From the sequence record SRR16203515_4098: a DNA stretch of 38,820 nucleotides, one strand, 5' to 3'. The position numbers and the translations under genes were made by a program. Shown here piece by piece: positions 1 to 38,820 of this stretch (positions are counted from its first letter, which is position 1; every line of letters begins with the position of its first letter). Under the pieces are notes generated by a model. That model was not told where the DNA came from, did no database searches, and saw nothing but the letters and a program-made list of their open reading frames with translations.

Positions 1-734
1 TGCTTAACCGTGCTAATCACCCGTTGATCACTTAAAAAATCTTTGTCCGCGGCCCCTTGTAGCCCTTTAACCACTGAAGCAGCATACTCACGCACGATAG
101 CTGGATCTTCTGAATAGCTTTCGTAAGTACGACCCCAGCGATCATCACGCACTACCGCTACGGTAGGCGCAAATACCCAATCGATGCCGGTAGCCATTAC
201 CTCTTTTGCGGTAATATGAGCAATCTGTTCCATTAATTCAGGGTTATTTGCCGCCTCTAAACCAATATTGTGAGGAAACAAGGTAGCGCCTATTACATTG
301 TTGTGGCCGTGTACCGCGTCTGTGCCCCACATAGTTGGAATAGTTGATCCATCCAAGCTGTCATCAACAGAGGCTTGATAGAGCTTTTCTGCCAGCGCCA
401 CCCAATCATCTGGCGTCGCATGCTTATTATTATCAGGAAAGGCGCCGCCACCGTTTAAATATGAACCAAAGCCGTATTTGCGCATGTCTTCAACGGAGAT
501 ATTGCGAATTTCAGGCTGGATCATTTGTGCCACTTTCTGCTCCAACGTCATGTCGGCCATTAAGTCGCTCACTTTTTTCTCAACGTTAGGATCGGCTTTC
601 ACTTCTATCGACAGTTCTGGCCAGACTTCGTTGGCCTTATTGACTGTGTCAGTAGCATTGTCTTCAGTGGCCGTAGTGCAACCGCCGAGCACGACGGCTG
701 ATATAAGTGAAGCAAGAATTTTTATTTTCATCAT
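1..734 (-). CDS. GH3 family beta-glucosidase/exo-glucanase lipoprotein, 5' part (runs off the window edge)
   Basis: Manual translation from ATG 734 (or 731): MMKIKILASLISAVVLGGC (lipobox), MTLEQKVAQMIQPE, WGTDAVHGHNN, FPHNIGL, RDDRWGRTYESYSEDP, all GH3 N-terminal motifs. Absent from the ORF track because it is truncated. Confidence 0.93.
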   Translation of the reverse strand, partial: MMKIKILASLISAVVLGGCTTATEDNATDTVNKANEVWPELSIEVKADPNVEKKVSDLMADMTLEQKVAQMIQPEIRNISVEDMRKYGFGSYLNGGGAFPDNNKHATPDDWVALAEKLYQASVDDSLDGSTIPTMWGTDAVHGHNNVIGATLFPHNIGLEAANNPELMEQIAHITAKEVMATGIDWVFAPTVAVVRDDRWGRTYESYSEDPAIVREYAASVVKGLQGAADKDFLSDQRVISTVK

Positions 735-740
735 TCTTCC

Positions 741-1997
741 TTAGTTTGATTTAATTGGGTTTACGCGACAGCCAACGAGGCCGTAATAAGCAATGTATAA
801 ATAACAAGACGCTGGCAATAAGAACGACAGGGTGACACCCACACCATCAGCAAGCACACCTTGGAATAAGGGTATAATGGCGCCCCCTACGATGGCTAAA
901 CATAAAATGCCCGACCCTTGGGGCGTATCTTTACCCAACTTATGAAGTGCCAAACTAAAAATAGTGGGGAACATAATGGAATTAAATAACCCCACACCTA
1001 GCATGGACCATAACGCCAGACCGCCGCTGCTATTAATAGAAACAAGGATAAGCGCAATGGCCATAAACGAGTTGAAGGCCAACACTTTACCACCTGCAAT
1101 TTTCTGCATAACCACAGCGCCGATAAAGCGACCGACCATAGCACCGCCCCAGAAATAGGCCAATAATTTAGACGCCTTACCTTCTGACAAGCCCGCCACT
1201 GACGGGTTAGCTAGGTAGTTTACAATCATGCTACCGATGGAAACCTCAGCACCGACGTACATAAAGATACCTAAAGCGCCTAGCACAAGGTGACGATGCT
1301 GCCAGGCTCCGCCAGAGAACACTTTGGTGTTGGCACTGGTGTGATGAAGCTTAGGTAGTTTTAAAAACAAGAATACGAGGGCAAGTAACAATAGGGTTAG
1401 CGCCAAGATAAGGTAAGGCACTTGCACATCAGATGCTGAGGCAGTGGCACTATTATGCTCACCGCTTACCCCAAAAATAAGATACGAACCAAAAAACGGG
1501 GCTACCGTGGTGCCTAATGAATTAAAGGCCTGGGTCATGGTTAGACGAGATGAGGCCGTTTCTGGATTACCTAGCGCAGTAACATAGGGGTTTGCCGAGA
1601 CCTGTAAGATAGTAATACCCGACGCTAAAACAAACAGGGCGATAAGGAAAATAGCGTAAATACCCTGGGCGGCAGCGGGGTAAAATAGCAAGCAACCCGT
1701 ACAGGCAATGCCTAAACCCAGTACGATGCCTTTTTGATACCCTATGCGTGACACTATCATGCCTGCTGGTAGCGAGACGATGAAATAAGCACTAAAAAAG
1801 CAAAATTGAATGAGCATGGCTTGGGTATAACTTAAGTTAAACGCGCCTTTTAAGTATGGAATGAGAATGTCATTCAGACAGGTAATAAAGCCCCACATAA
1901 AAAACAATGTGGTTAACGATATTAGTGCAAAGCGGTAACCGCCAGCAGGTAAAGGCGCTTGTGCCTTTGTAGAGTGGGATGGTACTGATGTGGCCAC
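741..1997 (-). CDS. gluP: Glucose/galactose MFS transporter (GluP/FucP family)
   Basis: [37 protein letters not shown] motifs; about 12 TM segments; its stop lies 6 nt upstream of the GH3 start. Confidence 0.9.
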
Positions 1998-2044
1998 TTT
2001 ATACCTCTAATATTAGTTATGTCATTTTACAAACGGTGTATAAA

Positions 2045-2090
2045 AGAAAGCGCTTACAAAATTATCAAAACAAACCTGTAAGCGCTTACA
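2045..2090. promoter_or_regulatory. Tandem LacI-family operators upstream of gluP-GH3
   Basis: Perfect palindrome TGTAAGCGCTTACA at 2077-2090 and a 2-mismatch copy AGAAAGCGCTTACA at 2045-2058, 32 bp apart, with the central CG typical of LacI operators. Confidence 0.8.
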
Positions 2091-2838
2091 TTTTTAAATA
2101 ATAATTACACGAAGTGTTAACAAATTCAATGTAAAAAGCATGTTATTTGTTAAGAGTAGCTTAACTTTTTGAGTTAGTACTAAAAAGTAGAGGCGGGTTA
2201 ACCAAAATTGTTGTTCGAATGACATCTCATATCGCCTCATCTTACATCCTTGAGACGGCTGCAACCACGTCGATAGAGCCAGTTACCCCTTACGTAAACG
2301 CTAAATAAGTTGACAGAATAGTGTAAGCCTAATGCGACCAAGTTATTCTAGAGCAGTGAAAGCTTGGGTCTACTGATGGCGCTGAACTGATAGATTGTTA
2401 ACACTTTACGCTCATTCATATGAAGTGATAGCCAACGAAATGTAAATAAACAGCGACCCATTTTCGCCGCTTTTCTGCTTTTATCATGCAAGCTTTTTAG
2501 ACGTAAATACCACTTGGGACGCGATGAGATTTAGCTCTTATGGGTAAACTTGGGACCCCCTCAGTAGCTGCTATGGTCAGGCGTAAACGAAAGCGCGGCA
2601 TTCGACGCAGCAACCCCTGAGTTTGTCTATCCCCGCTTGATAATAAACTTCATGCCACGTAGGTTTGTACATATCTGTGCTCGCTCGCCATTCAGGTGCG
2701 CTTCTTCCTAAACAGAATTACTCGGCCCGTCTTACTCCGCTAAAGCGCGACATCAGCTGTGTGTTAAAGCAAAAGGCGAGCAGTGGAAGGTTGCACCTAC
2801 TTTTCATAGCAATTACCTTTACGTGAGGTTCTAACAAA

Positions 2839-3597
2839 ATGTTATCAGAATCACTTTTGCTCATCTTTATGTTTCTTGGGCTAGCGACCGTATTACAGAC
2901 GCTAAGTGGTTTCGGCTTTGGTTTAATGGTGGTGTCTAGCTTTACCCTATTCAACCTGCTGCCGCTTACCGGCACCGCATTTTTAGTCAGTGTGCTGAGC
3001 CTATTTAATTCCGTTAATGTGGTGGCTAAAAATGTGCACTTAGTGCATCGTCGTGCTTTTTGGCTCATCTTGCTTGGTGGCGTGCCATTTATGGCTGTTG
3101 GCTTTGCGCTATTAGAGTATCTCTCTACCAGTCTATCGCTATGGCTCAATGTATTTTTAGGCGTGGCTATTTTGCTATGCTGTTTGTTATTGCTGGTAAA
3201 ACGCGAGAACCAAGTTGCCTCGGGAAAAAGTTGGGGTTTTGTTTTTGCTGGCACATTGGGCGGGCTATTAGGCGGGCTGTTTTCCACCTTTGGGCCGCCG
3301 ATTGTTTTTCAGTGTTACCGTCAGAACTGGTCGGTACATGAAATTCGCTTTACGCTGCTTGCGGTGTTTAGTGTCACCTCATTGATACGTGTCGCTATCG
3401 TCCCCTTCGGCACCTTGCCAGACAACACTACCCTACTCACGACCCTGTTGGCTATTCCATTAATATTGGCGTTTACCCGTATTGGCCGTCTTGTGGCAGC
3501 AAGGGTATCTCCTGCCTTGGTACGTAGTATTGCGCTTACCATGCTTATGCTCAGTGGTATTACGCTCATCGTCAAACACCTTATAGTATTGATATAA
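2839..3597 (+). CDS. TauE/SafE (DUF81) sulfite-exporter family membrane protein
   Basis: QTLSGFGFGL and GGLLGGLFSTFGPPIV motifs; about 8 TM segments. Confidence 0.85.
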   Translation: MLSESLLLIFMFLGLATVLQTLSGFGFGLMVVSSFTLFNLLPLTGTAFLVSVLSLFNSVNVVAKNVHLVHRRAFWLILLGGVPFMAVGFALLEYLSTSLSLWLNVFLGVAILLCCLLLLVKRENQVASGKSWGFVFAGTLGGLLGGLFSTFGPPIVFQCYRQNWSVHEIRFTLLAVFSVTSLIRVAIVPFGTLPDNTTLLTTLLAIPLILAFTRIGRLVAARVSPALVRSIALTMLMLSGITLIVKHLIVLI

Positions 3598-3691
3598 CAA
3601 TTAATTACACTGCAATCTTCTCACTGGATATACCGCCACAAAGCTATCTTCATAGTTACAAACAAGCGTATACCCGGCACAAGGCTAGTAC

Positions 3692-4639
3692 TTATTTTAT
3701 GTGCACATGCTGATGGTGATGAGGGTGAACATGTAAATTATCGTTATCATCACGGCAGGGTTCGCCGGGTAGCTCAAACTCAATGGTGGTGTGAGCTAAA
3801 CCAAATTTTTCTAGTTTTTGCGCCACGCTTTTTTTCAGCTCTCTTAAGGTCTCATTATTGATACTACAATTTATTACTACATGGGCGGTGAGAACATGTT
3901 GCTCGCCATCTAAAGACCAAAAGTGTACGTGGTGTAACTCTTCTACGTGAGGTAGCGATAACAGTGTCTTTTTTATCGCTTGCATCTGACTTTCATCGGG
4001 GGAGCCTTGTAAAAACAACTTCATGGTTTGCACCACATACTTAAGTACATTGATTAAAATAAACAGCGTAAAGAGTATGGAGAGAATAGGATCTAGAATG
4101 GGCTAGTGCACGAAATGAAGTACAATCGCCACAATGAGAACGGCCCCCCATCCCATGGTATCTTCGATTAAATGCCAATTAAGCACTTTTTCATTCATGG
4201 AATGGCCGCCATGTAACTTGTATGCTGCAAACCCATTCACCAAAATACCCAATATTGCCATGCCGATCATACCCTCGGTAACTGGCATCTCAGGGGTCGC
4301 CAACCTTGGGATAGCCTCGCTCAATATCCATACTGAGCCCACCAGCAAGATAAGGCCATTTATCATGGCACCAAGCAAACTGAGGCGCTTGAACCCGTAA
4401 GAGTATTTATTGGTAGCGGCTTTATGACCTAGTTTACTCAAATACCAGGCAAGCCCTATGGATAACGAGTCACCAAGGTCGTGCACCGCATCGGCCATAA
4501 TTGCCACACTATTGGTAAGCCAACCGCCGATAAACTCAATAATAGTAAACACAAAATTGAGCCAAAATGCCCAGCCTATTCGTGTGCTGTCACCTTCATT
4601 GTTATTATCTATCCCGTGATCGTGAGAATGTTGATGCAT
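3692..4639 (-). pseudogene. Cation diffusion facilitator (CzcD/ZitB-like) interrupted by an in-frame TAG at 4103-4105
   Basis: ORFs 4103-4639 and 3692-4036 are in the same frame and joined by 22 sense codons (VH*PILDPILSILFTLFILINVLKYVVQTM). CDF motifs ADAVHDLGD, WHLIED and HHVHFWSLDG; His-rich termini. Confidence 0.88.
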
Positions 4640-4831
4640 AGATTGCTAAAGACAAACGAAGAATGGGTTTACTTTTCATCTTAGCTCGCCCCTTCCTATT
4701 TATCTATCCACCCGCGCTTTATATCGCCCCCCCCGTCCTGCTTATGAAAGAATTTACTAGCCAATACCTGAGTCTTAACGCTATCATTTATTGTCACCGA
4801 TGATATAGGCACAGTAGCTATTAACACCCTA

Positions 4832-5233
4832 TTGGCTTTCTTACTCTCTGCCATAATGCTATCGCACAACGCCTTAGCAATGGGGCTTGCTGCCTACTCA
4901 ATGGACAAAGCCCAAGCAGGGTTAAGCGGTAATGATACCGATATCGAACTCATCTGTACCGGCAAAACAATGCGCTTTATCTCCGTTAGCGCCAGTGACC
5001 TCGCCGGCGAGTTTGTGTTTATCAGCCCTGACATAGACAAGGTCGGCAGCGATCCCATTGACTGTACCAATGGTCTTCTCGCCAACACGCCACAAGCGGA
5101 TGCTCATATCCCTACTCTTGCTGTGGCCGTGCAGTTTACGCAATTTTATGCCCTTACCCAGTCGCTGATTCAGCGCCCTTATACAGCCTACGCCTATGCC
5201 GCTCCCTTGAGTCGCGCGCCCCCGCTTTCATAA
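4832..5233 (+). CDS. DUF2946-like RAPP-motif leader (putative ribosome-arrest) protein
   Basis: Hydrophobic N-terminus, LICTG motif, C-terminal LSRAPPLS*; ends 60 nt before a TBDR. The TTG start is uncertain. Confidence 0.75.
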   Translation: MAFLLSAIMLSHNALAMGLAAYSMDKAQAGLSGNDTDIELICTGKTMRFISVSASDLAGEFVFISPDIDKVGSDPIDCTNGLLANTPQADAHIPTLAVAVQFTQFYALTQSLIQRPYTAYAYAAPLSRAPPLS

Positions 5234-5293
5234 TTCTTCCACACGGTTAAAAACCACCAAACAACTACTTAAATAAGTTTTACTGGAATAATT

Positions 5294-7372
5294 ATGAAAA
5301 AATCGATAATTGCACTGGCGATGACTAGCGCCTGTCTTACGCCGTGGGTAAGGGCTCAACACGATGCATCTGAAATTATTACCGTGGTGGGCAAACCACT
5401 ACGCACCACAGAGGCTGAAGACATTAATTGGACCACCAACACCGACGCTGACTTTGGCGATCAATTAGCCAAACTTGCTGGGGTTTCTATCGCTAGAAAT
5501 GGTCCAGTGACCGGTCTTATTCAATATAGAGGATTATTCGGCGATCGTGTTGGGGTAACCATAGATGGCGTCGATATTGCGGGTGCCGGCCCCAATGCGA
5601 TGGACTCTCCTCTGTCTCATCTACTGCCAGAACCGGGCATGCAGGTGGTACTTTATCGCGGCATAGTACCCGTGAGCGCAGGGGTACAAACGTTAGGCGG
5701 CCAACTTGATATACGCGCCCATGCCACCTCATTATTTGCTCAGCCTAAAGGCGGCCAGTTAAATGTCAGTGCCAGCCTAATCTCGCCTGGCAAAGGCGAA
5801 CAATATCAGGCCAATGGATTATATCGTTGGCATGATGGATTTCTAAGTGCTGCCGTGACCCATCAGCAACGAGATTATTCAGAAACAGCGCGCAATGCGC
5901 AGATACCCAACAGCCATTATTTACGTAATGGCGCTAAAGTGCGCGGCGGCTACGAATGGGGTGATCATCAACTAGCAATAAGTTACCAAAGCCTAAATAC
6001 CAATCACAGCGACACGCCAGCATTGGCGATGGATATTGGTTTTATTGATGCGGCATGGTATCGCTTGAACTACCGTTACCAGCTATCTACTGCGTCCTAC
6101 TTTGCCATCAATATCGTTGGCAACAGCAACCAACACGCCATGGATAACTTTCGCCAGCGCCCACTTGTCATGGCCAGTATGGCGAGGGAAAACCATGCAG
6201 ATTCAGTCGCTCAGGGTGTTAATGCCCACTATGTTACCCGTTTAGGCGCAGGCGAGCTTGATACAGGAGTCCACTTTGCCCATAGCATAAATAACTCTGT
6301 GATCAGTAACCCTAATAACAACAGTTTTTATATCAATAACTTTGCTGCGACGAGCAAAGACACCTATAGCCTATTTTCAGAGTGGCAAGGCACTCTAGAC
6401 AAGGTAGAGTATCTCATTGGTGCGCGCTACACACAGGTGGATACCAACGCAGGTAAGGTGGACTCCAATATGGTTATGATGAATGAGGCCGTTGCCACCC
6501 TGGCCAATAATTTTAATCAGGCCCAACGCAAGCGCACCTTTAATATGCTTGATTTGGCCGCGACCCTAGCCGTACCTATTAGCGATCGGGTGCACTTTTT
6601 TACCGGTGTATCACAGAAAAATCGTGCGCCAAGCTATTATCAATCGTATACCTGGCTGCCGCTTGGCATAACCGGGGGAATGGCCGATGGGTTTAACTAT
6701 ATTGGAGACACCCAGCTAGAACACGAAACGGCGCGACAATTTGAAACCGGCGTGACCTTAAGAACCCCTCACTGGACCTTGTCCCCTCGACTTTTTTATC
6801 AAGACATCGAGAACTATATTACCGGCTCGCCCAGCGAAAACCCGGCAGCCATCATGTTCTCAACCATGATGAGTGGTACCACCCCCTTTCAGTGGGCTAA
6901 CACAGACGCCATCATTAAAGGCGTCGATGTTACGCTCACCGGTGAGCTAAGTGACAACCTAATCCTCAATATGGTGGCGCGCCATAATCATGGGAATAGA
7001 GATGATATTGATGATGCGTTATTCAGAATTGCCCCCGAACAACTTACTACCACATTGAAGTGGCAAACCGGCCTTTTTGATACACCATTATCTACTCACC
7101 TTACCTCTGAGCTTATTGGCCGCCAGTCACATGTTTCTTCATTGCAAGGAGAGCAGGCGACCTCAGGCTACGGGCTTATTCACCTTGGCGCAACCTGGTA
7201 CATTTATGACGGCATCAGCATCGCCACCCAGATTAATAATGCATTTAATAAAGACTACACCCCCCATGTGGCAGGGGTAAATCGAGTATCGGGAGACAGT
7301 TCTATTAACGTAGGCGACAAACTACCCGGCGTAGGACGAGAGTGGCACTTGTCGATACAACTAACCTTTTAA
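5294..7372 (+). CDS. TonB-dependent receptor, Met-rich, OprC-like (possible copper uptake)
   Basis: Signal peptide, IITVVG TonB-box-like segment, plug motif IQYRGLFGDRV...GAGPNAMDSP, NNAFNKDY, C-terminal Phe; Met clusters MASMA, MVMMN, MFSTMMS. Confidence 0.88.
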   Translation: MKKSIIALAMTSACLTPWVRAQHDASEIITVVGKPLRTTEAEDINWTTNTDADFGDQLAKLAGVSIARNGPVTGLIQYRGLFGDRVGVTIDGVDIAGAGPNAMDSPLSHLLPEPGMQVVLYRGIVPVSAGVQTLGGQLDIRAHATSLFAQPKGGQLNVSASLISPGKGEQYQANGLYRWHDGFLSAAVTHQQRDYSETARNAQIPNSHYLRNGAKVRGGYEWGDHQLAISYQSLNTNHSDTPALAMDIGFIDAAWYRLNYRYQLSTASYFAINIVGNSNQHAMDNFRQRPLVMASMARENHADSVAQGVNAHYVTRLGAGELDTGVHFAHSINNSVISNPNNNSFYINNFAATSKDTYSLFSEWQGTLDKVEYLIGARYTQVDTNAGKVDSNMVMMNEAVATLANNFNQAQRKRTFNMLDLAATLAVPISDRVHFFTGVSQKNRAPSYYQSYTWLPLGITGGMADGFNYIGDTQLEHETARQFETGVTLRTPHWTLSPRLFYQDIENYITGSPSENPAAIMFSTMMSGTTPFQWANTDAIIKGVDVTLTGELSDNLILNMVARHNHGNRDDIDDALFRIAPEQLTTTLKWQTGLFDTPLSTHLTSELIGRQSHVSSLQGEQATSGYGLIHLGATWYIYDGISIATQINNAFNKDYTPHVAGVNRVSGDSSINVGDKLPGVGREWHLSIQLTF

Positions 7373-7493
7373 TTAAATCAAAAGAGGTTCATGGGCGCGG
7401 CTTACGAGCCTCGTTTGCAAAGGGTGAATTAAATCGGATGAAACGCATTAACCCAGCGTTGACTTTTGTTTGTCACCGATGAATACTGAGGGC

Positions 7494-7601
7494 ATGAAAT
7501 TACACACTCAGCGGCTTAGCGCATTTTGCCTATTACCGCGCCCATCACAGGCACTAAGCATTATTATTCTCGCTATTCTACGGAATGGGCGGGTAGTCTA
7601 G
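7494..7601 (+). CDS. Leader peptide, 35 aa, Ile/Leu/Val-rich
   Basis: MKLHTQRLSAFCLLPRPSQALSIIILAILRNGRVV*; codon run CTA AGC ATT ATT ATT CTC GCT ATT CTA; overlaps alternative pairing segments. Confidence 0.7.
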   Translation: MKLHTQRLSAFCLLPRPSQALSIIILAILRNGRVV

Positions 7602-7648
7602 TGTGTAAGTAAAAGAATCACTAAACCCGCCGCCAAGGCGGGTTTTTT
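7534..7648 (+). promoter_or_regulatory. Transcription attenuator (1:2, 2:3 antiterminator, 3:4 terminator)
   Basis: TACCGCGCCCAT (7534-7545) pairs with ATGGGCGGGTA (7585-7595); GGCGGGT (7588-7594) pairs with ACCCGCC (7625-7631); terminator AAACCCGCC-gccaa-GGCGGGTTTTTT at 7623-7648. Confidence 0.75.
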
Positions 7649-7689
7649 AATGGCTCGTCTTGCTGGTAAAAGCATAAGAGAAGACAGCC

Positions 7690-8079
7690 ATGAATCATAT
7701 CTCTGAAGTTTTGTCACGTTTGCACGGTGCCGTAAATAATGGCGACCTAGATACTATCCATAGCTGCTACGGCAACAATGCTAAGGTCGTATCAACGCCC
7801 ATCACGGGAGCCACCCACCGAAACTGTGTAGCAGCACTAACCACATTTCAACAAAAATTCATGCCCGATCATTTGGTGACTACCGGTGATGAAATTGTAA
7901 TTGAAGCGGGGGATGTGGCATTGGTGGTTGCCAAGCTCTATTTAGTACCGAAAGCCACACCGCATGCCCTACCGTGTGAGGGGAAACGGGCAGTCTATGT
8001 GATGCAGCGACAGGATGATGGTAAATGGCGCTGTATCATCGACAACTTCTTTGGTACCGATTTGCTTGATTTCGCTTAA
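7690..8079 (+). CDS. SnoaL/NTF2-like (YybH/DUF4440) protein
   Basis: AVNNGDLDTIHSCY, EAGDVAL and YVMQRQDDGKWRCIIDN are typical of the YybH family. Confidence 0.8.
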   Translation: MNHISEVLSRLHGAVNNGDLDTIHSCYGNNAKVVSTPITGATHRNCVAALTTFQQKFMPDHLVTTGDEIVIEAGDVALVVAKLYLVPKATPHALPCEGKRAVYVMQRQDDGKWRCIIDNFFGTDLLDFA

Positions 8080-8248
8080 CGTGATTTCGCTAAACACGAC
8101 GTTAGTCATGGGTGATTATCGGGTCGACCTTATGAACTATGGGATCAGCGTCTACTGCGATGAATATAATTTGTGTAAAGTATAGCGTTGAACAAGGTTA
8201 AGCACCTGTGCGCGGAAGTAGAGCGGTAAGCGGCAGAGTCTAGTAACC

Positions 8249-9085
8249 ATGAATACCTTTTTTAATAAGGACATAAAATTGATTTCTCTTGTTAACTCAT
8301 CTTACGCTAAGCGTACTGCAGGTATGGCGATAACGGCACTCGTAATGAGTGCATGTACCACTGTGCCTTCACAGACTGACACTGGGTCTGTTGACATCTC
8401 ACACCATGCCCTATCGAGTGCCGTCACCTATCAAACCGAAAGTAAGGAATACCCGCTTTTAAGTAGCTATGTATACCAACGCGCCGCCATGGCATTGCCA
8501 ACACAAGTTGGACAAGGTGATGTGGTGGTAATGGACGTTGACGAAACCGTATTAGACAACAGTCAGTACCAGCGTGAACGTGAGCTGCAAGGGTTAGGCT
8601 ATACCAGTGAAAGTTGGAATGCGTGGATCAACAGGAAGCAAGCGACCGCTGTGCTTGGGGTCTCTGAGTTTCTCGAAAGTCTGATTGCCAAAGGTGGCAA
8701 GGTGGCGCTTATTACCAATCGAGATAAGGCGCTTGATGACGCCACGTGGGAAAATTTACTGGCGCTAGGCTTGCCACTGACGCCAGAAAACACCTGTATG
8801 CTAGGTAGAACATCGGCAGATAAAAGCGCCATCAACGGCAGCACTATCATCAACGACAAAGACTTACGCCGTAGCCAGCTTAAACAAGGCAAAGTAACTT
8901 GCTCTAACGCCACGTCTATCAGTCAATCTCATTGGCGTATACCTCACACTATTATTATGCAGATTGGCGATAATATTGAAGATTTCGAAGGGATCACCCA
9001 AGAATCTGCCAATATCGATGAATTATTACCACAGGTAGGCAGCCGCTTATTTATTTTACCTAACCCAATGTATGGCTCTTGGTAA
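8249..9085 (+). CDS. Class C acid phosphatase / 5'-nucleotidase lipoprotein, e(P4) family
   Basis: HAD motif DVDETVLDNS, ITNR, IGDNIEDF, LPNPMYGSW; lipobox MSAC. The true start may lie downstream. Confidence 0.9.
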   Translation: MNTFFNKDIKLISLVNSSYAKRTAGMAITALVMSACTTVPSQTDTGSVDISHHALSSAVTYQTESKEYPLLSSYVYQRAAMALPTQVGQGDVVVMDVDETVLDNSQYQRERELQGLGYTSESWNAWINRKQATAVLGVSEFLESLIAKGGKVALITNRDKALDDATWENLLALGLPLTPENTCMLGRTSADKSAINGSTIINDKDLRRSQLKQGKVTCSNATSISQSHWRIPHTIIMQIGDNIEDFEGITQESANIDELLPQVGSRLFILPNPMYGSW

Positions 9086-9261
9086 CAGGCTCAACTTTTC
9101 TTACATGTGATGCGGTGTGGCAAGCCGCATCCTCCCCTCCCTGCCCATGTTATTTATTAATTAGCGCTAAGGCTGTCTTACCTATCCCCTATAGTGGATG
9201 GCTATCAGGATCCCGAGAGCGCTCAGTCAATCGCCCATTAGGCATGATGTAAAAAGGTGTA

Positions 9262-9420
9262 TGTAAGAAGTAACTAACAATGGGAAAATTATTCCCAGCC
9301 CCACCACACTATGACCTAAGCGGACTAACCACCCCCACCAAGAAAACAAAAATAAAACATGTAAATCATAACCTTAGAGAATAAAATTACAGGGCTTTAA
9401 TTTTTGGCACAATACCCGCA
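9262..9420 (+). promoter_or_regulatory. Promoter region of the large ncRNA: GacA/UvrY-like box, inverted repeat, IHF-like site, sigma54-like -24/-12
   Basis: TGTAAG-AAGTAA-CTAACA (9262-9279, one mismatch to TGTAAG-N6-CTTACA); TGGGAA-N5-TTCCCA (9281-9297); AATCATAACCTTA (9364-9376) after an A-tract; TGGCAC-AATAC-CCGCA (9405-9420, GG-N10-GC). Confidence 0.65.
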
Positions 9421-9430
9421 TATATTAGAC

Positions 9431-10070
9431 TAACGGATAACTTGAAGTGTTAACGTGAAGCTAGGAAGGCTTAGTATTACAAGGTAATCACGATAACAGG
9501 CAAACGTTGAGATCGGCTGATAACAGTGGATGTTATGGACAGAGTCAGCCACGGACGTAAGGAATACGGGCTCACGTTGCAACTTCGGTCAATGTAGCAT
9601 TAGTAGACGCAAACTGTGTCACGGATGGTTAAACAACTGTCAGGATGACATACATGGTTAACAGTGACGTTAACCCCTTGCTTCGCTTATATCGGCAAAG
9701 CACTGAAAGGGACGTATTTGCATCAGCGTTATGCTCCGTTACATGCCAGGTGAACGTAGGTTGGCGTAGATCGCCAATAAAGCCTGCTAGGACGCAAAGG
9801 CAGCAATATTGAATGGATCATTATTGTGTCTGGTTACCTGCATCACTGGCACTGACATGATGTCACCCAGAGCAAAGGATTGTGACCCTATTTGGTAGCG
9901 TTGAAAGTAGACTTCATAGTGGGCTTTCAGCGACACCATCGCGAGGAACGCAGCATGTATTTTCGATAGATGTTGTGAGTTGCCACCCGGCAGCTAGCCT
10001 CTCCCCTCAAAGGCCCATCCCGGCCTTTACATACCTCTGATTTTGGCCCGCCTCTGGCGGGCATTTTTTT
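9431..10070 (+). ncRNA. Large CsrB/Rsm-like (CsrA-sequestering) structured RNA candidate, about 640 nt
   Basis: No ORF >=60 aa; 13 GGA motifs on the + strand, many in hairpin loops; long-range helices; upstream GacA-like box; ends in an intrinsic terminator. The 5' end is estimated from the promoter. Confidence 0.72.
10046..10070 (+). terminator. Rho-independent terminator of the large ncRNA
   Basis: GCCCGCC-TCT-GGCGGGC-ATTTTTTT. Confidence 0.85.
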
Positions 10071-10132
10071 ATCCATTCATGATAAACTAGCTACTGCCTT
10101 TCTAGCCTACTACTAGGTTTCTTGTTATTGCT

Positions 10133-11365
10133 ATGATGCAAAAAAATCGCCATAGGGCCACCTCACTTAACATTTTGTTCTGCGCCCTATTAGCCACTGC
10201 AATAGGACAGAGCGTGATGCTTACCACGCTTCCCTCAATGGGCCGCGAAGCTGGGTTAAGTGAGTTCCATATTGCTATTATTATGTCTAGTTCGGCGCTC
10301 ATTTTTGCCTTTGGCACCAATTTTTGGAGCCGGGTGGCGAAACACCGAGGCTACCGTCAACTTTTAATGGTGGGACTAGCGGGTTATAGCATTGGCACCT
10401 TTGCCTTCGCCGGAGTCTGGTCCCTTGGTTACGCAGGTGTACTTTCTGGTGGCGTGCTATTTATTGCCTTACTACTAACGCGCAGCCTGCAATCAACTAT
10501 TATGTCTGCCTCCCCGCCTTCCGCCGTAGGTTACGCCATTCGCATCAGTAGCGCCCATCAACGTGTTGGGGCCATAAGCCGGGTTACCTCAGCGAATAAC
10601 CTTGGCCAATTAATTGGCCCTGTGTATGCCGGTGCCCTAGTAACATTTGGGCTAGTCACGCCCTTGTATAGTGTGGTTATTTTTACCCTGTTAGCATTTT
10701 CCCTAGTGTGGTGGAAACTCCCTGCGATTGACGCTAGCCCAGCGTCAACAAACCAGACGGCGCAACATCCACAGACTAAGCCAGCAAAGGGGATTACCTT
10801 AGTATTAGTACTCTCTTGCGCGAGTATTTTTTGCGCCATGGCGATGATGCAGCAGACCCTCGGCTTTTTCTTTATCGATCACTATAACAAATCGCCGGTT
10901 CAGTCAGCCCAGCAGGTGGGCATAGCCATGATGTTAAGTGCAGCGACCTCATTATCAATACAAATATTGGTCGTACAAAAAGCGCGATTTTCAGCCGATA
11001 ATTTAATCCGCATTGCCTTACCTCTGCTGTGTGGTGCCTATCTGCTGATGTTTATCCATCAACACATTTACACCTTGTACCTGGCCATGCTGCTTATGGG
11101 CTTAGGTATGGGGATGGGATACCCGTCCTTAGCAGCGGCCGCCACCAGTTACTGCGCAGAAGAAAATCAAGCTAAGGTGACAGGTTATATTACCGCCACG
11201 CCGGCCATGGGCTATATCGTTGGACCGCCAGTGGCAGCCACCCTTTATCAATACAAAATACACGGGCCTTTTTTAGCCGCGAGCATCTTGTTAGCGGTAT
11301 TTGCCGTTGTAGTGTCAGTATCTCTTTATATGAGGAAACGACAACGGCTAGATAGCACAAACTAA
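10133..11365 (+). CDS. MFS transporter
   Basis: About 12 TM segments; WSRVAKHRGYR (motif A-like), LGQLIGPVYAG, GYIVGPPVA. Confidence 0.88.
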   Translation: MMQKNRHRATSLNILFCALLATAIGQSVMLTTLPSMGREAGLSEFHIAIIMSSSALIFAFGTNFWSRVAKHRGYRQLLMVGLAGYSIGTFAFAGVWSLGYAGVLSGGVLFIALLLTRSLQSTIMSASPPSAVGYAIRISSAHQRVGAISRVTSANNLGQLIGPVYAGALVTFGLVTPLYSVVIFTLLAFSLVWWKLPAIDASPASTNQTAQHPQTKPAKGITLVLVLSCASIFCAMAMMQQTLGFFFIDHYNKSPVQSAQQVGIAMMLSAATSLSIQILVVQKARFSADNLIRIALPLLCGAYLLMFIHQHIYTLYLAMLLMGLGMGMGYPSLAAAATSYCAEENQAKVTGYITATPAMGYIVGPPVAATLYQYKIHGPFLAASILLAVFAVVVSVSLYMRKRQRLDSTN

Positions 11366-11426
11366 ATGCTGCCAACGCTAGCCAGCTAGCATTAAAAAAT
11401 AATCTCGTTTTATTTTCAAAATTGCT

Positions 11427-11453
11427 GAACTTTATTGCCAATGACCCGTCTTA
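11427..11453 (+). promoter_or_regulatory. RpoE (sigmaE)-type promoter
   Basis: GAACTT (11427-11432)-N16-TCTTA (11449-11453), close to the GAACTT-N16-TCTRA consensus. Confidence 0.6.
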
Positions 11454-11458
11454 CTTAC

Positions 11459-11556
11459 ATATAGAGTCATTTGTGTGTGTGGCTTTGTAGTGTGTAAATG
11501 TGTTTTCCAAGTTATGTTGTGTGTTTTTTTAAGGGGCTTATTAAGCCCCTTTTTTT
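11459..11556 (+). ncRNA. Candidate sigmaE-dependent GU-rich sRNA, about 98 nt
   Basis: Lies between a sigmaE-like promoter and the terminator AAGGGGCTT-ATT-AAGCCCCTT-TTTTT (11531-11556); body is strongly G/T-biased (TTTGTGTGTGTGG, GTTGTGTGTTTTTTT). Confidence 0.55.
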
Positions 11557-11708
11557 ATGCCTGCGAAAAAGCGCGATAGGTTTCTCATCCCCTTCATCCA
11601 TTCCCTGCCGATGTAGGCTTTGCAAAGCTTTGTAAATTATGCTCATCAAGTGACTATCCCGCTTTTCAATAAAACATAAAACACCAATAAATTCATATAT
11701 TTAAAAAC

Positions 11709-11724
11709 TGGAACACCGGTTGCA
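11709..11724 (+). promoter_or_regulatory. sigma54 promoter upstream of the CsbD-like gene
   Basis: TGGAAC-ACCGG-TTGCA, GG-N10-GC spacing. Confidence 0.65.
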
Positions 11725-11778
11725 ATAGTTAAATCAACTGGCAATATGTGTCAGCAACATTGGAAAAGGAGCCATGTT

Positions 11779-11970
11779 ATGAACAACGATCGTATTGAAG
11801 GTAACTGGAAAGAAATGAAAGGTAAGATCCAACAGAAGTGGGGAAAACTTACCGACGATGATATGGATGTTATCGATGGCCGTCGCGAAGAATTGGTCGG
11901 CAAAATTCAGCAGGCTTACGGAAAAAGCCGTGATGAGGCTGAAAAAGAAGTTGATGGTTACCTCAACTAG
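11779..11970 (+). CDS. CsbD/YjbJ family stress protein (63 aa)
   Basis: MNNDRIEGNWKEMKGKIQQKWGKLTDDD...GKIQQAYG; AAGGAG RBS before ATG 11779. Confidence 0.93.
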   Translation: MNNDRIEGNWKEMKGKIQQKWGKLTDDDMDVIDGRREELVGKIQQAYGKSRDEAEKEVDGYLN

Positions 11971-11977
11971 TTTTTAT

Positions 11978-12007
11978 AAAAATAGCCCCTTTCGGGGCTA
12001 TTTTTTT
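11978..12007. terminator. Bidirectional intrinsic terminator
   Basis: AAAAATAGCCCC-TTTC-GGGGCTATTTTTTT between convergent genes. Confidence 0.85.
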
Positions 12008-12012
12008 ATCTA

Positions 12013-12537
12013 TTATTTTTCACTTTTTGGCTGCAGATTATTTCTTACTTCCCTTGCATCAAAGCTTGTCGCACCTGTAGGTCGAGTACCTTTGCCCATT
12101 TCGATACTTAGAATGCTTTCAATTTCACTTTTTTGCGAGCCACCAACATAAATGCCAGTTTCAAACTGTGTAGAAGGATGATACGAAGTACGGCAACTGA
12201 TCACCCCACAGTCTGTCACTCGCGTATAGCGTTGGCTGAACCCCATTTGTGGGCTGGTTTCTACGGTTTCTTTATCTACCATGGTTTCTCTATCGGTCAC
12301 CACAAACCAGTCGTACCCTTCCAACAAGGTAAGCTCTGCGGCACGCAACATAGCGTAATCCATGGCTTTACCTTTATCGGTACCCTTAGCTTTAAAATGG
12401 ACACGGTATTGGGTGTCGCTTAGCTGACTTTCAGTGTAGCCGAAACCACCATTACTGGCTTCTCGGTAATCGGTCTGACTTGCGCATCCCATCATCACCA
12501 CAACTGCAATAAATAAACTAAACTTAGTTTTCATCAT
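12013..12537 (-). CDS. Lipoprotein (CC0125/CC1285-like), last gene of the ECF operon
   Basis: Lipobox MMGC; GYTESQL, YRVHF, LRAAELTLLEGYDWF; start overlaps the end of the anti-sigma gene. Confidence 0.75.
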   Translation of the reverse strand: MMKTKFSLFIAVVVMMGCASQTDYREASNGGFGYTESQLSDTQYRVHFKAKGTDKGKAMDYAMLRAAELTLLEGYDWFVVTDRETMVDKETVETSPQMGFSQRYTRVTDCGVISCRTSYHPSTQFETGIYVGGSQKSEIESILSIEMGKGTRPTGATSFDAREVRNNLQPKSEK

Positions 12538-13315
12538 TCTCTCCTTTCGCAACCTTTGTTGCTTGCCACTGCTGTTTCATTGCGTCCTCTTCTTCTGCTC
12601 TGTTAAGCGGTGCAGAGGACATCAACTTATCTAACTCATGCTCTAAGGCCTTATTGGCACTTGCAGTCTGATACTGTGCTTGTGAACCTGTGTTCAACAA
12701 GGTTTTCGTTGCCTGCAACTGCCAGTTTCCTTGTTGATTTTTACACGCAATCATTACATTTAGTTCATCTTTACCCACCACGTCCGCCTGCCGACAATAT
12801 TCGTCAGTATGACTTGCAAAAGATAACCTAGGTGTAACCTGTAATCCCGACTCCAGTATGCGTGTGTCGCCACTGTGTGCCGTATCGAGTACGGTTGAAA
12901 CGTTGGCCCAATAGCTATTGTCTGCTGTTTCTGGCGAGTTTAGCTGCATATAGCTAAGACCAGCTACTGCAGCGATACCTGCGGCTAACGACAGAGGGAG
13001 CGGCCATTTTTTGCTTGTCTTTGGTCGGCTACCGATAGCCCTAACATTCGATGCAGCCAGGCGTTGGTCGTTGTCACTGTCTGTCGCAGCTGCTGAGGCA
13101 GAAGGTGCGCCACTTAACATATTGACTATGCTCGCCGGTAACGGCTTTTGCGTCGCCTGCTCTGCAGCCTGCCTAACCACCATATCCACCTGTGCCAATT
13201 CGGCTAATCTATCGGCGACTGATGGGGTTTCAATAAGCGCGACTCGCACGGCTTCCATGTCCTCATCGCTTAATTCTGCATCTAAAAATGCAGATAGTTT
13301 TTCATCTGAAATCAT
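12524..13315 (-). CDS. Transmembrane anti-sigma factor
   Basis: N-terminal ISDEKLSAFLDAELS anti-sigma domain, one TM segment (WPLPLSLAAGIAAVAGL), periplasmic domain with YCRQ...ACK; start overlaps the sigma stop. Confidence 0.82.
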   Translation of the reverse strand: MISDEKLSAFLDAELSDEDMEAVRVALIETPSVADRLAELAQVDMVVRQAAEQATQKPLPASIVNMLSGAPSASAAATDSDNDQRLAASNVRAIGSRPKTSKKWPLPLSLAAGIAAVAGLSYMQLNSPETADNSYWANVSTVLDTAHSGDTRILESGLQVTPRLSFASHTDEYCRQADVVGKDELNVMIACKNQQGNWQLQATKTLLNTGSQAQYQTASANKALEHELDKLMSSAPLNRAEEEDAMKQQWQATKVAKGENDEN

Positions 13316-13803
13316 TATGACAATACCTCGTGGTGTGCTCGGAGCGCGCTGCTTAGTTTTGCTCTAGCCCGTGCTAGACGACTCATAATTGTACCTGTCG
13401 GGACCGACAGTATCTCAGAGGCATCTTGATAACTCATGCCTTGTACTGCTACCAAAGAAAGGGTTTCTCTTTGCTCACTTGGCAAGGTTCCCATGGCATT
13501 AGACACTTGTTTTAAGGTAATTTCACTGGTGATCGCCATGTCCATGTCCGACTCCTCTTGTGCCGACAGTTCTGGGGATTGCGCAGCTTGTAATCTTACT
13601 TTTTTCGCCCGATATTCATCAATCCACACGTTGCGGCACACCCGAAATGCCCACGCGATTAGCGTCGCCTCTTTTGGTGACGGCTTAGTGAGTAACTTTT
13701 CTAGGGTAGTTTGTAGTAAATCGTCTGCATCGGGCATATTGCCCGTAAGGGAATACGCAAACTTCCTCAGCGAGGGCACCAGTTCGGTAAGTTCTTCATT
13801 CAT
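13315..13803 (-). CDS. ECF RNA polymerase sigma factor
   Basis: Region 2 DADDLLQ...WAFRVCRNVWIDEYR; region 4 GMSYQDASEILSVPTGTIMSRLARAR. Confidence 0.93.
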   Translation of the reverse strand: MNEELTELVPSLRKFAYSLTGNMPDADDLLQTTLEKLLTKPSPKEATLIAWAFRVCRNVWIDEYRAKKVRLQAAQSPELSAQEESDMDMAITSEITLKQVSNAMGTLPSEQRETLSLVAVQGMSYQDASEILSVPTGTIMSRLARARAKLSSALRAHHEVLS

Positions 13804-13840
13804 TATTGTTTACCTATTATTTAAGCACCTTATATAGCGT

Positions 13841-13901
13841 TAACGTGTCAGCCAATATTTTATTCCCATCCAATTGGAATTTTTTGCCATGATGTTCGTT
13901 A
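13841..13901. promoter_or_regulatory. Back-to-back ECF-type promoters (sigma operon on -, S8 protease on +)
   Basis: Minus strand GGAATA (13866-13861)-N15-CGTTA (13845-13841); plus strand GGAATT (13876-13881)-N15-CGTTA (13897-13901). Confidence 0.7.
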
Positions 13902-14113
13902 ACCTTATGAACTACTAAGGCACGCTGCCAATTAATAGGTTACGTGGCATGATTTGTGCCATCCTCTATAAATAGATGTCGTTCCTGCAAGGCAATGCCC
14001 TATACTGCTGTGCTCCTATCTTGTGACAAAGATGTGCGGATAATGGCTGTACTAATACGCAATGCCACCAAAAGGCGGGGAATATCGCGACAAAGAATCA
14101 CTAAGGGTTAGTT

Positions 14114-15412
14114 ATGAACGCCAAACGACTGCTATCTTTTACGGCTATCTTGATGGCCTTTCATTGTCACGGGCAGTTAGCCTTACCATCACAGGTTGCA
14201 GCCCCTATCACTCCGGTTATAGACAAGCTACCGAAAGACTTAACCGATATTCGTCAAGGGCTTACAAAAAGCATAAGAGAAAAAAATGCAGCCCTTTCTA
14301 CGCTTAGCGAGCCCCTCACAGCACCGCTTTTCTCAATTCCTGAAGCTGTAACCATTAATGCGTCAGGGGGACAGGAATTACTCCGTGAAGTCACCACGCC
14401 TGAAGGCCATATTGCGGTGGAGAGAGAATGGGTCGTGCTAGGGCAACAAGAAGATATTCAAGCATTCACTCACCCCGACATTAGGATACTTGAGTCTCGC
14501 TTCCTACCCTCACTATCGCAATGGGTATTCACCCTCAAGGTTTCCGCGTCGCTAGATGAAGTGTCTAAAATTAGAGACACTCTTCCCCCTGCACTTAAAG
14601 CCCAAATTGCCCGCAATCATGTCTACCTTTCTCAATCGACATCTAATCCAGCGCCATCCTCTCCCTCTTTTGAAACTCGATTACGCTGTGAGAGTCCCAC
14701 CCGTATTGGCCTGATAGACACCCATGTATTTACCGAACATCTAGCCTTTGACCATATAAAGGTGCAGCAACAAGACTTTTTAAACGCTGATATGCCTATC
14801 AGTAAGGTTCATGGTACGGCGGTGGCCAGTTTATTAGCCGAAGAAATGACCGCGGGCAGTCAGTTGTACAATGCCAGCGTTTTTTATCAGCGTAATACGG
14901 TGAGTCAAGGCGCCACCCTTATGGCGCTAATTAATGGGCTGGAATATTTGGCAGCCCAACAAGTAGATACGATCAATATGAGCTTGGCGGGCCCGCACAA
15001 TCCGGTATTAGAAAAGGTGCTGATAGCGGTAGATGCACAGGGTATTCAGGTAGTTTCTGCGGCGGGCAATGAAGGGCCGGCTGCACCACCTACCTTTCCA
15101 GCCGCCTATCCCTCGACAATTGCGGTCACGGCGGTGGATAAAGAGAATTCAATTTATCGCTGGGCGAATCAGGGGGACTATATAGATTTCGCAGCACTAG
15201 GGGTGTCGGTAGAAACTGCCCACCCGACGCAAGAGCATTACAGAGAAACCGGTACATCAATGGCCGCACCGCTCATTAGTGCGCGTTATGCATGCGCCCT
15301 ACGCATAAGCAGAGATAGGGCACAAGCCATGACCCAACTAATCGAGTCTGCTGTTGATGTGGGAGAAACCGGCAAAGATACGGTGTTTGGTTTCGGCATT
15401 ATTCAAAAGTGA
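14114..15412 (+). CDS. Secreted S8 (subtilisin-like) serine peptidase
   Basis: Signal peptide; triad GLIDT, HGTAVASLL, GTSMAAP; INMSLAG, AAGNEG. Confidence 0.9.
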   Translation: MNAKRLLSFTAILMAFHCHGQLALPSQVAAPITPVIDKLPKDLTDIRQGLTKSIREKNAALSTLSEPLTAPLFSIPEAVTINASGGQELLREVTTPEGHIAVEREWVVLGQQEDIQAFTHPDIRILESRFLPSLSQWVFTLKVSASLDEVSKIRDTLPPALKAQIARNHVYLSQSTSNPAPSSPSFETRLRCESPTRIGLIDTHVFTEHLAFDHIKVQQQDFLNADMPISKVHGTAVASLLAEEMTAGSQLYNASVFYQRNTVSQGATLMALINGLEYLAAQQVDTINMSLAGPHNPVLEKVLIAVDAQGIQVVSAAGNEGPAAPPTFPAAYPSTIAVTAVDKENSIYRWANQGDYIDFAALGVSVETAHPTQEHYRETGTSMAAPLISARYACALRISRDRAQAMTQLIESAVDVGETGKDTVFGFGIIQK

Positions 15413-16323
15413 AGCTTGATCCCTAGCTCTGCCAAGGTTTCTTTGTAGTCGGCCCCTACTAGGGTGGAATCATAGTTATCGTATTGGGTACGCAGTGTCA
15501 GATCGGCAAACTCATACAAGGAATACTCAACACTGGCCTTAATACGTTGTCGGTCATCCTCGCGACCTGTGCCACCTTCAACCTCATTGGCGTATTGACG
15601 TTGTTCATATTCATAGGCTAGGGTTACTTCACTGGCCTTAGCAAACAGCGTAAAGGGCAGTGCATAAGACACATCAAGCTTTTTCCCGGCATAATCAAAA
15701 CTTGCATCAACTGCATCTTCATCATGATAGGTGGCCCCCACTTTCAAAAATGCCCCCTGCTTGAAAAACCAAAACACATCGCCTCGTAATGCCTCGGCAT
15801 CACTATTACGCGCTGTTGCCGTGGGCAATTCTTTCTCAATGCTATCAGCACTTAACCGCCAATATGCACGTTCTAAAAAGCCATTGGCCGCAGAAATACC
15901 CGTTTGTTTGTAGGTGAGATAACGCTGACTGTCTAGATCGGCGTCAGCATGGTAATGGTGCATGCCTACTTTTGCCCACGGACTTTGATAGCTAATTTCC
16001 CCAGAATAAGTCGCCACCGCTAAATTAAAATCAGACTGCTCATGATAGTGGGTCCCGGTGTACTGCGCCGACGCAGTGAATGACCAACGCTGAGTAGGCG
16101 TAATGTTGGCTTTTAGCATCGCATTGGTATGGGTAGCGGTATCTGACGTATCGGTATTGGTATCAAGTTCACTCACACTCACATTACTATCATACCCGTA
16201 GCCTACGTAGGCTTTACCGCTTATGTCATACCAACTTTCATCATTTGCATTACCTTCTGCCATGGCTGATGACACACTCATGGCTAATAAACTCATTGCG
16301 GATAATTTGTGAAACTTTTTCAT
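15403..16323 (-). CDS. Outer-membrane beta-barrel protein (possibly DUF560/Slam-barrel-like)
   Basis: Signal peptide; GYGYDSNV start of barrel; alternating aromatic strands; C-terminal LGIKLHF. Confidence 0.75.
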   Translation of the reverse strand: MKKFHKLSAMSLLAMSVSSAMAEGNANDESWYDISGKAYVGYGYDSNVSVSELDTNTDTSDTATHTNAMLKANITPTQRWSFTASAQYTGTHYHEQSDFNLAVATYSGEISYQSPWAKVGMHHYHADADLDSQRYLTYKQTGISAANGFLERAYWRLSADSIEKELPTATARNSDAEALRGDVFWFFKQGAFLKVGATYHDEDAVDASFDYAGKKLDVSYALPFTLFAKASEVTLAYEYEQRQYANEVEGGTGREDDRQRIKASVEYSLYEFADLTLRTQYDNYDSTLVGADYKETLAELGIKLHF

Positions 16324-16389
16324 AAGTCACCTTTTTATAACGACGCGCCCCATCTGACGGGTGCAATTTAGCGGGAAGGGAAGACGGTT

Positions 16390-16432
16390 AAAAAGAAGTG
16401 GCAGTCGCTCGCAAAACTGCAACGACTGCCAC
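16390..16432 (-). terminator. Intra-operon terminator-like hairpin between the repeat-protein gene and the barrel gene
   Basis: GTGGCAGTCG (16398-16407) / CGACTGCCAC (16423-16432), followed on the minus strand by TTCTTTTT. Confidence 0.65.
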
Positions 16433-16452
16433 GCTTACCAACTCAGACGATA

Positions 16453-17400
16453 CTACTGACCGACGACACTGCTGATGTTGCTGGTAATACTTTCTTCTAC
16501 CGAGCCAGCCACTGTGTCGCTTACCGCGGTGGTAACCGTGCTATCAATGGCTGAAGTTAATGCACCTTGTACACTTGAGGTCACCACATCATCGACAACC
16601 GCAGTGACACTGCCTTCTACTGCTGAATTTACGGTTGTGGCTACCGTATTAGTGACGGCACCTTCAACTGCAGAGTCAACCGTAGAACTCACTGTTGTGG
16701 CGAGGGTATTGTTTACAGCACTTTCTGCTTCAGCAGCAGAATTACTCGCAAAGGCACCTTCCAAGGTATTGTCTAGCGTGCCTGTTGCGGCGCCCTCTAG
16801 TGTACCCGTCGCTGAGCCGTCTAACGTGGTGGTTACCGCCGAGGTATCTATGCCGTTATTCGTTTCCTCTGCTGCTTCTTCAGACGTGGTCGTTAAGCCA
16901 CCTAATAGGTTGGTATTAACAGCGCCTTGTAAGCTCGAGGTTACGCCCGACTGTAAGTTTGTCACAGCCGAGGTATTGGCCAATGAAGTAGTGGTGTCTA
17001 CCGCCGTGGCCAACGATGAGTTTGCATTTACCACAGTGTTAGCAAGTAGCGTTGAGGTTTGCTCTGCACTTTCATCAGCTTGTGCTTGCGTCTCGCCTTC
17101 AGCTTCATCCGCCTCGGCGGTTACACTGCCGCTATCAGCATTCGCTTGTGTTTGTGTATTAGATTCAGTATCCGTACTTGCTTGCGTTTCAGTACCCTCA
17201 TTAGCATTGGCCTCTGCCTGTACTGAACCTTGTGCGGCAAGGTTACTTTGAGCTGACATATCAGCGTTGTTGTTACTTGAAGTACTTATCTGAGTGGAAG
17301 ATTGCGACGATGCATCTACGCTAGCAGATAATTCTTGTGCATGAAGGCCCTGAGCAGAAACACCAAGTGCCATAATTATTGCTGTAGTTAACTTATTCAT
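16453..17400 (-). CDS. Secreted acidic low-complexity (S/T/A/V/E/D/N/Q) repeat protein
   Basis: CAGGAG RBS; signal peptide MNKLTTAIIMALGVSAQGLHA; mature part lacks K, R, P, C, W, Y; 4-residue hydrophobic periodicity. Confidence 0.8.
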   Translation of the reverse strand: MNKLTTAIIMALGVSAQGLHAQELSASVDASSQSSTQISTSSNNNADMSAQSNLAAQGSVQAEANANEGTETQASTDTESNTQTQANADSGSVTAEADEAEGETQAQADESAEQTSTLLANTVVNANSSLATAVDTTTSLANTSAVTNLQSGVTSSLQGAVNTNLLGGLTTTSEEAAEETNNGIDTSAVTTTLDGSATGTLEGAATGTLDNTLEGAFASNSAAEAESAVNNTLATTVSSTVDSAVEGAVTNTVATTVNSAVEGSVTAVVDDVVTSSVQGALTSAIDSTVTTAVSDTVAGSVEESITSNISSVVGQ

Positions 17401-17436
17401 CCGTTAATCTCCTGTTTTTCATAATGGACACTGAGA

Positions 17437-17463
17437 TAACGGATGGGTGGGTGAGTTTATTCC
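17437..17463 (-). promoter_or_regulatory. ECF-type promoter upstream of the repeat-protein gene
   Basis: GGAATA (17463-17458)-N16-CGTTA (17441-17437), the same motif as at 13841-13901. Confidence 0.68.
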
Positions 17464-17484
17464 ACTAAAAATGAAAAAAAGTGA

Positions 17485-17515
17485 AAAAACAAAAACGCCG
17501 GATAAAATCCGGCGT
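17485..17515 (-). terminator. Intrinsic terminator downstream of the 17567-18244 gene
   Basis: ACGCCGGAT-AAA-ATCCGGCGT (17495-17515), followed by a T-tract on the minus strand. Confidence 0.7.
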
Positions 17516-17566
17516 GGTGTATATGAAGTATATAGGGCAGTAGATAAATGGACTAACGCAGCTTAC

Positions 17567-18244
17567 TTAATCACTAGCGGCTGTTTCAGAGTACTCCCAC
17601 CAAGGGGTAGAGAAATCGATATCATTTTCATCTAACACCTTGGCATAGCGCACCTGAACGGACTCCCAGAAGGCAGCTTTAAAGATAGGATCGTAAATAA
17701 CGAATTCGCCCTTTTCTTGATATTGAGCAAACAGATCACGATAAGCACCTACCGGGGTTAGCGGATTGCTTTGTTGGAAAGCCACTTCGCCGCCGAAGTC
17801 CTGATACAAAGATTTCGACACTTTCCAGCTTTTCGCCATACCTTGTGCCATTGCAAGCCGGTATCGATCGACATCTTGCTGAGAATAGCCCTCTTGCTCG
17901 GCTAAATCCACAGTCCACATTTTAATTACAGAGTACGCCGACTGAACCTCGGCCTCAGTGGGTTCGATATTATTTTTTTGCGCATAATCAGCCAATACCG
18001 ACTCAGAAATTTTTTCACCTAGCGCACGTTGGGCGAGTATTTGACGAATTTCATGGTCAGATTTATCTGTCAGAATAGCTTGAAACCTATCCACATCTTG
18101 TTGGGACGGTTGTAACTCACTGTTGGCTATTGGCTTATCAAATAAGCGCGCAATTATTTCATTTGCCGCCTGAGGCGTATTGATCCCAAGCGACACTAAG
18201 ATGGCACCGAATAGCACCATGGGGATAATGTCAGAACGTGTCAT
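17567..18244 (-). CDS. Hypothetical exported protein
   Basis: Likely start MTRSDIIPMVLFGAILVSLG at ATG 18244, with an N-terminal hydrophobic segment; no family recognised. Confidence 0.6.
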   Translation of the reverse strand: MTRSDIIPMVLFGAILVSLGINTPQAANEIIARLFDKPIANSELQPSQQDVDRFQAILTDKSDHEIRQILAQRALGEKISESVLADYAQKNNIEPTEAEVQSAYSVIKMWTVDLAEQEGYSQQDVDRYRLAMAQGMAKSWKVSKSLYQDFGGEVAFQQSNPLTPVGAYRDLFAQYQEKGEFVIYDPIFKAAFWESVQVRYAKVLDENDIDFSTPWWEYSETAASD

Positions 18245-18371
18245 GTTAAGTACTTCCCTAGATTTTTTGCTAACAGCATGAACACAAAACGTATTCTTTA
18301 GAATTATTAGAATTTTCCATTCGTTTTGCACAATGACGTCGCTGAAGCCTACTACTTTAGGTTATATTGGC

Positions 18372-18785
18372 TTAAATATCCACCTTTTTACGGAGTGACT
18401 TACGCGCACTTCGCTGCTTTTTCGCTTCACCTCGTCGCGCTTTCACTGCACGACTTAACCGCGTAGGCTTGCGTGGCTTTTGCTTTTTGGTGCTATTAAC
18501 AATCCATGAAATTAATCGCTTAAGGGCATCTTCTCGATTCAACTCCTGGGTGCGAAAGTTTTGCGCCTTTAACACAAACACGCCTTCCGTGGTTACCCGG
18601 GTATCATTTAAATTTAATAGTGTGTCTTTCATCGCTTGCGGTAGCGATGAATTTACAATGTCAAAGCGCAAATGGATGGCGCTGCTCACTTTGTTGACAT
18701 TCTGACCACCCGCACCCTGTGCCCGGATGGCCTGCATCTCCACTTCGCTATCGTCTATGGCCACAGAAGGTCTTATTACAAGCAT
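18372..18785 (-). CDS. arfB: Alternative ribosome-rescue peptidyl-tRNA hydrolase ArfB (YaeJ)
   Basis: AIRAQGAGGQNVNKVSSAIHLRFD with the GGQ motif; basic C-terminal tail. Confidence 0.95.
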   Translation of the reverse strand: MLVIRPSVAIDDSEVEMQAIRAQGAGGQNVNKVSSAIHLRFDIVNSSLPQAMKDTLLNLNDTRVTTEGVFVLKAQNFRTQELNREDALKRLISWIVNSTKKQKPRKPTRLSRAVKARRGEAKKQRSARKSLRKKVDI

Positions 18786-18917
18786 ACGTCAGACTCCCCA
18801 ATATAAGACAACTAGTCTGACAGCAATTCGCGGTTTTGTCTAAAAACCCCAGATTGACTCAGCCCCCTTTTATGATTAGTTTATTTTTATACCACCACTA
18901 GGTTAACAGGGAATATT

Positions 18918-19865
18918 TTGGCCTATTTTATTATTTTTGCCCTCATGGTTACGCTAATGTTTCTTACTACTTGGTGGTTTACCCATAACACTAATAAAAG
19001 GGTAGAGCGTCAGTTTCTCCCCAGTGGCGCATTTACCGATGTCGACGGCGGCCGTATTCATTGGCATCAGCAAGGGCAAGGCCCGGCATTGGTATTAATC
19101 CATGGCTTAGCCGGCAATGGCTTAAACTTCTCCACGCTAGCGCGCTATCTCGCTGAAAATTACACCGTATACAATATTGATAGACCAGGTAGCGGCTTCT
19201 CAGAGCGACATGCTGATACCTCGGCAAATTTCGCAAAGCAAAGTCAGATGATTTTACAGTGGATGGACAAGATAGGACTGCCCGGTGCGTTTGTGGTAGG
19301 CCACTCTATGGGTGGTGCTATTTCGTTGCGACTTGCACTCGATGCCCCAGAACGTATCAAAGCAGTTACCCTACTGTGCCCACTTACCACCCCTGCTATG
19401 GAGCCGCCAGGCCCATTGATGTCTCTCTATATTCCCCATACAGGGTTACGCCATTTACTTGCCAATACTATCGCCACGCCTTTGCAAATGCATAGAGGCA
19501 AAAAAAGTATGGCGCAGGTATTTGCCCCTGAAGCAGTACCAAGTTCGTTTGCTATTGAAGGTGGGGGCGGACTTTCATTACATTCTAAACGCTTCTTTCA
19601 CGCTAGTAGTGACATAGTGGCGTCGGGCAGTAGCCTATATAAACAGTTTGAGCGCTATAACGAAATCGCTTGTCCTGTAGGCGTGCTATTTGGAGAGAAT
19701 GACGGGATTTTGCGACCTAACACTCATATACCTGCGGTTACCAATAAGGTGGCGGGCAGTATCAGTGAGATCATTCCTCATGCTGGGCACATGATCCCCA
19801 TTACCAAACCTCACGAGTGCAAGGCCTTTATCGACAAAGTCAACGCGAAGGTGCTTGATGCCTAG
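18918..19865 (+). CDS. Alpha/beta hydrolase, N-terminally anchored
   Basis: LIHGLAG, DRPGSGFS, GHSMGG nucleophile elbow, GEND, AGHM. Confidence 0.88.
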   Translation: MAYFIIFALMVTLMFLTTWWFTHNTNKRVERQFLPSGAFTDVDGGRIHWHQQGQGPALVLIHGLAGNGLNFSTLARYLAENYTVYNIDRPGSGFSERHADTSANFAKQSQMILQWMDKIGLPGAFVVGHSMGGAISLRLALDAPERIKAVTLLCPLTTPAMEPPGPLMSLYIPHTGLRHLLANTIATPLQMHRGKKSMAQVFAPEAVPSSFAIEGGGGLSLHSKRFFHASSDIVASGSSLYKQFERYNEIACPVGVLFGENDGILRPNTHIPAVTNKVAGSISEIIPHAGHMIPITKPHECKAFIDKVNAKVLDA

Positions 19866-20287
19866 TGGGTCAACTCTGTCACATTAGCACTAGCATGTAG
19901 GCCGGGGACGTGAGTGAGCAGCGCACCAGTTAGCGTATCTTGCTTTAACTCACGTAGGTAGTGGGTGGTTTTCTCAATACCATCGTCGGCGAAACACAGG
20001 TCTTTCGGCGAGGCGTTTATTGGGCCTTGGTAACTATGAAACCATAGTCGCATGGCATCGGTGTCCCCTTCTGACATAGCAATGAGTAAATGATACATAC
20101 GAATGAACGACAGCTGTCGACGGTATTCTAAGGTGCCACTTTCAAAGCCTAATAGTAGCGTCTGACGTAACGCGCTTTCAGAAATACCAAGTAATTCAGA
20201 AGCTTCCGCCTGACTTAAGCCCAAATCCTGATAGGCCCATGTAAATGCCTTAAATACCACACTAGGTGGATACGCCGATTTCATCAT
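19862..20287 (-). CDS. Xre/MbcA/ParS-like (DUF2384) antitoxin-family protein, orphan
   Basis: LGLSQAEASELLGISES HTH; FIRMYHLL...WFHS...PKDL...G pattern; GAGGTG RBS before ATG 20287/20284. Confidence 0.7.
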   Translation of the reverse strand: MMKSAYPPSVVFKAFTWAYQDLGLSQAEASELLGISESALRQTLLLGFESGTLEYRRQLSFIRMYHLLIAMSEGDTDAMRLWFHSYQGPINASPKDLCFADDGIEKTTHYLRELKQDTLTGALLTHVPGLHASANVTELTH

Positions 20288-20337
20288 AATGTCACCTCGG
20301 TTAAACCTTGTTAAAAAGCTCACTTACTCTTTGCTAT

Positions 20338-20353
20338 CGCAAATACCGTTCCA
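20338..20353 (-). promoter_or_regulatory. sigma54 promoter upstream of the antitoxin-like gene
   Basis: Minus strand TGGAAC-GGTAT-TTGCG, GG-N10-GC spacing. Confidence 0.6.
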
Positions 20354-20631
20354 CTGTGCACACTGAGCAAAAACAAAGTCATCTATGCATTAAGGGAAAA
20401 TATTAAAAGCGCTTATAAAACAACGCTAAATGAGCGAAAATGCGAGTTGGAGCTGTTGGCAAAAAAGTAAAACCGCTTAAACCCTATGCCGGTATGAAAA
20501 AATTTTGTATGCGTTGGCGTGACACTAATCTGCAACGCTAAATGCAGTTTAATGGTATTGTAAACAAAATGTTATAGACCTTAGCGCAATAGGTAACCTA
20601 TCCTATTACGCTAAGGTATGTGGATAGCCTA

Positions 20632-21195
20632 TTATGCCGCTAGAACTTGAATAAGCTGGGAAAAAGTGGGTTTATCTTGAATGTTTAAGGGCGCTTTTAA
20701 GCCTCGAGCAATATCACTTACACTAATAACCCCTCTAACTTCATGGTTATTCCTATCTAACACCAAACAATGGTGCTGCCCATAATCTTTCAGTGTTTCA
20801 ATGACGTCGCCCACTGACGAACGGACTAATTCATTAAAATCGAAAGACATAAGCGAGGTTTTTAGCTGAGTGAAATCTCGTACCTGTAACTCTTCACGGG
20901 TGACGTTTAGCTCAACCGTGCGCTGCATAATATGCTGCTCATCCACATCATCGGCCGTCACTACCCCGATAAATTCATTGTCAGCATTAACCACTAACAT
21001 CATACGCACATGAGACTGACGCATAATGTTTTCCACTTTTATGGCCGGTTCACTGGCGTTGATTACATGGGGGGTATACTGTTTAAAATCGGTGAACACC
21101 ACCATAGCGGACGACGATTTTGAGATAGGGTTTTCAATCACCGGCCACACTAGAGTATCGGCCGCATCGGTTTTATAAAGCGGTAAAGTATGCAT
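20632..21195 (-). CDS. CBS-pair domain protein
   Basis: VRMMLVVNADNEFIGVVTADD and HHCLVLD...RGVISVSDI; AGGAG RBS. Confidence 0.88.
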   Translation of the reverse strand: MHTLPLYKTDAADTLVWPVIENPISKSSSAMVVFTDFKQYTPHVINASEPAIKVENIMRQSHVRMMLVVNADNEFIGVVTADDVDEQHIMQRTVELNVTREELQVRDFTQLKTSLMSFDFNELVRSSVGDVIETLKDYGQHHCLVLDRNNHEVRGVISVSDIARGLKAPLNIQDKPTFSQLIQVLAA

Positions 21196-21241
21196 TACCT
21201 TTCTCCTAAAAATTAAGTATAAATTGTATAAAAATGCGTCA

Positions 21242-21535
21242 TTAACTTAATTTAGGAGGGGCGCGAATAATGCTGGTGCCTAGCCTAACTTGGCGGGGCG
21301 CTTGATGATACAGGCGGAAGGCGGCATAAGAAGTGACACCACGAATAGTTGAACTTAACGACGTAGGGGCGTCGGTATCACCGCCATCGGTGGGATCAAT
21401 ACTACCGTTAAGGGCAAAACAAGCCGAAAGCGAGTAGCCACTTTCCTCGATTACCTCTCGACCACCCGCACTCTCGCCACCTTGATCGGGCACCGCAAAA
21501 GAAAGGGTTAGTAGTAGAAGTAGTAAACTCGACAT
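21242..21535 (-). CDS. RAPP-motif leader (putative ribosome-arrest) protein upstream of the CBS gene
   Basis: MSSLLLLLLTLSFA signal-like N-terminus; ends IIRAPPKLS*; its 3' end is complementary to the downstream SD. Confidence 0.68.
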   Translation of the reverse strand: MSSLLLLLLTLSFAVPDQGGESAGGREVIEESGYSLSACFALNGSIDPTDGGDTDAPTSLSSTIRGVTSYAAFRLYHQAPRQVRLGTSIIRAPPKLS

Positions 21536-21758
21536 TGCCTTATCAGTAGCCAACAAAAATTAACTTGTTATAGCTACTATAGGCCCGTTTATCCCCATCT
21601 AAAGCACCAACAATCCTAATTATTGTTGATTCTGTCTCATAGGTAAGGCGAGGTGATGATTTTTCGCGATGGGTAAATGCTACAAGGGGTGATAGACCTC
21701 CGCCATATGCCAAGATGCGGCGGAGGTCGAAATTGTAGACGCTTAATAAAACACTAAC

Positions 21759-23051
21759 TTAGTGCAGCTTTAATTTTGGGCTAATGGCGTGGCTAAGCTT
21801 TTTAATTAACAACTTGAGCGTGCCTTTCAGCTTTCCGTGTACCGCAAACTGATGCATATTATAAAGCGACACATACACAAGTTTAGCCAGTCGCCCTTCC
21901 ACGAACATACTGCTATTAGATAATGAGCCCATCAGGCTGCCTACGGTACTGTATTTACTTAAGTGTACTAACGAGCCATAGTCTTTATAGCTATAGTCTT
22001 TGAGGCTTTTGTTGGCAAAAATAGCACGCAGGTTATAGGCCACGGTATCAGCCATTTGGTGAGCCGATTGCGCCCGCGGCGGCACCCATTTCCCATCACT
22101 TTGTTGAAATCCACAACAATCCCCTAATACCCAAATATTACTCTGAGTACGACTACGAAGGTGCTTATCAACCAAAATTTGGTTCGCCCGATTGGTTTCA
22201 AATAAGTCCATTTCGGTAATAAAGTCTGGCGCTTTAACCCCTGCTGCCCACACCATAAGATCGGCATCAATACGCCCACCGTCTTTAGTGATAAGTCCGT
22301 TTGCGTCGGCTTCTGCCACCATGGTTTGTTCTTTAATATCCACGCCGAGTTTATGTAATGCTTTACGCGCCGAATTAGCGATGCGCTCAGGTAACGCAGG
22401 TAAAATACGCTGCCCAGCTTCCACTATGGTTATTTTCAACCGCGAGGCAGACATATCCGGCATACCATAAGCTTTCGATAGATTAGCCACATGGTGCAAT
22501 TGTGCCGCCAGTTCGGTGCCGGTTGCGCCCGCACCTACAATGGCCACCTTAATGAAACCATCACAGGTTTCTTGTTGGTTAATTCTGATCAGTTGGTTGA
22601 GCAAAGCGCGATGAAAACGTTCAGCTTGCATTAGCGAGTCGAGAAAATAGCAATGCTGACTGACACCCGGGGTACCAAAATCATTGCTGACGCTACCAAT
22701 AGCAAGTACCAACTCGTCGTATTGTACTTCCCGGCGAGGTAATACTTCGGTGCCTTCCTCATCAAAAAGGGGCGCTAGCGTAATGGTTTTATCTTGTGCG
22801 TTAATGGCACACATTTCGCCTAACTGGAAACGGTAGTGATGGGCAGCAGCATGTATAGCGTAGTCAACGCCATCTGAGTGCTTATCGATGATACCGGCCG
22901 CCACTTCATGTAATAGCGGCTTCCAGATATGGGTTCGACTTCGGTCGACTAGGGTTATATCGGCTTGCTTTTTTCTCCCGAGGGTGCGGCTTAAACGACT
23001 CGCCAGCTCAAGGCCTCCTGCGCCGCCACCAACAATTACTATTTTTTGCAT
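21759..23051 (-). CDS. ndh: Type II NADH dehydrogenase
   Basis: IVIVGGGAGGLE, HIWKPLLHEVAAG, AIVGAGATGTELAA, WAAG, VPPRAQSAHQ. Alternative GTG start at 23060. Confidence 0.93.
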   Translation of the reverse strand: MQKIVIVGGGAGGLELASRLSRTLGRKKQADITLVDRSRTHIWKPLLHEVAAGIIDKHSDGVDYAIHAAAHHYRFQLGEMCAINAQDKTITLAPLFDEEGTEVLPRREVQYDELVLAIGSVSNDFGTPGVSQHCYFLDSLMQAERFHRALLNQLIRINQQETCDGFIKVAIVGAGATGTELAAQLHHVANLSKAYGMPDMSASRLKITIVEAGQRILPALPERIANSARKALHKLGVDIKEQTMVAEADANGLITKDGGRIDADLMVWAAGVKAPDFITEMDLFETNRANQILVDKHLRSRTQSNIWVLGDCCGFQQSDGKWVPPRAQSAHQMADTVAYNLRAIFANKSLKDYSYKDYGSLVHLSKYSTVGSLMGSLSNSSMFVEGRLAKLVYVSLYNMHQFAVHGKLKGTLKLLIKKLSHAISPKLKLH

Positions 23052-23250
23052 GGGTTTCACCTATTAACAATCATTCCACGTATCAACGCTTAAAAAAACG
23101 ACCATACGTGGGGTGACTGCGCCCATGCGTTACAAAAATAGTGTTAGAACATAGTATAAGGGTGATGTATATAGTGCCGTAGAGTACGCCTGAAACCCTC
23201 TTATCTCAAGGGCGTCAGGCTTATATTCAATATAATTATGCTATAGCTTA

Positions 23251-25326
23251 TTAGAAAGTGTGCGTGGCGCTGAGCATAAATGAGCGGGGGCGGCCGGGGA
23301 AATAACGCTCTTGCGAGAACACAGTGTAATCCGCACGTTCGGCGTAGGCCGTATCGAGTAAATTGTTGATATTGAGGGCTAGGGCAGTATTCGCACGCCA
23401 GTCATACTGCAATCGCACATGCAGCAAATGATGACCTTCATATTCATGGGCATTTTCAATGTCGGTAAAGTAGCGTGAAACATACTGCCATTCCAGTTCT
23501 GACCTCCATTGCTCATTTAATGTATAGCCTAGTCGGGTGTTAACCTGTGCCCGAGGTGCCGTGTCGACATCATTACCTTTTATATCCACTTCGCCAGACA
23601 ACTGGTTGTGCTCATAGGTATGGCGGGCATAACTTCCCGCTATAGCCACGTCGATATCCGAGGTAACACGATAATTAAGCGTTAACTCCACCCCTCTATG
23701 CCAGGTTTCACCATTATTGATATTGAAAAAATTGCTGTCGCGGTAAATAACATTGTCCTTGCGTAAGCTATAGAGTGCCAAGGTATAGTTACCCTGCGAC
23801 AATGTGTGCTGCACACCAGCTTCAAAGTTCGTTGCGATAACCGCGTCTAAATCTGCCACTTGTTGCGCCCGTTGTAAGCGGTATAACTCGGTTGCTTGGG
23901 GGGCGCGATAACCTTGAGATAAGCCAGCATACCAGCGAACATTTGGGGCAGCTTGATAGCTTATTGCCAATTTGGGGCTAAAATTGCTAAATTGATTGTC
24001 ACCGCTTTCGGGCCGTGAATACCGACAACCGCCAAACGCGCAAGCAGTGCCATCGTCACGAGTACGGCCGGCCAGCATATTATTGCTATAGTCATAGGCC
24101 ATGCGCTCATAACGGCCTCCCAGCGACAGATTCCAACTATCATATTGCCAATTCAGTGCGACAAAGGGGGCGACCAGGGTTGCATCAACATCATAATCGT
24201 AGTGTTTACCTTCTGGCACGGTTGCCACTAAAAAGTCAGAGCCTAGGGTAGGCCCATCTTGAGATTGAACCAAGCCACCTTGGGTATACTCGAGATCTAT
24301 GCCGGTATCGACATAAAAATGGTGGCTAATAAGGTGGCGATATTGAGACAGCACCCCCACCCCTTTTTGGTCGTTTTGCTCTAGCGGTTTACCGGGTAAA
24401 AAGTGCATGCGAAAGTCCATGTCTTGGTTTCGCAGATAGGGCGTTATTGACAGTGCGTTACCGTTATCGAAGGTGATATCGGCTTTACTCCATATGCGTA
24501 GACTTTTTGCCTGTCGAAATGCTTCTGGGTTAGGGTTGCTTCTGACCGCTTGCGGGTTTTTGTAACTTTCAAAGCCACTAATATAGCCAGCGGTATCTTG
24601 TGCTAAATGGGTGTAAGTTAGCCCCGACGTTAGAGTAACGTCCTGAAAGTTATGTCTGTATCTTAGATTGACCTTTTCTTGATCAACACCTTCGTCATTT
24701 CTATACCCCGTATCACGGGTAATACTGGCATTAATGCCTATACCACTGTCACCGTTATCTTTGCCTTGTCTTAGCTTAACCCGGTGATAACCATAAGAGC
24801 CATAGTCGACACCCACTAAGCCGCCCCCTTGCGTGGTATCTGGCGTCACTACATTAATTACGCCATGAATGGCGTTAGAGCCATACAATACTGAGTTAGG
24901 GCCTTTTATCACCTCTATACGTTCAGCCATTTCACTATGGGCTTCAAACAGTTCGTTGATGTTACAAAACCCCGCGGCGCGCAGGGCAATACCATCCTCG
25001 GCAGCTAAAATGCCGCCACAGGCTCCCGCCCCGGTGAGCACCGGCGAGCGAAGGGCAGGCAAATACTCTTGTCCATTTCCCCTTTGCACACCCGCGCCAG
25101 CAATATAATTTAAGGCTTCTTGTACATGCTGCAATGACAGTGTGGAGAGTGTTTGTTGAGAGACCCTTGATACCGGATAGGCAGCGTCATTTTCTTGCTT
25201 AGCAATGCGTGACGTAGTGGTAACGATCCGCTCGATGTTTTCTTCGCTTTGTGCAAATGAAGGTGGCAGTGCTACTACCCCTACACACAGGGTTAAACTC
25301 GGTAACACACGCACAATATTCAGCAT
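23251..25326 (-). CDS. TonB-dependent receptor
   Basis: Likely start ATG 25326 after GGAGAAGAG; ERIEVIKGPNSVLYGSNAIHGVINV, NNLLD, PGRPRSF, C-terminal Phe. Confidence 0.92.
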   Translation of the reverse strand: MLNIVRVLPSLTLCVGVVALPPSFAQSEENIERIVTTTSRIAKQENDAAYPVSRVSQQTLSTLSLQHVQEALNYIAGAGVQRGNGQEYLPALRSPVLTGAGACGGILAAEDGIALRAAGFCNINELFEAHSEMAERIEVIKGPNSVLYGSNAIHGVINVVTPDTTQGGGLVGVDYGSYGYHRVKLRQGKDNGDSGIGINASITRDTGYRNDEGVDQEKVNLRYRHNFQDVTLTSGLTYTHLAQDTAGYISGFESYKNPQAVRSNPNPEAFRQAKSLRIWSKADITFDNGNALSITPYLRNQDMDFRMHFLPGKPLEQNDQKGVGVLSQYRHLISHHFYVDTGIDLEYTQGGLVQSQDGPTLGSDFLVATVPEGKHYDYDVDATLVAPFVALNWQYDSWNLSLGGRYERMAYDYSNNMLAGRTRDDGTACAFGGCRYSRPESGDNQFSNFSPKLAISYQAAPNVRWYAGLSQGYRAPQATELYRLQRAQQVADLDAVIATNFEAGVQHTLSQGNYTLALYSLRKDNVIYRDSNFFNINNGETWHRGVELTLNYRVTSDIDVAIAGSYARHTYEHNQLSGEVDIKGNDVDTAPRAQVNTRLGYTLNEQWRSELEWQYVSRYFTDIENAHEYEGHHLLHVRLQYDWRANTALALNINNLLDTAYAERADYTVFSQERYFPGRPRSFMLSATHTF

Positions 25327-25526
25327 CTCTTCTCCATTTACCGTTTCGGGATTGCAAGTACCCACCACTTGTAGGTGCACAAGTGTATGCATTAAAGTGG
25401 CCCGATGAAAGGGCTGATTCACACAGAATCTATAAGCTTTTTTCATCTCAGCTAGTGGGTTTACTGGGTTTATTAGGTACACTTATCCCTTTGTGTAACC
25501 CTAACCATATTGCGGGAGCTCTTTCA

Positions 25527-25970
25527 TTGAACGTATTAATACCCAGCCTTTCTCAGCTCATTGAATTCGCCGTCGCGCCAGTATTTCTACTCACCGGTAT
25601 CGCCGGCTTTCTTAACGTTATGTCTTCCCGGTTAGGCAGAATATCAGACCGCGTTCGGGTGGCTGAACGACAAATTCACACCCTATCCGACCCGCATATT
25701 GTTGAGGGCTCAAAAAGGGAAATTAAAATACTATGGCGGCGGGTGAAGGTGATTAACTGGGCGATTGGCTTATGTGTCGCATCAGGCCTATTGGTGTGTA
25801 CCGTGATCATGGCACTATTTGCCGGCTCACTGTGGTTGGTAGATTTAAAAACCCCTGTGGTGGTGCTGTTTATTTTAGCGATGGCTTTTCTGATCAGCGC
25901 GTTAGTGGTGTTCTTGCTAGAAGTTAAACTAGCCACAAAAACCATTAATATGGTTCGCACCATTCGCTGA
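25527..25970 (+). CDS. DUF2721 family membrane protein
   Basis: TTG start after GGGAG; AVAPVFLLTGIAGFLNVMSSRLGRISDR signature; 3 TM segments. Confidence 0.82.
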   Translation: MNVLIPSLSQLIEFAVAPVFLLTGIAGFLNVMSSRLGRISDRVRVAERQIHTLSDPHIVEGSKREIKILWRRVKVINWAIGLCVASGLLVCTVIMALFAGSLWLVDLKTPVVVLFILAMAFLISALVVFLLEVKLATKTINMVRTIR

Positions 25971-26032
25971 TTGCAGCAAGATAGGGAAAGCCACGACGGA
26001 TAATGTGGGTCGCGGCTTTCATCTTTTTTTAG

Positions 26033-27025
26033 TTATTCAGCCAGTTGGTCAAGTACTGAGAAAAGCACATTAGCGCCAACCCGAGACACTTCCTTGTCGT
26101 ACAGATTTTCGGTATTTAGCCCTTCTTGTCCGCCGGCCAAGTCGCTGATAGCTCGAATTACCATCCAGTCAACATTATTAACGGTACACACCTGTCCCAC
26201 TGCGGCCGACTCCATTTCAGTAACTTCAGCATTGAAAACATCCCGTGTCCATTGGCGGTACTCTCGGTTATCCATAAAGACTGAGCCGGTAATACCGTTT
26301 CCTCCTACAAACAACTTGGCATCACGCTGATCAAGAATACGTTGCGTTGGCATGGTTTCCATGGCCGATTTCGCTGCCGCTAACAGCCGAGGGGTGGCAG
26401 AAAAATAGGCGGTGTCTTGTGGCTTCTCCATGCCGTCCTTAATAATTAATACTTCATCGGGGTGGATAAAGTGGAAAGGTTTGTAATTCGGCAGATGGGG
26501 ATCTTTGGCACGACGGCGTGGTTGCTCTTGCATAAATGCAGCATAATATTCTGGCAACACATATTCGCCCGGTTCTTCGGCGCTTTCGTTGGTATAGACA
26601 CTTTCATCATGGTAATACCAACGCGCCGGTACAATAACGTCCCCCGGTTGCCACTTAGGGTTTACTGCCCCCGCGATCCCCATATACACCACCTGCTCTA
26701 TGGGAAAGTAGTCTAACGCCATTTGCATGGTCATCGCGGCATTCGCAATACTCATGCCGGTTGCAAAAACTAAAATTGGCTCGTCATGATAAGTGCCTAT
26801 TCGATAGGTCACCCCTTTAATGGTCGTTGAGCTTTCAATGGTGGCCTCGGGGTCGCTTTCGATACGATTTAAAATACCCTCCATTTCAGGTGCATACGCC
26901 ACTACCACTGCGGTTAGTGCCTCACCGTGATAAACCTGCACCCCATGATTGTTGGTGTGTGTCGCACATCCGGTGAGCCAGGTCATCAGTGGCACGATAA
27001 TTAACAGTAAACCTATTTTCTTCAT
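26033..27025 (-). CDS. MTA/SAH nucleosidase-family (PNP_UDP_1) lipoprotein
   Basis: Lipobox LTGC; GIAGAV, GDVIV, EMESAAVGQVC, IRAISDLAGG. Confidence 0.88.
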   Translation of the reverse strand: MKKIGLLLIIVPLMTWLTGCATHTNNHGVQVYHGEALTAVVVAYAPEMEGILNRIESDPEATIESSTTIKGVTYRIGTYHDEPILVFATGMSIANAAMTMQMALDYFPIEQVVYMGIAGAVNPKWQPGDVIVPARWYYHDESVYTNESAEEPGEYVLPEYYAAFMQEQPRRRAKDPHLPNYKPFHFIHPDEVLIIKDGMEKPQDTAYFSATPRLLAAAKSAMETMPTQRILDQRDAKLFVGGNGITGSVFMDNREYRQWTRDVFNAEVTEMESAAVGQVCTVNNVDWMVIRAISDLAGGQEGLNTENLYDKEVSRVGANVLFSVLDQLAE

Positions 27026-27390
27026 TTTTTGCTCTGCGTTTGTTTAGCATAATTAAAGTAAATGTTGTGTAAAGCTAAAACCACCTCCCCCCTGAATGGG
27101 TCTAGTAGTGATAACTTAGGCAATAAACTATCAGGTTTAAACAGTAAATAAAGAAGTAAAACCCCTATTTACATTTAAAAAACAGATTATAAACATAACC
27201 CACACAAGCGCTCGCTATGCCTACTTTTTTGGAATATATGCGCGGATAATTAACCTAAAATACGCTTAGTTGCAGCTAAATGCGGTCAACACTACTGTAG
27301 TCTTCATGGCTTTGTTTTACATTAGGCGTAAATAACGACTAATACTTTAGGATAAGAAAGCTAACGCTTTTGAAAATAGGATTTTGTAAG

Positions 27391-28275
27391 ATGAATATGA
27401 AATTACTTCGCTCGCTACAGGTTTTCGTCTCAGTCGCCGAAAGCGGAAGTATGAGCGTTGCTGCTCGGTCATTGCACATGACAGTTTCAGCTATTAGTCA
27501 ACAGCTACGAAAATTAGAGCAAGACATAGGTCTTAGTCTATTCAATCGTAATACCCGTAATTTGAGTTTGACCGAAGCTGGTGGCATTTATTATGACACC
27601 AGCCGCCAGATGCTGAAAACCGCGGAGCTGGCCCAAGAGCAAATTGAAACCTTACAAGACGCCCCTTCAGGTAAAATCAAAATTGTGGCGCCAGAAGGGT
27701 TTGGCGGAGGGTTACTGAGCCGCCCTATTCATAAACTCTGTGAAGAGTTTCCCAAAATTACCGTGTCGTTGACGGTAACCGATGAGCCTAAAGACATCAT
27801 CGCCTCAGGCGCAGATTTGGTGTTGTGCTTCGAACCTCTGTCAGACGCTAATTTCAGTAGCTTAAAACTAGCGACCTGGAGTCGCATTTTATGTGTGGCC
27901 TCTGAACACCCTATTGCCTCAGCCAATTTAGACTCGCCAGACGCATTAAAAGACTATACCTATATCGCTCATCGTCATATCGAAGAGTATGTGATGCAGC
28001 ACCCCAAACACGCCTCTTTGCCTTTGACCTCACCGCGTATTGATGTCAATTCTATGCAAACCCTTATTCAGCTAACCAAAGATGCCATGGGCTATGCCGT
28101 ATTGCCTGAGCCTGAAATACGCCACCTGTTAAATGATGGCTCAATGAAGCAGCTTTTCACCGATTGGGAGTTACCCGATTATACCGTGTATGCTGTGACC
28201 CCTAAGCGAGAGCTGATCCCAGCCAAAATAAGTGCCGCTATTCGTTGTCTGCAAGAGTGGTTTGAAGAAATTTAG
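27391..28275 (+). CDS. LysR family transcriptional regulator
   Basis: FVSVAESGSMSVAARSLHMTVSAISQQLRKLE...LFNRNTRNLSLTEAG. Confidence 0.93.
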   Translation: MNMKLLRSLQVFVSVAESGSMSVAARSLHMTVSAISQQLRKLEQDIGLSLFNRNTRNLSLTEAGGIYYDTSRQMLKTAELAQEQIETLQDAPSGKIKIVAPEGFGGGLLSRPIHKLCEEFPKITVSLTVTDEPKDIIASGADLVLCFEPLSDANFSSLKLATWSRILCVASEHPIASANLDSPDALKDYTYIAHRHIEEYVMQHPKHASLPLTSPRIDVNSMQTLIQLTKDAMGYAVLPEPEIRHLLNDGSMKQLFTDWELPDYTVYAVTPKRELIPAKISAAIRCLQEWFEEI

Positions 28276-28312
28276 TCGTAACCTCACCGCGACTATTGCC
28301 CGGCGCTAATAC

Positions 28313-28354
28313 AAAAAAGCAGCCCTTCACACTGAAGTGAAGTGGCTGCTTTTT
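28313..28354. terminator. Bidirectional terminator between the LysR gene and fadL
   Basis: AAAAAAGCAGCC...GGCTGCTTTTT inverted repeat between convergent genes. Confidence 0.75.
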
Positions 28355-28371
28355 ATTGTATAAGTAATAGC

Positions 28372-29673
28372 TTAGAAGCGGCTATTTACCTGTACACTTA
28401 ATACGTGAGCCGTGGCCGATTGGCTACCCACCATAGTGGAGGTGATACCTGTTTCACCTAGAGGGCGGGTTTTGTTGATGCTGGCTTCACGACCATTAAT
28501 ATAGGCGTACGCCAAATCAATGGTGGTTGCATCAGTCATAGTGTAGGTCACGCCGCCGGTTACCCAATGGCGATCAGTATCAGGAATACTTAATGAACGA
28601 TTTTCTACCGTAACCACGCCGTCATCATAGGCATAACCTGCCCGTAAGGTATATTCATCGTTTAGCACGTAGGTGACTCCAATGGAGGCTCTTAGTGAGT
28701 CATCAAAGTTTTCTTCTTTAATAGGAAAATCATCACCGCTAGCCAAGTTTGCTTCTAACTTTTCAAACGTGCTCCAATCGGTAAGTACAAGACTCGCTTG
28801 CACCGACCATTGGGCGTCTAGCTGTTGGCTAACAGCAAGTTCGGTAATAGCAGCTAAGTTGAGATCAAGACTACCAGGCTGATTAAGCTCAGCTGATAGG
28901 GCAGAACTAACCTCACCGTCTAACTCTAGTTTTGTTTCCGCACGGTATGATAGCGCTAGGTTAGTGGTGCTAGTAGGCTGAAAGAAAATGCCCGCATTCC
29001 AACCATAACCAAAGTCATCACCTTCTAGTTTAAACACTGACGCGTTAGCAATAGGCACACCTAAAACCTGCGTTAATGAATTAGGCAGTGATGAGCTGAT
29101 TTCTGCATCGGCATAAGTCACATTAAGGCCAAAACCAAGACGCAGTGCATCATTCACTTTATAAGAGACTGCAGGGTTTATGGTAAACGACTTGATTTCA
29201 GCCGTATCGGCAAAATGCAGCGCTTCAAAGTCGTCGCCATAGTCTGAACGTAGACCATAGTTTGAAAAAGCACCTACGCCAACCGACCACTTGTCATTTA
29301 TAGGGTTTACATAGAAAAAGGAAGGGATAACCGCCACATCTGCAATGTCATCCTCAGAAGTCGCTTGCGAGGCAATTACCATATTACCGTTTTCGGTTTG
29401 GATACTTGACGTGGTTTGTCCGCTCACATCCACGCTTGGCAAAATCGCGCTCACTGAGCCACTAAATTGAGCGCTGGTAAATACCCCAATGGCGGCTGGA
29501 TTCGTGGCCAGCACACTGGCGTTTTCAGGCATAGCAGCCTGACCCGCCATGGCGCGGCCTAGTCCATTGGCGCTATGTTCGTTAACTTGGAAACCTGCCG
29601 CTAATACAGATGAAGAAGAGACTGTGCCTAACGCCACGCAGACAGCGGCACGCAAAGATAAAGATGACTTCAT
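28372..29673 (-). CDS. fadL: Long-chain fatty-acid outer-membrane transporter (FadL/OmpP1)
   Basis: AGFQVNEHSANGLGRAMAG, NPA motif, LRAGYAYD, SIPDTDR, C-terminal Phe. Confidence 0.92.
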   Translation of the reverse strand: MKSSLSLRAAVCVALGTVSSSSVLAAGFQVNEHSANGLGRAMAGQAAMPENASVLATNPAAIGVFTSAQFSGSVSAILPSVDVSGQTTSSIQTENGNMVIASQATSEDDIADVAVIPSFFYVNPINDKWSVGVGAFSNYGLRSDYGDDFEALHFADTAEIKSFTINPAVSYKVNDALRLGFGLNVTYADAEISSSLPNSLTQVLGVPIANASVFKLEGDDFGYGWNAGIFFQPTSTTNLALSYRAETKLELDGEVSSALSAELNQPGSLDLNLAAITELAVSQQLDAQWSVQASLVLTDWSTFEKLEANLASGDDFPIKEENFDDSLRASIGVTYVLNDEYTLRAGYAYDDGVVTVENRSLSIPDTDRHWVTGGVTYTMTDATTIDLAYAYINGREASINKTRPLGETGITSTMVGSQSATAHVLSVQVNSRF

Positions 29674-30010
29674 AAAATACTCATTTACTTAGAAAAATGC
29701 AGCTGGGCATTTTACGGATGCAGCGTTCCATGTTCAATGCAAGTTAACGGAATTTACCCACTTTTATCGTATCTTTTACAATTTTGCCAGCACTTTCGGA
29801 GCATTTAGCGGCACGGTGAAAATAAATGGTTACCAGGTTATTTCACAAATGTTAAAAAACACTGCTGCCAATCATAATCGAAATCAATAGAAGCTGATGA
29901 AGTTTATAAATGAACCAAGGGTAATAATAACGCTATGCTTGTAATCCTAGGTACTCACCCCCACAACTAAACCAGTGGCAGGAGTACATTTATTCAAAGG
30001 AGACTCGGAT

Positions 30011-31009
30011 ATGTCTAGCTATAAAGAAATCCTACTTGTTCAGCGCCCTCACGATGGAAAAATAGGCCCCCATCTTTTTGAAACCAGAGAACAGCCAATA
30101 CCTCAACCTGGTGACGGAGAAATTCTGATCAAGCAAACGCATATGTCCCTAGACCCTGCCATGCTTGGATGGATGAGCGAAGACAGAGAAAGCTATATCC
30201 CTCCGGTAGAACTGGGCGAAGTGATGCGTTCAAGCGGTATCGGTAAAGTTATTGCCTCTAACCACCCTGATTTCACCGTGGGGGATAGGGTAATGGGGAT
30301 GACCGGATGGGCTGAATATCTCATTAGCGATGGCGCAGGCTTTAATAAACTACAAGCTGGCATAACCGAAGAAATGGCACTGTGCGTATTTGCACTTCCC
30401 GGATTAACGGCGACCACGGGGCTGTATAACTTTGGTAAGCCTAAACAAGGGGAAACCTTGGTAGTCACAGGTGCTGCTGGCTCGGTGGGCTCTATCGTGG
30501 GGCAACTTGCCAAGGCTGACGGCTTGCGCGTTATTGGTGTAGTGGGCAGTGATGAAAAAGCTGATTGGATAGTTAATGAATTAGGTTTTGACGGTGCAAT
30601 AAACTATAAAACCGATGACTTAGAGGCCAAGCTCACTGAGCTTACCCCTGATAAGATAGACGTATTTTTTGAAAATACTGGCGGACCTATTCAGCAACAC
30701 ATTTTTAACCGCATGAATACTCACGGCCGTATTGTGGTGTGCGGCATGATTGCCGATTATCAAGCTGACACACCATCAGCGGGACCAAACTGGATCCCAT
30801 TAATTAAAAAGCGCATAACTGTGCGCGGCTTTGCCATGCCCGATCACTGGGGCGAAGTGCCACAACTACTCGAAAAACTCTCGCCTTATGTACAGCAAGG
30901 TAAAATAAAATATCGCGCGCACACCATCGATGGGCTCAGCAATGGAGAAAAGGGCCTTAACATGCTGTTCTCTGGCGACAACAAAGGCAAGATGATCGTT
31001 AAGCTTTAA
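30011..31009 (+). CDS. NADP-dependent oxidoreductase (MDR; PGDH/YncB-like)
   Basis: SLDPAM, VVTGAAGSVGSIVGQLAK, FFENTGG, GKMIVKL; AAGGAG RBS before ATG 30011. Confidence 0.9.
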   Translation: MSSYKEILLVQRPHDGKIGPHLFETREQPIPQPGDGEILIKQTHMSLDPAMLGWMSEDRESYIPPVELGEVMRSSGIGKVIASNHPDFTVGDRVMGMTGWAEYLISDGAGFNKLQAGITEEMALCVFALPGLTATTGLYNFGKPKQGETLVVTGAAGSVGSIVGQLAKADGLRVIGVVGSDEKADWIVNELGFDGAINYKTDDLEAKLTELTPDKIDVFFENTGGPIQQHIFNRMNTHGRIVVCGMIADYQADTPSAGPNWIPLIKKRITVRGFAMPDHWGEVPQLLEKLSPYVQQGKIKYRAHTIDGLSNGEKGLNMLFSGDNKGKMIVKL

Positions 31010-31039
31010 GTTTGTTGCAGGTTACGCTATTGATCATTG

Positions 31040-32110
31040 CTACGATAGCGTAACCACCTCATAGGTATTTTTGCCCGCCCGTTTCGCAGCATAAAGCGCC
31101 TTATCTGCTTCTTTTACTAACCCGTCTAGCGTGAGGTTATTGTCAGGCGCTAACACCACTGCACCAATCGAACACGTTACCCACTTATAGGTAGCATTGT
31201 CAGCGTGTTTCAATGCACGGGATTGCCAACTTTGCTTTATCTGTTGGCATCGTTGGGTGACCTTATCGGCGTTTAAGCCACTCACTACCACCATAAACTC
31301 TTCACCGCCATAGCGGCCGAGAATATCGGTTTCCCGCTGAAACACATCGCGCATAATATCAGCCTGCATCACAATGGCATCGTCACCCTTTTGATGGCCA
31401 AAGGTATCGTTATAGGCTTTAAAATCGTCTAAATCTAACATAAACACTGCCATATGCAGTGATTCACGGTGCGCCAACGATAACAGCTTTTCACTGCTTT
31501 GCATCAACGCTCGTCGATTCAAAAGATTGGTGAGGGGGTCTACGCGACTTAAGGTTGAGAGTTGTTTATTCATCGCTGCTAACAGCGACATCGCATAATC
31601 TAATCGATATTTAGCATACGCACAGATAAACAACGAGCCGGTGACAAAAGCCGATGAGATAAATACCCGTTCGCCATACACGGGCGCAATAAGCATTAAA
31701 CTGATGAAACCAAGGGCATTGATTATGGAAGCCCAAATAGCCAGTTTGTAGGTAACGCCCAAGGCAAAAACAAAATAAAACGCATATAAAATTGTGCCCT
31801 CATAGGGAAACATAAAGCCATGCTGTACCCACAGTTGATAAATAAGCCAATAATTCGTATAGGTCAGTACTATCATTAACAGGGTGAGTAGCCAGTACCG
31901 ATTGGGGTAAAAATAGCGAGAAAACGAGAAGGCAATGACCGCAGCAATAACGGGAACTTGGTAGATAAAGCGATTATAGAAATAAGTTGGGTGTAACTTT
32001 TCAGGTAACAGCGCCAGATGGGCCCACACAAAGCTACTGATTAATATAGCCCCTACCATTAGCGCTAATCGTAGGCGCACCACCTCCTTCTTTGGAGCAA
32101 CTGTATTCAT
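31040..32110 (-). CDS. Membrane-bound diguanylate cyclase
   Basis: N-terminal TM segments; DPLTNLLNRR, DLDDFKAYNDTFGHQKGD, RETD I-site, RYGGEEF. Confidence 0.92.
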   Translation of the reverse strand: MNTVAPKKEVVRLRLALMVGAILISSFVWAHLALLPEKLHPTYFYNRFIYQVPVIAAVIAFSFSRYFYPNRYWLLTLLMIVLTYTNYWLIYQLWVQHGFMFPYEGTILYAFYFVFALGVTYKLAIWASIINALGFISLMLIAPVYGERVFISSAFVTGSLFICAYAKYRLDYAMSLLAAMNKQLSTLSRVDPLTNLLNRRALMQSSEKLLSLAHRESLHMAVFMLDLDDFKAYNDTFGHQKGDDAIVMQADIMRDVFQRETDILGRYGGEEFMVVVSGLNADKVTQRCQQIKQSWQSRALKHADNATYKWVTCSIGAVVLAPDNNLTLDGLVKEADKALYAAKRAGKNTYEVVTLS

Positions 32111-32185
32111 TCAACCATTCCTAACAACAAGGGGAACCAGCTGCCCCATAATTTAAGTATAGGCAATTATAAAACGTAAGTGGCG

Positions 32186-34096
32186 TTACTTTTGTGCGGT
32201 GTGAAGGGCCACCATACTCGCTTCGAGGGCTTCAATAGTGACAGGTTTAGTTACAACGTCATTCATGCCCGCTTGCTTAAACGCTTCATGGCGCTCTTTA
32301 AAAGCTTCAGCCGTTAGGCCTATGATGGGCACATTTTTATGCTCATCATCGAATTTACGAATGCGTTGAGTGGCTTCAACCCCATCCATAACGGGCATAT
32401 GAATATCCATAAAAACAATATCTATGCCCCCTTCTTCTGCTTTCGCTGCAGCTTTTAACCCGTTGTCGACATGGGTCACTATACACCCTAACTGCTCTAG
32501 TAGCGCTTTAGCAACCACGGCATTAATCGCGTTATCTTCGGCCAGCAATACCTTCATGCCTTGCCTTAGTTTGGGTACTGAGGAGGGTTGATCAGGGTTC
32601 ACTTTTGACGTTACTTCTTTCGCTAGACGGGACTTCACATCAGCAGTAACGGTAAAACAAGACCCCTGTCCCACCTTACTGGTGACCTTGATATCGCCTC
32701 TCAATAGCTGAGCAAGCTCTCGGGCAATAGCAAGACCAAGACCGGTCCCCCCATAGCGACGTGAAATAGAGGAGTCTGACTGCGTAAATTTATCAAAAAT
32801 GCTTTCTAGCCGGTCGGTTTCGATGCCTATTCCCGTATCTTTCACCGCAATCACCAAACGATTGTCTTGCACCTCATCCGTGCTGGCTTGCTTAAGCTTT
32901 GCATTAATCACCACAGTGCCTTGATGGGTAAACTTAATGGCATTGCTAATAAGGTTGATCACAATTTGGCGGATTTTGGTGATATCGCTGGTGACTAATA
33001 CCGACGCCAGATTGCGGCTTTTGTATTCTAACCGCGTATTATTTACGCTGGCATTGGTACCAAGTAATGTCACTAAGTCATGTAGCATAGAATCTAAATC
33101 AAACTCAGTGACATCGATTTCAGACATGCCCGACTCGATTTTTGACAAATCGAGTACATCATTAATTACATTAGCCAAAATGGATGCAGAGGCTTTTAAA
33201 TCAGTCGCATACTTTTGCTGTTTTTCGGTAAGCTCTGTGGCCAACAACAACGAGGCTAACCCCTGAATACCGTTAAGCGGCGTACGCATTTCATGACTCA
33301 TTACCGCCAAAAAGTCTGTTTTGGCTTTATTGGCCGCTTGCGCCTTTGACACATACTCGATGATCTCACCAGACATGGCCTCGACGTCCCGGGCTAACTC
33401 ACTCAATTCGTTATTGCCGGCAACCGATACTGATACTTTTTTATGGCTATTGGCAATTTGGCTGGTGGCGCTTTTTATTTTATTAATCGGTGCGATAACA
33501 AAATGCTGGGTCACTGTGCCCATTAATAAACTCACCAACGCCACTGCGAATAAGGTAATCAACACGGTCAGCGTAGCAATTTTGGATAACGACGCTTCCA
33601 GTTCGGTAGTGGGCTGACTTACCGTTAACTTCCAGTTCCAAGGTAAAAAACCGCTACAGGCATACAACACGTCTTCACCATCAAGGGTGGTTTCCCCAAA
33701 GGACACGCTTTTTCCATTGATGGTAACCTTATTAGTTCGGCTTAAATCAATTGGCGCCCACGCATCCAGGGTACTGAAGAGCATTTCGCCGGTATTCTTA
33801 TCGCTTACGGTAAACTCTTTTCCCGTAGCTTCACTTAGGCTATCTAACTCGTCGAAGACTTCTTTTTGATAGGCATTACGAAATACCGGCACATTTTCTA
33901 ATCCAGACTCGACTAATAATTGATGGCGTTCATCCACCAAATCAAGAAACGTGAGCGATAAGGTTTGAGTAAGCAGTTGATACTCTTTTTCTCGTACCGA
34001 GTCGTACGCCGTTTGGTACGCCCAATATCCGGTGAGGGCCATGCCAATAAGTAATATAGGTATGTAGATAGCAAGAAGCTTAGATTTGATGCGCAT
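32186..34096 (-). CDS. Hybrid sensor histidine kinase (HAMP-HisKA-HATPase-REC)
   Basis: MSHEMRTPLNG, NLISNAIKFT, DTGIG, GGTGLGL, FMDIHMPVMDG. Confidence 0.93.
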   Translation of the reverse strand: MRIKSKLLAIYIPILLIGMALTGYWAYQTAYDSVREKEYQLLTQTLSLTFLDLVDERHQLLVESGLENVPVFRNAYQKEVFDELDSLSEATGKEFTVSDKNTGEMLFSTLDAWAPIDLSRTNKVTINGKSVSFGETTLDGEDVLYACSGFLPWNWKLTVSQPTTELEASLSKIATLTVLITLFAVALVSLLMGTVTQHFVIAPINKIKSATSQIANSHKKVSVSVAGNNELSELARDVEAMSGEIIEYVSKAQAANKAKTDFLAVMSHEMRTPLNGIQGLASLLLATELTEKQQKYATDLKASASILANVINDVLDLSKIESGMSEIDVTEFDLDSMLHDLVTLLGTNASVNNTRLEYKSRNLASVLVTSDITKIRQIVINLISNAIKFTHQGTVVINAKLKQASTDEVQDNRLVIAVKDTGIGIETDRLESIFDKFTQSDSSISRRYGGTGLGLAIARELAQLLRGDIKVTSKVGQGSCFTVTADVKSRLAKEVTSKVNPDQPSSVPKLRQGMKVLLAEDNAINAVVAKALLEQLGCIVTHVDNGLKAAAKAEEGGIDIVFMDIHMPVMDGVEATQRIRKFDDEHKNVPIIGLTAEAFKERHEAFKQAGMNDVVTKPVTIEALEASMVALHTAQK

Positions 34097-34116
34097 AATA
34101 ACGTTAGAAGCAACCT

Positions 34117-35136
34117 TTACTGATAGACGTTGTCTTTAGCTAGCTTTAAGTACGAAGACGGAATAGGCATATTCAGCTTTATCGCCGTTGATACATTAAC
34201 CGCCACCGTATATTGCTCGGTGCGGGATACCGCAATAGTGTTTGCGGGTTGCCCTTGTAAAATCCTGCGTGCTCGCGTGGCGGCTGATTGGCCAATACTT
34301 TGCTCATCGGATACCACGCCTAATAATGCTCCTCGCTTTACTGATGCTAGGTTTTCGGCAAACAGCGGCATTAATTGAGTACTTTGTCTGATATCGTCAA
34401 TAAGACGCTGAGACTCCTGCAAAGGCCCTGTGGATAACCAATAGCCGTCAAATTGCGTATCTGATGCCTTAAGCGTACTAATTATCCCTTCACTCATTGC
34501 CGCTAACCCCGCCTCGCCCTCAACATAGTTGGTTCCGATAGGCACAAAATTAATACTGCCATAGTTATCATCTAACTCAAGTAGACTCGCCACCAAACTT
34601 GATGACGACGGATAATCGGTGTGCACTAAGGCAATAGTGAAGGCGTTATCTTTAACGCTAGGCCTGAGTAAGCCCTCTAACATATCGAGTTTTATCCGCG
34701 CATCCAAGACGTGAGATTCGCCGGTAATATTATTACTACTTAGCGTATCAAACTCAGCAACTATACCTTCTTTTATTGGGTCAGCCACCGTCATAAAGAG
34801 CTTGGGGACGTCAACCAAAACCTCTGAGTTATACAAAGCGCGGGTGGCTAAGGTAGCAACCGACACGATAAGATCAGGAAGCGCATTTTGTTGACAAATT
34901 TTTTCAATCGCGAGATTAGCCTCTGCAAGGGAGCCTTGGGCATCATAGATGTCAAAGGTAATATTTGCCTCTGGCATGATCACGGCTAGTTCCTTCTCAA
35001 ACGCCGCCGTTGAGTTGAGTATGATGGGCAGTTTAACGGTTTGAATGACGGCTACATGATAGTCCTTTGCCAATAAAGGCGTGGATAAGCAGAAATAACC
35101 CGTGAGAAAAAATAGCAAAGAAAGCAAACGCTTCAT
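34117..35136 (-). CDS. Periplasmic substrate-binding protein (ABC_sub_bind-like)
   Basis: Signal peptide; VADPIKEGIV...NITG, RILQG...VNVSTAIKLNMPIP; ends 20 nt upstream of the kinase. Confidence 0.8.
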   Translation of the reverse strand: MKRLLSLLFFLTGYFCLSTPLLAKDYHVAVIQTVKLPIILNSTAAFEKELAVIMPEANITFDIYDAQGSLAEANLAIEKICQQNALPDLIVSVATLATRALYNSEVLVDVPKLFMTVADPIKEGIVAEFDTLSSNNITGESHVLDARIKLDMLEGLLRPSVKDNAFTIALVHTDYPSSSSLVASLLELDDNYGSINFVPIGTNYVEGEAGLAAMSEGIISTLKASDTQFDGYWLSTGPLQESQRLIDDIRQSTQLMPLFAENLASVKRGALLGVVSDEQSIGQSAATRARRILQGQPANTIAVSRTEQYTVAVNVSTAIKLNMPIPSSYLKLAKDNVYQ

Positions 35137-35243
35137 TAAAATACGCCTAAGGGACAGTTAACTAAAAGTATAATACAGACACCTTGGCTATATTAGAGCT
35201 AAAAAGGCGGCTTGCATAGCCAAGGGAGGAGTAACTATTTTGT

Positions 35244-36242
35244 TTAGCGCTTGTCCATGAAATCTAATTCACTCAATAGGGTTATGCTCTTTAACCGAGC
35301 ATCAATATTGTGGATAGGCGTAGAAACAATAAGCTCGTCGGCTTGGGTGGTCTCAATAAATTGGGCGAGCTGTTTGGCGACTGTGTCTTTAGTGCCAACT
35401 AAGGCGTAGCGCAAAATGTTGTCTAACATCATTTTGTCCGCCGGCGTGCAAATAGCGTTAATATCATCGATGGGCTTAGCAAATGCTTGATTAACCCCCT
35501 TACGCATATTAATAAACTGTTGTTGTACCGAGGTAAACAAATACTGCGCCTCTTCATCAGAATCCGCAACCACAGCCATCACGCCTACCATGGCATAAGG
35601 TTTTTCACACTGTTGTGAGGGAGCGAACATAGCGCGATAAACCTGAAGCGCATCGAAAAGTGCATCAGGCGCAAAATGAGAAGCAAAGGAATAAGGCAAA
35701 CCGAGTCGTGCTGCCAGTTGTGCACTGTATAAGCTGGACCCTAGCAACCATAAAGGAACATGAGTATTGGCCCCTGGCACCGCAATAATAGATTGTTGTG
35801 CATCTGGTGCGCCCAAATAATGCTGGAGCGCTAAAATATCTTCTGGGTAGTTATCAATATCGTTGTTGAGATTACGACGCAACGCCTTAGCCGTTGCCAT
35901 ATCAGTGCCAGGTGCACGCCCCAAGCCCAAATCAATTCGCTGTGGAAACAAAGTCGCCAAGGTACCAAACTGCTCTGCAATGACCAAGGGTGAATGATTA
36001 GGCAGCATCACGCCCCCTGACCCAACGCGAATACGGGAAGTAGCGTTGGCAATGTGTGCCAGTACTACGGCAGTGGCTGAACTGGCCACGCCCTTCATAC
36101 CATGATGCTCAGCCAACCAGAGCCGGTGATAGCCGCACGCTTGTGCCTGAATCGCAAGCCTTTTTGAATTATCTAACGCGCTTGCAATGCTTTCGCCCTC
36201 AGAAATAGGAGCGAGATCAAGAACGGAAAATGGTATGCGCAT
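35244..36242 (-). CDS. LLM-class flavin-dependent oxidoreductase (YhbW-like)
   Basis: [48 protein letters not shown]. Confidence 0.92.
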
Positions 36243-36417
36243 AGAAACCCTCGGTTAGCGATGAAAGACTTGGCAAAGGGCATTAATATCTCATGCTTAT
36301 CATTGATAGAACAAGGCTGTTCAAAGCAATAGACGGGCGTACAACGAGCGTAAAATAGAAAGGTATAAAATCAAGCAGCTAACTAGGGCTAGCTGCTTAG
36401 ATTATCGTGCTTTAATT

Positions 36418-37419
36418 TTATGGCTTAATTTTCACTAGCCAGTCGTGCTTGTCTTCCGCCTTGCCCCACTGGATATCGTTAAGCGCTTGTCTTAGCTTCA
36501 TAGTGACAGGGCCGGCTTCACCGTTACCGACTTGGTGCTCTTTACCGTTATGGATAAAAGTCCCTACCGGTGTAAGTACCGCTGCGGTGCCCGATAGTGC
36601 AGCTTCAGTACCCGGTTTAGCCGCTCGCTCAAGCAACTCATCAACGGTAATATTGCGCTCACTCACGGTCATACCGTGATCTTTTGCCAATTGCAGTATG
36701 GTGGCTCGGGTCACCCCATGAAGAAAGCTAGAGTCTAGCCCTTTGGTGATAATTTCATTGCCGTCTACGAGCAGGAAGTTTGCCGCACCGGTTTCTTGCA
36801 CATCGCCATTAGGGCAGAACAAGATTTGATCAGCCTGCACTTCTTTTCTTGCTTTTAAAATGGGCGGTAGCGCACTGGCGTAGTTACCACCACTTTTCAC
36901 CATACCCATGTGCGGTGCGCAGCGCATACCCGTTTCATCGAGTAGCAATCGCAACGGCTGTAGACCACCCGCAAAATAATCACCCACCGGCGATAACAAA
37001 ACATACAGCATAGAGGTAGCCGATGGTGCCGCCGCCTTACCAATAGACGCCTCGGTACCGATATGGGTAGGGCGAATATACATTGACCCCGGTGGCTCAG
37101 GCACTTGTGAACTGTATTGGGTAACGATATCGATGATCATTCTTTCAACTTGCGCTTTATCGATATCAGGAAGGTTCAGTAAACGGCTGCTTTGGGCAAA
37201 TCGTTCGATATTCCGATCCATCCTAAAAATATTAATACTACCATCTTCGTGTTTAAAAGCTTTTAGCCCTTCAAAACAAGTACTTGAATAGTGTAATACG
37301 TGTGCACCTGGGTGCATGGCTATACTATCTGCACTGACAATTTCAGTATCAGACCACTTATCGTTTTCAAAGCGGGTAAGCGCCATTTGTGGCATGAATA
37401 CGGTACCGAATACGGCCAT
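36418..37419 (-). CDS. ilvE: Branched-chain amino acid aminotransferase
   Basis: LHYSSTCFEGLKA, YIRP, KSGGNYA, ETGAAN, LHGVTR, SGTAA. Confidence 0.92.
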   Translation of the reverse strand: MAVFGTVFMPQMALTRFENDKWSDTEIVSADSIAMHPGAHVLHYSSTCFEGLKAFKHEDGSINIFRMDRNIERFAQSSRLLNLPDIDKAQVERMIIDIVTQYSSQVPEPPGSMYIRPTHIGTEASIGKAAAPSATSMLYVLLSPVGDYFAGGLQPLRLLLDETGMRCAPHMGMVKSGGNYASALPPILKARKEVQADQILFCPNGDVQETGAANFLLVDGNEIITKGLDSSFLHGVTRATILQLAKDHGMTVSERNITVDELLERAAKPGTEAALSGTAAVLTPVGTFIHNGKEHQVGNGEAGPVTMKLRQALNDIQWGKAEDKHDWLVKIKP

Positions 37420-37561
37420 TACTGTTTCCTGTTAACGTTTTGCGAAAAAATACCCAGAGAGTTTACCAAATATTGCTCGGTTTGTGTCATCTCGCCATCA
37501 AATTGTCGACAAAATCATCGCTGTTTTACTGGCAAGGTGTACCGCTAAGATGCCACATACG

Positions 37562-38428
37562 TTACTTGTCAAATAACCACAGCATGGCCTGCTCAAACTC
37601 GCTAGCCCATAGCGCTTCGTTATGCTCGCCCTCATCGATAACCCGGGACACAATACTGATTGCGTCTCCTCCTTTCGCTTTCATTAACGCTGTCATCCGC
37701 TGCGCATATGGCACCATAGACTCACCTTCATTGCCTCCCACAGTAATAAAAAAGCGGGTTGATGGGGGTATTGTAGTGTCTTGCGTAAAGGTAAACACCT
37801 CGTCGCTATACCAGTAAGAAGGCGAGAAAATCCCCACTTTGCCAAAGATATCAGGGTGGGCTAATGCCGCGTAATGGGTGATGAGCCCCCCCATAGAACT
37901 CCCTATCATGGCGGTGTTTTCAGCATCAGGTAAGGTACGATACTGAGTGTCGATATAGGGCTTAACCACTTGTGTAATAAAGGCCAAGTAGGCATCGCCT
38001 TCAGCAGCACCAAATTTTTCATTTTGCCATGGCGACAGTTCGCTCATGCGATATTCGCCGCCATTATCAATGCCCACCACGATCACATTGAGCTTATAAG
38101 ACTCGCTAAGACGATTGAGCGTTTCATCGATGCGCCACTCACCGGCATAGGCGGTTTGTTGATCGAATAAATTTTGCCCATCGTGCATATAAATAACCGG
38201 ATAATGTTGGCTGTCGCTGTCATAGTTTACCGGGGTATAAACCCGTATATGCCGTTTACGGTTAGTTGCAGGGATAGTGAATACCTTTTCGATAACCCTA
38301 ACATTAGCTTGCGCGGTTGACTCGGTTACGCTTTGCGCCTGCGCAATATGGGTACATGGCAGTAGGGTAACGAAAACCAATAGTAGTATGGTGATTGCCG
38401 GTAAGGGTTGACTAAATACTTCCCTCAT
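37562..38428 (-). CDS. Exported alpha/beta-hydrolase esterase
   Basis: YPVIYMHDGQNLFD, GSSMGG, FSPSYW, HNE. Confidence 0.87.
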   Translation of the reverse strand: MREVFSQPLPAITILLLVFVTLLPCTHIAQAQSVTESTAQANVRVIEKVFTIPATNRKRHIRVYTPVNYDSDSQHYPVIYMHDGQNLFDQQTAYAGEWRIDETLNRLSESYKLNVIVVGIDNGGEYRMSELSPWQNEKFGAAEGDAYLAFITQVVKPYIDTQYRTLPDAENTAMIGSSMGGLITHYAALAHPDIFGKVGIFSPSYWYSDEVFTFTQDTTIPPSTRFFITVGGNEGESMVPYAQRMTALMKAKGGDAISIVSRVIDEGEHNEALWASEFEQAMLWLFDK

Positions 38429-38565
38429 ACTTCTCTTCCTTTTTACTAGCGCGTTCTAATTAGGTGCGACGGCACATTAACTCTTTGCGCAAAATAGTAA
38501 GTAGTAATTAACATTAAGCGTACTCGTTAAGCACAACAACGGATGCCCCTTAGCAATGGGGCAAC

Positions 38566-38820
38566 TTAACAACCTGTGGTGTCCACATCTATTTGTGACA
38601 CTGCGACTCTTTGCGCATCAAAATATCGGTAGGTGATCGTAATTTCCATATCACGAAACGTGGCCATATCTTCTGACGTACAGACTGAATTGGCTATATT
38701 AGGTCGCATAACTTCCTCAAAAGCGTCAGTATCAAAATTAGCCTTTAACACATTGACTAGTTCGTAGTTATACGAAAAATTACCTTGCCCACCTGTAGTG
38801 GAAAACAACAGTGTTTCTGA
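38566..38820 (-). CDS. Hypothetical protein, 3' part (start outside the window)
   Basis: Frame is open to the window edge; a hairpin (GCCCC...GGGGC near 38545-38562) follows the stop. Confidence 0.55.
   Translation of the reverse strand, partial: SETLLFSTTGGQGNFSYNYELVNVLKANFDTDAFEEVMRPNIANSVCTSEDMATFRDMEITITYRYFDAQRVAVSQIDVDTTGC

Follow-up and report, generated by a model that had tools for sequence, protein, structure and literature searches.

Several bacterial small RNAs (sRNAs) are derived from the 3′ untranslated regions (UTRs) of protein-coding genes, among them CpxQ (from cpxP), GlnZ (from glnA) and PspH (from pspG), and GlnZ and PspH also depend on sigma-54 promoters. In Pseudomonas, the sigma-54-dependent CrcZ/CrcY RNA of approximately 400 nucleotides (nt) titrates an RNA-binding regulator through repeated short motifs; to our knowledge, CrcZ has no known origin in a protein gene. 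In Escherichia coli glmY, a sigma-70-like promoter overlaps the sigma-54 promoter, an arrangement that recurs in the DNA analysed here. We examined a 640-nt stretch of Alteromonas DNA lying within 38,820 nt of sequence record SRR16203515_4098 (this whole sequence is referred to as the window), and propose that it is probably a transcribed, structured non-coding RNA derived from a decayed periplasmic-protein gene, whose GGA motifs may bind CsrA.

Similar to CpxQ, GlnZ and PspH, the locus carries an sRNA-like module that is the 3′ UTR of an envelope-protein gene, with one promoter common to both; unlike in those systems, the parent coding sequence is decayed or deleted in most species, and the promoter and 3′ module are kept. 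It differs from CrcZ/CrcY in its repeated motif, which is GGA here and the A-rich Hfq/Crc motif there, and gives no match to that family in Rfam. The promoter region resembles that of GlmY/GlmZ, as set out in Goepel et al. 2011 (PMC3045617), in combining a putative sigma-54 promoter, a TGTC-N10-GACA-type site (degenerate in the window) and an intervening IHF-type site of consensus WATCARNNNNTTR (which we took from that work) ahead of a non-coding RNA; it differs in having one clear upstream site instead of three, no Rfam match and an unrelated RNA.

The locus also resembles CsrB/CsrC/RsmX-Z and their Alteromonas analogues Aln1a–c (Hou et al. 2018, PMC5864184): it is non-coding and terminator-ended, it has multiple A(N)GGA motifs partly in hairpin loops and few UCC, it is covered by contigs from environmental RNA libraries, and its GGA motifs appear to be under purifying selection. 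Unlike CsrB and Aln1a–c, the window's RNA is 640 nt long with extended GGA-free helices, has an approximately fourfold lower GGA density, is preceded by a sigma-54 and not a GacA/UvrY-box promoter, descends from a protein gene, and has short members that lack the GGA body. A full-text literature search returned no description of this RNA, which may belong to the 127 chromosomal sRNAs that Hou et al. 2018 left without names.

Boundaries of the predicted RNA

The original prediction described a discrete structured unit running from about 9431 to a clean terminator, and this description was upheld by a promoter, a terminator and a covarying consensus structure. The features that bound the unit, or lie upstream of it, are as follows.

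9262 to 9279, + strand: remnant of an upstream activator-type site (TGTC-N10-GACA class), at about −169 from the predicted start; degenerate here, with 2 mismatches in the best register
9364 to 9376, + strand: IHF-like site AATCATAACCTTA, one mismatch to the consensus, between the upstream site and the promoter
9404 to 9431, + strand: sigma-70-like match TTGGCA-16-TAGACT, overlapping the sigma-54 motif (motif match)
9405 to 9420, + strand: sigma-54 (−24/−12)-type promoter TGGCAC-N5-CCGCA (motif match)
9431 to 10070, + strand: non-coding RNA, with a predicted start about 12 nt 3′ of the −12 GC and an end at the T-run of the terminator
10046 to 10070, + strand: intrinsic terminator (helix 17) of 7 G–C pairs (stem 10046–10062), a 3-nt loop and U7, invariant in 19/19 aligned homologues

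A single TGGCAC-N5-nnGC[AT] precedes the conserved terminator, both in the window and in each of the 21 loci first collected, and it recurred in 40/40 further loci; all 55 distinct loci examined have the −24/−12 motif. Because the sigma-70-like match overlaps it, the start is uncertain by about 10 nt. An upstream TGTC-N10-GACA-type site with 0 or 1 mismatch was present at the equivalent position in 24/55 homologous loci, compared with 8.3% of random 234-nt segments, and the IHF-type site was exact at the equivalent place in 14/55 loci and had one mismatch in 31/55, the window being among the latter. As the activator-type site is degenerate in the window, the sigma-54 promoter may be weak there. 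The same positions (9262–9279) can be read as a GacA/UvrY box, TGTAAG-N6-CTTACA, with 1 mismatch; we rejected this candidate since it is not conserved (of the 21 loci compared with the window, L001 alone has it, and there with 2 mismatches) and overlaps the different, conserved upstream site. A search for a sigma-54 activator gene within the window found none; rpoN was found in 3/3 related genomes searched.

Consistent with the predicted lack of open reading frames (ORFs) of 60 codons or more, the longest ORFs in 9086–10100 encode 57 and 55 amino acids (aa); within the RNA, the longest is 55 aa and stops interrupt all three frames. A small ORF (M-E-W/C-...) in the GGA-rich centre of 505-nt forms of the locus was considered and dropped because its ATG is replaced in L008 and L005.

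A conserved 3′ module

The last 75 nt of the RNA form a module that is nearly invariant across the genus (19/19 aligned homologues) and that ends in the terminator described above. Its other parts are, in order:

9998 to 10008, + strand: CU-rich single-stranded motif CCUCUCCCCUC, which opens the module and is invariant or nearly so in 19/19 aligned homologues
10010 to 10027, + strand: small hairpin AAGGCC-CAUCCC-GGCCUU with a C-rich loop, from the alignment and consensus structure
10033 to 10040, + strand: second CU-rich single-stranded motif ACCUCUGA, followed by a U-rich spacer, from the homologue alignment

The module was found in 52/79 Alteromonas genomes, the element being single-copy, and in 11/301 genomes sampled from the wider family. 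In 11 loci it constitutes the 68–76-nt 3′ UTR of an intact gene, the CCUCUCCCCUC motif included. The features by which a 3′-UTR-derived, Hfq-type base-pairing sRNA is recognized, namely a conserved single-stranded seed and a U-tailed Rho-independent terminator, both common with the parent mRNA, are present in it. Its best Rfam match, RF00519 (MmgR / alpha-r8), covers 10006–10077 at 31.8 bits (E 2e-4). Both combine a small hairpin with a CU-rich single strand and a terminator; the score is nevertheless below the family cut-off of 41, and RF00519 is an alphaproteobacterial family, and we take the resemblance to be one of architecture and not of ancestry.

Probable descent from a BON-domain gene

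At 11 of the 55 distinct loci, an intact gene lies between this promoter and 3′ end. Its OsmY-like product of 186–192 aa carries a signal peptide and a pair of BON domains; Pfam detected BON (PF04972) twice in it, with an E value of 6e-34. In some Alteromonas species the same upstream activator-type and IHF-type sites also flank the intact gene. The window's RNA is collinear with these orthologues at the same locus (the collinear alignment to L064 extends over 419 nt) but riddled with stops, and is therefore a decayed copy. Two relics could be located:

9516 to 9563, + strand: remains of the BON gene's N-terminal coding portion, holding the GGCTGA/TCAGCC pairing and the GGA motifs at 9553 and 9561 (blastn, also by eye)
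9843 to 9980, + strand: relic of the second BON domain, holding the GGA motifs at 9877 (parent codons Q-G-I-V) and 9945 (blastn, blastx)

With the 3′ module removed, blastn aligned the N-terminal relic to the intact gene of L075 (74% over 50 nt, E 0.001) and to those of L021, L003 and L066 (79% over 29 nt, E 0.027). The second relic matched the L021 coding sequence by blastn (70% over 61 nt, E 7.6e-4) and, by blastx, residues 143–181 of 8/11 intact proteins (E 0.002–0.35). Reversed-sequence nulls for the matches of the window to intact genes were empty. BLASTP of the intact protein against the stop-free frame of a 505-nt form gave 33% identity over 69 aa (E 1e-5). Pfam left BON undetected in the conceptual translations of 4/4 505-nt forms and in the window's 52-aa ORF, and the homology of the relic to BON proteins thus rests on direct comparison with intact orthologues. 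Unlike an OsmY-like gene, the copy in the window lacks a start and is interrupted by stops in every frame; together with the homology to intact orthologues, this absence of an ORF encoding BON domains marks it as the relic of a gene and not a gene.

Covarying structure

Alignment of the homologues gave a consensus structure in which 31 of 88 pairs show double-sided change, compared with 8.9 ± 2.3 in 500 shuffles (0/500 reach 31) and 9–16 in slid controls, this control using the same alignment that gave the structure, in which many rows are close relatives. The parts of the structure to which we refer below are:

9431 to 9438, + strand: UAACGGAU, the 5′ strand of helix 1 (the closing helix of the 5′ domain), which pairs with 9734–9741
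9734 to 9741, + strand: 3′ strand of helix 1, CUCCGUUA, which pairs with 9431–9438
9458 to 9472, + strand: hairpin AAGCU-AGGAA-GGCUU with GGA in its loop, the GGA being invariant in 19/19

Helix 1 corresponds to the long-range pairing originally proposed between 9431 and 9735, which proved to be a conserved helix of the family. Its central pairs are kept in 19/19 aligned homologues, and its edges show GU/GC/AU and AU/UA exchanges. When single sequences were tested, shuffles often also offered an 8-nt complement somewhere in the body (p 0.05–0.9), and the support for helix 1 comes only from its fixed position and the compensating changes. The stem of the 9458–9472 hairpin changes on both sides in L010, L013 and L004 and in 654-nt forms.

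The fold of the region was moderately better than that of shuffled sequences (−209.8 kcal/mol, z = −2.28, 20 shuffles). By direct reading we found the other pairings that had been proposed as well as this one, namely the seven small GGA-capped hairpins, TAACGGA (9431) with TCCGTTA (9735–9741) and GGCTGA with TCAGCC; the pairing of GAAGT..TAACGTGA with TCACGTTG..ACTTC is also present, with 12/15 positions complementary. The assertion that many of the GGA motifs cap hairpins held for local complementarity and only in part for the ensemble fold, in which 5/13 GGA are more than 50% unpaired. By base-pairing probability, mean unpairedness was 0.52 for GGA compared with 0.36 for all trinucleotides (p about 0.02), and GGA was less paired than average in 9/9 folded sequences.

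GGA motifs and the Csr system

All 13 GGA motifs listed in the original prediction were recovered on the + strand at their positions, 12 of them in A(N)GGA context and one as an exact CAGGAUG in the hairpin at 9641; TCC, which equals GGA on the opposite strand, occurs only 3 times. Whether this count is unusual depends on the reference. Compared with dinucleotide shuffles of the region it is unremarkable (13 versus 9.7 ± 2.4, 11% of shuffles reaching 13), and compared with 640-nt segments in the rest of the window it is unusual (mean 4.2 ± 2.5, 1.2% reaching 13). Intact-gene transcripts carry 8–19 GGA, so the 13 of the window are no higher, and the GGA content of intact genes matches synonymous-codon shuffling (7–17 observed, means 9.5–15.1). 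Codons of the OsmY-like gene are the source of the excess of GGA, of its A(N)GGA context and of some of the proposed 'helices' (GGCTGA/TCAGCC, GCAA-AGGA-TTGT).

The motifs nevertheless stand out in how they have been kept. In the trio of window-type sequences, GGA was fully conserved at 9/13 sites compared with 121/535 other trinucleotides (p 5.6e-4, rank 1 of 47), and among three non-coding lineages with 62% mean identity at 8/13 compared with 81/535 (p 2e-4, rank 1). For the 11 intact genes the corresponding figures were 4/15 and 88/554 (p 0.21, rank 11 of 47); in a close trio of intact genes, GGA conservation was also raised (14/15 compared with 350/554, p 0.011). We read this pattern as selection on GGA in the non-coding lineages. 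In some species the GGA body is dispensable, because 10 short forms (191–316 nt) keep the promoter and the 3′ module and carry only 1–7 GGA.

Csr sponges have roughly one GGA per 12–25 nt and almost no UCC. The window, at 1 GGA per 49 nt with 3 UCC, lies outside this range, and the Csr-type loci L023–L026 lie within it, at 1 per 12.5–13.4 nt with 0–1 UCC. These loci belong to a separate Csr-type locus of related genomes (35–50 GGA in 440–625 nt, a 1-mismatch box in 3/4 loci), which is probably the published Aln1a–c of Hou et al. 2018 (PMC5864184). Kinship between the window's RNA and this Aln1-like locus was considered and rejected, blastn giving chance matches only (E at least 0.2). A search of the whole window against Rfam gave 0 matches at gathering score. 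Lowering the threshold to E ≤ 10 for 9050–10150 yielded 7 matches, all sub-threshold, of terminator type and to families other than Csr/Rsm; for five homologous loci, a permissive threshold likewise gave only sub-threshold terminator-type matches. The gene for CsrA was found in 3/3 related genomes searched. Given that the unit, helix 1, the selection on GGA and the contigs of the homologue described below were all borne out, titration of CsrA therefore stays a live hypothesis.

Contigs from RNA libraries

Transcription, as had been predicted, is indicated for a 505-nt homologue, approximately 60% identical overall to the window's RNA, by contigs from RNA libraries that cover it. Six runs listed as RNA contain no less than 72% of the homologue's words, and contigs of 4/4 RNA libraries, from 4 studies, cover it; such assembled contigs cannot show ends, strand or level. 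An internal terminator that would explain the breaks between contigs was sought on the + strand of the homologue, and none was found.

At locus L016, runs X10 and X13 had nothing upstream of about 9376, and their contigs begin at 9421–9438, the predicted start being 9406. In the start region of L016, X10 has loose ends, and X6 and X7 have flat contigs running through. Because of these loose ends and this read-through, and because contigs cannot show starts, we did not count the contig starts in L016 towards the start site. The k-mer depth in X13 was 1388 for 9421–9734, 100 for 9777–10137 and 5.9 for a contig inside the gene of the major facilitator superfamily (MFS) transporter downstream; in X10, single contigs reached up to 24,383, compared with 309. 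As contig depth cannot rank the parts of a gene, the greater depth on the 5′ part is a hint only.

Competing explanations

We put the probability that 9431–10070 is a functional non-coding RNA that originated from an OsmY-like gene at roughly 0.65, a figure that leaves CsrA binding aside. Four other explanations were weighed against it.

Only the 3′ module might matter, the locus being a 3′-UTR-derived sRNA gene in which the 560-nt body is a decaying spacer that connects the promoter to the 3′ end. The module is indeed the only part common to all 55 loci, whether intact, long or short, it is nearly invariant, and the short forms have lost most of the body. On this view GGA would owe its conservation not to a protein partner but to local structure or to base-pairing with the CU-rich motifs, and RNAalifold does place these two motifs opposite GAGG (9944–9947) and AGGU (about 9752), in helices 13 and 6; these helices are invariant, however, and as they never vary they gain no support from covariation. 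A neutral spacer would also not be expected to keep 31 covarying pairs, nor to leave GGA top-ranked in conservation at 62% identity, and 3 UCC for 13 GGA and the separate short contigs of highest depth on the 5′ part of the homologue in two metatranscriptomes (the latter as a hint only) point the same way. We consider this explanation unlikely.

The stretch might instead be a dead pseudogene, transcribed from a leftover promoter and without function. Its frame is destroyed, BON went undetected in the four 505-nt remnants and the 52-aa ORF, and the upstream site has degenerated. Against this, in a tree of the MFS protein (a single neighbouring gene), all long decayed forms group in one well-supported clade (17 rows, 100/98) and the intact forms branch basally. 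The non-coding state has therefore lasted while the MFS proteins diverged to about 60% identity; despite this divergence the promoter, 5′ end, helices and 3′ module persist. With GGA-specific conservation and a single-copy element in 52/79 genomes of the genus, a functionless remnant is quite improbable.

The RNA could also act in cis, as a leader or attenuator of the MFS transporter gene at 10133–11365, to which it is linked in 19/21 loci with the upstream gene varying, and one RNA-library contig spans the 3′ half of the RNA and runs into that gene, although a two-gene contig does not show a single transcript. A strong terminator nevertheless separates the two, an ORF of 711–783 aa intervenes in L003 and L021 (the L021 copy being fadB-like by Pfam), and in 11 loci a complete protein gene, 3′ UTR included, stands where the leader should be, which makes this function very improbable.

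Finally, the original classification as a long CsrB/CsrC/RsmX-Z family member, a GacA/UvrY-dependent sponge homologue, has in its favour the GGA count and context, the CAGGAUG hairpin and the 1-mismatch box, but is already contradicted on the membership features tested (no Rfam match, low GGA density, non-conserved box, sigma-54 promoter in 55/55 loci, separate Csr-type locus and protein-gene ancestry) and is scarcely tenable.

A proposed path from mRNA to regulatory RNA

We propose that the unit is the non-coding descendant of an OsmY-like periplasmic-protein gene, which would be driven by sigma-54 and closed by its terminator. The reading frame is destroyed here, as it is in most of the genus, and the transcript would have been kept because it works as an RNA, as its covarying structure and the preservation of GGA while the flanks drift suggest. 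The 3′ module would be an sRNA-like element older than the loss of the protein, with CU-rich stretches that probably pair with purine-rich, Shine–Dalgarno-like targets; we regard the odds of this part as about even. The former coding body would have brought about 15 codon-derived A(N)GGA motifs. That it now serves as a structured scaffold and, with sigma-54 in control, as a low-density decoy, offering some of these GGA to a partner that reads them (CsrA being the most plausible), is a more tentative suggestion, to which we give somewhat less than even odds.

Taken together, the genus would preserve all stages of a passage from mRNA to regulatory RNA, namely the intact sigma-54-driven osmY-like mRNA with an sRNA-like 3′ UTR, the full-length decayed transcript, in which selection keeps the codon-derived A(N)GGA motifs, and the 200-nt stand-alone forms, and the body of the long form would act as a second-tier CsrA decoy under sigma-54 and an enhancer-binding protein. 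In this complete form the scenario is doubtful, though conceivable; if it is true, an envelope or nutrient signal would reach the Csr network by a route separate from that of the GacA-type Aln1 RNAs.

The birth of bacterial regulatory RNAs has mostly been inferred from isolated cases. Here, one genus appears to offer a graded series at a single syntenic locus with a common promoter and 3′ module, which makes the path from mRNA to non-coding RNA testable. The locus also carries a warning, as a stretch that is rich in GGA and hairpins and free of ORFs can be what is left of a gene, and counting GGA is not enough to recognize a Csr sponge. Should CsrA bind the GGA body, the RNA would be a Csr antagonist under the control of sigma-54 and not of GacA, and the coding sequence would have been pre-adapted, through its codon content, for the titration of a protein. 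Alteromonas are abundant marine copiotrophs, and several ocean RNA libraries yielded contigs of the RNA, which may for this reason be relevant when metatranscriptomes are interpreted.

Content of the region

To characterize the approximately 640-nt RNA predicted on the plus strand at 9431–10070, we re-examined the region between its two flanking genes.

Genes flanking the RNA
8249–9085, HAD-type acid phosphatase gene, upstream
10133–11365, MFS transporter gene, downstream

The original prediction described this sequence well: no ORF of at least 60 aa lies between the two genes, a clean terminator (10046–10070; seven G-C pairs, then T7) closes the stretch, the 13 GGA motifs occur on the plus strand at the exact positions reported, against 3 UCC (motif count over 9431–10070), and all the hairpins and long-range complementarities listed were found by reading 9000–10500. 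The GGA count alone carries little weight: shuffling the region with its dinucleotides preserved gave 9.7 ± 2.4 GGA, with 11% of shuffles reaching 13, and the whole window is GGA-poor (4.2 ± 2.5 per 640 nt; 13 reached in 1.2% of 640-nt windows). The minimum-energy fold was moderately better than that of shuffles (z = −2.28, 20 shuffles). Directly after the terminator (10071–10132), most relatives keep a [TC][AG]TGATAA motif (ATGATAA at 10079–10085 in the window), a possible −10 region for a promoter belonging to the MFS gene itself.

Taken jointly, the evidence below points, with a probability of about 0.65–0.7, to an Alteromonas family of sigma-54-type non-coding RNAs, derived from an OsmY-like gene and functional as RNA. 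The RNA is as real and interesting as first proposed, yet for a different reason, as a probable gene-derived sigma-54 RNA rather than a CsrB-type sponge. No description of the family was found in Rfam or the literature (the supplementary sRNA tables of PMC5864184 lay outside the search), and as far as these searches show it is undescribed.

Similarity to an OsmY-like BON gene

At 11 loci (659–675 nt), the same promoter and 3′ module, the last approximately 75 nt with two CU-rich strands, a C-loop hairpin and the terminator, flank an intact 186–192-aa ORF encoding a signal peptide and two BON domains (Pfam BON, E 6e-34). This OsmY-like periplasmic protein gene has a 5′ UTR of 15–30 nt and a 3′ UTR of 68–76 nt. 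With the 3′ module removed, blastn aligned nt 86–471 of the window RNA with nt 89–492 of one intact locus (L064), and separate matches fell in the N-terminal part of the gene (E 0.001, L075) and in its C-terminal part (E 5e-4, L021 and L003). Blastx matched aa 143–181 in 8 of the 11 intact proteins; reversed-sequence controls for both searches against the intact genes gave no matches. In one 505-nt form, a frame free of stops matches the second BON domain (E 1e-5). Stops occur throughout all three frames of the window RNA, the frames of relatives are offset from one another by single-base indels, and Pfam no longer detects BON in the remnants.

Several features of the original prediction are codon relics of the parent gene: GGCTGA/TCAGCC corresponds to A-D ... 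S-A and GCAA-AGGA-TTGT to Q-G-I-V. The GGA at 9553 (T/K-D) and 9561 (R/W-I) are likewise relics. Transcripts of the intact genes carry 8–19 GGA and 2–8 UCC each. Because the 7–17 GGA of their coding sequences are close to synonymous-codon shuffle means (9.5–15.1; no gene significant), the GGA surplus and strand asymmetry were inherited, not built. Intact BON genes (L021:6702–7262 and others) also hold short inverted repeats at the places of the non-coding forms' helices, for example GCTGATG...CATCAGC close to where the signal peptide is cleaved and GAGATCC...GGATCT within the second BON domain; therefore, some RNA structure may predate the loss of coding.

Relation to CsrB

The window is Alteromonas DNA, and its nearest named relative is A. 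profundi (MFS protein 86% identical). At another place, related genomes hold a locus weakly matching the Rfam CsrB model.

Csr-type locus of related Alteromonas genomes
L023:1091–1715
L024:1346–1896
L025:1478–1917
L026:1367–1878

These loci contain 35–50 GGA in 440–625 nt with 0–1 UCC, and three of the four have a one-mismatch TGTAAG-N6-CTTACA box upstream. They score 11.8–25.7 bits on Rfam CsrB against a cut-off of 71, so the curated model misses them. We infer that they are probably the published Aln1a–c, which PMC5864184 describes as three tandem A(N)GGA-rich sRNAs and proposes as Alteromonas CsrB/C analogues. The 640-nt RNA has no sequence similarity to this locus and a quarter of its GGA density. 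Rfam gave no matches in the whole window at gathering score, and at E ≤ 10 only sub-threshold terminator-type matches confined to the last 70 nt of the RNA (best, RF00519 (mmgR), 31.8 bits; family cut-off 41). None of them is to a CsrB or Rsm family, and membership of the CsrB family is highly improbable. A candidate GacA/UvrY box at 9262–9279 (one mismatch) was rejected, as among 21 homologous loci it recurs solely in the closest relative.

Predicted sigma-54 promoter and upstream sites

The stretch 5′ of the MFS orthologue was alignable in 21 of 22 recovered loci, and its upstream neighbour gene varies. Conservation among these loci peaked over the final 250 nt and near the 5′ end, where TGGCAC-N5-nnGCA, the −24/−12 sigma-54 promoter motif, is invariant; its position predicts a start at ~9431, the very start first proposed. 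In the window, in 21/21 loci and in 40/40 further loci of the genus, this motif is found exactly once 5′ of the conserved terminator. Approximately 150–175 nt upstream, 24/55 loci have a conserved TGTC-N10-GACA-class site with at most one mismatch (random segments, 8.3%), and an IHF-type site lies between it and the promoter (exact in 14/55, one mismatch in 31/55). The window's own copy of the former is degenerate. Both consensuses and this layout are shared with glmY/glmZ, as described in PMC3045617. No sigma-54 activator gene was found within the window; rpoN and csrA were both present in all three related genomes searched.

The only other window matches to the −24/−12 pattern, 34972 (+) and 35910 (−), both lie within ORFs, one for an ABC substrate-binding protein and one for a luciferase-like monooxygenase. 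Elsewhere, on the minus strand of 12013–13803, an ECF-type sigma factor gene (13315–13803; Sigma70_r2/r4) precedes two ORFs (263 and 179 aa) that lack Pfam matches and may encode an anti-sigma pair; the subtilase gene at 14114–15412 is divergent from this cluster.

Presence of a homologue in RNA libraries

For L016, a 505-nt homologue from a species other than the window's, at least 72% of sampled words were found in six runs recorded as RNA, and contigs from all four RNA libraries examined (four studies) covered it. In two metatranscriptomes the RNA formed separate short contigs, one of 314 nt spanning L016 9421–9734, at a k-mer depth far above that of contigs reaching the MFS gene; the remaining two libraries gave flat contigs spanning everything. 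Contigs reveal neither ends nor levels, and we therefore counted them only as presence in RNA libraries.

Distribution, retention and structure

A search with the 3′ module alone found it in 52/79 Alteromonas genomes and, in a sample of the wider family, in 11/301 genomes. Promoter-to-terminator distances were surveyed in 55 distinct sequences, the window and 54 others.

Promoter-to-terminator length classes
191–316 nt, 10 sequences
437 nt, 1 sequence
~505 nt, 24 sequences
591 nt, 1 sequence
636–646 nt, 3 sequences, window included
~654 nt, 5 sequences
659–675 nt, 11 sequences, all with the intact ORF

Since the 10 short forms hold just 1–7 GGA, the GGA body is no part of the family's universal core, which consists of the promoter and the 3′ module. 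In one Alteromonas genome (G028), the 505-nt non-coding form occurs twice (L030 and L038, ~23.6 kb apart), and both copies have a sigma-54 motif and a terminator of their own; every other genome with a match has a single copy.

In a tree of the MFS protein, a single neighbouring gene, rooted by a Colwellia sequence or at midpoint, two intact-gene loci were basal and every long decayed form fell in one clade (17 rows, support 100/98), with one short form nested within. This single-gene tree suggests that coding capacity was lost once, long ago, with retention thereafter down to ~60% MFS identity. RNAalifold on the non-coding set gave 88 pairs in 17 helices. Double-sided changes affected 31 of the 88, against 8.9 ± 2.3 in 500 column shuffles (none reached 31) and 9–16 in slid-partner controls; the alignment tested is the one that yielded the structure, and many of its rows are closely related. 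The covariation score was 0.185, against 0.118 for shuffles and 0.03–0.06 for slid controls. The long-range pairing of 9431 with 9735, already noted in the original prediction, emerged as helix 1; the 5′ domain that it closes is 311 nt long in the window and 176 nt long in 505-nt forms. In the hairpin at 9458–9472, an AGGA loop is kept in 19/19 sequences above a covarying stem.

GGA conservation and possible function

Among the three 636–646-nt forms, 9 of 13 GGA were fully conserved, against 121/535 other trinucleotides (p 5.6e-4; rank 1 of 47), with identity of 0.93 within the GGA cores, falling to 0.76 for the two flanking bases on each side. The excess recurred in 23 forms of ~505 nt at ≥95% conservation (8/13 against 69/401; p 6e-4; rank 1 of 36) and across three non-coding lineages of 62% mean identity (8/13 against 81/535; p 2e-4; rank 1 of 47). 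The control of 11 intact genes, at 75% mean identity, gave 4/15 against 88/554 (p 0.21; rank 11 of 47). An excess was also seen in three closely related intact genes (p 0.011). GGA were less paired than average in 9/9 folded sequences, individually significant at 0.05 in six.

GGA common to at least 16 of 19 homologues
9435 (inside helix 1), 9464, 9790, 9815, 9877, 9945

Such a pattern would be expected from a partner that reads GGA, CsrA being the obvious candidate, and on this indirect evidence we tentatively propose that the body might act as a CsrA decoy. For the 3′ module, base-pairing with targets has about even odds. In the proposed history of the family, the sRNA-like 3′ module would be older than the protein loss, and the structured body would have retained, under selection, the A(N)GGA motifs of the parent gene.

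Follow-up and report, generated by a model that had tools for sequence, protein, structure and literature searches.

The window, i.e., the whole 38,820-base stretch analyzed here, comes from a marine Alteromonas-type bacterium and carries a cluster of six genes that is best read, at somewhat better than even confidence, as a type-11-like device for surface export, gated by a sigma factor and coupled to a subtilase. The cluster is an ECF26-type sigma/anti-sigma switch with a divergent subtilase, an arrangement already included in the ECF classification. Its outer-membrane barrel is best taken as a distant relative, rather than a filed member, of the DUF560/Slam proteins.

The six open reading frames were confirmed by the ORF list and by Pfam/NCBIfam as an earlier sequence-only reading had described them: ECF sigma factor, anti-sigma, lipoprotein, S8 protease, barrel and repeat protein (Table 1). 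Envelope targeting was read from the N-termini by eye, as a basic stretch followed by a hydrophobic one and then AxA or a lipobox; for the barrel, the C-terminal Phe and a low-confidence N-terminal helix in the structural model were also used.

Table 1. Coordinates of the genes, promoters and hairpins of the module in the window
Feature	Position	Strand	Remarks
Bidirectional terminator-like hairpin	11978..12005	.	3' of the lipoprotein gene; ends the sigma operon and the opposite csbD gene
CC0125/CC1285-family lipoprotein	12013..12552	-	NF047637; overlaps the 3' end of the anti-sigma gene
Single-pass anti-sigma-like protein, 263 aa	12524..13315	-	Start overlaps the sigma stop
ECF sigma factor, ECF26-like, 162 aa	13315..13803	-	Pfam Sigma70_r2, Sigma70_r4_2
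ECF26-type promoter, sigma/anti-sigma/lipoprotein operon	13841..13866	-	GGAATA-N15-CGTTA; -35 GGAATAAA, -10 CGTTA
ECF26-type promoter, S8 protease gene	13876..13901	+	GGAATT-N15-CGTTA; -35 GGAATTTTTT, -10 CGTTA; faces away from the adjacent sigma promoter
Pre-pro-subtilase, 432 aa	14114..15412	+	Signal peptide, conserved pro-region, Pfam S8
14-stranded outer-membrane barrel, 306 aa	15403..16323	-	AF2; 10-nt overlap with the S8 gene, 3' end to 3' end
Core of GC-rich hairpin with U-tract, attenuator or terminator-like	16401..16420	-	Between the repeat gene and the barrel gene
Acidic repeat protein, 315 aa, secreted and of low complexity; (V-x-x-x)n period-4 region at the C-terminus	16453..17400	-	Candidate cargo
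ECF26-type promoter, repeat-protein/barrel operon	17437..17463	-	GGAATA-N16-CGTTA
Terminator-like hairpin of the upstream gene	17495..17515	-	Just upstream of the repeat promoter

An ECF26-type switch with a divergent subtilase

The sigma factor consists of regions 2 and 4 only (Pfam Sigma70_r2, 1.3e-10; Sigma70_r4_2, 3.9e-14) and shows 38% identity to the rpoE6 region of S. meliloti (E 1e-31). Its assignment to ECF26 goes by this likeness to rpoE6, a member of the group (Lang 2018; Casas-Pastor 2021). According to the group description in Casas-Pastor 2021, which also cites Staron 2009 and Rhodius 2013 for ECF26, the group is proteobacterial, has an anti-sigma with one transmembrane helix encoded at +1, a subtilase at -1 in four subgroups (s4, s10, s14 and s27) and a predicted GGAATAAA / GTT promoter. 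In the window, an anti-sigma with a single hydrophobic span (residues 105-123; Kyte-Doolittle 19-residue mean 1.47) is likewise encoded at +1, and a subtilase occupies position -1, as in those four subgroups. By sequence, the promoters fit the ECF26 type as well, with GGAATAAA at -35, (C)GTT at -10 and one copy 5' of the sigma gene itself.

The same description presents ECF26 as mainly alpha- and betaproteobacterial, with a zinc-finger anti-sigma (Casas-Pastor 2021), whereas the window module is gammaproteobacterial and its anti-sigma lacks the zinc-finger motif HxxxCxxC, having no His or Cys in its first 100 residues. Since the motif is also absent from the same region of S. meliloti EcfR6, an accepted ECF26 partner, the zinc finger is not universal in the group. 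The window anti-sigma is homologous to EcfR6 along its full length (23% identity), its N-terminal anti-sigma-like region is kept across 39 aligned sequences, and its periplasmic domain carries two conserved cysteines, C174 and C191.

The RpoE6-EcfR6/SMa0142 locus of S. meliloti (ECF26 s14) is among the closest known systems, with a homologous sigma, an anti-sigma that includes the periplasmic Cys-pair domain, and an S8 protease in the same divergent layout. Overexpression of RpoE6 induces the divergent protease SMa0142 from a GGAATA...CGTT promoter (Lang 2018); a glyoxalase and a DUF6065 protein are further targets in that neighbourhood. Behind the signal peptide of the S. meliloti protease comes an acidic segment of low complexity, and a gene beside the anti-sigma codes for a small secreted low-complexity protein. 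No barrel, CC0125-type lipoprotein or period-4 repeat protein was found in the 24 kb examined around rpoE6, and in the portion of supplement part 9 of Casas-Pastor 2021 covered here, which holds the ECF26 description, no outer-membrane barrel is named for the subgroups that have a subtilase.

Three predicted local promoters and the transcription units

Re-reading of the sequence at each of the three GGAATW-N15/16-CGTTA sites showed that their coordinates had been given correctly. A pattern search found exactly three matches in the window; in 100 dinucleotide-preserving shuffles of the window the mean was 0.08, and three were reached in none. All three sites are intergenic and oriented toward a gene start, lying 38 nt from the sigma ATG, 37 nt from the repeat-protein ATG and 213 nt from the first possible S8 start. 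Across six aligned relatives, the -35 and -10 elements are invariant and the spacer is variable. Among the family loci, the motif precedes sigma in 55 of 57, the S8 gene in 31 of 56 (strict pattern) and the repeat-type gene in all 49, and 138 of the 179 pattern matches in 1.32 Mb fall at these three kinds of site. A genome scan for the motif, suggested in the earlier reading, gave no enrichment in two relatives, where a loose pattern was not commoner than its reversed control (25 vs 25; 11 vs 14). The significance lies in the clustering, placement and conservation of the motif and not in the word itself. Among distant gammaproteobacterial loci, four (L003, L005, L007 and L009) showed no motif before the barrel; in L004, L006 and L050 the nearby motif faces away from the barrel, toward a DUF1800 gene. 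The proposal of one sigma with three local promoters is supported by the motifs in the window together with their placement in the family loci, and we hold this regulon logic with high confidence.

The hairpin upstream of the repeat promoter would insulate the repeat/barrel unit. The one between the repeat gene and the barrel has a folding energy of -43.3 kcal/mol (z -2.6), and a hairpin with a U-tract occurs at the same position, in other sequence, in L001, L044 and L002; terminator-like hairpins 3' of the repeat gene were found in 4/4 relatives folded.

A barrel probably related to Slam and its operon partner

AF2 modeled the barrel with 14 strands (pLDDT 88), short loops and no plug. The mature protein opens directly with strand 1, so the N-terminal periplasmic TPR domain is absent; TPR repeats were detected in only one of the 140 barrel-family representatives scanned (P0151), N-terminally as in Slam. 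PF04575 (SlipAM) was matched by 75 of the 140 (best E 1.5e-16), and the window barrel itself gave no PF04575 match at E<=0.01 in a direct Pfam scan. Profile-profile comparison of the barrel family with five bona fide DUF560 proteins by hhalign yielded 94.3% (E 9.6e-8) and 97.4% (E 1.2e-11). BBP2_2 (PF10082) was matched by 90 of the 140 representatives at E<=0.01; the window barrel reached 24.3 bits against a cut-off of 23.7, with residues 234-305 aligned to the last 67 of 378 profile positions only, and its other Pfam match was a weak one to LptD. The best structural matches of the model are OmpG (2iwv, TM 0.59/0.64) and CymA, at 9-12% identity. The resemblance to these monomeric 14-stranded channels is one of fold only, and the window barrel differs from them in its short loops and in conserved residues specific to its family. 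Conserved Arg and Asp residues would cluster at the outer rim, judging from the model topology. On this sequence evidence, the barrel is quite likely homologous to Slam-type pores.

Slam barrels have 14 strands. The likeness to the type 11 system includes the strand number, the profile-profile scores of 94-97% and an adjoining candidate cargo gene. The window barrel differs in lacking TPR and in staying below the PF04575 threshold, and in what is encoded beside it: known type 11 cargo has in common an 8-stranded barrel domain at the C-terminus (TbpBBD / lipoprotein C), and Pfam and NCBIfam found none in the repeat protein, the lipoprotein or the S8 protease. A Pls-like helical-repeat protein is a proven type 11 cargo. 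The type 11 papers searched make no mention of an ECF sigma/subtilase link (the word 'sigma' does not occur in them).

The candidate cargo matched no Pfam or NCBIfam family. Its C-terminus carries a hydrophobic residue at every fourth position, and an AF2 model of modest confidence (mean pLDDT 58) predicts a disordered N-terminus followed by helical segments at residues 101-171 and 187-313 (pLDDT 65-83); the V/T/S-rich composition would fit beta structure too. As to a role of the barrel in exporting or anchoring the repeat region, the odds are close to even, slightly on the doubtful side. Three observations suggest such a role indirectly: the homology of the barrel family to the DUF560/Slam pore, the repeat gene-barrel operon behind the motif in 49/49 loci having such a protein, and the hairpin 3' of the repeat gene in the four relatives folded.

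The subtilase, the lipoprotein and the period-4 repeat

The protease belongs to Peptidase_S8 (PF00082, 6.4e-25) and shows 39% identity to the protease of the S. meliloti rpoE6 locus. Residues 183-430 align with positions 13-268 of mature subtilisin BPN', the catalytic domain is closest to true subtilisins, and the predicted catalytic residues D202/H233/S382 and oxyanion N319 are invariant in 10 aligned sequences. The pro-region is also conserved, with W106 and NHVY around residue 171.

The lipoprotein scored 160.7 bits against NCBIfam NF047637 (cut-off 40), covering profile positions 5-169 of 169. Its lipobox reads MMGC, and its start is likely an internal ATG a few codons in. Genomes G001, G002 and G155 each hold two NF047637 members, one of them in the module. 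The lipoprotein is present in 44 of the 65 family loci, always together with a separate repeat protein.

In these lipoprotein loci, a period-4.0 signal was detected in the separate protein (27/28 and 15/16) and in none of the 44 S8 proteases at p<0.01. Among 12 sigma-bearing loci without the lipoprotein, eight carry the signal in the S8 N-terminus, where the fused form consists of huge (E/D)3-hydrophobic arrays. This occurrence of the repeat either as a separate protein or fused to the protease suggests, indirectly, a link between the two. An action of the S8 on the repeat region, or jointly with it, is a tentative proposal, to which we give somewhat less than an even chance.

Co-occurrence in related genomes

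The gene neighbourhood was analyzed in 65 further genomes of the same family as the window's, all carrying the barrel. The possibility raised in the sequence-only reading, that the genes do not co-occur elsewhere, falls away: S8 lies beside the barrel in 59 of the 65 genomes (convergent in 57), sigma and anti-sigma do so in 57, and all six genes are present with their order kept in L001, L002 and L044-L047. In 'split' genomes, the anti-sigma was found 3-14 kb off on the same contig in 5/5 tested. The parts of the module are separable: L008 and L118 have the barrel with sigma/anti-sigma and no S8, and S. meliloti has S8 with sigma and no barrel.

The earlier statement that no description of the system was known does not hold for the ECF26 sigma/anti-sigma/divergent subtilase and its promoter (Casas-Pastor 2021; Lang 2018), but stands for the barrel and the repeat partners. 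We found no printed description of a 14-stranded, TPR-less distant DUF560/Slam relative of this kind, of such a barrel in an operon behind a secreted acidic period-4 protein, or of a period-4 repeat that forms a protein of its own, which the lipoprotein always accompanies, or else is fused to the S8 N-terminus.

Alternative explanations

An envelope-stress or quality-control module is an unlikely alternative, though one of some weight. A periplasmic S8 would remove proteins that are damaged or that act as inducers, in the manner of DegP under sigma-E, or would cleave the anti-sigma, with the barrel as an ordinary diffusion channel and the repeat protein as a periplasmic buffer or substrate. 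In sigma-E/RseA/DegP of E. coli and SigE/PepD of mycobacteria, a secreted serine protease is expressed under an ECF sigma that a membrane anti-sigma keeps in check; these are S1/HtrA proteases within large, scattered regulons, whereas the window module has another sigma group, an S8 protease and a compact local regulon. Of the module, alpha- and gammaproteobacteria have only sigma, anti-sigma and S8 in common, which points to a protease tied to signalling or stress itself; the sensor domain of the anti-sigma is kept from S. meliloti to Alteromonas, and the plug-less barrel has its nearest fold matches in OmpG and CymA, both open channels that are monomeric. However, the stress explanation accounts neither for the barrel's export-pore homology nor for the strict repeat-gene/barrel operon and the cis/trans period-4 repeat, and in the experiments described by Lang 2018 the S. 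meliloti RpoE6 targets were not induced by triggers of the general stress regulon, nor did mutants in ECF sigmas show an envelope-stress phenotype. An OmpG/CymA-like 14-stranded open barrel would also suit a nutrient-acquisition pair, in which a released S8 digests external protein and the barrel takes up the resulting (acidic) peptides, as in chitoporin/chitinase or CymA and cyclodextrin enzymes; the Arg/Asp residues at the predicted outer rim and the near-subtilisin catalytic domain would fit. We consider this improbable: no way is known for S8 to cross the outer membrane, no role would fall to the repeat protein, the lipoprotein or the giant acidic S8-fused arrays, control by an ECF sigma and a membrane anti-sigma would be unusual for bulk proteolysis, and the barrel's likely homologs are Slam-type exporters.

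The module had been likened to the Pseudomonas Fap cluster, in which a repeat protein is encoded together with its own barrel and a cysteine peptidase. This resemblance proved to be analogy only: no homology was found to the Fap barrel, repeat subunit or peptidase, each of the three is of a different type, the peptidase here being an S8, and Fap is not known to have an ECF switch. A Fap/curli-like functional amyloid, with the repeat protein as a fibre subunit passing through the barrel, polymerised outside and matured by the peptidase, has a very small probability in our view. The V/T/S-rich, repeat-rich secreted protein, encoded before a barrel with a peptidase near and probably made in stoichiometric excess, has a composition that would suit the beta structure of such a fibre, but no Fap or curli family was matched (Pfam/NCBIfam for the six proteins, Pfam for 140 barrel relatives), the repeat unit is four residues instead of a strand-turn-strand of about 20, AF2 predicts a helical repeat, and the (E/D)3-hydrophobic array fused to the protease in other lineages is unlike an amyloid subunit. 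The barrel, too, is 14-stranded and Slam-like, whereas FapF has 12 strands and is trimeric. The idea that the motif is shared by chance or belongs to another sigma, the genes being mere neighbours, could draw on the loose pattern's failure to be enriched genome-wide in two relatives; against the three matches where 0.08 are expected, the position-specific conservation of the motif with variable spacers across dozens of species and the experimental precedent in S. meliloti (Lang 2018), its probability is close to nil.

Proposed mechanism

In the preferred reading of a sigma-gated export device coupled to a subtilase, the anti-sigma with its periplasmic Cys pair would, by analogy with its family, hold the sigma factor until some envelope signal frees it. 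The freed sigma would then read three GGAATAAA-N15/16-CGTTA promoters, those of its own operon with the lipoprotein, of the pre-pro-subtilase and of the repeat-protein/barrel unit; this step is predicted from the sequence, with sigma-dependence experimental for the S. meliloti homologue only. The barrel, given its homology, may serve as an outer-membrane conduit or anchor. Its most likely cargo would be its operon partner, the acidic protein predicted to be disordered in its N-terminal part and carrying the period-4 repeat at its C-terminus, and the terminator-like hairpin after the repeat gene suggests that this protein is made in excess over the barrel. The way the repeat occurs in cis or in trans suggests that the subtilase may act upon the repeat region or together with it, as the enzyme that processes it or as a protein tethered by it; where a lineage has neither a separate repeat protein nor the lipoprotein, a repeat of this kind is fused to the N-terminus of the protease itself.

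Composition and conservation of the module

The six open reading frames match the description that the sequence-only reading had given of them, and the closest matches assign the window to an Alteromonas-like gammaproteobacterium. The six genes, their order and their chromosomal place are conserved in A. profundi, A. salexigens and four metagenomic contigs, with identities to A. profundi of 65-87% for the sigma factor, anti-sigma factor, lipoprotein, S8 protease and barrel and of 40% for the repeat protein. Both outer sides of the module units are closed by terminator-like hairpins. A PDB search by sequence returned no match for the lipoprotein or the anti-sigma factor. Three sampled genomes (G001, G002 and G155) each carry a second, more divergent CC0125-family lipoprotein outside the module (73-83 bits).

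A survey of 301 sampled genomes of the family identified a full-length barrel in 66, including A. profundi, at E<=5.6e-46. The 65 other barrel-bearing genomes, one per species, form an even sample of one family; since their loci were picked by the barrel profile, the counts that follow describe companions of the barrel and not of the sigma factor, and gene calls in them are longest-ORF calls. S8 lies beside the barrel in 59/65 loci, convergently in 57 and within 100 nt or overlapping in 50, while sigma and anti-sigma factors are present in 57/65 and the lipoprotein in 44/65. Two of the eight loci lacking the sigma factor in the stretch examined end at a contig end next to the barrel, and an anti-sigma homologue was found 3-14 kb from the barrel on the same contig in all five genomes tested among them. 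Distant gammaproteobacterial metagenome-assembled genomes keep the barrel, S8, sigma and anti-sigma factors, with no lipoprotein and no repeat protein. Outside the family the barrel is rare, with three full-length matches (E<=1e-50), one of them in the unpublished genome G609, on which no other result depends, among 400 other sampled genomes of the class. A word-indexed protein search found 6 barrel proteins and pattern-based locus scans 12 and 11 loci; profile searches were far richer, so the apparent rarity of the barrel in word and pattern searches is a sensitivity limit.

The S8 and barrel genes of the window converge with overlapping 3' ends and no terminator between them, and their transcripts would overlap as antisense. 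On account of this arrangement S8 was weighed as the conserved physical partner of the barrel, a reading that could not be told apart from one with the repeat region in that role. Several further neighbours were recorded (see table). A DUF1800 gene adjoins the barrel in lineages that lack the repeat protein; in L004, L006 and L050 it follows a near-identical ECF-type site, GGAATAAGCATsACAAGTCTTCGTT, which points away from the barrel, and L008 retains this 25-mer but has lost the DUF1800 gene. Some loci with fused arrays have an acidic lipoprotein of about 850 aa beside the barrel; its gene is preceded by an ECF-type motif in L099, L102 and L105, and both proteins scanned (L099, L097) contain 8-9 DUF5666 repeats.

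Coordinates of module genes and associated features (L numbers denote barrel-bearing loci other than the window, except L043, which is the S. meliloti pSymA locus, 68000-92000)
Feature	Sequence	Position (strand)	Remarks
ECF sigma factor	window		
Anti-sigma factor	window	12524-13315(-)	single-pass; start overlaps sigma stop
Anti-sigma periplasmic domain	window	residues 150-263	C174, C191 and YQTAS motif common to S. meliloti EcfR6
Lipoprotein	window		NF047637 (NCBIfam); overlaps anti-sigma 3' end
S8 protease	window		Peptidase_S8
Barrel	window		306 aa
Low-complexity (repeat) protein	window		315 aa; without family
Dyad in S8 leader	window	13945-13961	TGGCATGATTTGTGCCA
S8/barrel 3' overlap	window	15403-15412	10 nt
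Barrel adjoining sigma/anti-sigma, no S8	L008	5759-7975	
Barrel adjoining sigma/anti-sigma, no S8	L118	6518-8974	
DUF1800 gene	L006	7663-9885(-)	
DUF1501 gene	L006	6281-7651(-)	after DUF1800 gene
DUF1800 gene	L101	218-2857(-)	
DUF1800 gene	L004		
DUF1800 gene	L050		
Acidic lipoprotein, ~850 aa	L099	384-2933(+)	
Acidic lipoprotein, ~850 aa	L097	7658-10186(+)	
Acidic lipoprotein, ~850 aa	L102	7586-10138(-)	
Acidic lipoprotein, ~850 aa	L105	2677-5238(-)	
S8 with giant acidic array	L101	3936-6977(-)	
S8 with giant acidic array	L097	4217-6469(+)	
S8 with giant acidic array	L117	2456-4534(-)	
S8 with giant acidic array	L111	4510-6294(+)	
S8 with giant acidic array	L099	4013-5917(-)	
Small secreted protein	L043	12291-12773(+)	long (NSS)n run; directly after ecfR6
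SMa0142 protease	L043	9423-10823(-)	poly-Asp/Gly-Ser stretch after signal peptide

Placement and conservation of the promoter motif

The three promoter sites proposed earlier read identically on re-examination of the sequence. GGAATW-N15/16-CGTTA matches the window three times against 0.08 expected, a number reached in 0/100 shuffles, and all three sites are intergenic and oriented toward a gene start, 38 nt from the sigma ATG, 37 nt from the repeat protein and 213 nt from S8. Genome-wide, the loose pattern occurred 25 times against 25 for the reversed control in one relative and 11 against 14 in another; this regulon hunt in two genomes therefore gave no enrichment and defined no further targets. 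Only 3/24 non-cluster sites were intergenic with a same-strand gene start within 400 nt, the 24 leaving out 6 of the 25 sites of genome G001, which are without a locus. Given the control-like frequency and the few intergenic sites, the word by itself is no proof, and it is placement and conservation that carry weight.

Six close relatives show no variation in the CGTTA boxes or in the back-to-back -35 boxes (AAAAAATTCC / GGAATAAA), while the spacers and surroundings have diverged. Across the 65 family genomes, GGAAT-N15-18-CGT lies upstream of the sigma gene in 55/57 loci, of S8 in 31/56 and of the repeat-type gene in 49/49, and 138 of the 179 pattern matches in 1.32 Mb fall at sigma, S8 or repeat-gene promoter sites. 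In distant loci no ECF promoter is visible before the barrel, and the nearby motif stands instead ahead of a DUF1800/DUF1501 pair.

The 213-nt S8 leader also contains the dyad TGGCATGATTTGTGCCA, which is kept amid diverged sequence in the window, A. profundi and three of the metagenomic contigs (L044, L046 and L047) and occurs in 2/36 family loci. In either direction its GG-N10-GC spacing corresponds to that of a sigma-54 promoter; it could represent a sigma-54-like promoter or, equally, a regulator site or a small hairpin. An apparent compensatory change in A. salexigens was rejected as a sign of an RNA hairpin at this position, because the aligned A. salexigens stretch lies inside the S8 coding region. 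An Rfam search of 11500-18500, covering the S8 leader and the rest of the module, gave nothing near any threshold.

The core of the module belongs to the ECF26 type

The passages of Casas-Pastor et al. (2021, PMC7826278) drawn on here describe ECF26 as proteobacterial, with an anti-sigma factor of one TM helix at +1, a subtilase at -1 in four subgroups and a predicted promoter GGAATAAA / GTT. Lang et al. (2018, PMC6180224) assign S. meliloti RpoE6 to this group and describe as 'widely conserved' the divergent layout that it forms with the serine protease SMa0142; RpoE6 overexpression raised SMa0142 (log2 4.7) from a GGAATA...CGTT promoter and also induced its anti-sigma factor and neighbouring hypothetical genes, and in the sections cited the authors report that no function was found. 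The window sigma factor, S8 and anti-sigma factor share 38%, 39% and 23% identity with the rpoE6 locus, and the periplasmic domain of the anti-sigma factor, including two Cys, is conserved between the two. This match to a published locus makes the core of the module one of a known kind. Unlike the window, the pSymA locus lacks a barrel, a lipoprotein of the CC0125 type and a period-4 protein in the 24 kb examined.

A weak match to PF16587 ('17 kDa common-antigen') of 20.7 bits, below the cut-off, was obtained for the periplasmic domain of the anti-sigma factor. This domain may sense redox state or thiols; a response to sulfite is reported for other ECF26 sigma factors of S. meliloti. Since the S. 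meliloti locus has low-complexity secreted neighbours of its own (see table), secreted partners of acidic or low-complexity composition may recur generally in ECF26-subtilase loci. A match to a Phaeobacter plasmid sigma factor was discarded, as it belongs to a different ECF26 context (catalase) and is uninformative for the module.

The repeat region accompanies the protease in two forms

In the repeat protein, a signal peptide is followed by some 190 residues in which S, T, Q, N, D, E and A abound, and then by a C-terminal region of some 100 residues that has V, I or L in each fourth position and ends in G-Q or G-L. Its period-4.0 signal exceeds all 300 shuffles, and the same test gave no such signal in the window S8, barrel or anti-sigma factor. 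The AF2 model (30 sequences) is modest, with a mean pLDDT of 58; it has a disordered N-terminus and long helices at 101-171 and 187-313 (pLDDT 65-83). A Protein Atlas query returned only unnamed clusters. Directly 3' of the repeat gene, the window and three relatives have a GC-rich hairpin with a U-tract, in unrelated sequences, which suggests that the repeat gene may be expressed above the barrel gene.

S8 is a pre-pro-enzyme in which D202, H233, S382 and N319 are invariant, and W106, N168 and Y171 are invariant or nearly so in a conserved region before the catalytic domain. Residues 183-430 align to 13-268 of mature subtilisin BPN', placing the likely pro-cleavage near NHVY171. In the 44 lipoprotein-bearing loci S8 is short (431-508 aa), and a low-complexity protein is encoded before the barrel, with an S+T+A+V+N+Q+D+E+G fraction of 0.78-0.91 (two fall just under the 0.78 cut). 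Here, the period-4 signal was significant in 27/28 and 15/16 of the separate proteins and at p<0.01 in 0/44 S8s, as judged from 300 or 200 shuffles of whole proteins. None of the 13 sigma-bearing loci without the lipoprotein has a separate repeat protein; one lacks S8, and in the others S8 is mostly long (462-1013 aa). Eight of these 12 S8s carry acidic tetrapeptide arrays (such as EDDI, EDDV and EEDT-EDEV-EDEI), repeated from tens to more than 100 times between the signal peptide and the pro-region, and the distant loci L006 and L050 have arrays of EDEL, EDEI and EDEF. The longest such protein has 1013 aa, about 500 of them array. Thus, S8 is paired with a period-4 repeat that is present in trans or fused in cis; the lipoprotein goes with the trans form. 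It is chiefly this distribution that argues for joint action of protease and repeat region, which it suggests and does not prove.

The barrel is probably a distant relative of DUF560/Slam pores

The AF2 model of the barrel (18-sequence alignment, pLDDT 88) has 14 strands, short loops and no plug, and Foldseek ranks OmpG and CymA first at 9-12% identity. In Pfam, the window barrel gives only a borderline, partial BBP2_2 match and stays below the threshold of PF04575 (SlipAM), the DUF560/Slam barrel of type 11 secretion. Searched with a profile, 1.84 billion representatives yielded 442 clusters at E<=1e-30. A set of 140 sequences was scanned, comprising the window barrel and 139 of the best 150 matches (11 short or two-piece matches were left out); 75 match PF04575 (best 1.5e-16) and 90 match BBP2_2. 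One relative, P0151 (508 aa), has an N-terminal TPR domain ahead of the barrel, scoring 49.6 bits to PF04575 and weakly to TPR_Slam, and thereby bridges the barrel family and the classical Slam architecture.

Five bona fide DUF560 proteins taken from the sampled genomes, which score 93-220 bits against PF04575, served for profile-profile comparison. The 18-sequence family of the module itself scored 94.3% (E 9.6e-8, 232 columns), and the 140-sequence set 97.4% (E 1.2e-11, 332 columns, extending to the C-terminus). From these profiles we conclude that the barrel is probably a TPR-less, distant relative of Slam-type export pores. Type 11 systems have a TPR domain and a neighbouring cargo with a C-terminal 8-stranded barrel, whereas the module has neither; as these two defining features are lacking, the barrel is not filed as a type 11 member. 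Complex prediction of the barrel (29-306) with S8 (23-432) and the repeat protein C-terminus (186-315), run without alignments, scored 0.00 against a mark of 0.34, gave no answer and speaks neither for nor against an interaction.

A second, independent ECF26-type 11 link may exist in Rhodobacteraceae: DUF1194 appears among the neighbours listed for subgroup s12 of ECF26 (PMC7826278), and at the pore loci of marine type 11 cluster 3 no co-occurring domain is more prevalent (102/145; PMC12282271). Glyoxalase domains are also described as common at the latter loci (PMC12282271), and a glyoxalase is named as an RpoE6 target in S. meliloti (PMC6180224).

A possible sigma-gated secretion device

On the favoured reading, the module operates as a sigma-gated device. 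Its output would be an outer-membrane pore of Slam-like type, for which the operon partner would serve as cargo or anchor; the subtilase would be coupled to the pore, either trimming the repeat region or being tethered by it. PMC12282271 describes a Pls-like cargo that is secreted and has a long helical repeat together with a C-terminal barrel domain, and reports that marine cluster 3 pores seldom have recognisable cargo. Counting against an export device are the sub-threshold PF04575 score of the window barrel, the lack of an ECF promoter before the barrel in distant loci and the separability of the parts, since the barrel occurs without S8 (L008, L118) and S8 without the barrel (S. meliloti). 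Less probably, the same proteins could instead be read as a periplasmic quality-control or signalling protease alongside a plain porin, as a peptide-uptake pair, or as a Fap-like amyloid.

As a tentative reading, which we consider possible and on balance rather unlikely, the module may be a sigma-gated branch of type-11-like secretion. The cargo taken by its minimal, TPR-less DUF560-type pore would have no beta-barrel targeting domain; it would be a polyanionic rod of period-4 tetrapeptide repeats, present on its own or as the N-terminal arm of the subtilase. Marine bacteria would thus display a protease, or a protease-trimmed acidic coat, on their surface when the Cys-pair domain of the anti-sigma factor senses an envelope signal. 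Should the export reading prove wrong, the module would still be a conserved and well-defined ECF regulon, useful but ordinary.

The literature searched yielded no description of the gammaproteobacterial module, nor of a TPR-less DUF560-like barrel under ECF control alongside a subtilase and tetrapeptide-repeat proteins, although tables of ECF subgroups or type 11 clusters may list the association; the word 'sigma' is absent from the two type 11 papers searched. According to the sections of those papers relied on here, type 11 secretion is characterised only in host-associated bacteria, with cargo that has a beta-barrel domain, and nine of ten sequence clusters, mostly from water and soil organisms, are uncharacterised. 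The pairing of an ECF26 sigma factor with a divergent subtilase is widespread, and its studied case, S. meliloti RpoE6, is without known function. The module joins the two fields in marine bacteria that are culturable and non-pathogenic: the protease gains a partner in the outer membrane, a candidate for its substrate or tether, and a three-promoter switch. The giant (E/D)3-hydrophobic arrays fused to the subtilase are in themselves a striking, unexplained protein feature. If true, the secretion-branch reading would bring a new cargo class and a new regulatory logic to the type 11 family and a first function to the widespread ECF26-subtilase modules. The barrel, found in 66 of 301 family genomes and in 442 clusters, is frequent enough to matter for marine surface biology.

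Follow-up and report, generated by a model that had tools for sequence, protein, structure and literature searches.

A predicted secreted family of tetrad-repeat proteins encoded with an outer-membrane barrel and an ECF sigma factor in Alteromonas-like bacteria

Comparative sequence evidence indicates that the acidic tetrad-repeat protein described here, REP, is a real, conserved, and hitherto undescribed secreted protein family of marine Alteromonas-like bacteria; a neighboring ECF envelope-stress sigma factor appears to turn its gene on. The alignments show a family under selection for a signal peptide, an acidic low-complexity N-terminal half, and a C-terminal array with V or I at every fourth position, and gene content across loci shows co-inheritance with a predicted 14-stranded outer-membrane barrel, an S8 subtilase, a sigma factor, a putative anti-sigma factor, and a lipoprotein. 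Our main reading, to which we give a probability of about 40%, is that REP is the main output of a conserved ECF26-type sigma/anti-sigma envelope-signaling module: a Sec-exported, strongly polyanionic envelope protein that would be exported via the barrel, assemble laterally, and be trimmed by the subtilase. Within this reading, fibre formation, passage through the barrel, and protease cleavage are the parts that we infer.

The window, i.e., the whole stretch of DNA analyzed (38,820 nucleotides), encodes REP on the minus strand as a translated open reading frame of 315 amino acids plus stop (16453..17400). A Shine-Dalgarno sequence, AGGAG, that is kept in homologous loci lies 8 nt before the ATG (17409..17413, minus strand). 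Residues 1-21 (17338..17400, minus strand) form a Sec-type signal peptide, MNKLTTAIIMALGVSAQGLHA, recognized from the sequence and from the alignment of homologues, among which it is kept; the probable cut site, between MNKLTTAIIMALGVSAQGLHA and QE, was placed from the -3/-1 rule and this alignment rather than by a predictor. The conserved signal peptide supports the view, taken in an earlier sequence-only reading of this DNA, that the protein is secreted. The sole K and the sole H of REP are both inside the signal peptide, and the translation confirmed the earlier statement that the mature chain has one F and no K, R, P, C, W, or Y; it also lacks H, and contains one M. There are 15 D and 23 E (38 D+E) in the mature chain, and the net charge is about -38. 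The accompanying claim that there are no tryptic sites holds for this REP, by its sequence, but not family-wide, since distant members have up to 22 K+R.

From the N-terminus, the mature protein begins with an acidic segment rich in Q, A, S, T, N, E, and D (residues 22-100; 17101..17337, minus strand; 12 D+E per 78 residues) that is predicted to be disordered (AlphaFold2 pLDDT 30-45). A conserved motif, S-L-L-A-N / S-L-G-L-D, closes this segment and is a candidate place for the subtilase to cut. A first predicted long helix follows (residues 101-179; 16864..17100, minus strand; pLDDT about 60-72) and is partly period-4, with hydrophobic residues at 149, 153, 157, 161, 165, and 169. An earlier tetrad block read from the sequence, LDGS ATGT LEGA ATGT LDNT LEGA F (residues 193-217; 16750..16824, minus strand), is present as the sequence-only reading had it, in the same register as the main array. 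The main array (residues 229-315; 16456..16716, minus strand) comprises 22 unbroken, in-register tetrads of the form V/I/L-x-x-x, reaches the C-terminus, and falls within the second predicted helix (residues 209-314). Its first half reads VNNT LATT VSST VDSA VEGA VTNT VATT VNSA VEGS VTAV VDDV and the remainder VTSS VQGA LTSA IDST VTTA VSDT VAGS VEES ITSN ISSV VGQ. No sorting signal (PEP-CTERM, LPXTG, or GlyGly-CTERM) was visible at the C-terminus of REP or of distant members.

The run of 22 hydrophobic tetrads from 16716, previously noted, was borne out in translation and is far outside chance expectation: a run of 22 never arose in 20000 shuffles each of the whole mature chain and of its last 110 residues, where the longest run was 9. 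Among 970 distinct open reading frames of at least 150 aa in all DNA fetched, 27 had tetrad runs of at least 12, and 25 of these 27 belong to the REP family. For residues 229-313, the hydrophobic moment has a sharp maximum of 0.351 at 90 degrees per residue, versus 0.082 at 100 degrees. A recent origin of the array by slippage was rejected because the array contains no DNA tandem repeat: the only repeat reported by Tandem Repeats Finder in REP (24 nt, 2.4 copies, 16771-16827) lies beneath the earlier block. Position-1 codons in the array are mixed (GTA 7, GTC 4, GTG 3, GTT 3, and others).

Loci for synteny comparison were located via the Ndh gene, and syntenic REP homologues, all from Alteromonas, were found in 13 of the 55 Ndh-anchored loci. 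All 13 have arrays of 10-30 tetrads running to the C-terminus, and the indels among aligned homologues are multiples of 4 residues. Farther relatives, still within the order, likewise retain a C-terminal V/I tetrad array. Failure of the periodicity to be conserved, together with a monomeric, disordered state, had been named beforehand as grounds for giving up the structural reading of the repeats; the period of 4 is instead kept in 13/13 syntenic Alteromonas homologues and in the distant relatives. Over 293 Alteromonas tetrads, position 1 is V in 85%, I in 12%, and L in 3%, position 3 is mostly S, G, or N (G 23%, N 20%), and position 4 is T, S, or A. Over 150 tetrads of distant members, position 1 is V in 64%, I in 33%, and L in 3%, and the tetrads are rich in E, K, Q, and D (position 3, D 23% and E 9%; position 2, K 17% and D 15%). 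Tetrads with acidic residues lie side by side less often than expected (21 pairs versus 31.8; 13 of 5000 shuffles went as low; the test uses related, non-independent sequences); a five-sequence subset gave 4 versus 8.6 expected, with 88 of 5000 shuffles as low. Such avoidance fits the i/i+4 proximity of a helix, and acidic residues showed no avoidance at longer lags.

Database searches gave REP no family name. No Pfam or NCBIfam family matched it at E ≤ 0.01, and nine homologues searched against families at E ≤ 0.1 gave only three sub-threshold, unrelated matches. None of 8000 candidates reached E ≤ 0.001 in a single-sequence homologue search, where low complexity swamped the word filter; a search with a homologue profile yielded just three fragments (83-189 aa), of which one bears the name 'hypothetical protein'. 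In the ESM Atlas, the clusters closest to whole REP were unnamed Pseudomonadota hypothetical proteins (0.94, 0.92, and 0.90; recognition 1369, below the 2300 mark), and the C-terminal part had no usable match among named clusters. In the PDB, REP itself matched nothing by sequence, and the rows obtained with the homologue profile were all due to low complexity or chance; a literature search at the level of titles and abstracts found no published account of such a tetrad-repeat protein.

The genes that accompany REP are those of an envelope-signaling module. The ECF sigma factor gene (13315..13803, minus strand; Pfam/NCBIfam, best NCBIfam match the generic PRK12511) is overlapped at its stop by an open reading frame for an anti-sigma factor candidate of 263 aa (12524..13315, minus strand), which has one hydrophobic segment by eye and no His/Cys zinc motif in its N-terminal 50 residues. 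The last gene of the sigma operon encodes a CC0125/CC1285-family lipoprotein (12013..12552, minus strand; NF047637, E 4e-47). Divergent from the sigma gene and convergent with the barrel gene is that for a 432-aa subtilase with a signal peptide (14114..15412, plus strand; catalytic domain 198-428; Pfam Peptidase_S8, E 6e-25); PADLOC gave no defense-system match save generic subtilase models for this protein. The S8, ECF sigma, and anti-sigma genes were present in 16 of the 17 module loci of 19.5 kb that were fetched, and the lipoprotein gene in 14 of 17. At one locus, L008, REP, barrel, S8, and sigma genes and the 5' part of the anti-sigma gene are jointly absent. The module is accessory, being absent from 13 of 26 Alteromonas loci that retain the flanking genes.

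Promoter motifs tie REP to the sigma factor. A motif search found an ECF26-type promoter, GGAATAAA-N-CGTT, about 62 nt upstream of the REP ATG (17438..17463, minus strand) and a second copy before the sigma gene (13842..13866, minus strand), pointing to autoregulation; these are the only two matches in the window, versus 0.03 expected. Both sites have the elements given for the ECF26 motif in the supplement of PMC7826278, in the part available, namely GGAATAAA at -35 and GTT at -10, the latter as (C)GTT. The pattern GGAATAAA-N16/17-CGTTA precedes REP in 14 of 14 Alteromonas loci, at -62/-63 in 13 and at -74 in one. Besides the window, where it precedes both the REP and the sigma gene, a relaxed form of the motif was found before REP at 15 of 17 module loci and before the sigma gene at 8 of 16; elsewhere within 2.5 kb of any module it matched once, and the patterns used found no ECF26-type motif before the subtilase gene. 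The same supplement, as far as available, places subtilases at position -1 in ECF26 subgroups s4, s10, s14, and s27 (PMC7826278), which is where the divergent S8 gene stands here relative to sigma. The gene upstream of REP, which is SurA_N-like, is closed by a predicted terminator-like hairpin (17495..17515, minus strand), indicating that REP has its own transcription start. Another hairpin core with a T-run (16401..16420, minus strand; -25.4 kcal/mol) separates REP from the barrel gene and is a possible attenuator; hairpins recur at this junction in some homologous loci, although their sequence is not conserved.

The partner gene encodes a 306-aa outer-membrane protein (15403..16323, minus strand) that AlphaFold2 models as a 14-stranded β-barrel with pLDDT 89.6 and pTM 0.80. 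Its best Foldseek matches were CymA and OmpG (E 1.7e-10 to 9e-9, TM-score 0.52-0.64). These are wide, 14-stranded monomeric channels, which the partner resembles in strand number and size (about 280-300 residues), but the identity is just 8-11%. The match to Pfam BBP2_2 (PF10082) is borderline, at 24.3 bits against a cut-off of 23.7, and covers just protein residues 234-305 (model positions 311-377 of 378). No PDB chain matched the barrel by sequence, and as a single query against genome contigs it gave no confirmed relative. The barrel gene occurs in 22 of 401 genomes of the order, and in 20 of these 22 loci a REP-like gene lies directly upstream in the same orientation. Gene order is what suggests export of REP through the barrel, which could be an ordinary porin. 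The idea that the tetrad helix is a plug within the barrel was dropped because its 88-120 residues far exceed the membrane.

AlphaFold2 modeled REP, from a 16-row alignment, as a disordered acidic N-terminal half followed by two long helices, 101-179 and 209-314, at a mean pLDDT of 56 and a pTM of 0.28 (second helix pLDDT about 70-75). With this model Foldseek found no match at E ≤ 0.001, and a wide VIA-align search gave a best Z of 8.2 to generic helical hairpins (cohesin elbow, YscO), which is in the range of the common arrangement for long helices. A three-copy complex model of residues 205-315, predicted with the alignment not used, scored 0.00, and its chain fold is uncertain.

In the main reading, release of the sigma factor by the anti-sigma factor would lead to REP transcription. 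REP would probably be made in excess of the barrel because of the hairpin that separates the two genes, would cross the inner membrane unfolded, and would then be delivered to the barrel or pass through it, becoming exposed at the cell surface. There its N-terminal half would remain a disordered anionic brush and its tetrad domain would form a long helix. With each tetrad, the one V/I ridge (i, i+4) on this helix would turn by about 40 degrees, a geometry that would give no closed canonical coiled coil and would favor lateral, open-ended, ridge-into-groove contacts among many helices. These contacts, as geometric reasoning suggests, could build a hydrated anionic coat or fibre, with the subtilase trimming REP or turning it over. 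A bolder version is improbable on present evidence: that the array is a natural 'all-stutter' helix of period 4.0, forming an unprecedented open-ended helical fibre or gel on a spiraling V/I ridge, and that this assembly serves an ECF26 envelope-stress module as its effector, a signal-triggered, polyanionic, protease-resistant coat exported via the 14-stranded barrel.

Several rival explanations share part of this evidence. The disorder predicted for the first 100 residues, the charge of about -38 without a basic residue in the mature chain, and the low helix propensity of the tetrad zone would suit a periplasmic disordered polyanion that never passes the outer membrane, acting as an ECF-induced sponge for cations or cationic peptides, or as a decoy or feedback substrate of the subtilase/anti-sigma circuit. 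The barrel, which resembles solute channels most, would then work independently, as a porin passing small solutes or peptides, and the available text of PMC6180224 assigns no function to the S. meliloti ECF26 RpoE6 regulon. Such a polyanion has no need of a strict period-4 V/I pattern, however, yet the pattern is kept over deep divergence and is always C-terminal, and REP and barrel genes adjoin in the same orientation in 20 of 22 loci; we regard this explanation as possible, if somewhat doubtful. That REP is no gene at all, its frame being open from biased composition or the true gene being a 258-aa open reading frame at 16475-17251 on the plus strand, has in its favor that low-complexity sequence leaves both strands open. 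This view can practically be dismissed, in that all 14 loci keep the signal peptide, Shine-Dalgarno sequence, and promoter on the minus strand and variation respects the frame, with indels of multiples of 4 codons.

The remaining rivals, both raised by the sequence-only reading, concern what the array folds into. A β-solenoid or amyloid-like fibre subunit, exported via a dedicated barrel and processed by the protease as a functional analogue of curli or Fap, has in its favor that genes for a repeat protein, a barrel, and a protease stand together as they do in Fap. It would also suit position 1, 97% V/I and in Alteromonas almost purely β-branched, with S/G/N at position 3 and T/S/A at position 4, and the mean propensities of the tetrad zone (P-alpha 0.98 versus P-beta 1.09). 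AlphaFold2 can also over-predict helices when alignments are shallow. But it predicts a helix and no solenoid for REP, autocorrelation at 2-8 tetrads found no higher-order period that would mark a coil length, and amyloid subunits with imperfect repeats of one β-solenoid coil have units of tens of residues, against 4 in REP. D/E at position 3 and K/D at position 2 in distant members would be hard to bury, acidic residues avoid i/i+4 and not longer lags, and REP has no Pfam curlin or Fap match. The proposal gained no positive support and is unlikely. A canonical right-handed α-helical coiled coil, dimer to tetramer and hendecad- or pentadecad-like, would accord with the long helices, predicted at moderate confidence, and with a β-branched core position, which is compatible with trimers. 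Each repeat has only a single hydrophobic position, however. The exact period of 4.0, maintained through 22 repeats in this REP and as many as 30 in its homologues, also lies outside the range of about 3.33-3.9 estimated for α-helical coiled coils in the available text of PMC4786415. The canonical form is unlikely for the array on this ground, and as an account of REP as a whole we consider it very improbable.

The functional-amyloid export systems curli (CsgA, CsgG) and Fap (FapB/C, the FapF barrel, and the FapD protease) resemble the REP system in that a Sec-exported, Cys-free, polar, repeat-rich protein is encoded beside an outer-membrane barrel and a protease. There is no homology, however, the repeat unit of REP is 4 residues versus roughly 20-40, and REP is predicted to be helical. 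Furthermore, the barrel here is modeled as a CymA/OmpG-like monomer of 14 strands, the protease belongs to the serine S8 type rather than being a C39 cysteine peptidase, and the system is under probable ECF control. Hendecad (11/3) and pentadecad (15/4) coiled coils, as in tetrabrachion and trimeric autotransporter stalks, share with REP long helices (predicted in REP) and four-residue 'stutters', and because the REP periodicity exceeds 3.63, any supercoil would be right-handed, as in those coils. Pentadecads (3.75) are already strongly right-handed according to the available text of PMC4786415, whereas REP consists of stutters only, at 4.0, past the limit of about 3.9 given there. REP also has one core position per repeat versus an a/d/e/h-type pattern, with no specific sequence or fold match to these proteins.

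The closest regulatory parallel is with ECF26 loci such as that of Sinorhizobium meliloti RpoE6-EcfR6. In the available parts of PMC7826278 and PMC6180224, these have the GGAATAAA (-35)/(C)GTT (-10) promoter before the sigma gene, the anti-sigma gene immediately downstream, and an S8-type protease gene (S. meliloti SMa0142) divergent from that for sigma. In S. meliloti, neighboring genes for uncharacterized, hypothetical proteins (SMa0146/SMa0148) are the most strongly induced targets (PMC6180224). Unlike the present gammaproteobacterial (Alteromonas) locus, ECF26 is described there mainly from Alpha- and Betaproteobacteria, and those parts of the two sources name neither a tetrad-repeat protein nor a 14-stranded barrel. 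The anti-sigma candidate here shows no H/C zinc motif, and the sigma factor is likened to ECF26 by promoter and neighbors rather than by ECF group models. ECF26 subgroups paired with a subtilase are widespread, and the shared promoter at this locus marks REP and the barrel as likely output genes, providing a handle for experiments. Because Alteromonas REP has no tryptic site, routine trypsin proteomics would miss it, however plentiful it might be on the surface of these common marine heterotrophs.

With respect to the repeat itself, the nearest likeness is to the (x-x-A-V)n arrays of DUF6745 proteins. An exhaustive phmmer search with REP gave 27 matches; 8 of the 13 fetched share, by eye, the architecture of a long V-every-fourth array, and Pfam DUF6745 was confirmed in four (P0001, P0003, P0004, and P0006). 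These proteins differ from REP in that they lack a signal peptide, carry globular domains at both termini, and contain many R and H, and the matches are repeat-to-repeat rather than homology over the protein; the arrays nevertheless have the same strict V at every fourth position, with small or polar residues elsewhere. A conserved hydrophobic-every-fourth repeat, iterated up to 30 times, occupies a gap beyond known coiled-coil periodicities, and because DUF6745, a large unrelated group, uses the same pattern, solving one array would settle what this code folds into.

The open reading frame at 16453..17400 (-) encodes a 315-aa protein, here called REP, that opens with a typical Sec signal peptide of 21 residues (MNK and a hydrophobic core, ending at LHA|QE); the -3/-1 rule and alignment with homologues reading ...FAQ|E place the probable cut at LHA|QE. 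K, R, H, P, C, W and Y are all absent from the chain that follows, which has 15 D, 23 E, a single F and a single M, bearing out the sequence-only reading on composition (no K, R, P, C, W or Y and a single F). Translation likewise confirmed the claimed 22 consecutive four-residue units with hydrophobic heads (tetrads), which run from residue 229 (base 16716) to the C-terminus; the first 21 are headed by V (16), I (3) or L (2), and an earlier block (residues 193-217) shares their register. No run of 22 arose in 20,000 shuffles of the mature chain, where the longest was 9, or in 20,000 shuffles of the last 110 residues alone. The hydrophobic moment of residues 229-313 was 0.351 at 90° per residue, 0.082 at the α-helical 100° and 0.264 at 180°. 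The sole Tandem Repeats Finder report on REP DNA was a 24-nt, 2.4-copy repeat under the earlier block (16771-16827). Because the array is not a DNA repeat and the position-1 codons of its tetrads are mixed, the pattern is held at the protein level. A 258-aa frame lying open opposite REP (16475-17251, +) was rejected as a gene; it is a shadow of biased composition, without support.

At the Ndh gene (21759-23060), the window shares 93% identity with Alteromonas profundi and 79-88% with many other Alteromonas. Searching 55 fetched loci by tblastn without composition correction placed a REP homologue between the SurA_N-like gene and an outer membrane barrel gene in 13 of them (L001, 2, 3, 4, 6, 7, 9, 10, 19, 21, 25, 27 and 28). 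Thirteen more loci keep the flanking ArfB and SurA_N genes but have no REP gene, so that the cassette is accessory; there, the flanking genes adjoin genes for a siderophore-interacting protein and an MFS protein. In the closest relative (A. profundi, L001:12364-13332, +), a LysR-type regulator gene, absent from the window, lies between the SurA_N-like gene and REP. All 13 homologues (219-359 aa) start with a similar signal peptide, after which K and R together number 0-3 per protein, with none in six. The periodicity proved to be conserved in 13/13, as unbroken runs of 23, 24, 24, 27, 25, 21, 30, 30, 22, 21, 17, 11 and 10 tetrads that all extend to the last residues (...ISGALGL, ...ISGMIGQ, ...ITSLLTQ), and gaps within the array in the alignment of REP and homologues are of 4, 8 or 12 residues. 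Across 293 tetrads from 14 Alteromonas proteins, position 1 is V (85%), I (12%) or L (3%), position 2 mostly E (22%), A (19%), T (16%) or S (16%), position 3 S (32%), G (23%) or N (20%), and position 4 T (48%), S (21%) or A (17%). The C-terminal tetrad array is the conserved, selected element of REP. By eye, a short motif S/T-x-L-L-A-N is also conserved in Alteromonas at the end of the acidic segment (residues 115-121, ~17038-17058), and distant members have S-L-G-L-D/T or A-G-L-D-V as its counterpart; processing or docking may take place here.

The downstream barrel, used as query, matched 22 of the 401 sampled genomes belonging to the order of genome G001. Directly upstream of the barrel, on the same strand, 20 of the 22 loci (exceptions L079 and L084) have a gene for a protein with a signal peptide, an acidic low-complexity body and a C-terminal run of 6-23 tetrads. 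Among the 17 barrels around which 19.5 kb was fetched, homologues of the S8 peptidase (subtilase), ECF sigma and anti-sigma genes occur at 16 (exception L090), and the CC0125-family lipoprotein at 14. In L008, REP, barrel, S8, sigma and the 5' part of anti-sigma are jointly missing, and the anti-sigma 3' part and lipoprotein gene remain. At L008:14178-15209 and L016:15265-15828, the first four genes are gone and the anti-sigma 3' part and/or lipoprotein gene is kept; these remnants are a deletion scar of the module. Of 400 genomes sampled at class level, nine matched a barrel profile at E ≤ 1e-8, four of them strongly (G712 among these); of two new loci, one encodes upstream an acidic protein of 165 aa that lacks tetrads, and the other has no such gene.

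The barrel was predicted with high confidence to have 14 strands (pLDDT 89.6, pTM 0.80), and the closest solved folds to its model are CymA (E 1.7e-10, TM 0.57) and OmpG (TM 0.52-0.64). A sequence search of the PDB gave no relative, and the Pfam BBP2_2 match was at threshold only. The S8 peptidase has a signal peptide, then ~180 N-terminal residues that are unassigned, then a subtilisin-like domain in which the D, H and S motifs can be recognized. At L097 (10413-12317, -), in one genome of the order, this peptidase has 634 aa: a 24-nt DNA tandem repeat (13.6 copies, 90% matches) there encodes ~27 in-register V-E-D-D tetrads that separate the signal peptide from the catalytic domain. Upstream of the barrel in that genome, REP is replaced by an acidic, lipoprotein-like protein of 849 aa. 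The fusion of an acidic V-every-fourth array with the protease hints that tetrad arrays and the subtilase are functionally linked.

Distant members of the family (15 proteins, 150 tetrads) favor V (64%), I (33%) and L (3%) at position 1 and polar or charged residues elsewhere, such as N (21%), K (17%) and D (15%) at position 2 and D (23%), A (21%) and S (18%) at position 3; many end in LPLDR or LPIDR. The absence of K and R, hence of tryptic sites, holds for the window protein but is a feature of the Alteromonas clade only, since K+R reaches 22 in distant member L074. REP matched no Pfam or NCBIfam model, and nine homologues gave no family, only three sub-threshold unrelated hits (E 0.02-0.03). 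An exhaustive phmmer search of 1.8 billion representatives returned 27 hits (E ≤ 0.001), of which 13 were fetched: P0002 and P0005 are fragments of true homologues, and the others match solely through their own tetrad arrays. Eight of these (P0001, P0003, P0004, P0006, P0008, P0010, P0014 and P0017) have by eye a DUF6745-type architecture, confirmed by Pfam in 4/4 scanned; they lack a signal peptide, and their two globular domains flank very long (x-x-A-V)n arrays. An (x-x-T-V)n array occurs in P0012, also without a signal peptide. The V-every-fourth code thus recurs across unrelated architectures, and we know of no structure for such arrays. As far as sequence comparison goes, REP belongs to no described family findable by these searches, and open-access full text yielded no description of the repeat protein family.

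The motif GGAATAAA-N-CGTT occurs within 150 nt upstream of REP in 14/14 Alteromonas loci, at -62/-63 from the ATG in 13 and at -74 in one; the spacer is variable, and the stretch downstream and the AGGAG are strongly conserved. The window contains exactly two matches (0.03 expected; 0/100 shuffles gave two), one ahead of REP (17438-17463), the other ahead of the ECF sigma gene (13842-13866). In distant loci, the first regular expression matched 9 of 18, and the other nine by eye read [ATC]GAATAA...CGTCA at equal distance. A relaxed pattern, GAATA[AT]N-N13-17-CGT[TC]A, scanned over 2.5 kb around each module, was found upstream of REP in the window and 15/17 loci and upstream of the sigma gene in the window and 8/16; the sole other match was inside the sigma gene of L093. 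The patterns used detected no ECF26-type motif at the subtilase gene. ECF26 genes are described as having an anti-sigma at +1 and, in subgroups s10, s4, s27 and s14, subtilases at -1 (Casas-Pastor et al., PMC7826278). Mapped Sinorhizobium meliloti ECF26 promoters contain GGAATA, and S. meliloti RpoE6 is divergent from the serine protease SMa0142, which with neighboring hypothetical proteins is its most prominent target, no functional role being found in that account (Lang et al. 2018, PMC6180224). Given the shared motif and these descriptions, we infer that REP is a direct target of the adjacent sigma factor.

After the upstream gene comes a strong terminator-like hairpin (17515-17495), and a -25.4 kcal/mol hairpin with a T-run (core 16420-16401) lies between REP and barrel; in some homologous loci this gap has hairpins that are not conserved in sequence, most without a T-run. 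This transcript layout hints faintly that REP might be made in excess of the barrel. The REP leader from -10 element to ATG (17401-17437; also L002-L010 and L025) shows stronger conservation than the coding region. Most Alteromonas loci have in it a further ATG, upstream and in frame (MKNGDNR-MKKLNT...); the window's copy of this ATG lies out of frame and starts an ORF of 9 codons that overlaps the start. Elsewhere in the window, an in-frame TAG (4100-4102) splits a CDF-type cation-efflux gene (Cation_efflux and ZT_dimer; 3692-4645, -), likely a pseudogene or sequencing error.

Most likely, REP is a polyanionic protein of the envelope, exported by Sec, and the output of an ECF26-type module; the main rival reading is a disordered periplasmic polyanion. 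The AlphaFold2 model from 16 aligned rows had a mean pLDDT of 56 and pTM of 0.28, with residues 12-96 below 50 and helices at 101-179 (pLDDT ~60-72) and 209-314 (~70-75). It resembles generic antiparallel helical hairpins only: Foldseek gave nothing at E ≤ 0.001, and the best VIA-align Z of 8.2 is inside the tool's stated background for long helices. Adjacent acidic tetrads number 21 pairs against 31.8 expected (13/5000 shuffles as low), or 4 against 8.6 in a five-sequence subset (88/5000), and the acidic-tetrad autocorrelation is negative at lag 1 only, a pattern compatible with the i/i+4 contacts of a helix. The E/K/Q/D-rich tetrads of distant members also count for a helix; against it, propensity scales slightly favor β, G and N are frequent at position 3 in Alteromonas, and position 1 is almost purely β-branched. 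The array is probably helical.

In a straight α-helix, the i, i+4, i+8 ridge turns ~40° per tetrad, or one turn per 9 tetrads (~54 Å). By general helix-packing geometry, a closed rope along the V/I ridge would require an implausibly tight supercoil, and open-ended lateral contacts with several neighbors are possible. The sequence-only reading had suggested a right-handed coiled coil, β-solenoid or amyloid-like subunit. Nothing positive links REP to families of the latter two kinds, and no feature of the arrays repeats at the 2-8 tetrads expected of a β-solenoid with fixed coil length. A canonical coiled coil is unlikely on grounds of period: Hartmann et al. (2016, PMC4786415) give periodicity limits of ~3.33 and ~3.9, 15/4 (3.75) being already as strongly right-handed as heptads are left-handed, so that the 4.0 of REP, stutters alone, falls outside. 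Returning to the envelope protein, gene order suggests that REP may be exported through, or docked to, the barrel, that it may self-associate into a coat or fibre, and that the subtilase may process it.

The repeat of REP does not match the periodicity that defines coiled coils. As for ECF26 systems, the repeat protein and barrel go without mention in the ECF26 descriptions of the ECF classification, where the subtilase pairing is already noted.
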